Positions 1 to 64,000 of a stretch of 64,000 nucleotides of DNA are shown here, in pieces (position 1 is the first letter of the stretch; each line of letters opens with the position of its first letter). A program made the translations under genes and the position numbers. This DNA is from Heptranchias perlo (Eukaryota), in NCBI RefSeq assembly GCF_035084215.1, contig NW_027139559.1, positions 1,612,001 through 1,676,000 on the forward strand. The letters run 5' to 3'. A model generated the notes under the pieces. The model was given only the letters and a program-made list of their open reading frames with translations, did not search any database and was not told where the DNA came from.

Positions 1-860
1 AAGACAATTCTGATTGAACAGCAAAAAATGAGGGTTTTCAATAAAGTCCCGTGGTGGAGATTTACTGCAGTGCTCACGGATACCTCTGTGGGGAAACAAC
101 GTTGGATTTCAAGGATTCCTCAAAATATTAAGGAACCGGATTTCAGTGAACACTCGGGAATGTGCTCCAAATATTTCCTGGATGAATGAATAGAAAGTTT
201 TGTATCCAAGTTTGCAGATGACAGTTAGATCGGAGGCACAGTTACCTGTGTGGATGGTATCAGAAAGGTACAAAGGGACAGAGACAGATTAAGTGACTCG
301 CAAAACTGTGTTAAATGGAGTTCAATGAGGGGATGTGTGAGGTAATTCACTTTGGATCCAATCAATCGGAAAATGTTCTCAATGTCGAGGGATTAGGAAC
401 AGTGGAGGAGCAAAGGGATTTGTGTGTCCATGTACACAAATCACTAAAAACGATTGGACAATAAAAAAGGTCATCAAAAAGGTTAAAGGGATGTTGACCT
501 TTATTTTAAGGGGACTGGAATATGAAGAGGAGGAAGTTATGCTTCAGGACATCTGTAGAACTGCGTTCAGTTCTGGGCACCGCCCCTCAGGAAGGATATA
601 TTGGCCTTGGAGGGGGTGCAGCGCAGATTACAAGAATCATACCTGGTCTTAAAGGTTTAAATTATGAAGACATGTTGCCTAAACTCGGATTCTGTCGCCT
701 TCAGTTTGAATGGTTGATCTGATTGAGGTATTTAAAATGATAAAACAATTCGGAAGAGTAGATACAGAGAAGCTATTTCCTCTGGTGGTGGGGGTGGGGC
801 GGGGCATAAAATTAGAGCTCGGATTTTCACTGGTGAAATCAGGAAGCACTTTATTACGTT
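1..860 (+). mobile_element. Decayed CR1 LINE fragment
   Basis: TCCAAGTTTGCAGATGAC (SKFADD) and downstream RT C-terminal remnants. Confidence 0.85.
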
Positions 861-1701
861 GCACATACAGACAATAATGCAGTTTCTGACCTCATACATT
901 CTGCAAGGTCTTACTTGATAACGCAAGTCGCACATTGAAAACGATTTTGGTAAAGAAGGCCTGATAGCGTCGGCTTGAAATAGATAATGTATAACATGGA
1001 CTTGGATGGACGGGGCAGAATTTCAAAGTTTGCAGAGGACGAGACAGAGAAAAGATAAATATGTGCAGACTTGGTACAAATCTAATAACTGGGCTGATTG
1101 AAGATTGTTGAAAAGGTTTGAAATTAGATTTCTTCTTGATGGATAAAGTTAACCCTTTATGTTCCACCTCCCATATCATTTGCTGTTCCCGCCAATCTTC
1201 CATTCGCTGCAAACCACAGAGGCAGCAAGGAAGGACAGAACAATCTCTCTCCGAACCTTCCTCTCTACTCGAACTTTATCCCATGAGATGAGGTGAAAAA
1301 TTCCAATTATTCCTCTCCATTGAAACAAAATATAAACAATCCAGGGACACAGACTTAAAACACCGGTGTCGGATAGATAATAATAACATTCAAGCCCATT
1401 TTGATTGTTCAAAACTTACGTAGGGCCGCCTCAAATGTTCAATACAATAACGACGGGGATGGGATTCGGACCCTTCCGTACAGAAACAATGGATTAGCCG
1501 ACCATTTCTGTATCCAAACAGTAGAAATAAAGTCACTTTTACACTATTTCCTGCCCGTGCACCCAGATCGACAATGTTGAAAATGTCGGGTCCACTTCTG
1601 TAAGCAAAGGAATTTACGTATTTCCGTTCCATTCGGTCAGTAACTGTCAGAAACGGTCGGGTGTTTAACAGTTCCGGCGCCCGTTGGAAAAAATGCAAAA
1701 A

Positions 1702-1790
1702 TGACCGCGGCAGGACTTGAACCTGCAATCTTCTGATATCATCGCGTTTAATACCGAAGTCAGACGCCTTATCCATTAGGCCACGCGGCC
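1702..1790 (-). tRNA. tRNA-Arg(TCG) with a 16-nt intron (1738-1753)
   Basis: Minus strand GGCCGCGTGGCCTAATGGATAAGGCGTCTGACTTCGG[TATTAAACGCGATGAT]ATCAGAAGATTGCAGGTTCAAGTCCTGCCGCGGTCA; exons nearly identical to vertebrate Arg-TCG; T5 terminator directly downstream. Confidence 0.93.
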
Positions 1791-2859
1791 GGGGCTGTAA
1801 ACTTTCTGCAAAAGATGTTAAACCAGGGGCAATGGTGGTTAAGACTCTGCTTGGATCTTTCTCTTCCTTTCATTTTGTTGATGTTGTTCATTCATTGTTT
1901 TCTTTCTTGTCGCAAGTTGGCTTTGCTGTTTCCGACCAATCAGGAAACTGACAACCGAACTCCCGCTGGGTCTCCGAGAAACCTACAATCAGAATAAACA
2001 ATGTTCAAATCTTTGATCAAAGTGTTCAGCCTCCAAAGCGAATATCTTTCGCACTCAGCCTGAAAAATAGAGAGAGGGGAAATAAAATAAAAGACAAATC
2101 GGTAAACTAAAAATGTACACGGAGAACAACACGGAGCGGAGAATTTGAACAGAATTTACTATCCAACCCGACGGGCCAAGTGGCCTCATCCTGTCCTGTA
2201 AAATACGAACAATCCCCAATTCTGCTGGGTGTGATTATTATTTTCTGATTTTCTTTTTTTTGGTAAATATAAACGCGGACTGGGTCCCGCACCACGGTGT
2301 AAAAGGGTCAGATCCAGACCTGGCGCTCAGTGTTAATGTTAATATTGAGCACGGGATTCTATCAGTGTCATAATAAAATCGCGGGTTTCTTGCTTTATAT
2401 TCGACACATCCCCTTGCTGTTTGTTTAATCAAGGCAGGGAATGTTTTGCTGGTTTAGTGATCTTCATTTTGCAGGAAATTAGTAAACTCGTCTCAATACA
2501 TGAGATTTCCAGTTTCTGTTTCGCTAAATGGAGTTGAGGTGCAGATCAGCGATGAGCTGCTGTGACTCCGCCGCGCCGGACTAACCGGAATTAGACGTTT
2601 CAGTGAAGTGAAGTGAACCGTCTCAATCCGGTTTATTTCTTTATTTATAACATTGTTCATTTTGAGTGACAGTTTGATCGAAAATCCATTGAGAGTTCAG
2701 TTGTCAGTTTTCTGATCAGTTTGAATCTGAAGAAGATAAAAATAAGGAAAGAAAAACATTACAAAGGTCAAAACTCGAATTGATACAATCACCTTCTCTT
2801 CACCTTTAAGGACAATTAATTCTCCCTGCTACCCCGTTCAATATTCATCTCTCCACTCG

Positions 2860-3045
2860 CGTCATTACAATACATTATCTGGTCATTGTCACATCGCTGT
2901 GCTTGGGATCTTGCTGTGCGAAAATTGACTGCCTCGTTTCCTACATGTCAGCAGTGACTACACTACCAAAAGTGCTTCATTGTCTGTAAAGCGCTTTGGG
3001 ACGTCCTGGGGTGTGAAGGGCGCGATCAAAAAACATTCTTTCTTT
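2860..3045 (+). mobile_element. SINE 3' fragment, same family as 21780-22080
   Basis: CATCGCTGTGCTTGGGATCTTGCTGTGCG...GTAAAGCGCTTTGGGACGTCCTG. Confidence 0.7.
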
Positions 3046-3121
3046 CGGTGGCCCCATGTGCCAGGTCCCATATCGGAATCCTGTCCACCTGCGCACGCAG
3101 GAATCATTGGGCGGTAATTTG

Positions 3122-3185
3122 GACAGGTGGTCCAGTTATGACACAATGTTTTCTCTGCTGTGAACTGGGTTCAATTCCACGTTAA
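3122..3185 (+). pseudogene. Highly degenerate tRNA-Glu-like remnant
   Basis: GGTGGTCCAGT...CTGGGTTCAATTCC A/B-box remnants; upstream flank homologous to that of the 6932-6993 copy. Confidence 0.45.
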
Positions 3186-3599
3186 AAAATACTTTTTACA
3201 AAAGAGCTGAGAAGTCAATAATATTAAAGATAACTAATCATAGTCTAAAAACAATTATTAAAGCCCTGCTCAGAGTGTGAATTTCAAAGATTCGATGATA
3301 CTGAGGGTGGAACTCCCGATTCGTGTATAGTTTTAATTTAAAATGTTTATTTCTTTATTTGAATTGATTTCATACCAAAATCGTAAACAGTCTATTCCGA
3401 TCCTTGTTTTGCCGAATCAGTATTTACAATCTTATTACACGAGCTGAATAATCTGGAACAAAACCAGTCAGAAAAATGCACCAGACGACTTCAAATGTAC
3501 ACCCTGTGATAAGGACAATATTACAGCCGAAGGACACATTGAAACGGTGAACGTCTCAGACTGTAAATCTGACGGACAAGTCAATTAATTTTCCGTTTA

Positions 3600-3674
3600 C
3601 GGCCCTGGGTGGGCTCAAAACCACCAACTTTTCAGTTAATAGCCGAACGAATTGATTGATTGCGCCACAAAGAC
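3600..3674 (-). pseudogene. tRNA-Asn pseudogene
   Basis: GTCTTTGTGGCGCAATC...GTTCGGCTATTAACTGAAAAGTTGGTGGTTTTGAGCCCACCCAGGGCCG aligns to Asn-GTT with anticodon, D-arm and T-loop changes. Confidence 0.8.
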
Positions 3675-3984
3675 GGTGAAATAATTGAGATACTAAACCA
3701 TTAGTTGACCGAGAAAATGATGCGACCGCAGTAACAGCGGTCTGTAATGATTCACCATCTTATTTGAAAATACCAAAATTAACTGACATTTCTTTTGCTC
3801 TGCGTTTCGTTTAATGGCTTTGCATTACGTTGTTTCTGTGCAAATGGAATAACATTTCAGATTTGAAGTTTTGCGTTTGTCCGACATTGATCCCGAGGAT
3901 CTGGCGTGGCCGGTGAAGAAGTCAGTGACTGAACCCCAATGACTAACACTGACCCCTCTCTACACTCAATATCAGTCGTCAGCG

Positions 3985-5007
3985 GCTTATGGCCTTACCA
4001 GCGTTTTATACAGTTCCTTCATTACATCACTGATTTTGCATTCAAAACATCGGCGAATAGCGGAGAGCATTTCGTATAACTTCTTCACAACCTTATCTAC
4101 CTGTACTGCCACCTTCAGGGACCTGTGAACATGCACTCCAAGGTCCCACACTTCCTCTGCCCCTCTCAATATATTCCCGTTTCCTGCGTATTCCATTTTA
4201 CTGTTTGCCCTCTCTAAGTGCGTTACCTCACACTTCTCCGGGTTGAACTCCATTTGCCACTTTTCCGCCCACTCCGACAACCCATTGATATATTCTTGGA
4301 GTCTACAGCTATCCTCTATACTATCAACGACACGGTCAATTTTTTGTCATCTGCAAATTTGTCCCCGACATTCAAGTCCAATTCATTAATGTATACCACA
4401 AACAGCAATGGACCCGACATTGAGCCCCGTGGCACACCATTGGAAACGGATTTCCATTCGCAAAGACATCCATCGACTTTTACCCTTTCTTTCCTGTTAC
4501 TGAGCCAATTTTGGATCCGATTCGCCTCATTTCCCTGTATCCCATGGACCTTTACCTTTCTGACCAGTCTGCCATGTGGGACCTTGTCAAAAGCCTTACT
4601 AAAATCCATGCAGACAACATCCACTGCACTTCCCTCATCAATCCTCATTCTCACTTCCTCAAAGAATTCAATCAGATTTGTGAGGCTTGACCTTCCCAGA
4701 ACAAATCCAAGCTGACCATCCTTGATTAAACCATGCCTTTCCAAATGAGAGTTTATCCTATCGCTCAGTATTGATTCTAACAGTTTGCCCACCACCGAGG
4801 TACGATTGATTCGCCTATAATGTTTCAGCCTTTCCTTCGTACCCTTTCGAATCAATGGTACTATGTTTGCAGATGTCCAGTCCTCCGCTACCTCCACTGT
4901 ATCTAGTGAGGATTGGAAAATGATCCGCAGAGCATCCGCTACTTCCTCCCTGGCTTCCTACAATTGCCTCGGAAACAATCCATCCGGCCCTTGTGACTTA
5001 TCAACTT
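3985..5007 (-). mobile_element. CR1 LINE RT fragment
   Basis: MDFSKAFDKVPH, GVPRGSMSGPLLF, KFADD. Confidence 0.92.
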
Positions 5008-6765
5008 TCAAGCATTCCAGTCCCTCTTGTTCTGCCTCTCTCGTTATATTTATCTTATCCAATATTACAGGAAGGACATAAATGCTCTGGAGAGAGTGCA
5101 GAGAATATTTACAAGTATGTTGCCACGGCATGAAAATTGCAGCTACGAGGAGAGATTGGATAGGCTGGGGTTGCTTTCCTTGGAGTAGAGGAGGCTGAGG
5201 GGCGACTTGATTGAGGTGTACGATAATATGAGGGGCCCCGTTAGAGTGGATAGGAAGTATCTGTTTCTCCGAGCGGAGAGTTCAAGAACTAGAGGACATC
5301 GATTTAAGCTGATTGGCAGAAGGATTAGAGGGGACATGAGGAAAAACTTTTTTACCCCAGAGGGTGGTGGGTGTATGGAATTCACTGCCCGAATTGGTGG
5401 TAGAGGCAGGGACCCTCAACTCTTTTTAAAAATACCTGGACCTGCAACTGAAGTGCTGTAAGCTGCAGGGCTACGGACCGGGTGCTGGAAGGTAGGATTT
5501 GAATGGGCACCTGGTTGTCCTTCGAGCCGGCGCGGCCACGATGGGCCGAATGGTCCCCATCTGTGCTGTTTCTTTTTTATTGTTCTATGGTTCTATGGAA
5601 AGAATGCAGGATTGGATATCGATATTTTCAGATGAGGATAAATGATGAGGCACAGTAAGTAGTGTAGACGGGAGCAGCAAATTGCAAAGGGACATAGACA
5701 GATTAAGTGAGTGGACAAGATTGAGACAAATGGAGTTCAAGTGGGCAAGTGTGAGGTCACCCATTTTGGACACAAGAAATATAAATCAGACTAATTTCTA
5801 AATGGGGAGAAGCTCGGGACTATCGAGGAGCAAAGAGATTTCAGAGTCCATGTTCACAAATCATTAAAAGTCGGTAGACAGGTAAAAACAGCAATCAAAA
5901 AGCCTAATTGAATGTTAATATTGACCTTTATCTCAAGGGGGTTCGAGTACAAAAGTGACGATTCAGTTGCACTATGCCTTGGTCAGACCCCATCTGGAGT
6001 TTTGCGTTCTGCTTTGGATCCCGAACCTCAGAAGGATACATTGGCCTTGGGGTGTGTTTAGCGCAGATTCAGCAGATTGATACAAAGGCTAAACGGGTCA
6101 AATTATGAGGAGACATTACACAAACTAGGCTTATTTTCCCTGGAACATAGAAGGTTGAGGGATGATTTGTTTGAGATTTTTGGATTTTTAAATGAATTGA
6201 TAGGGTAGATAGAGATAAACATTTTTTCGCTGTTGGGAGATTCTAGGACAACGTGACATAACCTTAAAATCAGAGCCAGGCCGCTCAGGAGAGAAGTTAG
6301 GAAAGACTTTGTCTTCGAACAAAGGGCGGTAGAACTGTGGAACTCTCTCCCACAAGAAGTAGTAGGTGCGAGCTCAATTAATAATTTTAAATCTGAGATC
6401 GATAGATTTTTGCTGACCAAGGTTAATAAGGGATATGGAGCCAAGGCGGGTGCATGCAACAAATTATACAGATCAGCCATGATCTCATTGAATGGCGGAA
6501 CAGGCTCGAGGGGCTGAATGGCCTACTCCGCTTCCACATTCCTTTGTTTGATCGCAATAAACTGTTTAAAATTTCCGCATGAAATCAATTCAATTCAGTT
6601 TCCTAGAAGTAAAGGGAATTAGGGGTTACGGGGAGCGGGCAGGAAATTGGACACGAATTTAGATTTGAGGTTAGGATCAGATCAGCCATGATCTTATTGA
6701 ATGGCGGAGCAGGCTCGAGGGGCCGATTGGCCTGCTCCTGCTCCTTTTGCTTATGTTCTTATGTA
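5008..6765 (+). mobile_element. Several adjacent CR1 3' fragments
   Basis: RLRGDLIEV/RTRGH remnants and CR1 tails at ~5590, ~6540, ~6760. Confidence 0.85.
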
Positions 6766-6931
6766 ATAAATAAAGAATAAAAATGCTCATTTTTGTAAAA
6801 CTGTGGAAGAATTGTGAGTTCAATTCTCAGTGACATTGCATCACAGAAAACCACCAAACACTGCAAAAATTATTACTTATTCAAAATTTAATTGGTTACT
6901 TTAAATTGATTCGGTTCTCAAAAGGATAATC

Positions 6932-6993
6932 TTCCATGTGGGAATCGAGCCCGGGTTGCGGGCGCTGAATTCTAGCCCTAACACCACCACGGA
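6932..6993 (-). pseudogene. tRNA-Glu-like pseudogene lacking the anticodon region
   Basis: TCCGTGGTGGTGTTAGGGCTAGAATTCAGCG...CCCGGGCTCGATTCCC resembles Glu-CTC. Confidence 0.6.
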
Positions 6994-7079
6994 CCTGCAT
7001 GGATGGTGGGTTAAGGCTTTCCTGAATCAACAAGCGACAGGGCTCCAACCTGCAATCCGGGCCACGGCTCCACCGAAAG

Positions 7080-7300
7080 GAAGACTTGCATAAAATAGCG
7101 CCTTTCACCTCCGCAGGACGTCCCAAAGCACTTTTCAGTCAATTAAGTGTTTTTTGAAGTTTAGTCACCGTTGAAATGTGGGAAATGCGACAGTCAATAT
7201 ACGCACAGCACGATCCAAAAAAAGCAGCGAGGTGATAATGACCAGATAATCCGTTTTGGTGATGTTGGTGTGGGGATAAATATTGGACAGGACACTGGGG
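7080..7300 (-). mobile_element. SINE 3' fragment
   Basis: Reverse complement of the same SINE body and tail. Confidence 0.7.
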
Positions 7301-8509
7301 AGAAATAATGGTCCTTAAAACTGGAGACAAGGTGATTGTTTTAATTCGAGTTTTGGTGTCATTTTGTCGCTTTCCTTATTGTTTCCCTTCATCAGCTTCC
7401 AAGTTATCGGAAAACTGACAACTGAAATCTCAATTAGTTTCAATCTGTCACTCAAAATAAACACTGTTAGAAATGAAGGGATAAAGTGGATTCAGAAGGC
7501 TCACTTCACTTCATTAACCGTATAAATCGGGTCAAACCAGTGCTTAGGTTCCCATTCGATTTAGAATCCAGCTCTTTACCCTCGTTGCTAAAACAGTTCA
7601 GGTTTATGGATTGTAGCCATGAACGAGAAGCGCTCCTGTGGTGCTCGTCTGTGTTTAATCTCAACCCTGAATGATTAGCTCCAAACTAGAATCAGTTTGT
7701 CATCTAGAGAAAAGTTTCAGCAGCTACCGAGCGGGAAGCAGATGCTGAGGCAGAAAATGCAACTTACCCCGGGAGGCGGGTTCAACCTCCTCACAAAAAG
7801 ATTCGCTCCCTCCTGTCTCCCTCACTGGGGAAAACTGAACCACATGGAACAGCTGAATTTTTATACCAGGATTGATTCATATTTTTGTCACGGAAATGTA
7901 AAGGAGCAGTGGGAACATTTTCCTCACAAAGGTGCAACTTTAGAATTGAACACGTGGATGGGAATCACTCGAACTAATTTGACAGGGAGAGGAGCACCTG
8001 GATGAAGAGAGGGAATGTAAGGTGCGCAGAGGACTGGGAGAGACGAACAGCAGTAGAGTTAAGAGTAGTTCAAAAGTAGGAGGGGTCAGACGGGGGAAGC
8101 GGGGGTGGGGGGGGAGGGTGCGGAAAACGTATTTAAGAGTTCAAAGATAGAATCGATTCGGTTCGAACTAAGGAACAAGAGAGGATCTATTACGCTGCGA
8201 AGTGGATATTAGAGCCCAGCAAATAGTGGGAAGGAGACAGAGGAGCAAATTTAAAGACTGATTGTAGAAACGTTCAAGAACTTTAGAGTCGTGATAATGT
8301 GCAGACTTCAATTAGACTAATATAACCAAAGAGTGTAAAGGAAAAGAAGGTGAGGAGTTCCTGAAAGGTGTACAAGAGAACTTCAATTATCAGTCGGTTT
8401 CCAGCCCAAAGAGGAAGAAAACAGGGGTGGATTATCATATTCATTATATCACTGTGTATTGGTTATCATTTTCAATTCAACAGTTCAATGTAATATTGTT
8501 ACTTTGTGT

Positions 8510-9085
8510 ATCACTTATCATATCCAATTTAACAATAACTTAATTTCTCTTCCATTGATTATCATATCCAATTTAACATTAACTTGATTTCTCTTCTATT
8601 GATTATAATTTCCAATTTAACATTAAATTGATTTCCCTTCTATTGATTATCATTTCCAAATTTAACAATAACTTGATTTGATTTCCCTTCTATTGATTAT
8701 CATTTCCAATTTAACAATAGCTTGATTTCCCTTCTATTGATTATCATTTCCAATTTAACATTAAATTGATTTCCCTTCTATTGATTATCATTTCCAATTT
8801 AACAATAACTTGATTTCCCTTCTATTGATTATCATTTCCAATTTAACATTAACTTGATTTCCCTTCTATTGATTATCATATCTAATTTAAAAATAACTTG
8901 ATTTCCCTTCAGTTGATTATCATTTCCAATTGAACAAAAACTTGATTTCCCTTCTATTGATTATCTTTTCCAGTTTAACATTAACTTGATTCCCCGTCTA
9001 TTGATTATCACATCCAATTTTACAATAACTTGATTCCCCTTCTTTAATTATCATGTCCAAATTAACAATAACTTGATTTCCCCGT
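8510..9085. repeat. AT-rich 44-bp minisatellite
   Basis: Unit GATTATCATTTCCAATTTAACAATAACTTGATTTCCCTTCTATT. Confidence 0.92.
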
Positions 9086-10557
9086 TTTCATATCGAGCTT
9101 TACGATTAACTGTAACTGCCTTTCTCTGTGTATTTGTTATCATATCCTAATTAGCAGTGAACTGAAAATGTATTCCGCTTTGTATTGTTTATCATATCCA
9201 ATTTAACAATTAACGAATGCTTTTTTGGCTGTGCATTATCTATTATTGCCTAATTATCTATTAACTGGTTGATGAAGTGTTCTTATTCATAATGTACTGC
9301 TCAACTCAATTAAATTTTTAATCTTTGAAAGCCAGTTGTCTTACAGGAACATAGGAATAGGAGTAGGCCATTCAGCCTCTCGAGCCTGTTCCGTCATTCA
9401 ATGAGATCATGGCTCATGTGTATCCTAACTCCATCCACCTACCTTGGACCTATATCCCTCAAGGTTCTTGGCTAACAATAAACTATGGATCTCAGATTTA
9501 AAATTAAGAATAGAATTAGCATCTACTGCATTCTGTCTGAGAGAGTTCCACACTTCTACCAACTTTTGCGCCTCAAAACTTCTCTCCTCAATGGCCTGGG
9601 ACGGATTGCAAGGTTATATCCCTTTTTCCGAGCCTTCCTCAGAAGCAGAAACAATTTTAGCTCTATGTACCCTCTCAATGCCTTTCAAATTCCTAGAAGT
9701 CTCAATCAAACATCTTCTATATTTCTGGGAGGACTAGTCTATTATATGTACTGTCTCATAAATTAAGCCACTGAAACCTGGTAACATTCTGGACAATATG
9801 AGCTAACTTCGTTCCAAGGTCAACATATCCTTTCTCGGGTATGTAGTAAGCATACAGTACAAGCAATAACACTTAAACCTGTTCTTTAAAGGCAATATTT
9901 ATAAGAAACCTGTGAATGGAAACTTGTTACAGTTCTGAGCTCAGTATCTTCGGCCTTTGTGGAACCGAACCCATATTGCACACCGACAGTTTTGTACGTG
10001 GTTCTAACTGTGTCTACGTGACAATCCATAAATTCTGCATAACATAATTGTATAAAAGTTAAAATTGCAACTTCAGAAAAGGTGAATTTATGCGTTTATC
10101 CCTTAAAATTATTTGTATTTTCCTTACTTAAAAAGCTCATTTTCCTGTTGCACGAATTATATCTGCCTTACTTTGTTATCGTGCCTGTTGTTTCGCTATT
10201 TATCCAATAATTGCCATTCTAGCAGGTGAAACCATCAATTATAAGTCTGCCTTTGTTTGTGCATCATTCGGATAATGTTCACCCAGGCGTTTTCCTTTGC
10301 AGCACAAACTGTTCACCCACTCTTTCATCAAATGCTTCAGTATTGAATGGCAGTCTTTAAATAAACCTCTTATTACTTCATCCTGAAACTGACCATTGCT
10401 GCAGGGTAAGTCAGGCCCAATGGAACAGTGCTACTTTAAATTGACTGAGAATTCCCCACTGAACAGGGAAGGGCTAAAGTTGAGCATTTTTACAATATGA
10501 AGACAAGTCAAAAGCAGAACAACATTAACAGACTTCAGGACAGTCTTAGTAAACTTC

Positions 10558-11752
10558 GGTACCGCTGGGATCATTTCTTTGGCCCGAACTATTCACGGGA
10601 ATGCAGGCAGTGACTAGTGGGGTACCGCAGGGATCATTTTTTGGCACGAGCTATTCACGGGTTGGCAGGCAGTGACTAGTGGGGTACCACAGGGATCATT
10701 TTTGGCACGAGCTGTTCACGGGGTGGCAGGCAGTGACTTGTCGGGTAACGCAGGGATCAGTGCTTAGGTCCCAGCTATTCACAATATGTATCAATGATTT
10801 GGATGAGGGAACCAAATGTAGTATTTTCAAGTTTGCTGACGACAGAAAAATAGGTGGGATCGTGAGTTGTGTGGAGGATGCAATGAGGCTTCAAGGCGGT
10901 TTGGACAAGTTGAGTGAGTGGGCAAATACATGGTAGATGCAGTATAATGTGGATAAATGCGAAGTTATCCACTTCGGAAGGAAGCACAGAAAGACAGAGT
11001 ATTATTTAAATGGTGATAGATTGGGAAACGTTGATGTGCAAAGGCTCCTGGGTGTCCTTGTACACCAATCACTGAAATCAAACATGCAGGTGCAGCAAGC
11101 AGTTAGGAAGGCAAATGGTATGTTGGCCTTCATTGCAAGAAGATTTGGGTACAGGAGCAAGGATGTCTTACTGCAGTTATACAGGGCCTTGGTGAGACCA
11201 CACCTGGAGTGTTGTGCACAGTTACCCTAAGAAAGGATATACTTGTCATAGAGGGAGTGCAGCGAAGGTTCACCAGCCTGATTCCTGGGATGGCAGTTCT
11301 GTCGTATGAAGAAAGAATGGGTCGACTCGGCCTGTATTCACTTGAGTTTAGAAGAATGTGAGGGGATCTCATTGAAACGTATAAAATTCTAACAGGGCTG
11401 GACAGACTGGATGCAGGGAAGAAGTTTCCCCTGTCTGGGGGTTCCAGAACGAGGGGTCTCAGTCTTAAGATACGGGGTAGGTCATTTAGGACTCAGATGA
11501 GGAAAAATTTCTTCACTCAGAGGGTGGTGAACCTGTGGAATTCTCTTCCACAGGAGGCTGTTGAGGCCAAGTCGCTGAATATATTTAAGAAGGAGCCAAA
11601 TAGATTTCTTGACACAAAAGGCATCAAGGAGTCTAGGGAGAGAGCGGGAATATGGTATTGAGATAGAGGAAGAGCCATAATCATATTAAATGGCGGAGCA
11701 GGCTCGAAGGGCCGAATTGCCTACTCCTGCTCCTATTTTCTATGTTTCTATG
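10558..11752 (+). mobile_element. CR1 3' fragment with a ~62-bp tandem at its 5' end
   Basis: QGSVL, KFADD, RPHLEC, TTTCTATG tail; duplicated at 31488-32750. Confidence 0.9.
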
Positions 11753-12659
11753 TTTAAATCTTTGCTTACACCAGTCTATGTGAAAATTAAAATCTCCCAT
11801 TATAACAACATAGCTTTCGTTACATGCTTCCCATGTCTCCTTATTGATACATCCCCCATTAAATTACGACTACACAATGATCTGTGGACAATTCCTATCA
11901 GAGTCTTTAATGCTTGCTGTTACGTCGTTCAACTCATAGTCCATCCAATGCCTGATCTATTTAATTTTTGAGGAGTTCACTTGTAAGATAGGCATGGGAG
12001 TGTCTTAAGGTGTTGTGTAAACGGACTTCCAGAAGGCATTCGTTAAAGCTCCACACAAAAATTATGCGCAGAAATGAGAGAGTATGGAATTGGAAGTGGC
12101 ATTTTGATCTGTGTTGGGAATTGTTTGGGAGGTCGGAAATATATCGTGGAGATAAAGTGTTTGTTTTCTGATATTCTAAATATGACAAGTTGTGTTCTCC
12201 GGGGATCTCTTCCGGGGAGTCAACTTTTCGACATATTTATTGATGACTTGGATGAAAGAATAGAGGGTTGTATATTTAAGTTTGGAGGTTGCACTAAATT
12301 AGGAGGAACAGTAAGTAGTGTAGAGGGAAGCAGAAAGTTGAAAAGGGACAGAGACAGATTAATTGAGTGGGCAAAACTTTAACAGACGGAGTTCAATGTG
12401 AAGTCAGTTTGGACCTGGGAAAGGTAACTTAAGAGTATAAATGGAGAGAAACGAGGAACTGAACAGTATACAAACAATTAAAAGCAAGTAGGCAGGTACA
12501 AAAAGCAATGAAAAAGACTAATGGAAGAATGACCTTTCTCTCAAGGGCCTGGAATACAAAGGGGAGGAAGTTATGCTTCAGTTGTATAGAGGCTTGGTCA
12601 GATCCCATCGAGAGATACTGCGTTCAGTTTTGGGCAATGCAGCTCAGGATGTCCATATT

Positions 12660-13700
12660 TTTAAAATTCGTTCATGGGATGTGGCCGTCGCTGGCGAGGT
12701 CGGCATTTATTGCCCATCTGTAATTGCCCTTGAAAAGGTGGTAGTGAGCCGCTTCTTGAACCGCTGTGGTCCGTGTGGTGAATGTTCTCCCACATTGCTG
12801 TTAGGAAGGGAGTTCCTGGATTTTTACCCAGCGACGATGAAAGGAGCGGCAATATGTTTCCAAGTCGCGATGGTGTGTGACTTGGAGCGGAACGTGCAGT
12901 TGGTGTTGTTCCCATGTGCCTGCTGCCCTTGCACTTCATGGTGGTAGAGGTCGCGGATTTGGGAGGTGCTGTCGAAGAAGCCTTGGCAAGTTGCTGCAGT
13001 GCATCCTGTGGATGGTACACGCTGCAGCCACGGTGCGCTGGTTGTGAAGGGAGTGAATGTTTAGGGTGGTGCACGGAGTGCCAATCAAGTGGGCTGCTTT
13101 GTCCTTGATGGTGTCGAGCTCCTTGAGTGTTGTTGGAGCTGCACTCGTCCAGACAAGTGGAGAGTATTCCATCACACTGCTGACTTGTGCCTGGTAGATG
13201 CTGGAAAGGATTTGGGGAGTCAGGAGGTGAGTCACTCGCCGCAGAATACCCAGCCTCTGACCTGCTCTTGTAGCCACAGCATTTAAGTGGCTGGTCCAGT
13301 TAAGTTTCTGGACAATAGTGACTTCCAGGATGTTGATGGTGGGGGATTCGGCGATGGTAATGGCATTGAATGTCAAGGGGAGGTGGTTAGAATCTCTCTT
13401 GTTGGAGATGGTCATTGCCTTTCACTTGCTTGGCACGAATGTTACTTGCCACTTATCAGCCCAAAACTGGATGTTATCCAAATCTTTCTGCATGCAGGCA
13501 CGGACCACTGCATTATCTGAGGGTTTGCGAATGGAACTGAACAATCTGCAATCAACAGCGAACTTCCCGATTTCTGACCTTATGATGCAGGGAAGGTCAT
13601 TGGTGAAGCATCTGAAGATGGCTGGTCCTGGGACACTGCCCTGTGGAACACCTGCAGCAATATCCTGGGGCTGAGATGATTGCCGTCAAACAACACTCAA
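12660..13700 (-). mobile_element. Non-LTR retrotransposon 3' fragment (second, CR1-clade-related family)
   Basis: ORF 12936-13415: LNWTSHL..RAGQRLGILRR..YQAQVSSVMEYSPLVW; GVPQGSVPGP motif upstream. Confidence 0.8.
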
Positions 13701-14029
13701 GATTATTGGCCTTGGAATCTGGCAGAGCAGTTTCACTCGAAGGATACCAAGCTTAGATCCTTAAACAATAACGACAGGTTGCATAAACTAGTCTTATAGT
13801 CCATTGAGTGCAGAAGATTGAGTTGTGATCTGATGGAGTTGATTAAAATTTTAAAAATTTTCGATAGGTTCGATACAGGGAAACGATTTCCTCCGTTCCT
13901 GAAATCAAGAACGATGAGGCACAATCTTCAAATTACAGCTTGGCCATTTCGGAGGGAAGTCAAGAAGAACAGAAAAATAATCAGAAAAAAATCGATTCTG
14001 AGCCGAAGAAGATGTGATGTCTAAATGAT

Positions 14030-16160
14030 TGGAAAAAGAGACACATTTTAAGGAGTTTTAAACGTGGAAGAGCGACGTGGAGAGAAAGGACGGTTCATGA
14101 ATGGGATTCCAGAACCTATGGCCGAGACGACTGAATGCTCAGCCCCCATTTGTGGGTCGCCGGGAAGGGGTGGTCCACAAGATGTCGGAGATGGTTGAAC
14201 ACAGATTTATCAGGGGGCTGTATGGCTTGAACAGTTTACAGAGATAGGACGGGTGAGGCTATAAAGTGATTTAAACACAAGGATGACAATGTAAAATTTT
14301 AATCTTTAGGGGACTTGGAGCGAAAGTAGATCAGCGAGCACAGGGGTGACGGTCAGCAAAGTTATGAATGAGCTCGAGTTCATGGAGAGTGGAAGATGGG
14401 AGATCGGCCTGGAGACCGTTGGAATTTTCGAGTGTGGAGGTGACAGTGTCATAGATGAATGTTCCTGGAGCAGGTGGATGAGGTATTCTGGTACAAGTGA
14501 TGTTACAGAGGCGAAAGAAGGCTGCCTTCGTGATGGAGATGATATGCGGTCGGAAACTCATCCCAGCATCAAATAGATTGCGAACAATCCTATTCCAACC
14601 GAACAGAATGACCGGAGAGCGGGATGGAATTGCTGGCGAGGGTACGGAGTTTGTAGAAGGAGCAGAAGACGATGGCTTCAGTCTTTCCAATATTCAATCG
14701 GAGTAAATTGTGGCTCATCCAAGTCTCGATTTCGGACATGCAGTCTGCCAAGACAGAGGTAGTGGACGGGTCGAGAGAGCTGGTGGTAAGTTAGAGCTCG
14801 GTGTCATTCACGGACATGTGGGAGCTGACCCCATGTGTTTGCATGATCTCACCAAGGGGCAGCGTGCATATGAAGGCGATGGGGTGAAGGGTAGATCCGT
14901 GGGAGACTCCAAATATATCGGCACGGGATTGGGAATTGAATGCATTGCTGAAGATACTCGGGCGACGATTGGATCGGCAAGAATGCAAACAAACGTGGGC
15001 AGTCCAACTTAGCTCGACAAGAGAGGAGAGGCGTCGGTGAAGGAGGGGGTGGTCTAACCTGCCATTGACTGCAGACAGGTCGAGAAGGCTGAGAAGGTAG
15101 AGTGCATCACGGTCACAGTCACAAAAGATGCCATTTGCAACATTGATTTGGGCCGTTTCAGTGATGCTGCAGGGGCGCCAATCTTATTGGAGAGATTCAA
15201 ACAGGGAGTTGCGGGACAGGCGGGCTTGGATTTGAGGAGAGGAAACCGTTAACAATAACTAATCACTTGATGGCCAGGAAGTTGGGTGGTCCGACGTTTA
15301 GTGGTGTAAAGAACAGGAGTTTGGTCCGATGGGAATTATGAGCAGGGAGACGGTATGAAATTAGAAAGGAGAGAAAGTAGAGAAAGGGCCAGGTTCAGGG
15401 TTAACTGATGGAGATGCCTGGGGGAGGTTTTGCTTGATGGGTAAGGGGTATATCCCAGAGGCAGATGAATATATGTTCTGAATAGTGACAAACAAGTCCG
15501 TCAGTTACTCGCAGTTGTTAATGGTGAGGGTGGAGGGGCAGTGGAGAGAAGTTTAACGAGACGGTTGGCAGTGGAGAAAGGAAGACAAGGGTTATGTTTG
15601 CGTCCCAGGATAATCATGGAGTAGTGGGCTGTTTTATCAGAGGAGACCAAGGCCCGATAGGTTTTGATCTGGTCGAGGCAGATCTGGCAATGGATGGCTG
15701 AACCAATTCGTTACTCTGTGGCTTAAGGGAGTGAAGATGAGGGATGAGCCAGGAGACTGATCAGGGTGGAAGAGCGTAAGGGTTTTATTGGGGTTAAGGA
15801 CATCAAGGTGTCGATGAGTGAGTGGCTGAGCAGATGGATAAATGGAGAAATATCCTGGGAAATGGACAACTAAAGGCGAGTAAGTTGGGAGTTTTAAAGT
15901 GTCGCTCTAAATGTCTTGGCGAGCGAATACTTTTTCCAGCGGCGGACACAGTAGGAAGTGAGGTTATAATGGAACTGGAGATGTGAATGGTAAGGGCTGC
16001 TGGGGTTTGGTCGGTTATGTCCATGCATGTGACCGGGAAAATGGAAGTCGAGAAGCCACGGGAGATCGCAAGGTCGAAGAAATCAAGGAGACAATCACTG
16101 CAGTCAGAATGTGGGTTTCACATTGTTTGCCCTTCCCCATTGTTATTAATATTAATATAT
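14030..16160 (-). mobile_element. Decayed L2-like LINE
   Basis: GVSHGSTLHP..LPLGEIMQTHGVSSHMSVNDTEL; SITKAAFFRLCNI. Confidence 0.8.
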
Positions 16161-16429
16161 AGTGCTGGGGCAGTTCCTCTGTACAATCATGTAACATTTG
16201 ATCAATTATATTTAGTTATATAAAAAGTGCTGGGTTTAAAAGAGGTTAACTGAATGTGTTTGTTCAGTGAATGTAATTAATGTCAGTCTCCATGGACACT
16301 AATTGAGTCACTGGAGGGTTTCCCTCTGCTATAAATCAGGGATTTAACTCAAGGTATTACTCAATGGTATCAGTCAGAGCATCACCCTAAGCACAAGCAC
16401 GGAGCAGCGGCTATCAGGAGAGGGGAGGA

Positions 16430-16514
16430 ATGCTCCTTCAGTTTCAGATACTTGCGGCCGTTCATGCCGTACAGAAGATATACTACCCCATCCTGGCTGC
16501 TGTCGGGATCCCGG
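16430..16514 (+). CDS. GPR139/GPR142-like class A GPCR, coding exon 1
   Basis: MLLQFQILAAVHAVQKIYYPILAAVGIP, start of TM1; phase-1 donor G|GTAAG; TATAAAT at ~16331. Confidence 0.85.
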
Positions 16515-16624
16515 GTAAGGAACTACCTCCTGCTATCCATGTTGTAAATCTTGTTTAACTGTGTGACTGTATTTTCTGTGTGACTTGCTGAGTACTTCCA
16601 GCATTTTCCGTTTTTATTATTAGT

Positions 16625-17950
16625 TTTAATCTAGTCGGCTTCAGGCAGTCAATTAAATTTCATCAACAGTTATAGGACTCTAGGTTAGAACTGATCGAGT
16701 CCGGTTCAGATACTTAATCACATCTCACCAACAGTTGCACGACACCAGATTAGAGCTTATCGATTCGGGTTTAAACACTTAATCAAATCACACCAACAGT
16801 TACAGGACTCCAGGTTAAAAATTATTTAGTCGGGTTAAGATGCTTAATCAAATCTCACCAACAGTCACAGGAATTCAGATTAGAACTGATGTAGTCGAGT
16901 TCAGATACTTAATCGAATCGCACCAACGATTATAGGACTCCAGGTGTGAACTGATCCAGTTGGGTTCAGACAATTGAACAAATCTCACCAACAGTTACAC
17001 GACACCAGATTACAATTGATCGAGTCGGGTTCAGATACTAAATGAAATCTCAGGAACAGTTACTGGACTCCAGATTAGAACTGATCCAGTTGGGTTCATA
17101 CTATTAGTTAAATCTCACCAACAGTTACAGGACTCCAGATTCGATCTGATCAAGTCGGGTTCAGATACTTAATCAAATCTCACCAACAGTTACAGGGCAT
17201 CAGAATAGGACTGATCTTGTCGAGTTCAGGGAATTAATGAAAACCCACCAATATTTACAGAGCTGCAGATTAGAATTTATCGAGTCGGGTTCAGATACTG
17301 AATCAAATCTCACCAAAAGTTACAGGGCTTCAGTTTAGAACTGATCGAGTCGGGTTTGGACACTTAATCAAATCTCAGCAACAGTTACTCGAATCGAGAT
17401 TAGAACGGATCCAGTCGGGTTCAGATACTAACTGAAATCTCACCAACAGTTACAGGACTCTAGATTAGAACTGATCCAATCGGGTTCAGATAATTAATCA
17501 AATCTCACCAACAGATACAGGACTCCAGATTAGAACTGATTTCGTAGGGTTCAGATAATTAATCAAATCTCACCAACATTAGCAGGACTCCAGATTATAA
17601 CTAGTCTAGTCTGGTACAGGCACTTAACCAAATCTCACCAACAGTTACTGGACTCCAGGTTTGAACTGATCTCGTCGGGTTCAGACACTGAATCAAATCT
17701 CACCAACTGTTACAGGACTCCAGATTAGAACTGATCTAGTCGTGTTCAGATACTGAATCAAATCTCACCAAGGGTTACAGGACTCCAGATTATAACTGCT
17801 CGAGTCGGGTCCAGGCACTTAAACATATTTAACCAACATTTAGAGGAATTCAGGATAAAACTGATCTAGTCGGGTTCAGATAATGAATCAACTCTCACCA
17901 ACTGTTAAAGGAGTACAGATTAGAACTGATCTAGTCGGGTTCAGATACTT
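16625..17950. repeat. 65-bp minisatellite (~20 copies) in the GPCR intron
   Basis: Unit CTGATCTAGTCGGGTTCAGATACTTAATCAAATCTCACCAACAGTTACAGGACTCCAGATTAGAA. Confidence 0.92.
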
Positions 17951-18084
17951 TGTTAAACCCCAAGGTGGTAAATTATATTCATTTTATTATTAAATACAAA
18001 GAACGAAATCTGCATTCACACAGCTGGTTATAATGTGAATCATTTGCGATGTTCTAAAAAGGGTGATTGGAATTAGCGTTCATT

Positions 18085-19745
18085 ATTCTCCACGGCCTGT
18101 CTCTCCCCATTGACTCGGGTTGTTTAAAGGGCGGCTGATTCCACATTGTTCATTATACACCACGGCCTGTCTCCCATCCATTGACTCGGGGTGTATGAAG
18201 GGCGGCCGATTCCACATTGTACATTATACACCACGGCCTGTTTCCCATCCATTGACTCTGGGTGTCGAAAGGACAGCCGATTCCACATTGTACACTATAC
18301 ACCACGGCCGGTCTCCCACCCATTGACTCGGTGTTTAAGCGGCGGCCGATTCCACATTGTACATTATACACCACGGCCGGATTGCCATCCATTGACTCGG
18401 GGAGTATAAAGGGCGGCTGATTCCATTCAACAGAAAGTAGGAATAAACGGGTCTTTTTCCGGGTAGCAGGCAGTTTCTAGTGGGGTACCGCAGGGATCAG
18501 TGCTTGGGCCCCAGCTATAAACAACATATATCAATGATTTGGATGAGGGAACTCATTGTAACATTTCCAAGTTTGCAGATGGCAAACAGCTGGGGTGGAA
18601 TGTGAGCTGTGAGGAAGATGGAAAGAGGCTCCAGTGTGATTTAGACAAGTTGGGTGAGTGGGCAAGACGATGGCAGCTGCAGTATAACGTGGATAAATGT
18701 GAGCTTATCCACTTTTTTTGTAAAAAACAGAAAGGCAGATGATTATCTGAACGGTGATAGATTGGGAAAAGGGGAGTTGCAATGAGACCTGGGTGTCCTT
18801 GTGCACCAATCGCTAAAAGCGAGCATTCAGGTGCAGCAAGCAGTTCGGAAGGCGGAAGGTATGTTGGTCTTCATTGCAAGAGGATTTGAGTACAGGAGCA
18901 GGAATGTCTTACTGCAGTTCCACAGGGCCTTGGTGAGACCACATCTGGAGTATTGTGTGCTGTTTTGGTCTCCTTTTATAAAGAATGATGTCCTTGCAAT
19001 CGAAGGAGTGCAAGGAAGGTTTACCAGACTGATTCCTGGGATGGCAGGACTGAGGTATGAGGAGAGATTGGGTCGACTTGGCCTATATTCACTCGAGTTT
19101 AGAAGAATGAGAGGTGATCTCATCGAAACATATAAAATTCTAACAGGACTTGACAGACTTGATGCAGGGAGGATTTTCCCAATGGCTGGGGAGTCCAGAA
19201 CCAGGGGTCACAGTCTCAGCATACGAGGTATGCCATTTAGAACAGAGAAGAGGACAAATTTCTTCACTCAGAGGTTGGTGAACCTGTGGAATTTTCTACT
19301 TCGGAAGGCAGTGCAGGCTAAGTCATTACATGTATTCAAGAAGGAGATGGATATATTTCTTAATGCTAAAGGGATCAAGGGATATGAGGAAAAAGCGGGA
19401 ACAGGGTACTGAGTTAGACGATCAGCCATGATAATTTTGAATGACGAAGCAGGCCCGAAGGGCCGAATGGCCAAGTCTCGCTCCTGTTTTCTATATTTCT
19501 ATGTTTCTATGCACATTATACACCACTGCCTGTTTACCATCCTTTGACTTCGGGTGTATAAAGGGCGGCCGATTCCACATTGTACATTTTCACCACGGCC
19601 GGTCTCCCATCCATTGACTTCGGGTGTGTAAAGGGCGGCCGATTCCCCATTGTACATTATACACCACGGCTGGTCTCCCATCCATTGACTCGAGGTGTAT
19701 AATGGGCGGCCGATTCCACATTGTACGTTGTACACCAGCACCTGT
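18085..19745. repeat. ~70-bp minisatellite split by a CR1 insertion (arms 18085-18425 and 19511-19745)
   Basis: Unit CACGGCCTGTCTCCCATCCATTGACTCGGGGTGTA..GGGCGGCCGATTCCACATTGTACATTATAC on both sides. Confidence 0.9.
18426..19510 (+). mobile_element. CR1 LINE 3' fragment
   Basis: RT C-terminus (SKFADG, VRPHLEYC, RRMRGDLIETYKIL) and (TTTCTATG)n tail. Confidence 0.92.
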
Positions 19746-20245
19746 CGGTATAAATACCCCGAGTATCTGCAGAGAGAAGAGGGAAGTCACCAGTTTGGAC
19801 GTGAACCCTTCTCAAAACATGATTGGTCATATCATTAGATTATTTAAAGTGAACATTGTTTGTACGTCGATTGAAGATTCTGTGATTGGAAAGATTTTTT
19901 AAATGTTTCTCAATAAATATTTTACATTCAGTTGACTTGAAGTTTCAGATTTGAGTTGAAGTTCAAGCAATGTCCGGTTTAATTAACAGTTTATTTAACA
20001 CCTAGTGTTATGTTTCCATGATTTAATCCCACACCCGGATTCGTTTTACAATTTATTACTGAGCAGTTAGTTCTAGTTTTCATTGTAATTCCTGTCTCCA
20101 GCTGAAAGCCCGTTCACAATGAAAGTTATTCAATTCCATGATTGGAAGCAATAACAAGTCTGGAAATTTCACCCCAACTCAATCAAACCTCTGATTTCGC
20201 TCTCATCCTGCTCCTAATGTGTCTGTTTGTTTCTCTTCTTACCAG

Positions 20246-21141
20246 TTAACTTAGTGACGATCAAGATTCTGTGTCAAGGAACGTGCGGACTCTCCAAATG
20301 TGTCACTCGCTATCTGGTAGCCATGGCAGCGGCGGATCTACTGGTCGTTATCATCGATCTGATATTGAGGCAGATTCCGATTGCTCATCAAATAAGCATT
20401 GTGCGATCCATTCCCGTGTGTAATATTCACGCGGTCCTGCTGTACGCAGCCACAGACTGTTCTGTCTGGTTCACCGTTAGTTTCACCTTTGATCGATTTG
20501 TGGCCATTTGCTGCCAGAAACTGAAAACTAAATATTGCACCGAGAAAACGGCGGCTGTGATTCTCGGAACAGTGAGTGTGCTGTCCTGTTTAAAGAACAT
20601 TTTCTGGTACTTTATGTATCAACCTTGGTACACGATGTATAATAAACCCTGGTTTTGTTATGTGAGCGTCCGTGTTAAGACTTCAGGATTATGGACAGCA
20701 ATCGAACTCCTTCATTATATTCTCACCCCGTGTGTCCCGTTTGTTCTGATTCTGCTGCTCAATGCTTTCACCGTCAGACACATTTTAGTGGCCAGCAGAG
20801 CCCGCAGGAGACTCCGGGGACACGACAGTGGGGAGAGTCCCAGAGACCCAGAGATGGTGAGCCGAAGGAAATCCATCATTTTAATGTTTGTTATCTCGGG
20901 GAATTTCATCCTGTTATGGGCGATGTTTATGATGTGTTCTATAGCTCAGCGAACGTGGTATCTTGGTTATATGTCTTTAGAACCACCTCTTTTTGGACGA
21001 GAAATTGGATTCATGCTCCAACTCCTGAGTTGCTGCACAAACACTTGTATTTATGCAGTGACCCAGAGTAAATTCAGAGAGCAGTTGAAGAATGTGGTGA
21101 AATATCCCATTACTATAATTGTTAAATTCATTAAACGTTGA
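20246..21141 (+). CDS. GPR139/GPR142-like class A GPCR, coding exon 2 (spliced product ~326 aa)
   Basis: Acceptor accag|TTAAC gives ...GIP-VNLVTI; motifs YLVAMAAADLL, FTFDRFVAIC, CVPF, CTNTCIYAVTQSKFR; open frame. Confidence 0.92.
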
Positions 21142-21204
21142 GAGGAATGGAAGAATTTCCAGCTTCAGTATTCAATCCTGGTTCATGTTCCACCCGACCC
21201 GATA

Positions 21205-22080
21205 GTCCCCGCCGCACTGTCGGAGTGTCAGTACTGAGGGAGCGCTGCACTGTCGGAGGGGCAGAACTGAGGGAGAGCTGCACTGTCGGAGGGTCAGTAC
21301 TGAGGGAGTGCTGCACTGTCGGAGTGTCAGTACTGAGGGAGCGCTGCACTGTCGGAGGGTCAGTGCTGAGGGAGCGCTGCACTGTCGGAGGGGCAGAACT
21401 GAGGGAGTGCTGCACTGTCGGAGGGTCAGTACTGAGGGAGCGCTGCACTGTCGGAGGGTCAGTGCTGAGGAGTGCTTCTCTGTCGGAGGGTCAGTGCTGA
21501 GGGAGAGCTGCACTGTCGGAGGGTCAGTGCTGAGGGAGCGCTGCACTGTCGGAGGGGCAGAACTGAGGGAGTGCTGCACTGTCGGAGGGTCAGTACTGAG
21601 GGCGAGCTGCACTGTCGGAGGGTCAGTACTGAGGGAGAGCTGCACTGTCGGAGGGTCAGTGCTGAGGGAGCGCTGCACTGTCGGAGGGGCAGAACTGAGG
21701 GAGTGCTGCATTGTCGGAGGGTCAGTACTGAGGGAGAGCTGCACTGTCGGAGGGTCAGTACTGAGGAGTGCTGCTCTGTCAAGAACTGCTGTCTTTTGAC
21801 TGACACGCTAAACCTCTCAGGTGGACTTGATTGATCCCACCGGGCTATAACGAAGAAGAACAGTGGAGAGTCCTGGACAATATTTATCACTCAACCAACA
21901 TCACTGAAAAACATGATCATTGTCACGTTGCTGTCTGTGGGCTCTTGTTGTGCACAAATTAGCTGCCGTGTTTCCTACATTAGCACCGCAATGACTACAC
22001 TTCAAAGTACTTCATTAGCTGTAAAGTGCTTTCGAACAACCTGCGGTCGTGAAAGGCGCGGAATAAATACAAGTCGCTCT
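21205..22080 (+). mobile_element. Shark SINE (DeuSINE/SacSINE1-like) with a 33-bp internal tandem expansion (21210-21780)
   Basis: (GAGCGCTGCACTGTCGGAGGGTCAGTACTGAGG)n followed by SINE body and GTGAAAGGCGC..ATAAATACAAGT tail. Confidence 0.75.
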
Positions 22081-22111
22081 TTCTCAGATGGCGCAAATGA
22101 GCATTTCCTAA

Positions 22112-23460
22112 TGTAAAACACACACACTCCAACTAGTTTTGCTGCAGCTGTAGGAGGTCACGTACAGGACGAGGTCAGGGCCTCGTGTATGACAAACATT
22201 ATTCACTAACAGTTGATAGGAACAGATGAGAAATGTTATTCCCATAAGACCAGGTAATCTGGAGAGAGTGTGGGAATGCAAGATTATGAACAGGACTGGG
22301 TATAAGATGGGTTTTATCATCGAATTGATGAAGAAAATGTATTAACCATAAGTCACAGTATTTACTAGCCCCCGAATTTGTACTAATGATAAAGATCAAC
22401 GACTGTCCCACAAACCCAACCTAACTGGCGAGCTGTCTGGGCTGGAATTGATTGGGTATTTGAATGTCTGATTTGGGTCGGGTCATCTCTCGTCAGACCC
22501 ATTTCAAGCTGATTGCGGAATATGGAGGATCTGGGCGAATATATAGATGAGTACTCGGTGCATCATGGCGAGACATCTCGAACGATCAGTGATCTTCTGG
22601 GAAAGACAGAGTCCTTGATTGAGTTAGCATAGGTCATTAAAAAGGACATTCTGCAGATCTCGAGGAAGGTTAGAACCAAAATTGCATTGCTGCTCGTGGC
22701 TGAGATCCGAGTCCAATAATGGTCTCAGAAAGGTGTGAGAAAGATTGAAGGAATGAAATAAACAGCTACAAGAGGATAGGGCGATGGAAGTACACGATGA
22801 GAAGGGGAAGGCAGAGAAAGAGTTAAATATAAAGGTAGAGAAAAGAGATAAAGCTGAGACACTTGCTGCACAGGTTTGAGCAAGTAGGATTCCACGTGCT
22901 GAAGTTCTGCTAAAGAGAAGTCGAGGGGTGGAGGAGTTAGAAAGCGCTGTAGCGGAATTATGGATGAACAATGGTCCAGCTTTCGGCAGACACAGCCGAT
23001 TTTACAGGAGTAGGGACCATCAGGCAATTCCGCTGTAGTTACAGTGTTAGAGAATGAGTCGTGTCCATCTGACGCATCTCGTTCACCCTGTTCAATGAAT
23101 AGTCACCAACATCTGTTCCTCCACCTCCACTTTATCCACCGTTACCTGCCGCCCCTGTGCTATTCCACACTACGCGTCACTTCCATCAACTCCAACCCAA
23201 CCCCAACCCATCATTCATTTCCAGCTGCGTCACCTCCACCTCACACTTCCCCACCACTCCAAGCTGCCCCAACACCAAGCCCAACCTATCCTCCACTTCC
23301 AGTCGCTTCAACTCCACGTCCCACCGAAACACGTCTCCCATCTGTCCCAATCTCCAGACCGTGGCCTTCCGCCATCCACTGGCCCCCACTCCAGCCCGAA
23401 TATGTCCATCAGCAACTCCTTGTCTGCAGGTGGAATCCATAATCTCCTCAACCGCTAATC
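22112..23460 (+). mobile_element. Possible LTR retroelement/ERV remnant (LTR, PBS, decayed gag)
   Basis: TGTA start; TGGCGAGC at 22426 is complementary to the tRNA-Arg(ACG) 3' end; then Glu/Lys-rich coiled-coil-like and Pro-rich remnants. Confidence 0.4.
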
Positions 23461-23487
23461 AGTGAAAAGAGGATCCTCGTGGAGCAG

Positions 23488-23567
23488 TGCGTGTCGGTTT
23501 AGGAGATTTGATTTTCGCTTCGGTATTTTCACTGATTGAAATACGAGTTTAAATCCCTCACGAGCGC
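23488..23567 (+). pseudogene. Possible tRNA-Pro(CGG) remnant
   Basis: GGTTTAGGAGATTTGATTTTCGCTTCGG...GAGTTTAAATCCCTCACGAGC resembles Pro tRNA ends. Confidence 0.35.
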
Positions 23568-24404
23568 GGCTGTGATACCATTTTAAGTCAAAAATCACCC
23601 ATTGGCTTCTCACATATTTTCAGCGTCATCACCAACGTCATCTTATTGACCATCACCTGGGACCAGTGAGGATTTTCACCCTATTCCGCCACCTCCTCAT
23701 CACCGTTGTCATAGTCATCAAAATTCACACACCCTCATTCTGAAAAAAGACCTTTGGAGAGGAAATGAAGTCTGTGCAACCCCCAGAGATTGTGCCAAGA
23801 TAGAGACTGTCTGTAGTTCGTTCTTCGAAGTGGTGCATCAAATGGAGGAAGTTCACCCAGTCAAACACTGTCAGGACACGCTCGCCAGTAACGACATTGT
23901 GATTTGGATCAAAGGCGGTTAAATGGAGTTACGATGGAGATCAGCCAGAATCTAAAAGAACGGCTCGAGGGGGTGAATAGTCAACACCTGTTACTTTAGT
24001 CCGAAGGTGTCGCCAACCTTGAGCCAAGTTTCACTCGAAGCCATGATGCCAATGCAATCATCCATAGTATGTACTTGGGTGGAAATCTGAACTATAAGAT
24101 TCTATGACTCTGACACATTTCCTCTGACAAACCCCAGTCAGGGGCTTGTTTGATGCATCTGCTCAAAGCAGATTGGCGCAGGTCCCCTGCAGTGTTGTAT
24201 GGCATCAATAATACAAGGCCAGCAGCGGGTGGTCACAACTTGGTCAGTGCTTCTCCAGTGAGGCAGAGCCGCAAAAATTATGTCTTGTCTGACATCCCCA
24301 CGTACCACTACGATGATTTTTAATTCGGTTCCAGGGGCATTGTTGCCAGAAGTGCCTTCAAACCTGAAAATGTTTTCCAGTGTTACCTTTACCCAGATCA
24401 TGCA

Positions 24405-25230
24405 TACAGAACATCTGAAATCCGAACAGGAGTAGGCCATGCGGCCCTTCGAGCCTTCTCCGCCACTCATTAAGATTATGGTTGAACATCGACCTCAACT
24501 CCATTTTCCTGCCTGATCCCAATATCCCATGAGAACCCTAGTGTCCAGAAATCTATCAATCTCAGCCTTGAATATACTCAAACACTAAGCATCCACAGCC
24601 CTTTGGAGTAGAGAATTCCAAAGATTCACAACCCTCTGAGTGAAGAAATTTCTCCTCTTCTCAGTCTTAAATGGCCGACCCCTTATTCTGAGACTATGCC
24701 CATTAGTTCTACACTCTCCAGCCAGGGGAAACAACCTCTCAGCATTTACCCTGTCAAGCTCCTTCAGAATCTTATATATTTCAATGAGATCACATCTCAT
24801 TCTTCTAAACTACAGAGAAAATAGGCCCATTTTATTCAACCTCTCCTCATAGGAGATCTCTCTCATCCCAGGAATCAATCTGGTGGACCTTCGTTACACC
24901 GCCTCTAAAGGCAAGTATATCCTTCCTGAGAAAGTGAGAACGAAACTGTGCACAGTCCTCCCAATGTGGTCTCAACAAAGCCCAGTACAACTGTAGCAAG
25001 ATTTCCTCACTATAAGGAAGTATTGCTGCAATTGTTACAACCTTGCAATAAAGGCCAACATTTAGTTTGCCCTCCTAATTGCTTGATGTTCCTGCATGCT
25101 AACTCTGTGTTTCTTGTCCGAGGACACACATATCTCCCTGAACACCAACATTAAATATTTTTCACCATTTAAAAATATTCTTCTTTTTTGTTCTTCCTAC
25201 CAAAGTGAATAACCTCACATTTCCCATTCA
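24405..25230 (-). mobile_element. CR1 3' fragment
   Basis: MRCDLIEIYKIL...RRNFFTQRVVNLWNSL. Confidence 0.88.
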
Positions 25231-25679
25231 GCGTGGATAGATTCTCCTATTCTTGTAGACCTGCCCTTTTTACATCAGTGGTAGGGACCAAGGCAGCGTG
25301 ACATTGACCATTGGAAAAATGCAGCCTGCAGTACAGAAAGGAACAAGAACAGGGAAAGCTACCTATGTACACTTGTACGAATGGAGGAACACAGAAACAT
25401 CTGATCCACACTGCAGCTCGCAACCCTCCCAATTGCTGGTGTTGTAACGAAAGAGTTAGTCTGACGAACTTGAAGTCTGTTGATGTAATATAGTTTCCTT
25501 CATTTTGTAATGACGTTAGTTCTTAGTCCTTGTTTCGTTAGTCTGAAGGATGAATCAAAATTCTCAGATAATTGGCACAAGAAGCATAGGGGAAATGAGG
25601 TGACATTTTAAGCAACGAGTTGTTATGATCTGGAATTGCCAGAAAGGTTGGTGGATGCAGATTCAATAGATTGTAAAGT

Positions 25680-28600
25680 TCATAGAATGATGTAGTCATA
25701 GAAAGGTTACAGCACAGAAGGAGGCCATTCGACCCATCCTCCCCGTGCCGGCTCTTTGTCAGAGCAATCCGATTAGTCCTATTGGCCCGTTCTTTTCCCG
25801 TAGCCCTGCACGTTTTTTTCCACTGCAAGTATTTATCCAATTCATTTTTGAAAGCCACGATTGAATCTGCTTCGATCACACTTTCAGGCATCTCATTCCA
25901 GGTCATAACTACTCATTGCATAAACACGTTTTTCCTCCTGTCGCCTTTGGTTCTTTTGCCAATCACCTTCGATCTGCGTCTTCTGTTTCTCGAGTTTTCC
26001 GCCAATATGAACAGTTTCTCTTTCTTTACATTATCTAAACCCTTCATGATTTTGAACACTTCTATCAAATCTCCTCTTAACCTCCTCTGCTATAAGGAGA
26101 ACAACCGCAGCTTCTCCAGTCTATCCACGTAACTGAAGTCCTTCATCCCTGGAACCATTCTGTAAATCGCTTCTGCACCCTGTCTAATGTCTTCACTTCT
26201 TTCCTGAAGTGCAGTGCCCAGAATTGGACACAATACTCCAGTTGTTGCCGAAGCAGTGTTTTATAAACGCTCAACCTAACTTCCTTGCTTTTGCACTCTA
26301 TGCCTCTATTTACAAAGCCCAGGATTCCGTAGGCTTTTTTAACCACTTTCTCAACCTGTCCTGCCGCCTTCAAAAAATTCTAAACATTTACCCCAAAATC
26401 GCACTGTTCTTGCACATCCCCCCACCGCCTAGAATTGTATCATTTAGTTTTTTATTGCCTCTCCTCGTTCTTCCTGCGAAAATATATCACTTCGCACTTC
26501 TCGACATTAAATCTAATTTACCAAACGTCCGCCCATTCCACCAGCCTGTCGATGTCCTCCTGAAGTCATATACTATCCACCTCACTCTTCACTACGCTTC
26601 CAAGTTTTGTGTAATTTGCAGGTTTTGACATTGTGCTCTGTACACCCAAGTCCAAGTCATTAATATGTATCCAAAAAAGTCGTACGGTGCTCTGGGGAAC
26701 ACCATTATATACCTTCCTCTCGTCTGAAAAACAACCACTTCTCTCTGTTTCCTATCACGTGATCTATTTTTTATCTCTCTGGCCACTGCGCATCTCATTC
26801 CATTTGCTCAAATTTGGTGACAAGCCTATGATATGGCACTGAATCAAACACCCTGTGGAAGTCCATATTCACAATATCAAATGCATTCTCCTCATCAACC
26901 CTCTCTGTTGCCTCATCAAAAACGAAATCAAGTTATTTAAACACGATTTGCCTTTATCAAATCCGTGCTGGGTTTCCTTTATTAATTCACACTTGTCTAA
27001 GTGACTATTAATTTTGTCCCATATTATCATTTCTAAAAGCTTCCCCGCGACCGAGGTTAAACTGACTGGCCTGTAGTTGCCGAGTTTATCCTTACGCTCT
27101 CTTTTAAACAAGGGTGTAGCATTTGCAATTCTCCAGTCCTCTGGCATCACTCCCATATATAAGGAGGATTGCAAGATTATGGCCAGCACCTCTGCAATGT
27201 CCACCCTGGAGCGGGTGACATATCTACTTTAAGTACAGCCAGCCTTTCGAGTACCTCCTCTTTGTCATTTTTTAGCCCATCCAGAATCTCAACTACCTCT
27301 TCACTTACTGTGACTTTGGCAGCATCTTCTTTCTTGGTAAAGACAGTTGCAAAGTACGCATCTACTAACTCCGCTATGCCCACTGCCTCCATGAGTAGAT
27401 CTCCTTTTTGGTCCTTAATCAGTCCCACCCCGCCTCTCACTGTCCGTTTATTATTTACATGCCGACAGAAGACTTTTGAATTCACTGTTATGTTTACCGC
27501 CAGTCTATTCTCATACTCTCTGTTTTCCATAGTTATTTCCCTTTTCACATCTCCGCTGCACTTTCTATATTCACCCTGGTTCGGACTAGAATTATCAACC
27601 TGACATCTGTCATAAGCCCCCTGTTTATGCTTCATCTTACTCTCTACCTCTTTCGTTATCCGGGAATCTCTGGCTTTGGTTGCCCATCTTTCCTCCTCGT
27701 GGGAATGTATCTAGACCGTACCCGAACCACGTCCTCTTTAAAGGCGGCTCATTGTTTGATTATAGTTTCGCCTTCCAATCTTTGATTCCAATTTACTCGG
27801 TCAAGGTCCGTTCTCAACCCACTGAAATTGGCCCTCCTCCAATTATGTATTTTTACTCTAGCCCATCTCCTGCTAAGTAATCTTGCGTTTGATTTTTCCT
27901 TGTCACTTTCTACAACTAACCTGAACCTTATGATTCCATGATGACTGTTCCCTAAATTTCCCTCCCCGTGTCACTTACTCCACTTGGCCCACCTCATTCC
28001 CCAGAACCAGATCTCGCAATGCCTCCTTCTTTGTTGGGCCATAAACATACTGATCAAGAAAGCTCTCCTGAACACAATTCAGAAATTCCTCCCCCTCTTT
28101 GTTCTATGCACTATTAATATTCCATTCTATTTTAGGATAGTTGAAGTCCCTCTTATCACTGCTCTATAGTCCTTGCACATCTCCGTAATTTCCCTGCAAA
28201 TTCACTCCTCTATATCCTCCCCACTAATTGGTGGCCTATCGAATAAACTCAGTAATGCAATGACACCGATATTGTTTCTTAACTCTAACGAAATAGACTT
28301 TGTCCTTGATCCCTCAAGGACATCATCTCTCTCCAGCGCTGCAATATTCTCCGTAATCAATGCTGCCACCCCCGCCACTACCTCCCCCTACAAACCTATT
28401 TCTTGTCTTTCCTGAAAACCTTGTATCGAGGAATATTTAGTACACATTCCTGCACTTTTTTGAGCCAGGCCTCTGTTACTTCTACCATTTCATATTCCCA
28501 TGTGAATATTTGCGCCTGCAGCTCACCAACCTTATTTACTACGCTTCGTGGGTTTACACACATCCACTCTATACCTATCTTCAACCTTCTCGTCTTCTTT

Positions 28601-29154
28601 CTTAGTCTGACCCCACCTAATAATGTGCTATTTCTTACTCTAGTGCTATCTCTCTCTCTCTCTCAATCATTTGTGCACCTCGTTTCTCCTTTCTAATGCT
28701 ACATCCTGCTGCCCAACCCCCTTCCAAAATAGATCAAATCCCCCCACCACTTGTGAACCTTCCCATATGTTCATTGGTCCCAGCTCGTTTGCGGTACAAA
28801 CCATCCAGCTTGAAAATGTTCCCCCTCTCCCAGAACTGGTCTCAATGCCCCAAGAATCTGAAACTCTCCCTCTTGCACATGTCTTTAGTCACACATTACC
28901 CTGTCTTATCTTCCTATTTATCTACTCACTCGCGTGTTGCACTGGGAGTAATCCAAATGTTACTAATGTTGAGGTCCTGCTTTTTAACTTCATCCGAGCT
29001 CCTGAAATTCTAGCCGCAGGACCCCATGCCTTTTCTTTCCTTTGTCGTTGGTACCCACATGGAACACGATATCTGGCTGTTCCGCTTCCCCCCGCAGAAT
29101 GTTCCACACCCTTCACTCTGGCACCAGAGAGGCAACACACCAAGAGGGACTCCA
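25680..29154 (-). mobile_element. Long decayed CR1 LINE (ORF1 esterase remnant, APE endonuclease, RT, 3' tail)
   Basis: SRTSTLVTFGLLPV (ORF1), NPRSVVNKVGEL..VTEAWL (endonuclease), NYRPVSLTSV, QHGF (RT). Confidence 0.92.
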
Positions 29155-29359
29155 TCAATTAGTCTAACATAACCAAAGAGTGTAAAGGAAAAGAAGGTGA
29201 GGAGTTCCTGAAAGGTGTACAAGAGAACTTCAATTATCAGTAGGTTTCCAGCCCAAAGAGGAAGAAAACAGGGGTGGATTATCATATTCATTATATCACT
29301 GTGTGTTGGTTATCATTTTCAATTCAACAGTTCAATGTCATATTGTTACTTTGTGTATC

Positions 29360-30015
29360 ACTTATCATATCCAATTTAACAATAACTTAATTTCTCTTCT
29401 ATTGATTATCATATCCAATTTAACATTAACTTGATTTCTCTTCTATTGATTATCATTTCCAATTTAACATTAAATTGATTTCCCTTCTATTGATTATCAT
29501 TTCCAATTTAACAATAACTTGATTTCTCTTCTATTGATTATCATTTCCAAATTGAACAATAACTTGATTTCCCTTCTATTGATTATCATTTCCAATTTAA
29601 CAATAGCTTGATTTCCCTTCTATTGATTATCATTTCCAATTTAACAATAGCTTGATTTCCCTTCTATTGATTATCATTTCCAATTTAACATTAAATTGAT
29701 TTCCCTTCTCTTGATTATCATTTCCAATTTAACAATAACTTGATTTCCCTTCTATTGATTATCATTTCCAATTTAACATTAACTTGATTTCCCTTCTATT
29801 GATTATCATATCTAATTTAACAATAACTTGATTTCCCTTCAGTTGATTATCATTTCCAATTGAACAAAAACTTGATTTCCCTTCTATTGATTATCATTTC
29901 CAGTTTAACATTAACTTGATTCCCCGTCTATTGATTATCACATCCAATTTTACAATAACTTGATTCCCCTTCTTTAATTATCATATCCAAATTAACAATA
30001 ACTTGATTTCCCCGT
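29360..30015. repeat. AT-rich 44-bp minisatellite (duplicate, slightly longer)
   Basis: Same unit as 8510-9085. Confidence 0.92.
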
Positions 30016-31487
30016 TTTCATATCGAGCTTTACGATTAACTGTAACTGCCTTTCTCTGTGTATTTGTTATCATCTCCTAATTAGCAGTGAACTGAAAATG
30101 TATTCCGCTTTGTATTGTTTATCATATCCAATTTAACAATTAACGAATCCTTTTTTGGCTGTGCATTATCTATTATTGCCTAATTATCTATTAACTGGTT
30201 GATGAAGTGTTCTTATTCATAATGTACTGCTCAACTCAATTAAATTTTTAATCTTTGAAAGCCAGTTGTCTTCCAGGAACATAGGAATAGGAGTAGGCCA
30301 TTCAGCCTCTCGAGCCTGTTCCGTCATTCAATGAGATCATGTCTCATGTATATCCCAACTCCATCCACCTACCTTGGACCTATATCCCTCAAGGTTCTTG
30401 GCTAACAATAAACTATGGATCTCAGATTTAAAATTAAGAATAGAATTAGCATCTACTGCTTTCTGTCTGAGAGAGTTCCACACTTCTACCAACTTTTGCG
30501 CCTCAAAACTTCTCTCCTCAATGGCCTGGCACTGATTGCAAGGTTATGTCCCTTTTTCCGAGCCTTCCTCAGAAGCAGAAACAATTTTAGCTCTATGTAC
30601 CCTCTCAATGCCTTTCAAATTCCTAGAAGTCTCAATCAAACATCTTCTATATTTCTGGGAGGACTAGTCTATTATATGTACTGTCTCATAAATTAAGCCA
30701 CTGAAACCTGGTAACATTCTGGACAATATGAGCTAACTTCGTTCCAAGGTCAACATATCCTTTCTCGGGTATGTAGTAAGCATACAGTACAAGCAATAAC
30801 ACTTAAACCTGTTCTTTAAAGGCAATATTTATAAGAAACCTGTGAATGGAAACTTGTTACAGTTCTGAGCTCAGTATCTTCGGCCTTTGCGGAACCGAAC
30901 CCTTATTGCACAGCGACAGTTTTGTCCGTGGTTCTTACTGTGTCTACGTGACAATCCATAAATTCTGCATCACATAATTGTATAAAAGTTAAAATTGCAA
31001 CTTCATATAAGGAGAATTTATGCGTTTATCCCTTAAAATTATTTGTATTTTCCTTACTTAAAAAGCTCATTTTCCTGTCGCACGAACTATATCTGCCTTA
31101 CTTTGTTATCGTGCCTGTTGTTTCGCTATTTATCCAATAATTGCCATTCTTGCAGGTGAAACCATTAATTATAAGTCTGCCTTTGTTTGTGCATCATTCG
31201 GATAATGTTAACCCAGGCGTTTTCCTTTGCAGCACAAACTTTTCACCCACTCTTTCATCAAATGCTTCAGTATTGAATGGCAGTCTTTAATTAAACCTCT
31301 TATTACTTCATCCTGAAACTGACCATTGCTGTAGGGTAAGTCAGGCCCAATGGACCAGTGCTACTTTAAATTGACTGAGAATTCCCCACTGAACAGGTAA
31401 GGGCTAAAGTTGAGCATTTTTACAATATGAAGACAAGTCAATAGCAGAACAACATTAACAGACTTCAGGACAGTCTTAGTAAACTTC

Positions 31488-32750
31488 GGTACCGCTGGGA
31501 TCATTTTTTTGGCCCGAACTATTCACGAGTTGGCCGGCAGTGTCTAGTGGGGTACCGCAGGGATCAGTGCTTGGACCCGAGATATTCACGGGTTGGCAGG
31601 CAGTGACTAGTGGGATACCACAGGGATCATTTTTTGGCACGAGCTATTCACTGGTTGGCAGACAGTTACTAGTGGGGTACCGCAGGGATCAGTTTTTGGG
31701 CACCAGCTATTCACGGGGTGTCAGGCAGTGACTTTTCGGGTAACGCAGGGATCAGTGCTTAGGTCCCAGCTATTCACAATATGTATCAATGATTTGGATG
31801 AGGGAACCAAATGTAGTATTTCCAAGTTTGCTGACGACAGAAAAATAGGTGGGATCGTGAGTTGTGTGGAGGATGCAATGATGCTTCAAGGCGGTTTGGA
31901 CAAGTTGAGTGAGTGGACAAATACATGTTAGATGCAGTATAATGTGGATAAATGCGAAGTTATCCACTTCGGAAGGAAGCACAGAAAGACAGAGTATTAT
32001 TTAAATGGTGATAGATTGGGAAACGTTGATGTGCAAAGGCTCCTGGGTGTCCTTGTACACCAATCACTGAAATCAAACATGCAGGTGCAGCAAGCAGTTA
32101 GGAAGGCAAATGGTATGTTGGCCTTCATTGCAAGAGGATTTGGGTACAGGGGCAAGGATGTCTTACTGCAGTTATACAGGGCCTTGTTGAGACCACACCT
32201 GGAGTGTTGTGCACAGTTACCCGAAGAAAGGATATACTTGTCATAGAGGGAGTGCAGCGAAGGTTCACCAGACTGATTCCTGGGATGGCAGTTCTGTCGT
32301 ATGAAGAAAGAATGGGTCGATTCGGCCTGTATTCACTTGAGTTTAGAAGAATGCGAGGGGATCTCATTGAAACGTATAAAATTCTAACAGGGCTGGACAG
32401 ACTGGATGCAGGGAAGAAGTTTCCCCTGTCTGGGGGTTCCAGAACGAGGGGTCTCAGTCTTAAGATACGGGGTAGGTCATTTAGGACTCAGATGAGGAGA
32501 AATTTCTTCACTCAGAGGGTGGTGAAATTGTGGAATTCTCTACCACAGGAGGCTGTTGAGGCCAAGTCGCTGAATATATTTAAGAAGGAGCCAAATAGAT
32601 TTCTTGACACCAAAGGCATCAAGGAGTCTAGGGAGAGAGCGGGAATATGGTATTGAGATAGAGGAAGAGCCATAATCATATTAAATGGCGGAGCAGGCTC
32701 GAAGGGCCGAATTGCCTACTCCTGCTCCTATTTTCTATGTTTCTATGTTT
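31488..32750 (+). mobile_element. CR1 3' fragment (duplicate copy)
   Basis: ORFs 31728-32656 give the CR1 RT C-terminus. Confidence 0.9.
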
Positions 32751-33977
32751 AAATCCAGTCTATGTGAAAATTAAAATCTCCCATTATAACAACATAGCTT
32801 TCGTTACATGCTTCCCATGTCTCCTTATTGTTACATCCCCCATTAAATTACGACTACACAATGATCTGTGGACAATTCCTATCAGAGTCTTTAATGCTTG
32901 CTGTTACGTCGTTCAACTCATAGTGCATCCAATGCCTGATCTATTTAATTTTTGAGGAGTTCACTTGTAAGATAGGCATGGGAGTGTCTTAAGGTGTTGT
33001 GTAAAGGGACTTCCAGAAGGCATTCGTTAAAGCTCCACACAAAAAATATGCGCAGAAATGAGAGAGTATGGAATTGGAAGTGGCATTTTGATCTGTGTTG
33101 GGAATTGTTTGGGCGGTCGGAAATATATTGTGGAGATAAAGTGTTTGTTTTCTGATATTCTAAATGTGACAAGTGGTGTTCTCTGGGGATCTCTTCCGGG
33201 GAGTCAACTTTTCGACATATTTACTGATGACTTGGATGAAAGAATAGAGGGTTGTATATTTACGTTTGGAGGTTGCACTAAATTAGGAGGAACAGTAAGT
33301 AGTGTAGAGGGAAGCAGAAAGTTGAAAAGGGACAGAGACAGATTAATTGAGTGGGCAAAACTTTAACAGACGGAGTTCAACGTGAAGTCAGTTTCGATCT
33401 GGGAAAGATAACTTAAGAGTATAAATGGAGAGAAACGAGGAACTGAACAGTATACAAATAATTAAAAGCAAGTAGGCAGGTACAAAAAGCAATGAAAAAG
33501 ACTAATGGAAGAATGACATTTCTCTCAAGGGACTGGAATACAAAGGGGAGGAAGTTATGCTTCAGTTGTATAGAGGCTTGGTCAGACCCCATCGAGAGAT
33601 ACTGCGTTCAGTTTTGGGCAATGCAGCTCAGGATGTCCATATTTTTAAAATTCGTTCATGGGATGTGGCCGTCGCTGGCGAGGTCGGCATTTATTGCCCA
33701 TCTGTAATTGCCCTTGAAAAGGTGGTAGTGAGCCGCTTCTTGAACCGCTGTGGTCCGTGTGGTGAATGTTCTCCCACATTGCTGTTAGGAAGGGAGTTCC
33801 TGGATTTTTACCCAGCGACGATGAAAGGAGCGGCAATATGTTTCCAAGTCGCGATGGTGTGTGACTTGGAGCGGAACGTGCAGTTGGTGTTGTTCCCATG
33901 TGCCTGCTGCCCTTGTACTTCAAGTGTAAACAATTTTACAACACCAAGTTATAGTCCAGAAATTTTATTTTAAATTC

Positions 33978-34010
33978 ACAAGCTTTCGGAGGCTTCCTCC
34001 TTCGTCAGGT
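33978..34010 (-). ncRNA. Minimal hammerhead ribozyme motif in the inverted pLTR
   Basis: Minus strand CTGACGA-A-GGAGG-AAG-CCTCC-GAAA-GCTTGT. Confidence 0.7.
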
Positions 34011-34113
34011 AAATGTTCAGGAGCTCCTTGAAGCCTACGCATTTATACATCACAGAACAATACATGGTGTTTACAGACTGCCCCTGCAACTGCCCGTTGC
34101 CAAGGCAATCACC

Positions 34114-35829
34114 GTGTTCAGACAGAGAGGTGTCACCTGCAGAACCCCCGAATACACATTCAACAAAAAAACAAACAGGAAAAAAAAACAGAGAGAGGCA
34201 GAAACATCCGGAAGGCAGAGAAAGCCAGCAAAGATACACAAAGCCAACACACCCGGACGTCCCATCGTATCAGGCAACGGAACCCTGTGTGAGAACCTCT
34301 CTGGATACATCGAGGGCATCCTGAAACCCATCGTACAGGGAACCCCCAGCTTCTGTCGTGACACTACAGACTTCCTACAAAAACTCAGTACCCACGGACC
34401 AGTTGAACCAGGAACACTTCTCACCACGATGGACGTCTCGGCACTATACACCAGTATCCCCCACGATGACGGCATCGCTGCGACAGCATCAATACTCAAC
34501 ACCAACAACAGCCAATCTCCGGAAGCCATCCTACAACTCATCCGCTTCATCCTGGATCACAATGTCTTCACCTTCGATAACCAGTTCTTTACCCAAACAC
34601 ACGGAACAGCCATGGGGACCAAATTCGCACCCCAATACGCCAACATTTTCATGCACAAGTTCGAGCAGGACTTCTTCACTGCACAAGACCTCCAACCAAC
34701 ACTATACACCAGATACATCGACGACATTTTCTTTCTATGGACCCACGGCAAGGAATCACTAAAGAGACTACACGATAACATCAACAAGTTCCATCCCACC
34801 ATCAAGCTCACCATGGACTACTCCTCAGAATCAGTTTCTTTCTTGGACACACGAATCTCCATCAAAGACGGGCACCTCAGCACCTCACTCTACCGCAAGC
34901 CCACGGACAACCTCACGATGCTCCACTTTTCCAGCTTCCACCCTAACCACGTCAAAGAGGCCATCCCCTATGGACAGGCCCTGCGAATACACAGGGTCTG
35001 CTCAGACGAGGAGGAACGCGATGGACACCTACAGACGCTGAAAGACGCCCTAGTAAGAACGGGATATGACGCTCGACTCATCGATCGACAGTTCCGACGG
35101 GCCACAGCAAAAAATCGCATAGACCTCCTCAGGAGACTAACACGGGACGCAACCAACAGAGTACCCTTTGTCGTCCAGTACTTCCCCGGAGCGGAGAAAC
35201 TACGCCATGTTCTCCGCAGCCTTCAACATGTCATCAATGAGGACAAACACCTCGCTATGGCCATCCCCACACCTCCACTACTCGCCTTTAAACAGCCACC
35301 CAACCTCAAACAGACCATCGTTCGCAGCAAACTACCTAGCTTTCAAGAGAACAGCGTCCACGACGCCACACAACCCTGCCACGGTAACCTCTGCAAGACA
35401 TGCCAGATCATCGACACAGATACCACCATCACACGAGATGACACCACCCACCAGGTGCATGGTTCATACTCCTGTGACTCAGCCAACGTTGTCTACCTCA
35501 TACGTTGCAGGAAAGGATGCCCCAGAGCATGGTACATTGGCGAGACCATGCAGACGCTGCGACAACGGATGAACGGACACCGCGCAACAATCGCCAAACA
35601 GGAGGGTTCCCTCCCAGTCGGGGAACACTTCAGCAGTCATGGACATTCATCCACCGACCTTCGGGTAAGCGTACTCCAAGGCGGCCTTCGAGACACACGA
35701 CAACGCAAAATCGTCGAGCAGAAATTGATAGCCAAGTTCCGCACCCATGAGGACGGCCTCAACCGGGATCTTGGGTTCATGTCACGCTACACGTTACCCC
35801 ACCAGCGAACAAATGTTATCTGTTTTTAA
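34114..35829 (+). CDS. Penelope RT + GIY-YIG endonuclease (authentic coding starts ~34230 at KIHK)
   Basis: KIHK..PGRPIVS, TMDVSALYTSIP, QTHGTAMGTKFAP, RYIDDIF, NVVYLIRC..WYIGET, HF, GLN; no stops over ~530 codons. Confidence 0.93.
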   Translation: MFRQRGVTCRTPEYTFNKKTNRKKKQREAETSGRQRKPAKIHKANTPGRPIVSGNGTLCENLSGYIEGILKPIVQGTPSFCRDTTDFLQKLSTHGPVEPGTLLTTMDVSALYTSIPHDDGIAATASILNTNNSQSPEAILQLIRFILDHNVFTFDNQFFTQTHGTAMGTKFAPQYANIFMHKFEQDFFTAQDLQPTLYTRYIDDIFFLWTHGKESLKRLHDNINKFHPTIKLTMDYSSESVSFLDTRISIKDGHLSTSLYRKPTDNLTMLHFSSFHPNHVKEAIPYGQALRIHRVCSDEEERDGHLQTLKDALVRTGYDARLIDRQFRRATAKNRIDLLRRLTRDATNRVPFVVQYFPGAEKLRHVLRSLQHVINEDKHLAMAIPTPPLLAFKQPPNLKQTIVRSKLPSFQENSVHDATQPCHGNLCKTCQIIDTDTTITRDDTTHQVHGSYSCDSANVVYLIRCRKGCPRAWYIGETMQTLRQRMNGHRATIAKQEGSLPVGEHFSSHGHSSTDLRVSVLQGGLRDTRQRKIVEQKLIAKFRTHEDGLNRDLGFMSRYTLPHQRTNVICF

Positions 35830-36080
35830 TATAATGGGTCATTTGCTGGCTCTCTCTGCCTTCCGGATGTTTCTGCCTCTCTCTGTTTTTTTTTCTCTGT
35901 TTTTTTTCCCTGTTTGTTTTTTTATTGAATGTGTATTCGGAGGTTCTGCAGGTAACACCTCTCTGTCTGAACACGGTGATTGCCTTGGCAACGGGCAGTT
36001 GCAGGGGCAGTCTGTAAACACCATGTATTATTGTTCAATATGTATAAATGCGTAGGCTTCAAGGAGATATTGAAACATTT

Positions 36081-36113
36081 GCCTGAGGAAGGAGAAAATC
36101 TCCGAAAGCTTGT
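36081..36113 (+). ncRNA. Minimal hammerhead ribozyme motif in the Penelope 3' pLTR
   Basis: CTGAGGA-A-GGAGA-AAA-TCTCC-GAAA-GCTTGT. Confidence 0.7.
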
Positions 36114-36439
36114 GAATTTAAAATAAAATTGCTGGACTATAACTTGGTGTTGTAAAATTGTTTACAATTGTCAACCCCAGTCCATCACCGGCATCTCCAC
36201 ATCATAAATTGTCAGGCACTCCGTCAGATGGGACAATCCCCTTTCAACCAGCAGGGGTCCATGTTCGGCTCGATCGTATCGCTGGTGCACAAAGGTTGCA
36301 CTGATTAAATGTTCCGCCGCTAAAGTCTCAATGTGAAGAAATTAAAAGCACAGATGACAGCAAGCGAGGAGAGTTATGGAATTTGCTTATGCAGCCAAAA
36401 TATTACATAGAATCGGCTCCGCGGTCTGCACGTAATACA

Positions 36440-37960
36440 CAGAAATATATAAAAGTTAGAACACGGAAACAGACAATTAGACTCAAGCAGACTGTGTCGC
36501 CGATTGCTCTCCAAACAAACAACGAGTTCTTATACATTTACCCACCCCTTTTCCAGATCGCTCAAACCGCTTTTCTGCCTCCACCTGTCCAATCTAATTT
36601 TGAATGTTGACATAATTTATCTATGGGTTCTCGTCTTGACCCCTCAACCACTGGAAACAATCTGTTTCTATCTACCCTGTCCCATTCTTCAATCATTTTA
36701 AATATATCGTTCCATAATCGAAGTTGTTACAACGAAGAAAGGCCCAATTTTCAAATCTATCATCATATTTATATTTCCTCATACGAAGCAGCATCCTAGT
36801 CAGTCTGTGTTGTAATATTCTTCCCACAGTGTGGAGCCCAATACTGCACACTGTATTGAAGCTGCATCCTAGTCAGTAGGTGCTGTAATATTCTTCCTAT
36901 TGTCTGGAGCCCATTACTGCACACGGTCTTGCAGCAGCATCCTAGTCAGTCTGTGTTGTAATATTCTTCCTATAGTGTGGAGCCCAATACTGCACACAGT
37001 ACTCTAACTGAGGTCTTATTAAGGTTTTATATAGGCTCATCATCACCTATTGGGTTTTATATTCTGTGCCTCTTATAATAAACCTAGAATTCCATTAGCT
37101 TTTCCATAGCATTATCAACCTGACGTGCTGCCTTTTATGTCCTGTAAACCCATATCCCCAAATCCCTCTGCTCTTCCACAGCACTGTGCCTACTTCCATT
37201 CAGAGTATAATTGCTACTCTTGTCTTTATAAAAATGCATCAACTCACAATTACTGATATTGAATTCCATCTGCCACTTTTCAGTCCATTCCCCCATTTTA
37301 TTAATATCCCTTTCCAGCTTCCTTTGGCTCTCTAAATAATTAACTATACTCCTATTTTGGGATCACGTTCAAATTTCGATACCACTTTCTCCAGTCCTAG
37401 ATTCAGATCATTGGTGTATGTGGTGAATGGAAGTTTCCCCAGAACCGAATTCTGTGGGATATCCCTACCCAATTCCAACTACTCTGGATATAGTGAGCTC
37501 TCTGAAACGAATTATGTGGGATATCACTACCCAATTCCAACTTCTCTGAATATAGTGAGCTCTCTGAACCGAATCCTGAGGGATATCACTACCCACTTCC
37601 AACCACTCTGAAAATAGTGAGCTCTCTGTGGGATATCACTACCCACTTCCAACCACTCTGAATATAGTGAGCTCTCTGTGGGATATCACTACCCACTTCC
37701 AATCACTCTGAATATAGTGAGCTCTCTGTGAGATATTACTACCCACTTCCAACCACTCTGAATATAGTGAGCTCTCTGTGGGATATCACTACCCACTTCC
37801 AACCACTCTGAACATAGTGAGCTCTCTGTTTCCTCTCTTCTAATCTCTTTTAATCCAGTTTACCCTCCTCTCCTTATTTCTATGCTCCATAATCTTGACA
37901 TAATTTCCACTGTGGTAACTTGTTAAAGGCATTCTTAAAGTCCATGTACTTTGCAAACCA
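36440..37960 (-). mobile_element. Old CR1 fragment with internal ~71-bp (36790-37010) and 50-bp (37440-37830) tandem arrays
   Basis: CR1 3'-end remnants; unit GGGATATCACTACCCACTTCCAACCACTCTGAATATAGTGAGCTCTCTGT. Confidence 0.75.
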
Positions 37961-38376
37961 AACTGCAGGTCCGGTGCTGTTAATGCGGCTGATGCGAAGT
38001 TTGGGTTTCGTGGTTATCGCGGGGCGGCCGCTCCGTTTGTCACCGTAAAAAAAATATAGTAGTAATTATTTGAGAGAGCGCATTTTTGCTGTTTCCGATG
38101 GGTTGAACTGCCATATAAGTGCGGATATTATTCTTAATATAGCATTAAAGTGTCACCAAATTATTACACTGGGAGAAGTATGGAAGCACAATACACGTGG
38201 ATGCAAAGTTCCCAACAGAGTTCCCATGAAGCGTGTGCTCCATATCTCTACTGATCTCTTCATGTAAATTGGATGAAGATTTCACTGGCGTGAGTGACTA
38301 TGGATATAGGGGACATGAAGCAACACATCACAAACCGCGAGCTATACTCACTGCGAATGGTCTCTCCCTCTGCCCT

Positions 38377-38409
38377 ATGCAAATCAGCTCACGCTCTCGC
38401 GATTTATAA
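38377..38409 (+). promoter_or_regulatory. IgNAR promoter: octamer ATGCAAAT (38377-38384) and TATA-like TTTATAA (38403-38409)
   Basis: Perfect Ig octamer in heavy-chain orientation ~20 bp upstream of a TATA-like box and ~120 bp upstream of the leader ATG. Confidence 0.8.
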
Positions 38410-38503
38410 GGACGGTGCTCAGATACACACGGTTACACAGCACAGTCGGTGTTGAGGTCTGGAGTTGGCCCTGTTTAAAGTGTTCACTGCTTGTGAAGAC
38501 ACA

Positions 38504-38546
38504 ATGAATATTTTCTGGGTTTCGGTCCTTTTAGCCTCGTTACCGA
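38504..38546 (+). CDS. IgNAR: IgNAR leader exon (MNIFWVSVLLASLP)
   Basis: Resembles the IgNAR signal peptide MNIFLLSVLLALLP; phase-1 donor A|GTAAGT at 38547. Confidence 0.95.
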
Positions 38547-38686
38547 GTAAGTGCATTTTATTAAAGAGATTAAATATTCCTTTAAGAAAACTGTGTGGCT
38601 GCCTACAAATTGTGGACATTTCCTTGCTTTTAACTCTTGTATTGTTTCAGAGACGCGATGTATTAAATATATTTTTCTCCATTCAG

Positions 38687-38971
38687 ATGCCTTCGGTGGA
38701 AGAGTAGTCCAAACACCGACAACGGCAACGAAAGAGGCAGGCGAGTGGCTGACCATCAACTGCGTCTTAACTGATTCTGGCGCTGCTAAGTTTCATAGCG
38801 CAAGATGGTACCGGCAATATCCGGGTACAATAGACAAGGTAGACATATCCATTGGCGGACGATTTGTTGAATCGTTCAACTGGGGAGTAAAGTCTTCTCT
38901 GCGAATCAACGATCTGACAGTTGAAGACAGCGCCACTTATTACTGCAAAGCTTACTACGGACTTGGTGTAC
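38687..38971 (+). CDS. IgNAR: IgNAR V exon (VNAR), probably with a germline-fused D at its 3' end
   Basis: Acceptor ttcag|; encodes [95 protein letters not shown]. Short FR2/CDR2 region typical of VNAR; followed directly by an RSS. Confidence 0.96.
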
Positions 38972-39009
38972 CACAGTAATGAATCTTGGGTTCCCGTAAC
39001 ACATAAACT
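38972..39009 (+). other. RSS 3' of V (23-class, 22-bp spacer)
   Basis: CACAGTA + 22 nt + ACATAAACT. Confidence 0.9.
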
Positions 39010-39333
39010 GTACCCAAACCTCTTAATACAAAGTTAATACAGGTTATTCTCCAGGTGACTAAAAACTTCACGGTTAAATACTCACTGTCTCTGTCAAGCA
39101 TTGGCTGATATATTAAAAACTTTGTCTATTAATTTAGGTGATTGTTGTGTATATGTTATAATCATATTAATAATGGAACTTTGATATTTCTCCAGGATTG
39201 GGATAAGAGACTGAGAATTCTAAACATCTGCTGGGATCCCAATATAAGGCAATGATTTGAATTATATTTACTGCATCTTTCAATCAATATCTTGGACTAT
39301 CTGAAGGGATTTCTGTGACATTTGTAGCAATAG

Positions 39334-39409
39334 ATTTCTTGTGCTGATCTGAAACGATGTGTGGCTGCAGTGACACACTGACACAGTGACTCGGGCCACG
39401 GCACAAACC
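39334..39409 (+). other. IgNAR: IgNAR D segment (coding 39362-39381, TGGCTGCAGTGACACACTGA) flanked by 12/12 RSSs
   Basis: 5' RSS ATTTCTTGT-12nt-CGATGTG (degenerate); 3' RSS CACAGTG-12nt-GCACAAACC; sits between V and J at ~330 bp spacing each side. Confidence 0.85.
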
Positions 39410-39722
39410 TCTCCAACAGTTATTTGTTTTACTACTCGTGAAGATGACTGCTTAATGTGCTTTCTTCCTTATGGTTGTTACTTCATAAAGTTTGAAATCA
39501 ATTCCAATTCGATCTTTGGTGATAATCTAGCTGAATTCCATGATATTAAATCAAGGGATTATCTTTTTCAGTGCTACAGGAGTTCGCATTGCACATTGTA
39601 AATATCTGGTTCGACAGAAACTGACGGAAAATTAAGATAGGTTAATGACTTCAGTGTATTGGAAAGGTCATTGCAGCCGTGTTGTTTTGGTGTATTTATT
39701 ACCGCACCTTAATTTCAATGAC

Positions 39723-39761
39723 CCTTTTTGAAGGAGGCTGACTGGGAGCTGAAAGACTGTG
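39723..39761 (+). other. J 23-RSS
   Basis: CCTTTTTGA + 23 nt + GACTGTG immediately before the J coding sequence. Confidence 0.85.
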
Positions 39762-39818
39762 GCATTTACGGTTACTGTTCCTCTATTGGAACTGGCACCG
39801 TGCTGACTGTGAACTCTG
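39762..39818 (+). CDS. IgNAR: IgNAR J segment (IYGYCSSIGTGTVLTVNS)
   Basis: GxGT-VLTVN FR4 motif; phase-1 donor G|GTAAGT at 39819. Confidence 0.93.
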
Positions 39819-40502
39819 GTAAGTGACCTCTCTTGCTACTTTATCAATAAGATTTTGTTCAGAGAAGATATGAAGAATTAGCATTCTCGTTAAAATGCTC
39901 TTAAGTGCACAGGGCAATAGCCGAAACTGTTTTTGGAGGTTCGGTTAGCTTCGCTGTCAGTTTATTTGGTTTAAACTTAATAATCTTTTTCAAAAGTGAT
40001 TATGCTCGAGAATAAAACGAACCTATGTTTAAATATATAACAATCCTGTATTTAAATACATAACGAACCTCAACACAAGCCTGTTTTTAAATATATAACT
40101 TACCACCTATGGATCATTTAAGATGCTGATTTATATAGTTATGAATCTCGCCGGTGTGATAGTTGAAACAGTTAAAACACACCCAGCCTAGTGCTGTTAT
40201 TCTCCTTAGTGAGGCGGCGCAGCATATCCCTAATATACATTATTTCTGATTCAAAGAATTAATAACATTCTGTGGCGAGGAAAGTTTGCTGCAAACAAGG
40301 AATTAGTTCAACGTGTAATTTTATGAAATATTGAGTACGAATTACTTTCCCCCTCTAAAATCACCCCTTATTCAATTAAAAAAAACTGTTAAACTAATAC
40401 CGGTACCGAACCTTCGAATATATTGTCCATTCGAATCTTGACATTTGTGACCCTGGATTAACGGCGCATGCGTCACAGTGACCCAGACAGAAAACAAAAT
40501 GA

Positions 40503-40779
40503 TTGGGGCTGAAATTGGTCTGATCAAGGAGCGCGATAGCAAATCGGCCGCCCGTATAAACCGCGTCAGATTTTCCTTTATATTGACTTGGAAAATATTC
40601 GGAATATTCTTCCGATCAAACCAAGTAAAACGGACAGTGAAACTATCCGAATCTCCAAAAGAGCTCGAACTATCGTTCTGTCAAATTCAGTGGAAATAAG
40701 GCCTGGCGGGGTGTAAAACAAGCCGCCGATTCGCTCGGATCCCGTGTCGCGTTACTGGCGTCGGCCAATTTCATCCCAA
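40503..40779. mobile_element. MITE-like element in the J-C1 intron
   Basis: Imperfect TIRs TTGGGGCTGAAATTGGTC / GGCCAATTTCATCCCAA with CpG-rich subterminal inverted sequence. Confidence 0.6.
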
Positions 40780-40964
40780 GAACTATAGGTCTGTGGGAGG
40801 CCTGTTTCCATGGAAGCCAGTCTCCTGGACACTCATATTTCAGACAACAGAAACACTCTGTGTTTAAGATTGTGCCGAGTAGCAGAGAACATTGAAATTG
40901 CGGTGGGTTTGAGTGTGAGAAGTGAAATTCTCTTTTAATGTCTGCGTATAGAAATAAATATAAG

Positions 40965-41073
40965 GAGTCTTACAACACCAGGTTATCGTCCAAAAGCTGT
41001 TGGACTATAACCTGGTGTTGTAATTCTCTTTACATTTGTCCACCTCAGTCTATCACCGGCATCTGCACATTAT
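40965..41073. mobile_element. Minimal Penelope-derived hairpin remnant
   Basis: TTACAACACCAGGTTATCGTCCAA..TTGGACTATAACCTGGTGTTGTAA plus CAGTCTATCACCGGCATCT tail, matching the ends of the 33923-36205 element. Confidence 0.8.
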
Positions 41074-41449
41074 AGAAATAAAGTAAACATTATTGTATGC
41101 CTCGTGGAGAATCGTGAAGACTTTGACTCACTGTTTATACATTTTACTGTCCGTTTCCTTATTTAATTTGAAGAAACAATGTGATTGTTTGGAGCCTGAG
41201 TGTTGGTCTGAGAGATTGGATATTCAGTCAGCATTTCGAAGAAAGGAGAATCCCAGAGCTGATGTGCAGAGTAAGGGGGGTGTTTTTGCCATCCCATGGT
41301 CTGGATATCGCTTGCCTGGAGATTGGACAGGTTAAGCGTCGGTGCAGATGATGGGAGGGGCGGGTCCGCATACCTGGGTACCAAGCGACACTGAATCCGA
41401 GAAAATATGTACCTAAAAATCATAAAACATTGAAGTCGATCTACATAAT

Positions 41450-42600
41450 TCCATTAAATACACCCTGGTCAGGTACAATATGGGTTAGGTAGAAAAGAAG
41501 AATGTGTTTGCATTTACAAACGCATTTCCCATGACCTCGCGACGTTCCAAAGCGCTTTACAGCCAATGAATTTGTCGAGTAAATCCCCCTCTACACTGTG
41601 TCATACAACACTCCCAGTTCAGGAGCACTAGCGGTCAGATAGAGGGTACAGCTCCCGCTACACTGTCCCACCAAACACTCCCAATGCAAGTACAGCACAG
41701 GATAGATACAGGGTAAAGCTCGCTCGAGAATGTCCCGTCAAACACTCCCAGTTCAAGAGCAGTAGGGGTTAGACAGAGGATACAGCTTCCTCTACACTGT
41801 GTCATACAACACTCCCCGTTCAGGAGCAGTAGGGTTTAGATAGAGGGTACATCTCCCGCTACACTGTCCCACCAAACACTCCCAGTTCAGGAGCAGTAGG
41901 GTTTAGATAGAGGGTACAGCTGCATCTACACTATGTCATGCAACACTCCCATTTCAGGAGCACTAGGGGTTAGATAGAGGGTACAGCTCCCGCTGCACTG
42001 TCCCACCAAACACTCCCAGTGCAAGTACAGCACAGGATAGATACAGGGTAAAGCTCGCGGTACAATTTCCTGTCAAACAATCCCAGTTCAAGAACAGTAG
42101 GCGTTAGACAGACGGTACAGCTTCCTCTACACTGTGTCATGCAATAATCCCAGTGCAAGTACAGCACAGGATAGATACACAGTAAAGCTCCATCTACGCT
42201 GTTACAACAAACGGCCAGAGGGCAGGTACAGCACGGGGTTAGATACAGAATAAACGTCCATCTACACTGTCACATCAAACACTCCCACCGCAGGTACAGG
42301 GTTAGATATAGAGCAAAGCTCCCTCCACAATGTCTATCAAACACTCCCAGGTCAGGTACAACAAGGGTTAGATACAGAGTTACGCTCCCTCTCCGCTGTC
42401 CCATCAAACAATCCTAGAGCAGGTACAGCTCGGGTTAGATACAGAGGAAAGCTCCCTCTACACTGTCCCATCAAACACTCCCAGAGCAGGTACAGCACGG
42501 GTTCGATACAGAGTTGCGGTTCCTCGACAGTCTCCCATCAAACACTCCCAGGGCAGGTACAGCTCCGGTTAGATAGAGGGTAAAGCTGCTCTACACTCTA
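41450..42600. repeat. 67-bp minisatellite in the J-C1 intron
   Basis: Unit ACACTCCCAGGGCAGGTACAGCACGGGTTAGATACAGAGTAAAGCTCCCTCTACACTGTCCCATCAA. Confidence 0.9.
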
Positions 42601-43496
42601 TCCATTGGAGAAGGTAGATTGCCAACCTTACCGGATACAAGAGCAGATTACCTGAATGGCCCCTGACATGGAACCTGAGAAAATGTCCAGCATAAAGCTC
42701 CCAAAATGTGGCAGTCAGTAACATTAGAGAATACTGTCTTTGAACGGGAGCAACGAGATGCAGATTGTACTAGAAACACTGGTGAAGCGAAAAGTTTCAT
42801 CACAGACATAGAACACGGCACTTATCGAAAGGAAAAACCTTCTAAGAGCAGAAGAATGTGCGCGGGCAGAAACTCCGATTGGTTCCTTTACACGGATCCA
42901 TGCAAATTGTTCTCCCATGAATTCCCTCCGAAAACAATTGATACTCCCCAGTTTAAATAATCCTAAATCTTACAACTTTCTCTTCCGAAATCATAAGACC
43001 ATCCACTTAATCTGTACGTTCCACTAAACCAGATGTCAACTGGTTTATTAAAAACGGGTTAACCCCTCTCGTAGGATAGTCAAGCGTTAACCGTGGTTCC
43101 CTGAGACGGCCAACAGTGATTTTTAGGGTTAATTTCCTTCCTTGCCTCCTCTGAGCGAAAAAAAGCAATGAAGCAATAGTATTAATATCTCTGTCAATGG
43201 TATTCACTTTACCACTATCATTGGGAGATCTTTTGATATAATCACCCAATTTACACAAAGATTGCAAATTTAGTACTTGCATTCTGTCGCCGTTGTTCAG
43301 ATAAATAACTTGTTCACTTCCACCTCGTAGTTTCGTTAATTCATCTTACATGGTTTCAAAGATGTGTATCATTGCTTTAGTTTTGTAAAGCATCTGAAGT
43401 TGTCCTTTGAGATGTATCTCTTTCTCTCTGACTTATCCATTTTTTCAGCAGCCATTATTTTCCAGGCTCTTGTAGGAATCCAGCCCAACCCTGCCA

Positions 43497-44600
43497 ATCA
43501 TAGAATCATAGAATGATACAGCACAAAAGGAGGCCATTCGGCCCATCGGTCCTGTGCCGGATCTTTAAAGCTAGCCAATTAGTCCCACTCCCCTACTCTT
43601 TCCCTACAGAACTGCAAATGCTTTCACTGCAATTCATGATCGAATTCCCTTTTGAAAGTTATTATTGAATCTGCTTCTAACACCCTTTAAGGCAATGCAT
43701 TCCAGATCTTTGAAATTCTCTGCTTAAAAAAAATCTCCTCCTCTCGCCTCCAGTTGCTTTGCCAATGACCTTAAATCTGTGTCCGCTGGTTACCGATCCG
43801 CCTGCCACTGGAAACAGTGTTTCCTTATTTACCCTTTCGAAACCTTTCATGATTTTCAACACCTCGATTAAATATCCCCTTAACCTTCTCTGCTCTAATG
43901 AGAACAACCCGAGCTTCTCTAGTTTCTCCACGTAACTGAAATCCCGCATCCCTGGTACCTGGTAAATCTCCTTTGCACCCTCTCTAAAGCTTTGATATCC
44001 ATCTTAAAGTGTGGTGCCCAGAACTCGACACAATACTCCAGCTGGGGCCTAAGCAGTGATTTCTGAAGGTTTAACATAACTTCCTTGCTTTTGTACTCTA
44101 TGCCTCTATTAATAAAGCCCGGGATCCCGTATGCTTGTTTATCAACCTACTTAACTTCGCGTGCGACCTTCGAAGATTTGTGTGTATATACCCCGAGGTC
44201 TCTCTGTTCCTGCACCCCCGTTAATATTGTACCAGTTTGTGTATGTTGTCTCTCCTCATTCTTCCTACCAAAATGCATCACTTTCAACTCACTGCGCTAA
44301 ATTTCATTCGCCATGTGTTTGCCCATTTAATCAGTCCGTCTATGTCCTCCTAAAGTCTGTTAATATCCTCCACATTGATTACTACATTTCCGAGCTTCGT
44401 GTCATCTTCGTGTCATCCAGATCATTAATGTATATCACAAAGAGCAGTGCTCCGAATAACGACCCCTGGAGAACACCACTGTATACTTCCCTCCATTCTG
44501 AAAAACAACCGCTTACCGCTGCTCACTGCTTTCTGTCCCTTAGCCAATTTCGTATCTAGGCAGCCACTGCCCCTTTAATTCGATGGGCTTCAGTTGTGTT
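43497..44600 (-). mobile_element. CR1 3' fragment
   Basis: (ATCATAGA)n tail; LEKLGLFSLEQRRLRGYLIEV. Confidence 0.9.
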
Positions 44601-44899
44601 ATGCTATGTTCCTTGCACATTGAAAGTATATCTATTTGATTGTATATCTCACTATAAGACATTCAGAGCTAGAAACCTCTCTGGCCCGTTGCACTTATTG
44701 CGAATTTGGGTCGACGCTTCGGAATGATTCATCATCTATTCATTTTAGTCATTCGCAAATTTTGAGGAACACATTCCAGAATGGCTGGAGCCTGATTTTA
44801 ATAAATTAACCCCAGCCTTCTAATCTTCAAGTGAAAACAATGTGTTCTGTATCTCGCTATGCTTCTTTCCAACCAACGTGAAACGGCCCTCTCCCAGCC

Positions 44900-47800
44900 G
44901 TTGGTTTATCAGTCCATTGACATTTGGATTGAGGAATTTTGGAAATGTTATTGAGGAAGTTGTGGAGAAGATTTTTCGGAAGTTCCTTGGATAAGTATAA
45001 ATACTAAAGAGTAAAGTTAAAAATTGGAACCAACTAACCTAAGGATGGGATTAGATTAGAGATGTAAAAGGGAATCTTCTCCAGAAAGATGAATGAATCG
45101 CAGATGTTAGACAAGGACTTAGTCTCGGTTTCTACAGAAAAGTGTGTTCGTGGGAATGGAAGGGTAGAGCGGGAGGGTGAGGGGCAATTAGATTGAATAA
45201 CTAGAGATAAGTAAGGAGTGCTGAGAAGATTGTTGGAACTCATTCTATCCTCGAATGTTGAGAACAGACAAAAAGCAAATAGCAGATGCTCGGCCCACGA
45301 ACATTCAAACATCCTAGGATGTGGAATTTGTGCCAGAGGACCGAGGTAAAATCTTTATCAAAGAAGGGAGAAAGGTTTACAGAGGGTAAACGTGGGGCCT
45401 TCGGCTTACCGTCAGTGCTGGATCATCTTCTAGAGTCATATTACTGGAGAAAATTAACATTGACTTACAGAGACATTGTTTCATTAAAGACAGCTAGCAC
45501 GGATTTGTAGACGGCAAGTTCTCCCTGATAAATTTAGTTTGACAGGTCTTCGAAGAACTCTACTCATTTCCATGTTTAATTCTGGTCACTGCACCCCAGG
45601 AAAGTTAGATTGGCCTTGGAGTGGGTCGACCGCAGATTCACCAGAATAATACCGGGGCCAAAAGGGTTAAAATATGAGGCAAGATTGAATGGATCAGGAT
45701 TGTATTCCCTTGATTATAGAAGATTAATGGGTGATCTAATTAATGTGTTTAAGATGACAAAATCATTTAACAGGGTAGATAGAGAGAAACTATTGCCTTT
45801 GTTGGGGGAATGCAGAACAAGAAGGCATAACCTTAAAATTAATGCTATGTCGTGTCAGGTGGTTGAAACGATACCAAATAATGGGTTTGTTAATCAAGTA
45901 AAGTTGTTCATTTTCAATATTCGCAAAGGACTTTGCAGAGGAAGCACAACATTATATTATCAAGGAATATAAAAAAGGAACAGTAAAGTATTCTACAGAC
46001 ACATAAATAATCAAAGGACAGAGTTAGGGCCACAAAGGGAAGCACAAGATAAACTCGCAGGTAATGGGCAGCGAAATGGCAGAAATATTGAATAGTTACT
46101 TTGCCTCAGTATTTACCAGGGAGAATAATAAGGTGGGCAGAATATTAGAAGAAAAGATTTTTAAAAACATAAGACTTTTAAGATAGAAAATGGGGGAGAT
46201 AATTGATCAACTAAGCAAGCATGGAGAGGATCAAACCCCTGAACCGTATGGATTTCATCGGCTCATAATAAAAGAAGCTAGGGAGGAGACAGCAGAGGCA
46301 CCATTAGATATATCTAAAAATTCATTAGAAAGGGGAATAGTGCCAGAAGACTGGTGGACAGCTAATGTGAAAACTATATTTTAAAAAGGAGATCAGAACA
46401 AGTCCAGGGAATTATAGACCAGTTAGCCTAACGTCGGTGTTAGGAAAGATAATGGAATCTTTGCTCAAAGATGTAATAGAAAAACATCTAGAAAGCGAAA
46501 ATAAAATAAAGAATAGTCAGAAAGCAAAGCTATGCTTGACCAACCTTACTGAATGCTTTGACGAAGTAACAGGAAGGTTAGAAGGTTGGATTTTCAAAAG
46601 ACATTCGATAATGTAGCACATTGTAGATTCATGACTAATGTTAGAGCATGTGGAGTCAGGGGACAGGTAGCAGAATGGATAGCAAGCTGGCTACAAAATA
46701 GAACACAGAGAGATTGGTTCAAGGGTAGCTGCTCAGAATGGGAGAATTTGGGAAGTGGCTTTTCACAGGGATCAGTGCTCGGGCCACAGTTGCTGACAAT
46801 TTATATTAACAATTTGGACTGGGAATCGGGGTGTGTGGTTCATACAAACGTAGAATATGTCAGGTTGCAAGAAGACATTATTAAACTTGAAGAATGGGCG
46901 TGTCATTGGCAAATTAATTTCAATATATGTAAGTGTGAGGTGGTGCATTTTGTTTCGGAGAATAAGGAGGACACATACTGCTTGGATAATAAGAGTTAAC
47001 ATGGGGTAGAGGAGAAAAGGGATCTCGGGGTATAGCTATACAAATCAGTAAAAGAGGCGACGCATGTTAATAAGGCCATAAAAAGGCAAACAAAGCAATG
47101 ATTTTCATTTCTAGAGGAATAGAATTGAAAAGGAGTGACGTTTTGTTAAACTTGTATAGAATCTGGCTTTTACCACACTTGGAGTACAGTGCACAGTTGT
47201 GATTTCAATATTATAAAAAGATACAGAGGCATTGAAGAAGGTGTAAAAAAGATTCAAAAGGATGATACCAGAACTGAGAGAATATACCTGTCGGGAAAGA
47301 TTGAACAGGCTGGGGCTGTTTTTTTCTGGTAAAGAGAAGGTTCAGGGGTGACCTGATTGAGATATTTAAGATAATGAAAGGGTTTGATAGGGTAGACGTG
47401 GAGAAAATGTTTCCACTTGTGGGGGAGTCCAAAATTAGACATCATAAATATAAGGTATCCAGTGGGGAATTCAGGAGAAACTTCACTCCCCGATGAGTGG
47501 TAAGACTGTGGAATGCGCTAACATAAGGAGTATTTGAGGTAAATAGCATCGCTGCATTTAAAGGGAGACTAAATAAATACACGAGGGAGAAAGGAATAGA
47601 AGGATATGCTGATGGGGTGAGATGAAGTGGGGAGGGAGGAGGCTCATGTGGAGCATAAATTCCGACATAGACATGTTGGGCTGAATGGCCTGTTTCTCTG
47701 CTGTATTCTCGATATAACTGGATGATTTGAGCAACCTCAGACAGTTTAGTTGATTGGGCAGGTCGATACCAGATAACACGCAACATGGAGAATATAAAGT

Positions 47801-48110
47801 GATAAATTTGGAGAGGAAGAATGTAAGAAAATATTCACTAAATTGCAACACTTTCAAAGTAGAAGAAGAACAGAGAGACATAGAGCTTCAGATTGATAGA
47901 TCTTTAAATGTAGGAGGCTGTGTCAGCAAGGTTAGAGAGTAATAAAGCAAGGACATAACATTAGATTTAAAAATCATTTGCTTAGGCCAAAGTTGAAGAT
48001 TGTGTCCAGTTTCGGTGCCTTAATTTACGTAGGATGTCAAGGCCACGGAGAGGGGGCAGAAGAGATTCACCACGATTATGCAAAGGATGAGAGGCGTTAA
48101 CTATGAGAAG
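44900..48110 (+). mobile_element. Several nested, decayed CR1 fragments
   Basis: PEDWWTANV, NYRPVSLTSV, DFQKTFDNV, QGSVLGP. Confidence 0.85.
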
Positions 48111-48560
48111 AACATAACAACAACAACTTGCATTAAAATAGCTCCTTTAACGGAGTAAAACCGTCACAAGGCGCTTCACAGTAACGTTAACAATCAAAAT
48201 TTCACACCGAGCCGCATAAGGGATATTGGGACAAATGACCAAATGATTGCTCAAAGAGGTAGGTTTTAAGGAGCGTCTTAAAAAGGAGAGAGAGAATGAG
48301 AGAGGCGGAGAGGTTTAGCGAGGCAGTTCCAGAAATTAAGGCCTTGGCTGCTGAATGCACGGCCGCCAATTGTGCGGCAACGGAAATCGGGGATCGGCAA
48401 GAGGCCAGAATTCGTGGATCGCAAACATTTCGGAGGGTTGTGGGGCTGGAGAAGGTTCCAGAGAAAGCGGGGGGAGGGGCGATGCTATGGAGTGATTTGT
48501 AAACAAGGTTGAGAATTGTAGGATCGGTGGGTTGGGAACGGAGACAAATGTGGGCTCTTT
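48110..48560 (-). mobile_element. L2-like 3' end
   Basis: (CAA)n tail; reverse-complement match to 59900-60280. Confidence 0.7.
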
Positions 48561-48631
48561 TCTTGAGATCTCGAAAGTCAAGAGGCAGTAAAGTTTTAAG
48601 TGTTTTCGATAAGCTAAATTGAGAGAAACTA

Positions 48632-48765
48632 TTTGCCGTGGTTGATAACAGGCGGGTATAAGTTTAAATGGAGATAACGATTTGCCGTGGTTGATAACTA
48701 GTGGGTATAAGTTTAAAGGGAGAAAAACCATTTACCGTGGTTGAAAACTAGTGGGTATAAGTTTC
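48632..48765. repeat. ~50-bp tandem, 3 copies
   Basis: TTTGCCGTGGTTGATAACTAGTGGGTATAAGTTT repeated. Confidence 0.75.
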
Positions 48766-49853
48766 AGATCATCAGCCAAAGATGAATGGAGATATTAGTA
48801 GATTTATTTTTATTATGGAGATGGCTGTTAGGACACAGAACCTCCTACCAAAAACAAAAAAACAATGCTGTTTGCAGAATCATAGTATCATTGGAGGTAC
48901 AGCACAGGCCGGAGGCCATTCGGACCATTGTGCCTCTGCTCGCTCTTTGAAAGAGCTACCCAATTAGTCCCACTCACCTGCTCTTTCCCCATAGCCCTGT
49001 AAATTAGTTTTAAATAGGAAGTAGGCAAATATTTGAGAAACAAGGTATCGGGAAAGAAGAGGCGAATGGAACTGCGCACATCCAGCCCCTGATTATAGGT
49101 CCCTTCAGGTGAATAGATATAAAATCACAAGCCAAGCCAGGAATGTACAATTTCCCCATGTACACTCCCGCCGTGCGGCCTGGGCGGGCCCAGCGGAGTT
49201 TCTACTGCTAAGCGGATAGCTCTGACACAGAGCCCGCAGTGTCGCGATGGGCCGAAAGAATCCTTCTGTGCTGTAAAATATTTTAATTCTATCGCTCCTT
49301 CACCTAACATTACCAAAACCATTGCTGTCTCTGACCTCTGATGTTACAAACTCGTTGCTGCAATCGTCTAGAAATCCAAACAACTCCTTCCTTAAGAAAC
49401 GCCTATTGCAAAATATTTCCCGGTAAAGTGACGACATGAAATTGCTCCATCCCCAGGAAAATTAAAGCATGTTACTGGTAACAATAATCGATGTACATTT
49501 AATATCTGACTGTCACTACACACCACTGCACAGTATCGATATTTTTTCGCATAGCACATTGATCATTATTCACTCCGAAATTAACAAGTGATAAGAACAT
49601 TATTTGAATGTTCGTTCATGACCGGAACTCATTTATCCCAACACGCCCACTGTAATATCAGCACATTTAAACCCAGCTTCAATGCATCCATGTGTGTTAA
49701 ATTTGGCGGTGTCCGTGGCTGCGAGCAACGTGATATTGACTAGATAATCTGTTTTCGGTGTTGGTTGGGGAATAAGTATTGACCAGGACTCGATATAAAC
49801 GGTTTAATTGTCATTATAGAAGCGAGTAAGACTTTCTTTTTTAATTTTCTCAG

Positions 49854-50171
49854 TAAAACGTACTCCACCGATCATCAGTCTCCTCTACTCTGCAAGTGAC
49901 GAACTGACAGCAAAAGGTTTTGTGCATCTGGTTTGCCTCATCAGCGAATATCAGCCAGAAAGCATTGCAGTGAGCTGGCAGAAGAACGGAAACGCTGTAA
50001 AATCGGGCTTTACAACCACATCCCCAGTTAAAAATTTGAATGGAGATTTCAGCTCCAGGAGCATCCTTAAAGTCACCCTGCAGGAATGGAACAGCGGGTC
50101 TCTTTACAGCTGCCAAGTGTCCCATTCTGCAACCAACAGTAACCAGCGGAAAGACATTAGAAAAACATCAG
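49854..50171 (+). CDS. IgNAR: IgNAR C1 exon
   Basis: 318 nt, phase 1/1, AG/GT; VKRTPPIISLLYSAS...VHLVCLISEYQPESIAVSWQKN...YSCQVSHSATNSNQRKDIRKTS matches IgNAR C1. Confidence 0.96.
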
Positions 50172-50917
50172 GTGAGAAAATGCAACCAATTCACAAGCTT
50201 GCACAGGTGAAACATGTTGACTTTCTTTCTCAGTATTGGATTAGTTGGGATGTTATTGTGATAATTTATCTGTGCCAGTTTATGGTGCAGTGAGACAGTA
50301 AAGATCATTGGGGATGTTTCAGCAGCAATGGCTGAGGTTCCTGAAGGTGCTCGCTGCCGGGCGGATGTTGCAAAAGGCATGACTATGAGATCTTGACAAA
50401 TACATGAATATTATTCTATGGTCAGGGTAACACATTGATCAGCTCTTTCATGATATTACAAGCAATTTACAAATAATTGTGATACATACTATTTAATTAA
50501 TTCACCAGATCAATCCAGGTGAAACAGAAAGGAAACAGAACAGAAATGTATGTTTTACACACAAGGGATCAAACTTTAACAATGCGGTTCTGTTACTTTT
50601 TACATTTGTGAGGATTTATTGTGTGTGATACTGGGTATCAGTACAAAAATGTGTTTAAAAAAATGAAACGGGTGAGAGACGGACGGAGATAGAAACGAGA
50701 AAGGCAGAGAGAGAGATGGACAGAGAGGGGGTGCTGTATAAAGATTGAACCTACAGATACGGACACAAAACCAACAATGAGCTGTTCTTCCTTTCAAAGA
50801 TTTTGTTTAAACGATACGGGTAAGGGCCGGGGAATACGACTAAGTGGATAGCACATTCAGAGAGCCAGCAGACACGATGAACCGAATGGCCTTCTGAGCT
50901 GTCGAATTCATTCAATC

Positions 50918-51348
50918 TTTCTCTCTTTCTTTGTCTCCCTCTCTCTCTCTCTCTCTCTGTCTGTCTGTCTCTCTCTGTGCCTCTCTCTCTCTGTTTGTAT
51001 CTCTCTCTCCCTCTGGTGTCTCCCTATATCTGTCTCTCTCTATTTGTCACTCTCTGTCTCTCTCTGTTCCTTTCTCTCTCTCTCTGTCCCCCTTTCTCCG
51101 TCTTTCTCTGTCTTTTTCTCTGTCCCTATTTCTCTTTCTATATATATATATATATATATATATTTCTCTCCCACCCTGTCTCTCTGTAACTGTCGTCCTG
51201 TCTCTCAGTTTTTCTTTTTCCCTGTCCTACTCTCTCTCTGATTCTCTCCATCAGTCCCTTTCTCTGCCTCTCTCCCTATCTGTCTGTCACGCTCTGTCTC
51301 TCTATGTCCCTCTCTCGCTCTATGTCTTTGTTTCTCTCTCTCTCTCTT
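50918..51348. repeat. CT-rich low-complexity tract with a (TA)n core
   Basis: (CT)n/(CTGT)n with (TA)~12 at ~51138-51162, in the C1-C2 intron. Confidence 0.92.
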
Positions 51349-51559
51349 AGCTTCGTTGAGTTGTACATAGTTTTGATTCGACTCAACATACGCGCAAACA
51401 CCAAATTATTTTTAAAAATTCAATAATAATCAGTGAGAGACATATTCACATCATACCGTGTTATGGATTATCAATGAAATTGAAATCCTTGATAAATTTC
51501 CGAAACCATCAACACTAAATCATCGCCCCGATTCTGAATCTCTCGTTTCTCACTGACAG

Positions 51560-51862
51560 AGCTCACGGTATTTCTCAGAGATCCTTCCGTTGTCGAAGTT
51601 TGGATCAATAAAACTGCCACCCTGGTGTGTGAAGTGGTCTCTCCGGTTCCCACTGAGGTTACCATCTCTTGGACAGTGGGTGGAAAGATAAGGAATGAAG
51701 GAGTTCAAATTGAACCAGCTAAAAAGGATGGAAACCAGTACCTGACAATCAGCCACTTGACCAGCAGCGTGGCAGAGTGGGATAGCGGGGTTGAATACTC
51801 GTGTTCGGCACAACAGGATCAATCATCTCCTCCGGTATTAAAACGAATCGGAAAGATAAGAG
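51560..51862 (+). CDS. IgNAR: IgNAR C2 exon
   Basis: 303 nt; ELTVFLRDPSVVEVWINKTATLVCEV...NEGVQIEP...GNQYLTISHLTSSVAEWDSGVEYSCSAQQDQSS. Confidence 0.96.
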
Positions 51863-51938
51863 GTGGGTAAAATATCTATAGACATGTTTTCGGATAGCAA
51901 TGGATGGAACACTAACACTTATTGAACTTCCGTTACAG

Positions 51939-52256
51939 TCGAGCCAGTCAAGCCAAAGCTCCGCCTCCTTCCTCCATCACCAGAGGAGAGTCAAAGTAGG
52001 AGCGCCCCGACTCTCACATGTCTGATAACAGGATTCTACCCTGACAACATAATCGTTTCCTGGGAGAAGGACGGAGCTGCTTTAAGCACGAACGTTACCA
52101 GTTTCCCCAGTGCTCTTGAACAGGACCTAACCTTCAGCACAAGGAGCAACCTCATTTTGCCTTCAGAGGAATGGAAGAAAGGATCAAGATACACCTGTAT
52201 CGCCTCACATCCCCCTTCACAATCCGACGTGAAGGCGACCATCCGCAATCTGAAAG
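51939..52256 (+). CDS. IgNAR: IgNAR C3 exon
   Basis: 318 nt after a 76-bp intron; VEPVKPKLRLLPPSPEE...LTCLITGFYPD...ALEQDLTFSTRS...YTCIASHPPSQS. Confidence 0.96.
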
Positions 52257-54869
52257 GTACGGACCGTTTTTCAAAATACATTTACACAATCAGTGATTTT
52301 TACTTAAATCTCAGACCAAACTCGTACCACACACGCACTTGTGATCGGATCCCCATAGGTTACAGGTATAGCAAAATATATGGATATCAATGAATGCGCC
52401 TTTAATTCACAGACAGCAATTGGACGATAAAATGATCAGCACTCTGAATGTGTTCGCCGCCACAAGCTATGTGAGGACCCAATGGTAAGAAGGGGCACGT
52501 TAAGGATCTCTTCAAACTCACTGCACGGTACCCTGGTGATTGTGGGCTTTCTTTAAACAGGAATATGCAGTAGCTAAAGACACTAAATCCACTTATCACC
52601 AGGCAGAGTGTTCCATACTATGTGGGGAGAAGACTTTGAGTGGCGTTTACTTCACTCTGCACTGCCTGGTTTAGGTTTAGCTGGACACTGAGTGGTTGCC
52701 AGCAGCGAATTTAAAGACAAAAAAGCAGATAGTACTCAGGGGACGCAACCAATTGATGTGAGGAACTTTGTACATTTCATGTTTTCAAAGCTTCTGAACC
52801 GCCAGCGCTAAACGTCAGAGGAGACAGAAACGTGTCAATTGACTGAACTCAATGATGTGACCTTCTGTTTCAATGAGTGTAAACTCCGCTCGTGTGATGA
52901 GTTTGTTTAATCTCTAATTGTTTTTTTCGATCAAATTGAAGAGTTTGCACAATAACCGGCCCAGCACCACCGTGCTAGGCGTGGGGAATCGTTCAAACCT
53001 CTGTAGATCTTAGGTTGGTTCCCCGATTACTGCTGAGTTCGTTGATCTCACCTGGTGGCGTTCGGGACCTTATAATCGAGCTTAGTGGCCCGCGATTCGT
53101 GAGGTGGCAATAGCGCATTGTTCTGCTCCTGGTCTCTGGTAAGTGCGTGTATGGTCATTCTGGGAACAACAAGATAGGAGTTGCCTGCGATGCCCTGACG
53201 ATGCAATAGCCTACTGATACTGCGTATGAGCACTCGCGAAGTATCGACCCCTGAGAATTGGATGAGGTACCGGACGTCGACCTATAGTTCACATACACTA
53301 GTGAGGAAAAGAGAGGATATAATAGCAAACCCGGCAATTAGACTCAAACTCGAGCTCCTCCGATTGGTAAGCTCCTGTACACTAGAATGGCCCTGTACAG
53401 TAAGAAGGTGCTGTGTTTCACCCCCGGATCTTCACTGAGTTAACTGATCTCAACTGGTATCTTTTTTGGAAGTTCCGGTGGACTACGCACATCCGGGTTA
53501 CTGTGGAGAAACCCGTTCTTGTCTCTTACTCGGTTCGGGGGAGACCTTGTTGAAGTCGGGGTGTTTACACCTCTGCTGAGGGCAGGATTGGACGGGGCTT
53601 TGCTGCTTTCACTGTAGAGTAGGCTGTTGATGCGCAGTCTTTCTGCTGATTCACGAAGAATGGCCACTTGAGAGATACTCAAGGCGACCTTCTCCAGTGA
53701 AGCTTGTACCGGAGTAGCAATAAAAACAGACATTTATATATCATCTTTAAGCGCCTCATACCATTTCACAGAGTTGTAAGGAAAACATAACCAAGTTAAA
53801 TAAGGGAAGATTATGAGGCGTGACCAAAAATCTTGCTGGGTTTGAAGGAGGGTCTTAAAGTGGGAGCAGGAGGGGGAGAGGCGGGGAGGATTAGGTCGGA
53901 AAGTCCAGCGCGAGACCTGGGATCTAATCAAGGTATCACCACCTTCCTTATGAATGAAAAAGTGTTGTCCGTTTTGTTATTTCTTGTCCTATTCCCGGAT
54001 CAGTGGAGTTCCACAGAATGATCAGCGGACTGAAGTTCATCCAACACCGACATGGTTTATTTCAGCCACTCAGTGAATGAGAGTCAAAGTAAAAGATCAT
54101 CGTTACAGCTACAAACGCCACACTTGTTGCTGCTATAAGAGCTTCCTTACGTTTTCACTCAATCTTTGGCTCCCTCAGATATCAAGGTTAAGTCCCTGAA
54201 TTATCCCTTTTGGTTATCGCTCGCTTCTGACTACTCCAAAAACGGTCTTTTTTTGATAAATTTGAAAATGTCAGTTGACTTTTCAGTGGATTATTCCATG
54301 AAAGCAGCAGCGGATCGACGCTAGAATCTTGTAGAGAAGTACAAATAATTACCATCCTGGAAAGCCGGCTCCATTAACCGAGAGTACAAAGGCCATTTTC
54401 CAGCGGTTGCCCAATTTATTATTAAATCTTCGATCATTCGTACTCTGCACAGACCCAGAAAGTTGATATTTCATATGTCCCCTGAATATCCAAGTGCATT
54501 TAGGTTTCTACTCAAATAGTGGCGGCATAAAGCCTAATGTGGACTTCCCAGAACAATGGTTTGTACAAATGTCACTCCATTTTCACTGGGATTGTTAGAC
54601 GATCATTAATAATATCCTGTAAAACGTACAGCAGAATTTTCCTCCAGTTCTGCTGCTCTGTAAACTGTTACATGATTCTCCCTGTTTGGGTTTGGTTCTA
54701 ATTTTCCAATGTGGCATCGTATTGCCCTCAGGTAGAAGCCATGCATTAACAGACTTTTAAAATACCAGGAGGCGTCTGGGATGCTTCCTTACTTCGTTCG
54801 TTGGGAATCCAGGAATATATCCCAATTAGTACAGTTAAAATTAAAACTAAACCGAGTATGTTGTAAATC

Positions 54870-55063
54870 AGAAATTAGAACAGAAAGTGCGAGAAAAACA
54901 GAGCAGGCCCTTCAGAATCTGTAAAGATAGATGGTGTTGTATGATCCTTACTGAGAACTGAAACCACTCTCTGGAACTGTCTGACCTCCTCAGCCCCACG
55001 CTATCCTTTCTGTGTAGAGATGCCTCAAAGTTGCTGACTATTTGCAGCATTTCCTGTTGTTAT
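54870..55063. mobile_element. Degenerate short palindromic shark repeat (likely non-autonomous Penelope-derived)
   Basis: Inverted ends AACAGAAAGTGC...AGCAGG / GTTGCTGACTATTTGCAGCATTTCCTGTT; related fragment at ~16580-16620. Confidence 0.45.
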
Positions 55064-56685
55064 TAACGATATTATCCCGTCGGGTCTGCTCATCCAATGC
55101 GAATCAAATGCTGTGACTTCCTTTGTAGCACACACTTTTTTCGCCTTTTAGTATATTACAGATCCCAGGTCGATCTTCCCCGAAACTAAAGTCGCCCATT
55201 GTCTTCATTTTAGAAGACTGAGGTGAAGATCTCATTGTTGCAATCAGACCATTTCCTTCAGGTGGAATTTCTGCTGCTTGTTGCTTCCAAATACCCCTGT
55301 GTTGAAACTCAGTTTACTGCTTCAACTTATGGAGATGATTCACCTTGTTACAACCAATCATCTATTTTCTTCTTACCCTCCTATCATTTCATTTTACTGT
55401 TAAAGGATGGTCATTTTTGGAAATGAGGTATTGCACAAACCCCTTCAGATAAGAGTGACCTAGTAACACACACTGTGAAATAAACCGCACTCATTTTATG
55501 AAAGGACGATAACCTACTGTGATTAAATCAGAGATCCCAGTAGACAAGTATATAGTCATATCTGAGAAGGTGGAAGGAGAGAGAATGGAAGTGATTGTAA
55601 TCAGTCCGGTAACAGTTTTTATAACACTCCCCTCTGGAGCATTGGCATCATTGAGAGAAATGGAGCAATTTTAGTGTAAGATTACAAAACAGAGTTACAA
55701 TATTGGACATGTGCAATGGGCCCGTCACTTTGGTCCACTGTGGGGCGTTGGAAAGTTCAGAGTTGAAATCCCAGGTGAATATAATGAAGGCGGAGTCTAT
55801 AATTTTCAGGGCAATACATTAAGCTTTTATCGAGAACGCGGTGGGAGGATTCCTTAAGATTGTATCTCATGCATAAAGTAACGATTTCGACGCTCAGAGT
55901 GGCTCTTTTACTTTAAAACTGAAGGCATGCTCTCCCACTTTCTGGTAGTACTTCCGTTCCTGCTCTCAAGGTACGGATACTAGAGAAAACCTTCCCACTG
56001 TTACTAGTGTAGATATAGAGCAGGACTGGACCAGGTATATCATCGTGAAATCATAGAATTCCTCACTTTACACTCTTCAAACGATGCCTCTTAAAACTCA
56101 ACCTTCCAAAAGCGCTCCCTCCTCGGTCTGATTGGCAGTTTGTATTTCTCTACACTGTCTACCTTCTCTAAGTGAGAGAGCAAAATCGGTGCCAAATGAC
56201 GCAGAACATCCGCAGATTGGTGCTGAGGGCACGTTTGCTTTCGCCGTTGATTTGATTGGTCGGTCCGAGACAATCTCATTTCAGACCCAAGCTTTCGAAC
56301 TGGAAAAGAGAGGACCTTTATATGAGGTGTATTGGAACCCGCTACATACAGGCCACAGGGCAGCGTTTGACCTCCAGCATCAGTCAGTCTGAAGGGTGAA
56401 GGCTTGCATCACCAGAGCGGGCAAAAAGAGGTCCCCATTTTAAAACAGTCAGTTCTCGAATAGTGGAATGTTGGGATATATTGTGGAGGAAATCATTCAA
56501 TGAAGCCAGAGGGACGGAAACAACGAGCCCAGATGGGCTCTGTCTTATTAGCTCAGCAGAAATAAGCTGAGAAAACTCATAACGGCCGACAGTAAGTATG
56601 ATTTAACTTTTTGAATATGTTGCAGTCGTTATTACCCGTGGTTTCAACATGACACTTTGAAATTACCATTCCCTCTTCTTTCCAG

Positions 56686-57006
56686 AAGTATGTCATGGGA
56701 CAGACATTTCTGTCACCATACTGAACCCTTCTTTTGAAGAGATCTGGACCAAACGAACAGCGACCATTGTTTGTGAAGTCGTTTATAGCGATTTAGAAAA
56801 CGTCAGCGTGTCCTGGCAAGTGGATGGGAGTCGGAGAACGGAAGGAGTGGAGACTCAGGCTCCTGAGTGGAATGGAAGTAAATCCACAATCGTTAGTAAA
56901 CTGAAAGTCACCACGACAGAGTGGGGCAGTGGGGTTGAATATTTGTGCTTTGTGGAAGACGGTGAATTGCCAACACCAGTGAAAATCTCCACCAGAAAAG
57001 TAAAGG
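56686..57006 (+). CDS. IgNAR: IgNAR C4 exon
   Basis: 321 nt; EVCHGTDISVTILNPSFEEIWTKRTATIVCEVVYSDLEN...PEWNGSKSTIVSKLKV...YLCFVEDGELPTPVK; keeps the N-terminal linker Cys. Confidence 0.96.
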
Positions 57007-57084
57007 GTAAGCACAGATAATATTCGTTCAGAGACTGACCCTACTCCATCAATGGTCGTTAAAGATCATTCATTTTCTACAATA

Positions 57085-57780
57085 AGGATAGTGATAGACT
57101 TCAAGATGATATAGACAGGCTGGTGGAATGGGCGGACACATGGCAGATGAAATTCAACGCAGAAAAGTGTGAATTGATACATTTCGGTAGGAAGAAAGAG
57201 GAGAGGCAATATAAATTAAAGGGTACATTTCTAAAAGGGGAACAGGAACAGAGAGACCTGGGGGTATATCTGTCTAAATCGTTGAAGGTGGCAGAGATAG
57301 TTGAGAAAAAGATTAATAAAGCATACAGGAAACTGGGCTTTATAAATAGAGGTAGACAGTACAAAAGCAAGGAGGTTATGATGAATCTTTATAAAACACT
57401 GGTTCGGTCACAAATGGAGTAATGTGTCCAGTTCTGAGCACCGCGCTTTAGGAAGGATGTGAAGGCCTTGGAAGGAGTGCAGAAGAGATTTAATGGAATG
57501 GTTCCAGGGATGAGGGGCTTCGGTTACGTGGTTGGACTGGAGATGCTGGGGCTGTTCTCCTTAGAACAGAGAAGGTTATGAGGATATTTGATAGAGGTAT
57601 TCAAAATCATGAAGGACCTAAACAGTGTCGATAGAGAGAGACTGTTCCCATTGGCTGAAGGGTCAAGAAGCAAAGGACATAAATTTTCAGGGCTACGGGG
57701 ATAGGGCATGGGAGTGGGACTAGCTGGATTGCTCTTACAGAGAGCCGGCACGGACTCGACGGGCCGTAACCATTCTATGA
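57085..57780 (+). mobile_element. CR1 3' fragment in the C4-C5 intron
   Basis: WADTWQMKFNAEKCELIHFGRK...LYKTLVR. Confidence 0.92.
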
Positions 57781-58134
57781 TATCATGAAATGCTCGTATA
57801 ATTAGTGAAACATAATCCGGGATCCTGCCATTCACCCAACGGGTAAAGAATAGCGAGACAATTGCATGCGGTTTGAAACTGTTGTGTCCCAACAGATTCA
57901 ATGTTATCCAAATATGAGATTCTCTCCAACTCTTTGCAAGCTAACATTAGGTCACAATGAAAACCACCAAAAGAAAGAACATTAAAGAAATCCATGGCCC
58001 CGCAGTGGGATGTGTAAACTTTCTCAGATAACAATTCCAAATGTCCAAACGCGCATATTACCAGCAGACGGGAATGCGAAGTGAAGAAAGGACAAGAGAC
58101 AGACTCAGTTTAACAAATATTGTTCTCTTTCCAG

Positions 58135-58508
58135 TTGACGGAATGTATCCTCCGAAAGTCTACGTCCTGCCTCCATCAGCGGTCGAGATTGAAACTGAGA
58201 AGACGGCAACCCTGGTGTGTTTAGCAACCGGCTTTTACCCTGCCGAGATTTACGTCGCGTGGTTGGCCAATGACACCCTTTTGGATTCAGGTTACACCAC
58301 CCAACCGGACACGGAGAAGGAAAGTGGTTCCAGCTCCATTGTCAGCAGACTGAGAGTCACCGCAGCGGAGTGGAACAGCGGGACCACTTACTCCTGTTTA
58401 GTGGGACACCCGTCTCTCACAATGAATTTACACAGAAGTATAAATAAATCTTACGGTAAACCTATTTTAGTTAATTTTCCATTTATTCTAGCCGACAGTT
58501 TTCAATAG
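58135..58508 (+). CDS. IgNAR: IgNAR C5 exon plus secretory tailpiece (internal donor for the membrane form after 58455)
   Basis: VDGMYPPKVYVLPPS...LVCLATGFYPAEIYVAWLANDTLLD...YSCLVGHPSL...SINKSY-GKPILVNFPFILADSFQ*; G|GTAAA internal donor. Confidence 0.96.
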
Positions 58509-58834
58509 TGTACATAACCCCCCGTGGTTCAATAGCTTTTTTCTATAGAAGTGTTAGGGCTGTTATGTTCGAGCATCTGAGTCAGCGCGTCTCCCATTTA
58601 TCGTGCGTCACAGTCACCGTCCAGTTCAGCTAACCATTGTTTAGATATTTCGCAAATCTGTGAAACTATATCAGTGAATGAAGGATAATTACGGTTAGAA
58701 TCCGATAACGGTGAATAACCTTAATACCGCTTTATACAAGTTGCAATATTTTTGAAGATTCTTTGAAGGGTTTCGTGACGTTATTGGATAAACTGGAAAT
58801 TATGCTTTCGTATGTATGTGTCTCCGCAAATTAC

Positions 58835-58840
58835 AATAAA
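58835..58840 (+). terminator. Candidate polyadenylation signal of the secreted form
   Basis: AATAAA ~330 nt after the secretory stop, followed by GT-rich sequence (gttgtttgtgtgcgtgtt). Confidence 0.7.
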
Positions 58841-59149
58841 TGCAGAATGAAAACCTCCTGACTTCCCGATTCGTTGTTTGTGTGCGTGTTATCTTCGAGA
58901 TGATGGTTTAAGCCTTGATCCAGAAATCTATGGTGTCCATTGTCTAATATTCCACCTGTGCAACACGTTTCCATTCCCCAACTTTTTACAAACACTCGTG
59001 ATGCTTTTAATCAGGTTACATTCATTCTCATCATAATTAGAGTCTTCAGGGGCTGCTGTGGTTTACAATTAACCCATGAGGTATCAACCTGTGAATGGAA
59101 TTAATAAAGGTCGACAAACATCCGGTCACCCTTTAGAACGACAATTATT

Positions 59150-60285
59150 CACCAAGACTGGTAATTGCCTGGTTGCATTCTTATCTATCCAGTCATAGCT
59201 TGGGCATCTCCTGCAATGACTTCTCTTCCCGCTCCCACATCGTTACCTCTGGAGTCCCCCAAGGATTTAAATTTGGAAACTGCTATTTCTCATCTTCTGC
59301 TGCCCCTTGTCCACATCATTCGAAAACAAAATGTTTGATGCTTCATGTGTGCTGACGACACCCAACTGTAACTCACTAGCACCACTCTCGAGCCCTCCAC
59401 TGTCTCTCATTTGTCACACTGCTTATCCGACATCCAGTACTAGATCCGCAGAAATGTCCTCAAATTAAATATTGGGAAGACCAAAGCCATTGTCTTTGGC
59501 CTCTACCACCAACTCTGTTCCCTAGTAACCGACTCCACCTCTCTACCTGCCCACTGTCTGAGGCTGAAGTACACTGTTTGCAACCTCGAGTTCCTAATTG
59601 ACCCTGAGCTGAGTTTCCGACCCCAGATACTCTCCTTCATCATGACCGTCTACTTCCACCTCAATAACGTCGGCCGTCTCTGCCCCTACTCTCATCCATG
59701 CATTTGTTACCTCCTGACTTGGCTACTCCAATGTTATCCTGGCCGGCCTCCAATCTTCCATTGTCCGTAATCTTGACATCATCCAAAACTCTGCTGCCCG
59801 TATTATAACTCACAACAATTTCAGTTCCTCCATCACCCCTGTGTTCGGGGAACTACATTGGCTCCGGGTCTGGCAATGCCTCAATTTTAATATTCTTATC
59901 CTCTTGTCCTAATCCCACCGTAGCCACGCCCCTCCCTACCTCTGTAACCTCCTCCAGCCCTAGAACCCTCCGAGATCTCTGCGATCTTCCATTTCTGGCC
60001 TCTTGTGCATTCCCGATTTTCACCTCTCCACCGCTGGCGGACGTTCCTTCATCTGCCTTGGCCCTAACTTCGGAAATTCTCTCGCTAAACCTCTGCGACT
60101 CTCCAACTCTCTCTCCTTTTAGACCCTCTGTAAACCTGCCTCTTTATCCAAGCATTTGGTTACCTGTCCTAATATCTTCTTATGTGGCTTGGTATCAAAT
60201 TTTGTCTGATTGCGCTCATGTGAAGCGCCTTGGGACGTTTTACTGCGTTAAAGGCGCTATATAAATGAACTTGTTATTGTTCTTA
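59150..60285 (+). mobile_element. L2-like 3' fragment
   Basis: GGAGTCCCCCAAGGA, GCTGACGACACCCAACTG (ADDTQL), L2-type tail. Confidence 0.82.
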
Positions 60286-60349
60286 TATTGAGCTATTAAT
60301 CCATGCCATTGTAAAAGGTTTCATTGACTTTGGAACTATCCTCTTGTCA

Positions 60350-60800
60350 GTGTCGTGTCATCTTGGATCATTGACAGCTCTCTGGCTTCTGAATTCGAAG
60401 ATTGTGGGTTCAAGCTCCTCTCCAGGACTTCGGCCCATAATCTAGGCTAACACTCCAGCACAATAATCATGGGGGTGCCGCATTGTCGAAGGTGTGGTGT
60501 TTCGGATGAGACGCTTCTCCTGGGCGCCGTCCGACTGTTCAAGTGGGTGTTAAAGATCCCATGGGAGAATGAAGGAGCAGCGAGCTCTCCCGGAGTGTGG
60601 GACCCGTATTCCATCCTGAACCTACACGATATATAAAACAGACTAAGCGTCCCATTAACGACAGTGATGCTCTTAGGTCCTTGTTATGGGTTGATTGGCT
60701 GCGGGGTTGTTTATAAAAGTAACAGCGATTACACTTTAAAAAGTAATTATTTGGTTGTGAAACTTTTGGGACCTCCTGTGGGGGTGAAAGGCGATCTATG
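60350..60800 (+). mobile_element. Degenerate near-full-length tRNA-headed SINE
   Basis: GTGGGTTCAAG B-box head, core GTTAAAGATCCCATGG, tail GTGAAAGGCGA. Confidence 0.65.
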
Positions 60801-61429
60801 AAGTGGAACCATTGTTTCTTATCATCGTCGTCATTCCGGCTGATATCGCTTCAGTTGAAACACAGGTCAGGGAGAAACACAGATTCGGCCAATGGAAAGC
60901 TGAGCAACAGAGATGAAGAACCGTCTCAGAGAATCCCAGCCCACAGCGAGTCAGCTGATCCCATCCTTGCCACCAATAGTGGCGCTGCATTTTCTTCCCA
61001 AGAGAAAAAACAGTTCGTTAATTAGAATGTCCGGTTGAAACTTGATAAGTGCAGACGCCAAGCCTGAACCAATTGCCCAGGTTCGCGAACTGGTGGGCAG
61101 GGCGGAATCCAGGCCCATCCGCAAAGACTCACCACCTTCTGAAAGGGGGGAAGCAACTGGTCTCGCAAAAAAAGAGCAACATGCAGCAATTACACCAATC
61201 ACTTAGACACGGTGCATTCTGTTAAGTTTCTGTTATACTTGGTATGCTGTGTGGGGCACAAAGCATGAGTCCAAACAGGTTAACCTTCGTGGTTTTGAGA
61301 TCTGTCAGGTGAGGGAACGCTACACCTGGTGGCTAGGTTTTGGAAAATACGCTCACGTATCCAAATTTGCACAACTATCATGACTGGCCGGCGGAGAGCC
61401 AAGCTTGTGTTGCTGAATCTTGGTACCTC

Positions 61430-61790
61430 CAGCTGGAGGAGCCGCTGTTCTATGGGGTATCTTATCTATCCATGCTGGAGGATATCTTGGTGAGGTAGTG
61501 CAGCCGCCGTTCTATGGCATATCATCTCTATCCATGCTGGAGGATATCTCTGTGAGCTGATGGAGCCGCCCTTCTATGGGGTTTGGTATCTATCCATGCT
61601 GGAGGATATCTCGGTGAGTGGATGGAGCCGCCCGTCTATGGGGTATGGTATCTATCCATGCTGTGGGATATCTCGGTGAGATGGTGGAGCCGCCCTTCTA
61701 TGGGGTATGCTATCTATCCATGCTGGAGGATATCTCGGTGAGTTGATGGAACCGCCATTCTATGGGGTAAGGTATCTATCAATGTTCGAA
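61430..61790. repeat. ~62-bp minisatellite (~6 copies)
   Basis: Unit GGAGCCGCCCTTCTATGGGGTATGCTATCTATCCATGCTGGAGGATATCTCGGTGAGTTGAT. Confidence 0.88.
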
Positions 61791-63271
61791 GATACATCAC
61801 TGTGCTGCGTATCTCACTCCGCAAATGACACATCCTTGATTCACTGGCCTCGACTTATGCCCAGCTGCACCTAGTTAGTGAGCAAATTGATGTGCTGCCC
61901 TTCTCACGGTGCCAATCTGTGAATCCCACAATACGGCATCAGATAATGCTAATGAAGTGCATTCGAAATCGGATAGCTCACCGGAGATTGAACTTTCGCT
62001 TTCACATTTTAAACAGAAAGGACTTGCTTTGGAGTCGGTTTTACGCCCTAGCGTGTTGCTATTTAGATCACGTAGCATGTCAGTTCACTGTGGAAGAACA
62101 CTCGTAGAGTGAAATCTATGATTTGTAAATAACCATACAAATTTGTGACAATATGACAAAGTTTACTCTGCGCCAGGTCAGTCACTACTGCGATTATGAT
62201 GCTTTGAGTTTCAGAATCCAATCGCCTACACTCAATACAAATACAATGCCCCACCAACGCCCCACCCACCCCCCACCCCTCCCCCCCCCCGCCCCAAAAT
62301 CTCGGCCAGGATTATCATAGCCCGACAGTCTACATGACCGGAGATTTGTCAGTGGTGACACATTCCGAAGTTTAAGGGAATTGTTAACTTAATTTTCAAT
62401 TCTGGCTCTCATGGCCAAAACGTTAGGGATAAAGCTTCATATCGTGTTTTTATTACAGAGTATTAGTGGCACCATACTGGAATATACGCTGCGGTGTGTT
62501 ATAGATTCCACGAGATAATAATAATAGAGAAAACAAAAAATTGTACAAGAAATATATCAGGTCAGGAATACGAAACCTAAAAGTATGTCAGCGTCATCAC
62601 CGTGAATCACAACTAAATCTAATGACAGTGATGCAGGTCTAACGACACTGTGTAGATGACAATGTGAAATAGTTTATATATAGTCCTATTTCCGAACGCG
62701 TCTGTATTTGCAAGTAACCTGTTATATAAAATGTCAGTAGGTGACGACCGTCGAATATAAGTGCGCTGATCAGACATAGTTGAATCTTTAGCCCGAAGTG
62801 TTTCCCTGTCCCCGCTTTACTGGCGATCTCTTATGTCAGTTTATGTGAGCCGCAAGAAATTTGGTCCTATAATCAGATCAACTTCTGTTCAGAATGGTAT
62901 CGAGTTTCATTCTTTTACACAGAACTTCATTAATTTTATTGTTATCCGCTGCCAAAACAGAAAGTAAAGCTGTTTTATTCGCTGAAACGTAAAAAGGACG
63001 GATATTTGTTTGCTGTATAAAATCAATTTCCTGTTCTGTATACAATATCTGAACTCTACTATCACTATAGGAGTAGCCCCATTGTTCTGAAAGTCACTGT
63101 AATCGATATCGGGCTGGTTAATATGTTAGCTATATTTTTATATTCCGTCAGTGCAAATTCAAATACACCATGTCCCTCGGGACTGCCGGTTTCATTTTAT
63201 TGCAGCGCCTTTGTATCTATTCTGTTCTCAACATGAACACCTTTCTAACAATATCAATCTATTGGTTCTAG

Positions 63272-63429
63272 AAACCCCTCAAGTAAAGGACGATCCAGAA
63301 GACCCCGAGGTAGAGGAAGAAGGATTAGAAAACTTATATGAGGATGGCAGCACGGCATCAACAGTGATCGCTTTCGTGATTCTGTTTATTCTCAGTATGC
63401 TGTACAGTACATTTGTAACCGTACTTAAG
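63272..63429 (+). CDS. IgNAR: IgNAR transmembrane exon TM1
   Basis: Acidic spacer ETPQVKDDPEDPEVEEEGLENLYEDGS then TASTVIAFVILFILSMLYSTFVTVLK with the antigen-receptor CART motif; acceptor ttctag|, donor AAG|GTAAT. TM2 not identified. Confidence 0.93.
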
Positions 63430-64000
63430 GTAATATCATCTTTCAATAGCGCAGTGACATTGAGTAAATTCATTAGAAAGCTGAGTTAATACCTTAGATA
63501 TAACCTGGGTACAAATGATGAACAAAATATTCTAATACAAGCATAATGAGCATAACATTTTTAGATTGGACTCCATTACTCGTTCCTATGTGATTAACTG
63601 GCACATTTAATAAACCTCCTGAATATGATAACACCAGAGGAACGCAAGTATACGACAATTATTGGGACATATAAGCAGAATAATAAACCAATAATGGGAA
63701 GTATTACTTTGCATCTCGATTGTGGAAAGTTGGAAGCACACTAAAAGGGAAAGAGATTATCGAATGATTCCGAGTGATAATCCAGAAATAGTTAGCAATA
63801 TGGTGATAAAGAAGCATCATGGGAATAGTGAGCGTGACGTATTTGAAGTCACCATCAAGTTTGCGAGGGAGAAAGGAGATCAGCAAACAAAGGTTTAGCA
63901 CTTAAACCTGGCTCACTGTGAAGATATGAGGAAAGCATTGACGGAGGAAGAATGGGATAAAATTTCAGTCGGTAAAACGATGGACAAATATTGCAATTGA

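Follow-up and report, generated by a model that had tools for sequence, protein, structure and literature searches.

The feature at 38504–63430 (+) of the window (the whole 64,000-nucleotide stretch of Heptranchias perlo DNA analysed) is a complete shark IgNAR cluster with all exons open. V, D1 and D2 are joined in the germline, and D3 and J are separate with intact signals. With moderate confidence, we read it as a half-germline-fused cluster that B cells would likely complete by two joins. The CDR3 of the resulting VNAR would begin with a fixed KAYYGLGV, and a disulfide between a D3 Cys and a J Cys would likely often close the loop. The amplified germline V-D1-D2 fusion, the coordinated cysteine changes and the altered secretory tail are a firmer result than the disulfide idea.

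Layout of the cluster and the V-D1-D2 joint

The V is short, has no CDR2 strands and carries the WYR tryptophan and two canonical Cys. Its top PDB matches were VNARs (best E 4.9e-27), and it was 58–65% identical to IgNAR proteins. No close relative of V was found in the protein databases (4 and 4 distant matches, 39–65% identity). This VNAR-type V is followed by fused remnants of D1 and D2, a separate D3 and a J with 12/23-compatible RSS, five C exons, an altered secretory tail and a TM exon (Table 1). The octamer is taken here to be an Ig promoter element. Heptamers and nonamers of all four remaining RSS were identical to those of sister cluster L011. The C exons were 95–99% identical to those of the type II sisters. 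The extra Cys of C4 has a counterpart at the C3/C4 border of the basking-shark protein P0005 and is likely an inter-chain Cys.

Table 1. Features of the IgNAR cluster, in positions of the window (an asterisk denotes a stop)
Feature	Position	Strand	Remarks
Octamer ATGCAAAT	38377..38384	+	5' of leader
Leader exon MNIFWVSVLLASLP	38504..38546	+	GT donor; splice 38546>38687 GT..AG in runs X5, X6
V exon including fused D1 and D2	38687–38971	+	Cys only at 38761–63 and 38944–46
VNAR V coding part	38687..38952	+	CDR1 +1 codon, FR3 -1 codon (Phe), no CDR1 Cys
D1 remnant, germline-fused to V	38953..38959	+	6/7 bases as in sister D1 start; encodes YY
D2, germline-fused to D1	38960..38971	+	12/13 D2 bases; encodes GLGV
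D2 3' RSS, 22-bp spacer	38972..39009	+	Now serves fused V-D1-D2; heptamer and nonamer as in sisters
D3 5' RSS, 12-bp spacer	39334..39361	-	Heptamer and nonamer as in sisters
D3, 20 bp (12 bp in sisters)	39362..39381	+	Cys codon 39366–68, frame GCSDTL
D3 3' RSS, 12-bp spacer	39382..39409	+	
J RSS, 23-bp spacer	39723..39761	-	
J IYGYCSSIGTGTVLTVNS	39762..39818	+	GT donor; sister J plus two codons; Cys codon 39776–78
C1 exon	49853..50172	+	Open; Cys are the two canonical only
C2 exon	51559..51864	+	Open
C3 exon	51940..52257	+	Open
C4 exon	56688..57008	+	Open; extra Cys at residue 2
C5 exon	58137..58454	+	Open
Secretory tail GKPILVNFPFILADSFQ*	58455..58508	+	Without N-glycan sequon and penultimate Cys
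Transmembrane exon 1	63270..63430	+	Open; 0–1.2% divergence from other clusters

The preliminary description had taken the locus for an ordinary V with one D. This did not survive alignment with the sister clusters, which shows V directly followed here by the 5' end of D1, D2, D2's own 3' RSS and the D2–D3 intron. The single free D is accordingly D3, which leaves two somatic joins. V stops six bases early at the joint, which is in frame, contains no N bases and reads KA-YY-GLGV. About 530 bp are absent, namely the V RSS, the D1 RSSs, the D2 5' RSS and the introns between them. The chance of the 6/7 match to the D1 coding end was ~0.001.

A search of the shark's own genome gave five near-identical V-D-J copies and six related V segments. 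Five of the latter belong to clusters with the usual V-D1-D2-D3-J layout, and the sixth is part of a complete join. In this one individual, the coding joint was identical in 5/5 fusion copies, with no RSS remnant, and the flanks of the copies differed by up to several percent. Four copies lie on one contig at 1.65, 3.07, 5.80 and 6.79 Mb; the remaining copy matches one of them at 99.9% identity and may be a haplotype of it. A contig from a DNA run crossed the joint at a depth of 47.6, compared with 52–70 for other cluster-specific contigs; the run is from the same sample as the assembly and thus not independent, and the depth is no copy number. Germline joints in shark light chains are described with little TdT activity in the accessible text of PMC2193156. 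Given this and the lack of N bases, the V-D1-D2 fusion would stem from RAG activity in germ cells without TdT.

Three side observations concern other loci. At ~20218–21140 (+), the window has an open frame of 307 codons whose translation resembles a seven-transmembrane receptor. The automated basking-shark model P0005 joins a similar domain to IgNAR, which suggests that such receptor-like genes are interspersed with IgNAR clusters in this shark and at least one other. A sister IgNAR cluster (L014, G000:C1392:2458380) has a stop at the V tryptophan region and is likely a pseudogene. Five spaced matches to the C5 exon (72%; L046–L050, contigs C1391 and C1269) possibly belong to IgW clusters.

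Cysteines of D3 and J

The cysteine inventory of the preliminary description agreed with the sequence. V has the two canonical Cys only, D3 reads WLQ*HT, GCSDTL or AAVTH* between two 12-bp-spacer RSS, and J codes IYGYCSSIGTG behind a 23-bp-spacer RSS and ends at a GT donor. The J Cys lies four residues before GxG. Two details had to be narrowed. GCSDTL is the only open D frame in the germline, but the stop of AAVTH* is its last codon and one-base trimming opens the frame; after trimming, it made up 30–38% of productive simulated joins. Ile was said to stand at the usual Tyr/Cys position before GxG. Tyr or Cys is indeed found there in the database VNARs P0001–P0004 and P0006, but the sister J segments and the basking-shark P0005 have Asp, which Ile therefore most likely replaced. 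Besides D3 and J, no spare Cys was present in the leader, V, C1–C3 or C5. C1 was considered as a source of a partner Cys and rejected, as it has none beyond the two canonical ones.

The Cys-bearing 5' end of J occurred five times in the 3.25-Gb assembly, with 0 mismatches each, and was confined to this fused V-D1-D2 cluster type; a control pattern gave 0 occurrences. Hence, the Cys-bearing J is not a chance feature. Copying of the J Cys from an NAR-TCR J was considered and rejected: the two are unlike in their flanks, and outside the five copies nothing in the genome comes close to the J 5' end.

The sister clusters have another layout. A CDR1 Cys (type II pattern) was found in five of the six sister V segments, the 12-bp sister D3 encodes CWC in its second frame, and the sister J reads YY(Q/Y)YYDGAGT with no Cys. 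The CDR1 of this cluster, DSGAAKFHS, has neither Cys nor Trp. The outgroup, basking-shark P0005, combines a CDR1 Cys with a YYYDGAGT J. Of 22 differences between V and sister B1, 13 were derived in this lineage, 2 in the sister and 7 were ambiguous with the basking-shark V as outgroup; the polarity is based on one predicted basking-shark protein and database VNARs. The outgroup and sister states, together with the 13 versus 2 derived differences, indicate three departures of this lineage from the type II-like sister state: the CDR1 Cys disappeared, D3 was remodelled from CWC to GCS and J acquired its Cys. J gained two codons along with the Cys. The D3 Cys moved by one codon with its frame unchanged. 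The ancestor would have been a type II cluster with the D3 Cys bonded to the CDR1 Cys, and the disulfide partner of the D3 Cys would have been swapped from CDR1 to J.

The remodelling of D3 includes an 8-bp tandem copy of the D3 end and the heptamer start (39371–78 duplicates 39379–86, 7/8 bases). This duplication shifted the stop of frame 1 deeper and closed the Cys-free frame 3 with a terminal stop, and would favour the Cys frame. In the sister D3, frame 3 is open and Cys-free and was used in one of three sister joins that could be read by eye.

Among the other clusters, L012/L026 (contig C402) has a sister V with Tyr in place of the CDR1 Cys and an unchanged Cys-coding D3. It is 99% identical to the cluster at C1392:5.54 Mb and perhaps its allele.

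Joining was simulated with geometric trimming, random added bases, no P bases and no selection, and all parameters were assumed. At mean trimming of 1, 2, 3, 4 and 6 bases, the even-Cys share of productive joins was 0.73, 0.61, 0.50, 0.40 and 0.28. With the sister D3 placed between the identical V and J, it was 0.26, 0.28, 0.26, 0.23 and 0.18. Part of the gain arises because the frame-3 stop becomes a Cys codon after one-base trimming. Simulated retention was ~90–100% for the J Cys and ~20–65% for the D3 Cys; odd-Cys joins (27–65% of productive joins) mostly had the J Cys alone. The sister clusters reached their needed single CDR3 Cys in 26–35% of simulated joins. A blunt D3–J join gives C-X9-C. 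The Cys of this cluster tolerate trimming of up to 4 bases in D3 and 14 in J; for comparison, the 5' trimming of D3 in the three sister joins readable by eye was 0, 3–4 and 4 bases, and that of J was 2, 3 and 17 bases. The simulated even-Cys shares and the tolerated trimming both argue that the D3/J layout favours a Cys pair.

Cys parity is not strict in this genome, as one of the three readable sister joins had no CDR3 Cys and sister B2 combines a D3 Cys with Tyr at CDR1. VNARs with a single unpaired CDR3 Cys are described as binding antigen in the accessible text of PMC9146136. Odd-Cys products of the present cluster would be either removed or tolerated by B-cell selection.

The genome also contains six NAR-TCR-like units. 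In three of them, J is lengthened and encodes two Cys spaced as C-X9-C, and in the other three it is Cys-free; no Cys was found in the free D segments (0/5). The long J (L030, L032 and L034, contig C240) carry 14 additional bases beside the heptamer and count as one case, since they probably share one origin. Their second Cys falls in the same alignment column as the J Cys of the IgNAR cluster, and by analogy their C-X9-C points to intra-loop pairing of a Cys in this place. The V of L034 contains a stop. In a further unit (L035, G000:C240:1164600-1167860), V runs straight into a D 3' RSS with a 12-bp spacer, a probable germline V-D join.

An intra-CDR3 disulfide between the D3 Cys and the J Cys is the most likely reading of these data, at somewhat better than even confidence. 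D3 holds the only germline partner Cys in the leader, V, D, J and C1–C3, the D3 changes raise the even-Cys share, and NAR-TCR J segments carry C-X9-C. The loop had been called pre-programmed; with the odd-Cys share given above, it would be a bias and not a fixed programme.

Secretory tail, constraint and alternative readings

The sister tail, GKPTLVNVSLVLTDSFQSCT*, has an N-glycan sequon and a penultimate Cys, and both are gone in this cluster. The tail has 8 base changes, all non-synonymous or nonsense, including a premature stop, and its divergence was 12.5%, compared with an intron rate of ~10%. Sequon and terminal Cys were missing in three of the four copies with a tail (window, L036 and L038). 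Copy L044 (C1392:5.80 Mb) has a normal tail and a sister-type 3' half, and all six sister tails found were normal. The tail Cys is described as critical for IgNAR multimers in the accessible text of PMC8692893. As it is gone, chains secreted from these copies would likely remain simple dimers, unless the lineage is losing its secreted form altogether. In the altered-tail copies, the secreted form would not be able to polymerise via the tailpiece Cys.

The C exons were open in four of the five copies, including the window. The exception, a leader-V-D-J copy (L070–L072, G000:C1392:6781883-6811882), is followed by neither C nor TM exons over the next 26 kb. The copy at 5.80 Mb (L061–L063, G000:C1392:5792340-5822339) is a mosaic, with the 5' half of the fused family through C3 and sister-type sequence from the C3–C4 intron on, and looks like a product of recombination between clusters. 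In the J–C1 intron of the window (42000–48000), divergence from the sisters was ~10% and no alignment to the own-family copies was obtained, a further sign of exchange between clusters.

Spliced leader-V contigs with 1–2 differences from the window were found in two of the four presumed-RNA runs (X5 and X6, one sample). They are compatible with sterile or rearranged transcripts and with any copy, and the RNA status of the runs is a guess. For the V-D-D end, D3 and J (38928–39812), three presumed-RNA runs gave no contig of this cluster; such contigs drop rare variants. All readable V-to-J joints in these runs were of sister type, and the sister clusters do rearrange, as seen from L013 and these joints.

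V had no stop in 5/5 copies, despite 14–16% divergence from the sisters, and the frame is undisturbed by the two indels in V, the one in J or the joint itself. V dN/dS against the sisters was ~0.5–0.7, faster than in the constant exons; positive selection on V was not shown by this value, and relaxed constraint also fits. A hypermutation-like footprint in V was considered and rejected, because the ~10% intron divergence from the sisters runs across the whole cluster and not around V alone.

Two alternatives concern what the locus is. That the V-D-D join arose by somatic rearrangement in a B cell or by misassembly, and was not inherited, is very improbable. The assembly does contain a probably somatic join: L013 (1767–1860 of the 36-kb contig C572) is an in-frame, fully joined type II VDJ that has N bases. 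It shows 98% similarity to the sister clusters at 0.80 and 7.44 Mb and is probably a somatic B-cell allele. The fusion, however, lacks N bases, recurs as one joint in five copies whose flanks differ and is spanned by the DNA-run contig at the depth given above. The chance that the cluster is an NAR-TCR V-D-J unit with one D, its J Cys bonded to a supporting TCR-delta V, is close to nil. The V(22)-(12)D(12)-(23)J order does resemble the NAR-TCR units on contig C240, but the five IgNAR C exons and the TM exon downstream refute this reading. NAR-TCR V are marked by an a-b loop Cys, the lack of the WYRK tryptophan and a supporting V-delta in the accessible text of PMC1845163; here, the tryptophan is kept, the a-b loop Cys is absent and no supporting V-delta lies downstream. 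Moreover, V is 40–43% identical to the C240 V segments, compared with 74–76% to the IgNAR sisters.

The other alternatives accept the cluster and differ on its cysteines. It is unlikely, though of these alternatives the less so, that the cluster is relaxed or decaying, perhaps still transcribed, with an incidental Cys layout and no selected D3–J bond. V is more diverged from the sisters than the introns are, its dN/dS is below 1, an otherwise conserved FR3 Phe was deleted, the tail changed at a neutral rate up to a premature stop and one copy is truncated, all of which fit such decay. It would not readily give coding indels and a fusion that are all in frame, five V copies without a stop, a pair of copies (A1 and A5) that differ at 3 synonymous and 0 replacement sites, unchanged RSS heptamers and nonamers, intact TM and C exons, or four separate Cys-related changes that leave exactly one Cys each in D3 and J. 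We regard it as rather improbable that the J Cys acts for the most part without its D3 counterpart, either free or linking the two V domains of the homodimer. By IMGT convention, the J Cys would sit at the base of CDR3, on the side of the domain that a light chain covers in ordinary antibodies, so it could link V domains. The higher simulated retention of the J Cys, the adjacent change from Asp to Ile and the gain of several hydrophobic residues in V point the same way. What this leaves unexplained is that D3 re-created a Cys after the loss of both ancestral ones, that the Cys-free frame was closed and that the NAR-TCR J carry their Cys as a C-X9-C pair. We keep to the D3-Cys/J-Cys reading. 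A wider version of it, in which the cluster is an amplified, half-hard-wired, innate-like IgNAR subclass whose Cys moved from CDR1 to J under selection, with D3 and J clamping the tip, is tentative and on balance doubtful. This version further holds that the tail change makes the product monomer-only or mainly membrane-bound and that the NAR-TCR C-X9-C arose independently.

Comparison with known VNAR types and joined clusters

VNAR types are defined by their Cys pattern, and the germline origin of these patterns is rarely traced stepwise. As parent-like and derived clusters share one genome here, the order of changes can be read directly: germline joining, loss of the CDR1 Cys, remodelling of D3, a new J Cys and an altered tail. 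A sharp prediction is an even-Cys excess in the CDR3s of this cluster. VNARs that fit no classical type are given as ~30% in nurse shark and 18.8% in bamboo shark in the accessible text of PMC6312525 and PMC8692893, and the cluster offers a germline source for some of them. What drives IgNAR multimers is stated as an open question in the parts available of PMC4279169 and PMC8692893; the cluster copies offer a natural pair to test this, with almost the same V region but the tailpiece Cys present in one and absent from the other. A disulfide-tied CDR3 with a free CDR1 is also a possible new scaffold.

Partial germline joining and D-Cys/J-Cys bonds are each known in IgNAR; their combination was not found in print. 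In the text of the literature searched, neither a V-D1-D2-fused IgNAR nor a J-encoded Cys inside a VNAR CDR3 was found. The bamboo shark comparison is by text alone, and the cluster map there may bear on novelty. Nurse shark type III IgNAR has a fused D1-D2 and is neonatal (PMC4622739), and the bamboo shark clusters IgNAR2, 5 and 6 have pre-joined D segments (three clusters, PMC8692893), both as far as the accessible text goes. The present cluster shares with these a partly germline-joined state, fewer somatic joins and a restricted CDR3. It differs from nurse shark type III in that the fusion takes in V together with D1 and D2, so that two joins remain and not three, and in having no CDR1 Cys or Trp, a Cys in J and an altered tail. 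VD- and VDD-joined shark heavy-chain clusters are described in the parts available of PMC2193156, PMC4279169 and PMC5192425. Like these IgM clusters, including IgM1gj, the present one points to RAG-like activity in the germline, at a low level of TdT, as the source of the joins (PMC2193156, PMC4279169); it differs from them in isotype, and the IgM chains pair with light chains.

VNAR type definitions are given, among other sources, in the accessible text of PMC12907318. Like types IV and IIb, the cluster has a V with canonical Cys only. Those types, however, have no non-canonical Cys in the finished domain, and here germline D3 and J supply Cys, with the J Cys kept in ~90–100% of simulated joins. 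With the type II sisters, the cluster shares the same D2, the same RSS and a homologous D3 with a Cys in the equal frame; unlike them, it has lost the CDR1 Cys, shifted the D3 Cys by one codon and added a J Cys. The CDR1 DSGAAKFHS lacks the Cys of types II and III and the Trp of type III. Type V of the horn shark has two CDR1 Cys and two CDR3 Cys (PMC6576789), and the topeshark clone H3-5 has two CDR3 Cys (PMC10672104). Two Cys in CDR3 are the common feature, here as predicted from germline segments; the present cluster has no CDR1 Cys, unlike type V, and type V and H3-5 are expressed clones for which the accessible text shows no germline basis.

Type I VNARs of the nurse shark (for example P0006) resemble the cluster in the source of their Cys, which are a D Cys and a J-encoded Cys. 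The D-encoded CDR3 Cys is bonded to a framework 4 Cys in the accessible text of PMC6312525 and PMC4622739, and an intra-CDR3 bond sometimes occurs (PMC6260137, in the part available). The present cluster differs from type I in having no FR2 Cys, one extra predicted bond instead of two, and a J Cys inside CDR3, three residues further upstream, with Ile directly before GxG. The layout had been placed outside the usual VNAR types. This stands insofar as each of types I–V, and NAR-TCR as well, has a defining feature that the cluster does not share; it is less far outside them than had been claimed, since type I already joins a D-encoded Cys to a J-encoded FR4 Cys.
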